Source of the DNA: Ginkgo biloba | Lineage: Eukaryota > Plantae > Ginkgophyta | Assembly: GCA_024626585.2 (NCBI GenBank) | Contig: JANKJI020000002.1 | Coordinates: 6,671,803 to 6,690,821 of the forward strand | Direction: 5' to 3' | Length of the DNA stretch: 19,019 bases | Shown here: in pieces, positions 1 through 19,019 of the stretch | Numbering within the stretch: position 1 is the stretch's first letter | Layout of the letters: each line of letters opens with the position of its first letter | Program-made: the position numbers and the translations under genes | Notes under the pieces: generated by a model | What the model was told of the DNA's origin: nothing | Database searches by the model: none | The model's input: the letters and a program-made list of their open reading frames with translations, nothing else

Positions 1-1080
1 GTTGTGACAGGGCCATTGTACTTATAATTATCGTCTAAAAGTTAGCTACAATTGACAGAAATCAATCTCAGGTGATAACAGGTCTGCATTCTAAAGAATC
101 TTTGTGAGAAACTTTGATTTAAGCAATACCGAAGGGAGTGTGTAGAAATCCGATAAAGGTGAGATATCTTCTCTTGAGAGGGACTATTGTAGATGTAGTC
201 AAAGCCAAGGGTTACATGTGGTTGGAGTGGATTATGAAGAGGTTTGCAGGTATTCTGGGTGGTAGTGGAAAGTTTGAAAGACAGATAAGCATGCTCTATA
301 GATCTGAAAATCAAGAAAATAGGGTGAGAGTGGTCAGCTGGCAAGGATATAATCTACAACATTGGATCCTCCCTAATAAGGCTAGCAGGTGAAAGCATAA
401 GAACCAGGGAAACTAGAAAGATCATTCAGAATAAATAAATTATGATACTCACCAAGGTTGAGAATATGGTGTCCATTAGTAGTGACGGGTGTACTGGAAT
501 GTGCTGGCTATCTCTTGAGCCCATTTTCAGCACACTTCAACTTGTGAAGATGTAACTTGTTGTTTGTCAAGTAATGAATAGATACCTAACGAGTGTTGGT
601 GTGGGCATTAAAGTCCCCTAGCAAGATAACACCCCCTATTCTGACTAACATGATATCTTGGGATATAAGTCGAAGAAAGGGTCTTCGTCTATGTGAATGG
701 GAAAATCTGAGGAAGCGGGTGGAAAGTAGCAAACATCAATAAAAACATCTCTGCATGAAGAACCTCTGTGAATCCAAATCCACAAGAACCTAGAATGTTC
801 ATCCAGGGTTACCGATGAGATGATCGAATGAAGTTGGTCTCTGACAAGGCAAGCAACACCACATGAACCCTAGACTCCACATGATTTCATAGTCTCCTGT
901 TGGGCAGCTGAAATCTAGTGATATCCTGAAATGTGGGGTAGGGATCTTTCTGGGCTCTCATGAGTATTTGTGAAGAAGACAAGGTCTTGCCCCTTAATGA
1001 AATCTAGTGATACCAGCTTCTGTTTAAACAAGACCATTACAATTCCAACAAGCAATGGAAAGTCCCCTTGAGCCTATCTT
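1..1080 (-). pseudogene. LINE ORF2 apurinic/apyrimidinic-like endonuclease domain, disrupted
   Basis: WNxxG, GDFNA and SxxDY motifs of the EEP/APE family; interrupted by in-frame stops (e.g. TAA at 1024-1026). Confidence 0.85.
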
Positions 1081-1119
1081 CCCATAAAACCTGGTGTCAA
1101 TTAGATAGAGGCCATGGGT

Positions 1120-2056
1120 GGTTCCCCGCTTCAGAGGGGAGTCACATATCTGAGCTCTACTGTTACAGATGACCGCCCATTTTCTGTTCTTTCTTGCATC
1201 AGTTACTTGGTATTTGGTTCTCCTAAGCTTGTTGACTTTTACCCATTCAAGATCATCATTAAGGAATATTTTGTGCACAAGAGTAAAGAGTTTCTTCTTT
1301 GCTCTGATAACAGTCAATCTATTATCTGCAGATTTGAATAGTATCAAAAGAACAGAGTCTGGGGTTAACATATTCTCTGTGTAGAGAAATTGTGTTTGAA
1401 TCTAAAGAATCATGTAGAAATTTGATTGCTATTCCTATGACATTTTCAGATTTGCAGAGCTATGTAATCCGTAAATTCAATGCTTTGGACTGTCTGGCTC
1501 TTTCTTCATTGAATTTGGCTTGAATGGGCATTTCAACAATTGGAGGAGGTGTTTTTCATCTTTGACAACTTTGACCTAGAAGCTCTATTAATCAATTTGT
1601 TTTTGGATCTGTTCTTGCTTCTCTTTTGTAACATGCTGCATGGTTTCTTGCATGGAGCAAAACTCTGTCTATTTGAGCTTCAATTCCTCTGTTTCTGTCT
1701 TAAGTGAGGTAGGAATAGACATGTGGATATGGTTTCCTGCTTAGAAGAGAGTTCAGTTAATCAATTTCAATCTCCCTGTTTAAGTTTCAGCTAATCAATT
1801 TCTTCTTGCATTGTAGTAGAAGTCTGCATATCCTTCATATTGACTTGTTCCTTTATCTTGTTCATTTCATCTTGAAGGTTTTGTATCTTGGGGATTGCGG
1901 CTCGGGATGCAGATGTCATTTGTTTGTACTTTTTGTGTGATTTAGAAGAGCTTCCTGCAGGTGCTTGATAATTTTGTCACTTCTAGCCAAACTCTTTTCT
2001 AGTGTATCAACTCTAGAAGACAGTCTTCGCACAGTGGCTCCATTTTCAGTAGCCAT
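1120..2056 (-). pseudogene. LINE ORF1 remnant (coiled-coil N-terminus, IFLNDDL-type C-terminus)
   Basis: MATENGATVRRLSSRVDTLEKSLARSDKIIKHLQEALL (ATG at 2054-2056, heptad-like) and KKKLFTLVHKIFLNDDL...ARKNRKWAVI immediately upstream of the endonuclease; frameshifted between the two. Confidence 0.65.
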
Positions 2057-3177
2057 AATTATATGTCTCAAGTTCAGATCACCAAATGGGGCAGGGTTAA
2101 TCACGTGAAAATTGATTCTCAGAATGGGAGATGGAACCGGAGCTCAAGGCGAGAACNNNNNNNNNNNNNNNNNNNNNNNNNNNNNNNNNNNNNNNNNNNN
2201 NNNNNNNNNNNNNNNNNNNNNNNNNNNNNNNNNNNNNNNNNNNNNNNNNNNNNNNNTTGTGTAAAATGTGGCAATAATTTACCAGGAGGAAAGAATATAT
2301 ATATATTTAATTAAAATATGCATAAGATTCTTTATATGCAACTTCTATAGCATTTTAATTCTACCAATTTTGAAATGCATTATTTTGAATACAAATTGTA
2401 AGCTTGAACCTCTTAGAGTTGTAACAAACTCTCTCCATTTGCCATCATCATCAATGACAATTCTTACATTCCATATACACTTACAAGTATACAAATGCAT
2501 TTTCTCCATCACCACTTTTATGAAGATAAAATGTTAAGTTATGTTCCAATTATATTAAAAATAGATCCTCTTCTAGGTCCCCTTGTATTGTTGCATCCTA
2601 AAACCATCATTAACAAAACAACTTCTCTTGGCATTGTTTTATTTAACAACCATCTCAAAAGCCCTATCAATTTTTTAAGAATATGCTCCAACTTTAAAAT
2701 CTTCCATCCTTTAAAGATTAAGAATCTTTGAAGTTTCCAACAATTTCTTGATTATTTAAAAGATTTTTAAATCTTCTAATCTTTAATTCTTAAATAAACT
2801 TATCAATTTCTATTACATCTAAGTGGCTTGGGAATATGAGTGTTTTACAAAAAACATTTTACTAAATTTTATCAATCTTTATTTATCTTCAAATATTTTT
2901 GCTTTATGTTTTGAGGGCTTGCAAATGATGATTATGCTTCTGATGATATTGGCATTGCTGTTTGAACTGATACTGCATCTTGATCCACTGCTGAAATTAA
3001 TATCAACCAGGATTTCCTAGCATCTATGCTTAATATTCATTGATTAGCTTTTAGACATTGGTGTATTTCTTGTTGCATAACAAACTGAATGCAATGTAAT
3101 AGAATCTAAAATAAAATAGACTGCATTTCATGAGAATTGAGAGTTTGATTCTCACAGATTGAAAGTGTAAAGTGCAG

Positions 3178-3354
3178 GCAGAGTTGTTTGTGCTCAGACT
3201 TTCACGTCATAGTGGTGTCGCTGGGCTTGCTGGCATGGCTTTTGTATCTCAGCTGTTCTTTGACATTCCTTTTGGTTACATTGGCATTAGCGGGAATCAA
3301 GGAATTCTTCTGGTCAGACCCTTGCTGCATTTCACCAAGGATGATCTATACAAA
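3178..3354 (+). CDS. RSY3: tRNA(Ile)-lysidine synthase (TilS/RSY3-like), internal exon A, 177 nt, phase 0/0
   Basis: TGCAG|GCA ... AAA|GTGAAT. Encodes AELFVLRLSRHSGVAGLAGMAF...ILLVRPLLHFTKDDLYK, containing the TilS (D-Q)-A-E-x-F-x-L-R-L-x-R-x-S-G-x-x-G-L-A-G and RPLL motifs. Confidence 0.93.
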
Positions 3355-4341
3355 GTGAATACTACAACTCTGACCTAAAATGGACTGTTTTCTGTTGTTA
3401 CAGTTTTAGTTTATTGATAGTGACACATTTCCAAAGTTTCTTGTGCAGGGAAGAGTCGGGCCTAGTTGAAATGACATTTGTTCCTGTATATTAAAGTTTA
3501 TAGCGTAACACAGAATTGATTGCTAATTTATCTTCAAAATTCAGATTCATTGGGCTCTTTTTCAACTTCAAAAAAACCAACCTGTCTACATCTAGTGGTG
3601 AAATTGTTTTGTTTCGAACATATGATGTATACTATTAATTAGGAATTTCAGTCGCATACAAAAAGTTTATAGATGATGACAATAATGAGAGCTCACATGA
3701 GGTCAATAAGTTGAATTTGAATTCTTAAAGTGCATTATAGTAGTTCTATCGACTATAAAACTAGCACCAAAATTTTGTTCCCAAAATTCAAATGAGATAA
3801 GTTAGATCTAACAAAAATGAATGAGATAACGAACACTATTGAGCTATAGTAGATTGAGTGTATCATGCATGTTGCGTGGCATCTCCTCCCTCAGCCTATT
3901 ATTACTAACATGCACTGGCTTGGTGTCCACAGCCTTTAGTCTAGTAGATGTATTGGAAGTATCAACCTTTGTTGTTTTGAAGAAATATACTTTGGTAATT
4001 GTATTGATCATATGCACAGGAGGACTCCAATTGTTAGTTACTATGTTGGCTAAATTGTTTGAGGTATTATTACTTGATTCATAATAAAATTGGTCTTAGT
4101 AAATGAAAGATTGTTGAGTAGTAAATACTTTAGTATTGTGTCTATTAATCCTGCTATGCATATTACTTTGATGTTCATGACTTCATAAATCAGTGCAGTG
4201 TTTGGCTAGTTAAAGTTCCATTTTTCTTGTAGTGCTTGAGCCTTGCAATATTTTGCTTTAATTCATATTTGTCCTATTGTCCTTTTTATCTCTTTATTGT
4301 TTGAGTCTTTGAATGAAGTCATATTGATGCTTTCAATTCAG

Positions 4342-4444
4342 ATATGCGAAGAGGCTGGCCAACAATGGGTGGAGGATCCAACAAATCAAAATTTTGCCTT
4401 CACTCGTAACCGGATCCGCAAATCTTTAGGTGGCTGTCACACGT
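4342..4444 (+). CDS. RSY3: TilS/RSY3-like internal exon B (3' boundary 4442 or 4444)
   Basis: TTCAG|ATA TGC...; encodes ICEEAGQQWVEDPTNQNFAFTRNRIRKSLGGCHT, with TilS W-V-E-D-P-T-N and R-N-R-I-R motifs; in frame with exon A. Candidate donors GT at 4443 and 4445. Confidence 0.9.
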
Positions 4445-4812
4445 GTTTGGAATCACATTTTTGGGGCAGAAGAGTTTTCAAACTGTGAGAAGTGCTATGC
4501 CTTTCTGCTGGCAATAGAAATCCAGCTTCAAAGAGAATGGATCTCAAAAAAGATTGATTTAGGGCATTGGTAATAGATAGTATAATACTTGAAGGTTTGT
4601 GTGAAGCGAGAACTGTTCTGAGATGAGCCGACCTGGGGCAATCGCATCTTGAGTGTCTTAGCCAAGGAGCCACTCTGTGATTTAAGGCTTTTACTGTGGG
4701 TTTGCTGCACTCTTGGCAGCGGTGGGAGCATCTGCATCATCCAATATCCTTTATTGAAATGTGCACTGTCTAGCTGCTCCGGAGTAGACTTATTCCAAAA
4801 TTGTGTGAATTG
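4445..4812 (+). other. RSY3: Short, GC-rich, structured intron with non-canonical or ambiguous 3' splice site
   Basis: Separates exon B from exon C. In-frame stops at 4486-4488 and 4806-4808 show it must be removed. Boundaries are GT-TG (4445-4812), GT-AT (4443-4810) or canonical GT-AG (4443-4822, losing 4 codons). Confidence 0.75.
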
Positions 4813-4922
4813 GCAATTTCAGAAGTGACATACAAGATCTCATTTCTTCTTGTCAAAGATTGCAGGCATTTCTCAATGTTTCTTGTGACCATTTGATGGA
4901 GGAAACGGTTTCTGTTAATGAA
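4813..4922 (+). CDS. RSY3: TilS/RSY3-like internal exon C (5' boundary 4811, 4813 or 4823)
   Basis: Encodes (C/G)NFRSDIQDLISSCQRLQAFLNVSCDHLMEETVSVNE, matching the recalled plant RSY3 stretch FKSELQAVISxCRxTRxxVDxxCxxLIxxxVxV; ends at perfect donor GAA|GTAAGT. Only partly captured by the ORF track. Confidence 0.85.
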
Positions 4923-7149
4923 GTAAGTGATTTTTATTACTTCAATTGTAACAAACTTTGCTTTCAGTTGTTTCTTCTTTTTGGGCAAAGCATTCACTCC
5001 CTTCTCAAAAATACCCAGCCCATTAGACTGAGTGCTTTCTGAATTTTATCACTACTTAAGAAACCAAAAGATTTCCCATTTTCCAAGGACAGTCAACATG
5101 ACGGGTGAAGAACATATTAGATAAGATCTGTACAAAGAGCAGAAGTATTGTAGTATCACAACATAATGTGTTTTGACTTATAGTTAGTGCTTCATCAATT
5201 TGAAAATGGAGAACATGGAGGTAAGAACGTGGCCTATAAAACATGAGCTTGTGCTATGGAATGTGACCTGTCTCATCAAACATGGCTACCCCACATCTAA
5301 TGGATTTCACGTGCATGTTATTTTCTGATAGCCATGATGATCATTGTATCCCACTGAGGTGACTTCTCTGCGTTTCCTGGTGCATTCTGGATAATGAACC
5401 TTTTTGTGGGTCCTACTTCGGAGCTTCGTTGTTTCCTTAGTATATCAGGTCTCCATGTTGCTGGTTCTAGCTGTTGCCACCTCCTTCCCTGATTCCCTTT
5501 GTGATATAACCTTGTTTCTACAGGTGTTACCAGTTGTACCTTTCGGTAGCAGCATCTTGCTGATATGCCTGTGATTGAATAGGAGTCTTTTGATCTCTCT
5601 GTGTTATCAAAAGCAAGCATACCCTTGTGATGAACATAACATACAGGTTGGAAGGAGTTAGGACTTGTGCCTTCATGAACCATTGCCTATGATCTAGTAT
5701 GCTGCCAGTGGTATTTGGTGAAACAATAGTGCCAATGCAAAGTTACATCACCTCCTTTGGACTTCAACATTTGATTTATAGTTTCTTGTGAGCCCCTTTC
5801 ACTGCCAACTCTATAAATTCGCACTAGTATTCATTCATCATTTCTTCTTCTATATAATCAATTTTATCTCATATATAATTGTATAGAGTTAGAGAGAAAC
5901 TAATGTAGGGGATTTTGATTCATGAATGTGAGATAATCTTTTGTAAACCTTTTGCTTGCATGTTATCTTTTATATGAATTCTTCAATATTTTTTTTTTTG
6001 TTATTCTCTGATTTCCAACAAATTTTTCATAGTAAGTCTATATTATTAGTAAGTGGTCCTTTCTCTTTATTTTCTTTATTATTTAAAACATTCACAAAAG
6101 ATATAGTCATGGGTGAAATGACATGATTTATAAGGTATTATGTTGGTTATAAGTAAGAAAATTTTTATTAATATCTAAAATATCATTCCAATCAATAAAA
6201 TAGCCCTATAAAAAAGAGTAAAAGTCTTATTTATTTAAGGAGTTATACAAAATACTAGTAAGAATATGTCAACCACTATTGTATAAATAGAGTAGGCCAA
6301 AGAAACTATATAACTAGACTATATAATATCTTCAACATAATAAATATAAAAAGAAGTAAATATTGATGTATATCAAATCCATGACACAAATAAATAAGGA
6401 TAATATTTAAATTCTTAGTGAAAATAAGGAATACCAAGCCATGCAATACATTTTTCTTGAAAACTAATAATATGTATTTGTCCTCCAAAATCTAGTGATC
6501 CTATTTCATAAGAAATAAACTAGATATAACATATGGAAAACCATTCAAAAACCCTTAATGGTGGATTTATATTATGGAAACTATGATAGTCCAATCCTTC
6601 CATCACTTAGAGANNNNNNNNNNNNNNNNNNNNNNNNNNNNNNNNNNNNNNTAATAAAAAAACAAACATAGAGAGATAAGTAAGATAACTAATGGGTATA
6701 TGGATAAATAAAATTGGGTCTCATTTCCTATGATTACTTACCCTCTATAAAATATAAAAATAATTGAAGAAAGAGTGAATGATAATTTGTGGAGGATTGA
6801 GAAAATGATTACCTTGTAGATTACAGATAAGAATGAAAAAATAAAAAGGAAAATAACATAGTAGATAAATGTTTATAAACTATTACCACTCACTANNNNN
6901 NNNNNNNNNNNNNNNNNNNNNNNNNNNNNNNNNNNNNNNNNNNNNNNNNNNNNNNNNNNNNNNNNNNNNNNNNNNNNNNNNNNNNNNNNNNNNNNCTTTT
7001 CCGCTCTATTTGGAAAGCTCACAAGGTCTTGTGCAGGGTCCTGAACTATTCTTTTGCTATGAATCATTGATTTGTTTCTTTATGTACATAGTGCTATGTA
7101 ATTTAAAGTTGTTTTGGCTACACAAAAAAATTGAGAGATCATTGCTTTA

Positions 7150-7575
7150 ACATAACAGCTACATGGATAAGATAAAAGAGAGTACTAATCAACATTTGCA
7201 TTAGAATGTTTACATAAATGATTCAACATAGAAGACAGAGACTCTTTGCCATTCATTTATGCATCCGTTAGGGGCAAGAATTGAGGGATCTTGAGCTAGC
7301 TTGTCAACCTAACGGATCTATGTAAAGTATCACGATCTCCTTGAATTGCATGACAACTGTTGCTGTTGTTGGATTTCATCAAATAAATTTTACAAGAGGA
7401 AAGAGAAGAAAAATTGCTGATATCACCATGTCTAGGAATGATTTGCCTATTTCTGGCCTTAAAGCACTCTGCAAGTCCTCATGGAGATGTGAGGTCACTA
7501 GAATTCGCAAAGAGGTTGTGCAGCCTTGATTGGTTGGCCTATTATCCAAATGCAGTCCATAGGGATGGCATTACA
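7150..7575 (+). mobile_element. Probable LTR fragment (3' terminus ...GGGATGGCATTACA)
   Basis: Higher-complexity block in AT-rich surroundings ending in GGCATTACA, resembling the LTR-like end at 11828. No convincing TG start with matching TSD. Confidence 0.3.
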
Positions 7576-9685
7576 ACATAAGTTGTTCGTAAAACACAAA
7601 CACACACACGCATGCACACGGCAAATAATTACCACAACAATTATTTTCCTCTAATTAATATGAGTTTATATGCCAAATTCTTCATTTGATTGTTTAAATT
7701 CTTGTATTTGTTGTAAATTAAGGGATGGAGAAGCTTATAATTATGATTCTATAATTTTTATATATTTATAACTTGTGACAAAAAGGTGTATTTCTAGACT
7801 ATTCTTATTTTAACACAGAATTTGCATAAATAGGATGTATATTATTATTGGTAATATTTTCCAGTGGACTTTAACAGAGTATTTATCTTTTACTCATGAA
7901 GTCCAGTTCCATATTGATAAACTCATATGTTATATAATTTTATATAAATTCATAAAATATCTCATGTGAAATATGTAGAAAGGGTCCTCATATACATAAA
8001 AAGATGCCTCNNNNNNNNNNNNNNNNNNNNNNNNNNNNNNNNNNNNNNNNNNNNNNNNNNNNNNNNNNNNNNNNNNNNNNNNNNNNNNNNNNNNNNNNNN
8101 NNNNNNNNNNAAGGGATGGAATAGGTAGAAATGGAAAGAGATGCATAGGATGATGGTAGTAGGATATATGTATATTTATTCTCCTTCTTGTGTACCGGTT
8201 AAGTCACTCTTATCCCCAGGATCTTATGATTCTTCATGTATTACTTTTATATGAATACATGTGGATCAATTATCACCTCTCACAAAATACAAGATTCTAG
8301 CAGAGCCTTAGAGAAAGGAGGCCCTATGGGGTGTGACTTGTCTCATCCAGTATTGAATTTGGTTGGCTTAGACCCATGATGTCTTCTTGCTCAGTGATGC
8401 TTGGGTTCTTTTATATGATCGCCTTTTAATAGTTGTAATAAATCCATGGATAAAAATTTGATGTCACTTAAAATTCATGATGTACTTGTAAATTGTTATT
8501 AGTGAATAAAATACTTTATGTATATTTTACTGCATCCTAATTTTATAAGTGCTTTTGCAAAGTCATGAATTTTTTGCTTCACCTGTTGTGTTACTTCTTG
8601 ATTGACTTGAAATGAGGTGTCAACACAACCTAAACTAGATGATATCAAGCTAATAAAATGTAATTGGAAACATCGCATATCCAACACATGATGTGGTAAA
8701 GAGTACGCATAAGAAAATAAAGGAGGAATAATAGAAAGGCATAGTTAAATATTTATATAAGTTGGTAAAGATTGATAAAGGGTCCAACTTAACAAATCTT
8801 ATAAACAAATTAATGGCAATACTCATCAAGCATAAATACTAGATAGAAATAGTTAAAAATGGGATAAAATATTCTTGATAATGACGTATTACTTATTGTA
8901 AAAAATCTACCTAAATAATCTCATCAAGTGAAAATGATTAGTTTCTTAGTCATCGTCCCTATGAAGCACTCACTTAATAGTAATATTTATCTATAAAGGC
9001 CGATTTCTTTAATGTATTTATCTTTTTTTCTAAATTATCATAAAAATTCATTAATATGTTATGAACTGAACATTTGAGGAATCAACCAACGCATCCAAAG
9101 TTCCATTGAAGAAACTTCCTTGAAGGATCAGTTTGGATATATTATAGAGAACTGAGCAATCTATGTATATGTTCAAATATAATCTTATAATTGAAAAGTA
9201 TAGATCTGATTTATATATACACTATAGTACACTCATATTTTTTCTTCTATTTATGAGTTTTCCAATTTAACAATTTACATGAAAACTCAAAAGATTATAA
9301 ATAATAAAAAGGTAAATAGGAATTCCAAACAATTTTCGAAGAAAGGGAAATAACTCTTAAGAGTTTCAAACCTCATACTATCCTAAAATAATTGAAGTAC
9401 CTACACCATTAGCACACTTATCTCTCTTATTCATAGAATGCGTTCCAAATATATTTATTATAGACAATAACTAAAAGAAGAAAAAATATAAATTATTTTA
9501 ATTAAGTAATCAAAGAATAAATGTTAAAAATAATCCTTTTACATAAGATTTCTTAAACCTTACATAAATATCAAAGAGCCTGGAGCAAACTTTCTTATGA
9601 TAGGTGANNNNNNNNNNNNNNNNNNNNNNCATGGAGAAGACAAAGAGGGCACTCAATCTATAGATGAGGTGATGCAACCTAGAAT

Positions 9686-9911
9686 GAATACTGCCGTTCC
9701 TTTTGGAAAAATTCTTCTGAATAGTGCATTGTCATTCCTTTTCGAAAAATTCTTTGAATAGTGCATCGCCCTTCCTTTTGGAAAAATTCTTCTGAATAGT
9801 GCATTGTCATTCCTTCTGGAAAAATTCTCTGAATAGTGCATCGTCATTCCTTCTAGAAAAATTCTTCCGAACATTGCATTGTCGTTCCTTTTGGAAAAAT
9901 TCTCTGAATAG
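9686..9911. repeat. Minisatellite, ~6 copies of a 37/38-bp unit (GAATAGTGCATYGTCATTCCTTYTGGAAAAATTCT[T]CT)
   Basis: Units start at 9686 (partial), 9719, 9756, 9794, 9831, 9869, 9906 (partial). Confidence 0.95.
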
Positions 9912-10231
9912 ACAATAACTTATTAAAGAGGAACGGGTATCGCTCTAATCTGATTCACTCCAGGTTTCAGGGCAAGTTATGGAGCGTAACAAATATAGGG
10001 GGTGGATCCATCACTGAAGTAATCTACAAAATTAACTCACTAGGATCATCTCAATCTTTTGTGAAAGCATGCCTTTCACATTGCAATTGCATGAAGGGTG
10101 TACTTGGTTTTATATATCATTGGAGCATTTTGATTTATAGTTATTGATGACAACTGACTTCAATAAAGAATAAAGATTGAGATATTGTATCAATATCGAT
10201 TATAAAGGAGGTCATGTACAGATCCTTTGAG

Positions 10232-10385
10232 TATATACATGTATATATACATATACATATACATGTATATAAGTATATATACATGTATTTACATATACAT
10301 GTATGTACATATACATGTATATACATGCATATATATGTATATATACATGTATATGTGTATATACATTTACATGTATATAAATATA
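10232..10385. repeat. Degenerate (TA/CA/TG) alternating purine-pyrimidine microsatellite running into a gap
   Basis: TATATACATGTATATATACATATACAT... directly visible. Confidence 0.95.
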
Positions 10386-10485
10386 NNNNNNNNNNNNNNN
10401 NNNNNNNNNNNNNNNNNNNNNNNNNNNNNNNNNNNNNNNNNNNNNNNNNNNNNNNNNNNNNNNNNNNNNNNNNNNNNNNNNNNNN

Positions 10486-10651
10486 TGGAAGATGAACAAT
10501 CATTAGAATTTGAATAGTCATCGAGAGATGAATAGTCATTAGGCAAATGACCATTGAAAGTTGAACATCCATCGGAAGTTGAACGGTCGTTGAATTTGAA
10601 TGGTCACTAGAAGATGAAGGGTCATTGAAAGATGAACAAACATTGAGAGAT
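10486..10651. repeat. Degenerate 18-bp tandem repeat, ~9 copies (consensus ~TGAAAGATGAACAGTCAT)
   Basis: Units start at 10486, 10504, 10522, 10540 (15 nt), 10555, 10573, 10591 (17 nt), 10608, 10626, 10644 (partial). Confidence 0.88.
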
Positions 10652-11646
10652 ACTACCCATTATTGCCCATGGACATTGCCTAAAAGGGCTTACTATGTAC
10701 TCAACCAAACCTCCAGCATGAGGAATGCTAATCGTCAGTGCCTAGTAGCTATCAACGATCCACTAGGCTACACCCTATAAACCCCAAACTAGTAAGGGTG
10801 CTAGGAGTAGGCTTATTTCAACCCCTCTTCGTCACTAGGGTAACCCTAGAAGTTAAGGCATCCATCCCTATAGGCAGTTTATTTATTTATATTAAAAAAT
10901 GGTATCAAGAATCCCTAGTGATGCAATAACAAACCCTAGACTAGATATCCCACTATATGATCAACAAACCCAAGGGCTACAACAACAAACCCTAGAACTA
11001 GTAAACAAAGAGTAATCAGGAGTAGCAACTCCACTCTTGTAGGATATCTTTCAACCTACTACTAATTATCCCAAGCCCCAATTATGTGTGCATAGGGCCA
11101 ATAGGCTCCTCAAACAGAGGCGCACTTAGTCAAGGACTCTAATCCTCAACAAGTCTTCGACAAAAGACAAATTTTCCTAAACAAGTCTCTGGGACTCCCG
11201 TAGTCAAGTAGGGCATATTTTTGCATAATTACAAATAGAATATTATTGTGGCAATTACTACATTTATCTAGCATCATAGGAGCATTAAATATGCATGAAT
11301 GCAACCATTTGACCTCTTGAGGAGAGGCGCCCTACGGTTTTCAGTCATAAGTTATCCATCACAAAACTAGAGAATGGGTTTTTCTGTAAGACTGCAGAAA
11401 TTACACTAATTTATAGCAATCTGAAAACACTGCAGAAAATCAGTGTTTGTAGAATACTTACAGTTTCAGAGACTTAACTAGATAAAAGCCTCTGGTTGAA
11501 GATACCAAATACCTCTGTGGACCAAGACGCCTCCCTTCTGCAATCCTGACTGGAGCACTCTGCCCATATTCCTCAAAAGATGTAAGACTCCGCTGAGAAG
11601 CCCAGCACAACTCTGTTGGAAAGCCTATGCTTCCCTTCTGGGTCTT
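10652..11646. mobile_element. Probable non-coding/internal remnant of an LTR retrotransposon
   Basis: No intact ORF; scattered (A/T)AACCCTAG motifs (10841, 10931, 10987); adjoins tandem repeats and an LTR-like end. Pattern recognition only. Confidence 0.35.
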
Positions 11647-11746
11647 NNNNNNNNNNNNNNNNNNNNNNNNNNNNNNNNNNNNNNNNNNNNNNNNNNNNNN
11701 NNNNNNNNNNNNNNNNNNNNNNNNNNNNNNNNNNNNNNNNNNNNNN

Positions 11747-11828
11747 ATTTCGTTTATTATTTTGTTACTCTGCATTTTACATCATTCGGATCAATATTTT
11801 GGTAGTGGGACCCGTTAGGGGCACTACA
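11747..11828 (+). mobile_element. LTR 3' terminus (U5 end ...GGGACCCGTTAGGGGCACTACA)
   Basis: T-rich U5-like stretch ending in GGGGCACTACA, a typical plant LTR end with terminal CA; left side lost in gap. Confidence 0.5.
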
Positions 11829-12599
11829 TATTCGGTATAGGAACTTGTGGCTAGTCCCAGTTAGCCTCAGAGGATGGAACCTGATTTGAATGCACCAACC
11901 ATAAAGCCCCGACTCCATCTCTTGCACCAACCAACAAGACACAAGATTTAGTACCAATAAGGATGGACATTTGAGGGAATACAACCATTCCCTCCCCTCC
12001 AACTTTGCCTAAATATCCTTACGAGGATATGTTTTCTATTGATGACCCAAAAGCCATTACAAAGGCATTCTTGGCAAAACACTTTTCCTCGTGCTACAGA
12101 GTAGAATCCTCTACTAGTCCAACTCTAGGACACGGTGTTAGATAGATGGGAGGAGCTAGATATAAAAGCAATGTTGGGAGAGATGTGCTTAGGCAAGGAT
12201 ACTCCACTTCCCTCTGTGATGGTAGTTGCATATAAGACCTAGGCCAAAGGATCTGCATCCGGGGATGCCATGGAGAGGGATTCAAGTGGCAATGACCAAG
12301 AGGCGTTTGGATACACTAATGCAGCATCTTCATAGAAGAGTCCCCAAAGAGTGTGCTCATCTTTTGGCTCTATCATGCAACCTGTAGATAACCATCCTCC
12401 CTAATTTCAACAATGCATGTTGAATATTGTGGTAGGAGGGTTTCACTAGTCATTTTAGGTGACAAACAAATTGCACAAAGCTCATTCTTGGGAATTTTGG
12501 AATTGACTTCTAGTATGGGAGATCCAGGTCACCTATCATAAGTGCCAATGCAAGCGAGAACAATTGTTGACCTGGATTGATAAGGGACCAAAGGAGTGG

Positions 12600-13135
12600 G
12601 TCTCCTACATCTAGTAAGCCAACATGGGAGGTTTAGAAGAATTCAAAACCCTCGAGGAGGTAGATCTATTCATGAGACCCTTGGTGAAGAAAGCATAATG
12701 GGTGTCATTAGAAGGCAACATCAGATATATGGAGCAACTAACGAATGTGTATAACTTAGAGGAGGTTGAGCGAGAGCTAGAGGAGCTCCGTATTGATTTC
12801 GCCTATGTGATAAAGGCTAGGGATCGAGAGGCAATTCAATCACAGGCTAGGATAGAGTTGGTTGCTCTTTGGTCAAAGCAACAGGCTTGAATGGAGGCCG
12901 AATGACAGAATTGGTGGGAGTTCACGAAAAGTGTATGGAAGTTGCATATCGGAAGTTGTAGTAGGAGAATCAATACACTTTGGAGGAGTAGTTGTCCTAC
13001 TTAAGGCTAACTTTAAAGGTTGAGAGGTAGATGCTTGTGATTGAGCATCAACAACAACTTGTAGGACTAGAGTAAAATTTGGCCAAGGAGTGGTGAGAGC
13101 GAGTGCAGATGGCACATGCAGGGATCTCTCCTGAT
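12600..13135 (+). pseudogene. Decayed coiled-coil ORF, likely a retrotransposon accessory ORF
   Basis: SLEGNIRYMEQLTNVYNLEEVERELEELRIDFAYVIKARDREAIQSQARIELVALWSKQQA*MEAE*: E/R/L-rich heptad pattern broken by TGA/TAG stops typical of methylation decay. Confidence 0.4.
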
Positions 13136-13542
13136 GAAATGTTCATCCTCTGCTCGACGCTGATGGGAGTAATGGTAACAGTAGATTAATGGCATTGAAA
13201 ATCCTACAAATTGATTTTTTGCTGAGATCTCTCGATAATTTTGATCTTTCAGTTGATTCTATAGAGATGTGTTTGATGTTCGACATAAAATTCTTGTAAA
13301 AAGCTAAACCGTGATGTTATTTTATATTATATGTGCAATTTCTGCACCTTAACAAGTTTTAATTATCAGTGTCTTAACTATGCACTTGCTTTTATAAATA
13401 TTTTAGGTAGTGTGTTCTGTTATCTGAGCTGTAGTTGTCGCTGCAAAATGATAGCTAATATTTTCCTATTTAAAGCTGGTCAAGTTTTGGCATAAACCGC
13501 TTTTCAGCATTACTAAACCTCTATAGGTTTTCTGGAATGCAG

Positions 13543-13635
13543 GATTATGGTTATGCTGTACTTGATGTTCAGAAGCTCTTGGCATGCAATATCACTGATT
13601 TATGCTTTTCAAGGTTTCTTCTCTTGCTGTTACAG
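13543..13635 (+). CDS. RSY3: TilS/RSY3-like internal exon D, 93 nt, phase 0/0
   Basis: TGCAG|GAT ... CAG|GTATGT; DYGYAVLDVQKLLACNITDLCFSRFLLLLLQ matches recalled plant RSY3 GYAxxDLExLxPSxxxDICLSKxxxxVLQ. Absent from the ORF track. Confidence 0.88.
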
Positions 13636-13795
13636 GTATGTTGTTTTTAAGAAGTGTTATAGTAGAAGATGTTGTGTATATCCCTTCATCATTTACCCAG
13701 GAGTGAAGTTGTGCTAAGATGTATAGATTTTTTCAGTTGTTGCTACTTCATACTCTGTTGCTTACTGATGTTGTTTATTTTTAATTGCCTCGTAG

Positions 13796-13876
13796 TTCGT
13801 CTCCCAGAAGTGCAGGCCACTTCGAGGAAAGGTTATTGAAATGCTTATTAACTACATCTGCAGTTATCCTTGCAAG
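13796..13876 (+). CDS. RSY3: TilS/RSY3-like internal exon E, 81 nt, phase 0/0
   Basis: CGTAG|TTC ... AAG|GTTTGT; FVSQKCRPLRGKVIEMLINYICSYPCK matches recalled FISQRxRPxRGxTSKLLLxYIRxxPCK/R. Confidence 0.9.
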
Positions 13877-14448
13877 GTTTGTCAGACACTGCTGTGTTGC
13901 CAACTGCTTGATGTTTTATTCTCTTATTGCTTCTCATTGTGATGGTGGGCATCATTGTTGTTTGACATTTCCCATGTTTAAATATTTGCAAAATATGGGT
14001 TTGGTTTCAAGGAGATTGTAGGCTAATTTTATTGTNNNNNNNNNNNNNNNNNNNNNNNNNNNNNNNNNNNNNNNNNNNNNNNNNNNNNNNNNNNNNNNNN
14101 NNNNNNNNNNNNNNNNNNNNNNNNNNNNNNNNNNNATGAGTTATTAATGCATACGTAATAAACCCCATTGGTGGATTGTGGGACGTACGAGGTACCCAAA
14201 TTACCCCGACATTTATGAACTTAACTTACACTTTCTCTTTGGCTTTAAATGAATATGCGACAAGTAAGAGGTAGAGACAGAGAAGCGGCAAAAAGTGTGG
14301 TATGACTAACACATAAAGTCACTTAACTTTTGTAAGGAGACAAAATTCTCCTATACGATAGAAAATTTAGGACCACGCTTGGTAAATTGAAAATAAGGTG
14401 GCTTGGCCTCTTTTTCATAGAGGAGATTAATAGTAATGGTTTAATAAC

Positions 14449-15460
14449 TTTTTTTTTTTTTAAATAAGTGGTTCTATTAATCAAAAAGATTACAAGAAGT
14501 TTATAGCAAAGTTGGGTGGCATTAGGCAAATCCACTGGAACAAAGGGTAGTTATACATTGTGTCGAAATCCAAAGACTTGGATCCTCAATAGAAACTACA
14601 ACCTAGAGGCGAGGTGCTCCTCTTAGGACTACAAGACATTTGAACGACATTATGCACCAAAATGCCACGTAGGGCTCCAAAACAAGACATACCCTGATTG
14701 GGAATAGCCATGCATGACACCAAAGCAAGAGAAACCCTAACTGGGAATGAATATGGCACCAAGTAGGGCCTTCACTCACAAGGAAGCAAATGATAAAGGA
14801 CCGATTATGCTTCAGAGGAATAACTTTTGCCAACAAAGTCGTAGAACAAGCAAAATTGAACTTCTGCAAACACAAAATGTTGTCGCAGAAGCACAAAGGA
14901 ATAAAAAACAGTAACACAATACGGATACCACATAGAGCATCGAGATACAATAGGACCCTAAAAGCTGTCACCAACAGAAATGCCAAACTGAGAGAATAAC
15001 TGGAGGTACAGGCTGAAGTCAAACTGCGAAATGCTAGTGTCATAAAACAAGCATACCTGCCCACAACAGAGGTAATGCNNNNNNNNNNNNNNNNNNNNNN
15101 NNNNNNNNNNNNNNNNNAACAATTGGGAACTACTCACACCAAGCCCATCAAGAGCCAGCTGAACGAAACCTTCTAGAGGGAGATCTCCAAGGAACAATGC
15201 TGTCGCCTTGCATTCACCTCCAAGGACGAACTGGCCACCAACATACAGACGAAAGACAACACGACCGAGGGAAACCAGGCTATTCTCCAGAGACACCATT
15301 CCTACCACACATTAAAGACCCTCTTGCCCTTACATTCCACCAGAGAACTGCACCCCACAACTGATCTAAACCCGAGGGTTAAGGGAAGGGAGTCGCCTTT
15401 GTGGTGGAGGAGAAGCTTCCCTCCTTCCTCCATTAAACCCTAGTAGAGCCGGTTCTTCGA
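14449..15460 (-). mobile_element. Poly(A)-tailed retroposon (short non-autonomous or internally deleted LINE derivative)
   Basis: T13 at 14449-14461 is a poly(A) tail on the - strand, preceded by ...TTGTAATCTTTTTGATTAATAGAACCACTTATTT. The other end is GC-rich with CTAGGGTTT. Strong A/C skew on +. A gap at 15079-15117 lies inside; no exact TSD. Confidence 0.55.
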
Positions 15461-16142
15461 CTTTAAACAATTTTAAATCAATGGGACTTTATACAATTTC
15501 AAATTTACATGGTTCGGTAAATTTGAAGCAATTGCATGGTCAGTTGTTAACCACATTGGTTAATTGCAATTGCCTAAAATCGTATTACAATTAGATTCAA
15601 ATGCAGGCATGCTTATACAAACTTGTTGCGGTTATGGTATTGGTATGGTGAAAACATACCAAAATTCCATAAAAATTTGAAAAAGATAAATACCCCCAAA
15701 AAATGAAAAAATAACAAAAAACAATGGGTACAACATAAAATTGGATTTAAGAGCTTTATAAAGACTAGTACAACCACTTGAGGAAGGCCATCATCAATGC
15801 TAATTTGGCCTAGGGAGGAAATGGCAATGCGCTACATGAATAACCATTACAACCTACTCTCTCTCTCAAGAAAATTGTTTGAGGGTAAGGGGGCAAGGGG
15901 CTAGAAGTGGGATTACCCTACCCAATTTCCTTACAATACTTGCTCGAGTGAGGACACTTAAAGATAATAGTGTTCAGTGAGATGTTTGCAAGATATTTGT
16001 CCCTGACGAATAATACAAATTGATGACATGATTCATCCGATGNNNNNNNNNNNNNNNNNNNNNNNNNNNNNNNNNNNNNNNNNNNNNNNNNNNNNNNNNN
16101 NNNNNNNNNNNNNNNNNNNNNNNNNNNNNNNNNNNNNNNNNN

Positions 16143-17080
16143 CGAATGCAACTGTGGTTTAACATGAAAAAGCTCGTGGATGAATATTAACCCTGTTGGA
16201 AGAAGAATTGCAATTTCTGTGGAACTGACTGTTGGATGTGTGATTGTTGTTGAAATCACTGTGAGACTGTGGATGTTTGGACATAACCTTTTGTTGCGAA
16301 GATAGAGGGCCGTGAGGCAAGATCAAGTGTATCCCTATGAGAGAAAAACAAAAAAAAAAGTGCATATTAGACCATTGTAGGTCGGGAGAAGGCACACAAA
16401 CATGCTGAACAAGTTTGTGGCCTTTGGAGGATGCTCGATGAAGTCTTTATAATAGACTGTGGATCTCCAAAGATGATATGAGGCAGGATTTGCCTGGAGT
16501 TGAACTCACGGGGGAGATCTACTGTTCGAGGGAGAGAAGCCATAGCCTTTGAACCTTGGTGGTTTGCATCAGACGAAGCTACCAGAGAAAATAAGTCGTT
16601 GAGAGTCCCCTGTAAGGGAGGTTGAGGACGAGTCGATGCGCTGTGGAAACTCGGGATTGCTTGATGTTGGAGAACCATACACATACCACTTCGTGGAAAA
16701 CCTAGACATCGGGAGAAGCTGAACAACGGGAGACGCAACGCCAGGAGACAGTGAAGATTGCAGAGTTGATCAGTTTGCGTTGGGTGAACGAACTAGGAAA
16801 TGGGCTTGTAGAGTCGTTAGTCAGTTGTGGAGGACGCAAAAGATTCTGATAAGGGTCATTGTGAGTATGTTGGGAGGAGGTAGTAGTTTGTGCGACGTCG
16901 GAGCTAGAGCACGTTGCAGAGCAACACGAAATCGCCAAGGCCAAACACATTTGCAGAGAAGGATGGGCATATCGACATGCTGTGAAGGGTCGCACTAGTA
17001 GAAGCTCGGGAGACACACCACGTTGTGAGAATTGAATCAATTCGCAATTGCGATTAAGGAGACGGAGGGACGTGCAGTGG
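16143..17080. mobile_element. GC- and CpG-rich non-coding block, probable LTR/leader of a relatively young retroelement
   Basis: Purine-skewed, many intact CpGs compared with CpG-depleted flanks; overlapping ORFs have no recognisable motifs. Confidence 0.35.
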
Positions 17081-18171
17081 CAAATTCATAAACAGTTTTA
17101 ATTTTTTTCTATAAAAATATTTCCCTAAGTTTGAGTAAAATAAAAATAAAAAAGTTCTTAAATCTTTTAGGCCCTAGTCATGTCGAGAAAGGAGCTAATT
17201 GTGTTTCTAGAGCTCTTAGGTGTGTTTTAATTTCTTAAAAGACAGAGGTGTGTGAAAAGGAATTTTCTTTCATTTAAAGGTGNNNNNNNNNNNNNNNNNN
17301 NNNNNNNNNNNNNNNNNNNNNNNNNNNNNNNNNNNNNNNNNNNNNNNNNNNNNNNNNNNNNNNNNNNNNNNNNNNNNNNNNNAGATGCCTTAGACAAACA
17401 CTAAAATATTGAACCTAGAATAATGGTTTTAAAGGGTTCTCGTTATGATATGTAGCTAGAAGTGTAAGACTATTACATTTTTAATTTTCTTTCATCTCTT
17501 ATGAGATCTATAGACATGTGGCTCTCTTTTCTGAAAGGGCTCTTTCTACTAAATGGTTGCGATTTAGGGAAAGCAACATAGATGATGATGTACAATGCAT
17601 CAATTCATTTTTCCAACCTTTAACATACACGAGTGGAGAGATATGCTTCGTGAGCTCATAAATCAACTAGAGATCAAACAAACATATTTTGGAGACACAA
17701 GTCACTAGAGGACTTTGTACATGGTACCAAACTTGACGCCCCAAGAGATCGGTTTCATTCGAGGCATGGACTAGAGCCAAAGGACGAGCACTTATCTCTA
17801 GATTGTTTATAGCTATAGACTGTCTCTCTTGAGTGACTTCTATGCAATGCCTGGTCACCTCATATCTCTCTCAGCTAATCACCTCGTGCAACCCAAAATG
17901 AACTCTCCTTTGAGATCACACATCAAACCCCACCAATTGTCAAGTCGTAAATGAGTACTCTACAGAAGATATTATTAGATAGCCTCTAGGTGAGCTTATA
18001 GTTATTAAAGAGAGTCAAGAACTTGATGCTTGAATCGTACTAAGTTACATGGGCATCCATTTTATACTTATTGGATTGCATTACTATTTAATGGGTAGTG
18101 AATTGGTAATTCTGCTTGAGTGCTTTGTACTTTATTTGCAAGATTATGATATTGTTGTTGCTATTACGTAC

Positions 18172-18236
18172 ATAGGACATAAATGAGCTTAAGCAGTCCC
18201 ATAGATGTATTGTTTAAGCTTGTCTATGGGACCTAT
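18172..18236. repeat. 65-bp imperfect inverted repeat (fold-back)
   Basis: 18178-18197 pairs with 18209-18228 (15 WC, 4 G-U, 1 mismatch), plus outer ATAGG/CCTAT. Confidence 0.8.
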
Positions 18237-19019
18237 TGATTATTGTGGTCATTGGTGAATACCAACATTACTTCCATATCTATTTCTAATTTCTCAAATC
18301 TACCTTGAGTAGTCTGAAAGACAAAGAGAACAAGAGAAATCATACCAAGAGAAAAGTCAAAGTTCCAATTTGCAATAATCAATAACAAAATTCTATCTTT
18401 TGTCTTTTTTATTACCACTTGTGGTCTGAAATCTTCTTCCATTAAACTACGTTGCTCTTATGGTGGGTTCGAGGCTAAAGTAAGGGTAATTGTTCTTATT
18501 GAATGATTTATAATTTTGCTTGTACTTTGGTTTTGTTGGCAGAACCTTGGATTTTGCTCAATTGAACTTGGGTTTTGCCTGGTGAATCTTAATGCACCCA
18601 CCCTGTAATAGCTCCACTATTTGTGTTGGGAAGACAACCATGCTCAACAACACATGTTAAAGCATTAGAGTACACAATATAATCCCTCGCATATAATAGG
18701 GCTACTATTCTAGAGGACACTAACATAAGGGTAACAACATCCATTATTGGCCTTGAGGATGACCTTAAAGACTTATTGTTTTCATAGCCAAACTTCTAGT
18801 TGCATTCCCATGCGATTGTCAATGCATAGTAACTAGAGAAACTTTACTAGACTCTATCTCTTCACGTAATGTCAGTAATGGTGTCAGGCTTTAGGTATCA
18901 TTTCAACCTCTTTTTGGCACTTGGAATCCTAGGAGGGCTCCACCCTTAGCTAGCAATACTTATTTCTTTTAGTATCGGGATCTTTGTTGTAGGTATCCAT
19001 TCAACTTATTTATATGAAT
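18237..19019 (-). mobile_element. Possible heavily decayed LINE ORF1 region
   Basis: Minus-strand fragment PQVVIKKTKDRILLLIIANWNF loosely resembles the start of plant L1 ORF1; many stops; weak. Confidence 0.25.

Follow-up and report, generated by a model that had tools for sequence, protein, structure and literature searches.

The window analysed here, a 19,019-nt stretch of a Ginkgo biloba contig, carries five internal exons (A–E) of RSY3, the plant homologue of TilS, and at the conserved junction between exons B and C the assembled sequence has a TG in the place of the AG acceptor. Sequence comparison suggests that the absence of the AG at this junction is real and that ordinary explanations fit it better than non-canonical splicing. 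The reading we favour, tentatively, is that an insertion of 93 nt pushed the old acceptor away from exon C and that the assembly shows either an allele damaged recently, a young duplicate that does not work, or a local mis-assembly. The degrees of confidence attached to this and to the competing readings are judgements and were not computed.

The identification of the gene as RSY3/TilS, already proposed in the first-pass annotation, is borne out by a Pfam search of exons B, C and D, in which exon B matched PF01171 (PP-loop TilS domain), and by the seed-plant RSY3 exon pattern; the best named protein match for exons A–E is RSY3 of Cryptomeria japonica. All features described below lie on the plus strand. 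Exon A (positions 3178–3354, 59 codons) has a normal CAG acceptor and a GT donor, exon B (4342–4444) encodes the C-terminal part of PF01171 with the RNRIR helix and ends in phase 1, and exon C (4813–4922) is followed by a GT donor at 4923. Exons D (13543–13635) and E (13796–13876) are intact and have canonical sites. The intron positions and phases of RSY3 (RASPBERRY3) in seed plants are those of exons A–E, with the B–C acceptor alone departing in the window, which does not extend to the 5′ exons or the last large exon.

Several minor features of the window may be recorded here. Around exon A, about 150 nt of upstream and 25 nt of downstream intron sequence are ~70% identical to a conifer-like contig that lacks exon B (window 3025–3379 against L018:1544–1897), and the exon A acceptor has a second CAG 20 nt ahead of it. 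The C–D intron, 8.6 kb long, contains a 38-nt tandem repeat (5.7 copies) and an AT/AC-rich microsatellite (9697–9911 and 10231–10366); a minor-type branch motif, CCTTAAC, followed shortly by a CAG (13347–13369), lies ~175 nt upstream of exon D, probably by chance. It should be noted that the 19-kb window is interrupted by 11 N runs, eight of them of exactly 100, so that the assembly is fragmented or masked and single junctions deserve less trust.

A recheck of the sequence confirmed the observations from which the anomaly had been noticed: the TGA at 4806–4808 shares the reading frame of exon C, no AG occurs past it before 4821–4822, and the assembled base at position 4811 is T. Removal of 368 nt does give the two gap-free products that had been claimed, one with GT-TG ends (4445–4812) and the other with GT-AT ends (4443–4810). 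Orthologues were located through exon A and through the sequences of the homologues themselves, and were compared locally. In every orthologous locus examined, from grasses and other angiosperm contigs to Nymphaea and Tasmannia, the B–C intron is in phase 1 at the same codon; it is 370 nt long in Nymphaea and 207 nt in Tasmannia, and in the five angiosperm genomic orthologues for which both intron ends were available it always ends in CAG. Two types of conifer transcript, aligned nucleotide by nucleotide, agree with a donor at 4445 and an exon C start at 4813, and have AG against the TG of the window (4811–4812). Directly before exon C both have CCAG; window exon C is preceded by TTG instead of YAG. 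On these alignments the GT-TG intron (4445–4812) is the positional homologue of the B–C junction, and the description of a colinear junction without an AG acceptor holds in this form. The TG itself is not conserved, its site being occupied by AG in the five angiosperm loci and the two conifer transcript types compared. The GT-AT reading is rejected, as 4443–4810 would be in phase 2 against phase 1 in every orthologous locus and has no U12-like (minor-type) donor at 4443.

The protein is equally constrained at this point. Of 177 homologues, 171 have a spacing between RNRIR and the conserved Cys that departs from the mode by at most one residue, and 153 of these 171 have the conserved Phe. Five database RSY3 proteins (P0085, P0093, P0184, P0223 and P0232) have deletions or an insertion at the B–C junction, which may be annotation errors or alternative acceptors.

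Site strengths were estimated with a matrix built from 23 normal RSY3 splice sites, a small set (23–28 sites in all). Of the donors, 4430 scores 6.5, the homologous phase-1 GT donor (4445–4450) 4.4, 4485 3.0 and 4443 2.2, within a normal range of 1.8 to 9.6. Among the acceptors, the CAG ending at 4719 scores 6.2 and is the top-scoring AG of the intron, the CAG at 4820–4822 inside exon C scores 3.1, and the TG at 4812 scores −10.9 (normal −1.0 to 12.1). Scored by itself, the upstream tract of the 23 normal RSY3 acceptors spans 0.3 to 9.9, whereas that of the TG reaches −8.9 and that of 4822 −2.5, again on this small matrix. With a hypothetical A at 4811 the acceptor would still score −5.6, under the lowest normal value of −1.0. 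Because these site and tract scores are below normal, neither the TG nor a one-base fix of it appears to resemble a long-standing major-type acceptor.

The displaced acceptor that we propose is the CAG at 4717–4719, the end of a probable ancestral intron 3′ terminus (4675–4719, score 6.2). In both conifer transcript types a conserved, stop-containing segment of 39 nt that ends in CCAG stands between exons B and C. In similarity to this segment, the 40 nt before CAG 4719 rank 3–4 of 2203 AG sites, and the sequence before the TG ranks 1442–1989 of 2203. As a positive control, the true exon A acceptor ranked 12 against its conifer orthologue, with 4719 at ranks 10 and 6. With 28 AGs in the intron, the match of 4719 has p of about 0.05–0.1, which is modest, and the likeness to a conifer intron end is suggestive rather than proof.

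The conifer segment has good acceptor scores (7.9 and 8.6) and poor donor scores (0.8 and 1.5), and may represent an upstream acceptor, a cassette exon or a tiny retained intron. It is identical at 33 of 39 positions in two distant conifers whose synonymous identity is ~53% (RNA contigs L019:770–808, L020 and L021), and it may mark a conserved unproductive splice form of RSY3 in which the enzyme is truncated past the TilS domain.

Between CAG 4719 and exon C lie 93 nt (4720–4812), with in-frame stops at 4753–4755 and 4806–4808. We infer that these ~93 nt were inserted next to what would have been the ancestral acceptor of the B–C intron, so that TTG now precedes exon C. The sequence TTGGCA occurs at both ends of the segment (4713–4718 and 4810–4815), although part of this repeat is fixed by the exon start and its support for an insertion is weak, and the insertion probably arose through break repair at the short GGCA homology common to both ends. 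Splicing of the assembled copy would then run mostly from donor 4445 either to CAG 4719, where the reading frame meets the stop at 4753–4755, or to CAG 4822, where it is out of frame and stops immediately. Little or no full-length enzyme would be expected from the assembled copy, and working RSY3 would come from another version of the gene, with CAG joined directly to exon C.

The event would probably be recent and unrescued, because an old, rescued junction should have improved its tract and lost 4719, and neither is seen. A recent event would leave the start of exon C conserved and dN/dS unchanged. Over its first 10 nt exon C matches one conifer at nine positions and the other at seven, and the exon dN/dS is 0.21–0.23 against the two conifers, compared with 0.25 between those conifers; these values indicate purifying selection, although the measure is blind to recent loss. 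An old pseudogene is rejected on the same exon-wide values. The intact state of the other exons had been held to argue against a pseudogene altogether; dN/dS does disfavour an old one, but a recent lesion would leave the exons intact too.

Several points weigh against a damaged copy. The match at 4719 is modest (p about 0.05–0.1), the conifer segment is known solely from RNA contigs and could represent a cassette exon rather than the intron end, and the site matrix rests on only 23–28 sites. For the 93 nt no source was found in the window or in the orthologues, and the window holds no other copy of them. Since the Arabidopsis RSY3 knockout is embryo-lethal (PMC11938285), an intact copy must exist if the assembled one is dead; none was seen, and we count this against the reading as well. 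The nearest known class is the disruption of splice sites by short insertions, with rescue by cryptic sites or intron sliding (PMC2891723). The window has in common with it an apparently displaced old acceptor, a segment flanked on either side by a short repeat, and cryptic in-frame GT and AG; it differs in that no source element for the segment was found in the window or orthologues and that any rescue is putative.

If the copy is damaged in this way, the junction is an ordinary lesion. It should be noted that transcripts of an intact allele, when mapped to the assembled sequence, would give a spurious GT-TG intron; a non-canonical intron should therefore not be called here without prior DNA reads.

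A doubtful reading is that the TG is used in splicing. The major spliceosome would recognise its 3′ end by CAG 4822 but would sometimes, in the second step, ligate at the TG 10 nt upstream; the ancestral protein would thereby be restored exactly, while the AG product, out of frame, would be degraded. The junction is colinear, and its codon would be Cys, as in Cryptomeria. In human data a TG acceptor always accompanies an AG as an alternative to it, at most 28 nt away in the reported tandems (PMC2374985), and CAG 4822 lies within this distance. Minor non-canonical pairs make up ~0.09% of plant introns, many of them with RNA support (PMC6310983). On the other hand, the tract before the TG is very poor, CAG 4719 competes with it, no human TG site serves as the only acceptor and most are minor, and AG-to-TG mutants activate neighbouring AGs instead (PMC2374985). 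The window shares with the U2 TG alternative 3′ splice sites of the GNAS intron 3 type (PMC2374985, PMC4176328) a TG less than 28 nt from an AG and a major-type GT donor. Here, however, the AG partner gives an out-of-frame product, so that an essential gene would have to rely on the TG, a situation not described for the class, and the vertebrate cases are conserved whereas the TG of the window is not kept in orthologues.

We also considered a 17-nt helix between 4437–4453 and 4792–4808 as a putative bridge between the intron ends. The duplex reaches −17.7 kcal/mol, a value attained by 0.2–0.6% of controls in a region chosen post hoc, and two inverted repeats of like size lie near it. Its pair probability of 0.95 holds only for a fold of the isolated intron and drops to at most 0.01 once more flank is included, which counts against its assisting the TG; we give the helix no role in the junction.

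The first-pass annotation had concluded that the functional mRNA uses a non-canonical 3′ splice site. The GT-TG junction is indeed colinear, but the tract score of −8.9, the competition from the stronger CAG 4719 and a canonical in-frame route through 4485 weaken this conclusion. It is doubtful that the TG acceptor is the main productive site of a plant gene. Were this or a minor-type route true, an essential plant gene would depend on a non-AG acceptor, against the human rule that TG sites are secondary only.

The canonical route just mentioned came from an enumeration of all stop-free in-frame pairs of donors and acceptors, and it corrects the statement that the only canonical in-frame options delete 4–5 residues. 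A cryptic phase-2 donor, GTGAGA (4485–4490, score 3.0), joins CAG 4822 or AAG 4825 (4823–4825) in frame, lengthening exon B by 40 nt that contain no stop. The product gains 10 or 9 residues, respectively, and these end in V-F-K-L before the conserved D-I-Q. An intron shifted on both sides in this way, with a new Phe-Lys, seems unlikely. An AlphaFold model of the Cryptomeria protein (mean pLDDT 75.8) places the junction codon, C283, at the passage from a 4-residue loop to a 32-residue helix (283–314), and the added residues would be predicted to sit in the loop before this long helix. The route is stop-free, in frame and GT-AG, its donor (3.0) and acceptor (3.1) are inside the leave-one-out ranges of normal sites, and sliding through cryptic sites is documented (PMC2891723). 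Nevertheless, none of the 177 homologues has more than five extra residues at the junction, donors 4445 and 4430 outscore 4485 just as CAG 4719 outscores 4822, and with 4822, the better acceptor, the new Phe would be one residue out of register. A weaker variant from donor 4443 would delete 4–5 residues which, in the model, form the opening turn of the helix with its Phe. If the shift through 4485 were true, it would be a clean recent case of two-sided intron sliding.

It is quite unlikely that the anomaly is a small error in the sequence, the true one either reading TAG through an A at 4811 or regaining CAG through a second GGCA unit, with an ordinary GT-AG intron of 368–372 nt. One small change would suffice, the intron would be as long as in orthologues (370 nt in Nymphaea), and the window, with its 11 N runs, is heavily gapped. 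A second GGCA unit added before exon C gives a computed score of 2.8, inside the normal range, and RNA validation of annotated non-canonical plant sites varies from 15 to 91% (PMC6310983). Against an error, the acceptor with A at 4811 remains at −5.6, below every normal one; moreover, the T at 4811 lengthens the repeat common with 4713–4718, and the conifer-like acceptor at 4719 is left unexplained.

Much the least probable is a pair of introns, the first running from 4445 to CAG 4719 and the second, a 69-nt minor-spliceosome intron, from AT at 4744 to TG at 4812, with a 24-nt microexon between them. The microexon would encode eight residues, rich in Ser, Ala and Gly, in a loop, and both ancestral sites would stay in use. 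A perfect minor-spliceosome donor motif, ATATCCTTT (4744–4752), does stand 24 nt past CAG 4719, in the phase required and immediately ahead of the first stop, and is the only such 9-mer in the window; the minor donor consensus is absent at 4443 and 4445. Minor introns have no pyrimidine tract and prefer a branch 11–13 nt from their end (PMC3584512), and a branch-like match at seven of nine positions places an A 12 nt before 4812. This is the best match 10–20 nt from the 3′ end, yet it lacks both core T bases and has a chance frequency of 3.8% of positions, so no proper minor branch site was found there. The orthologous intron is major-type, and the gain of a minor intron is a rare event. The term AT-TG did not turn up in a survey across eukaryotes, in which ~75% of the non-canonical minor introns of plants are AT-AA (PMC10639083). 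In comparison with U12-type introns with non-canonical ends (PMC3584512, PMC10639083), the perfect AT-type donor at 4744, the missing pyrimidine tract and the branch-like A 12 nt from the end are shared, while the absent branch core, the TG end and the non-minor donors 4443 and 4445 set the window apart. Were such a structure real, an essential gene would depend on a microexon born of an insertion and on an AT-TG minor intron.

Other elements were rejected more simply. The whole intron folds no better than its shuffles (z = −0.27), and on this value a multi-hairpin regulatory RNA is rejected; a local motif scan and ARAGORN gave no group II intron (GUGYG start, domain V), box C/D snoRNA or tRNA, and local comparison did not support an exon duplicate or a 97-nt tandem copy.

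Irregular joins in this part of the gene also occur in grasses. One grass contig joins exon A directly to exon C, skipping exon B with a frameshift (L005:246–532), and another retains the A–B intron with the later introns removed (L004:439–1185). Splicing around exon B thus looks error-prone or regulated in other plants too.
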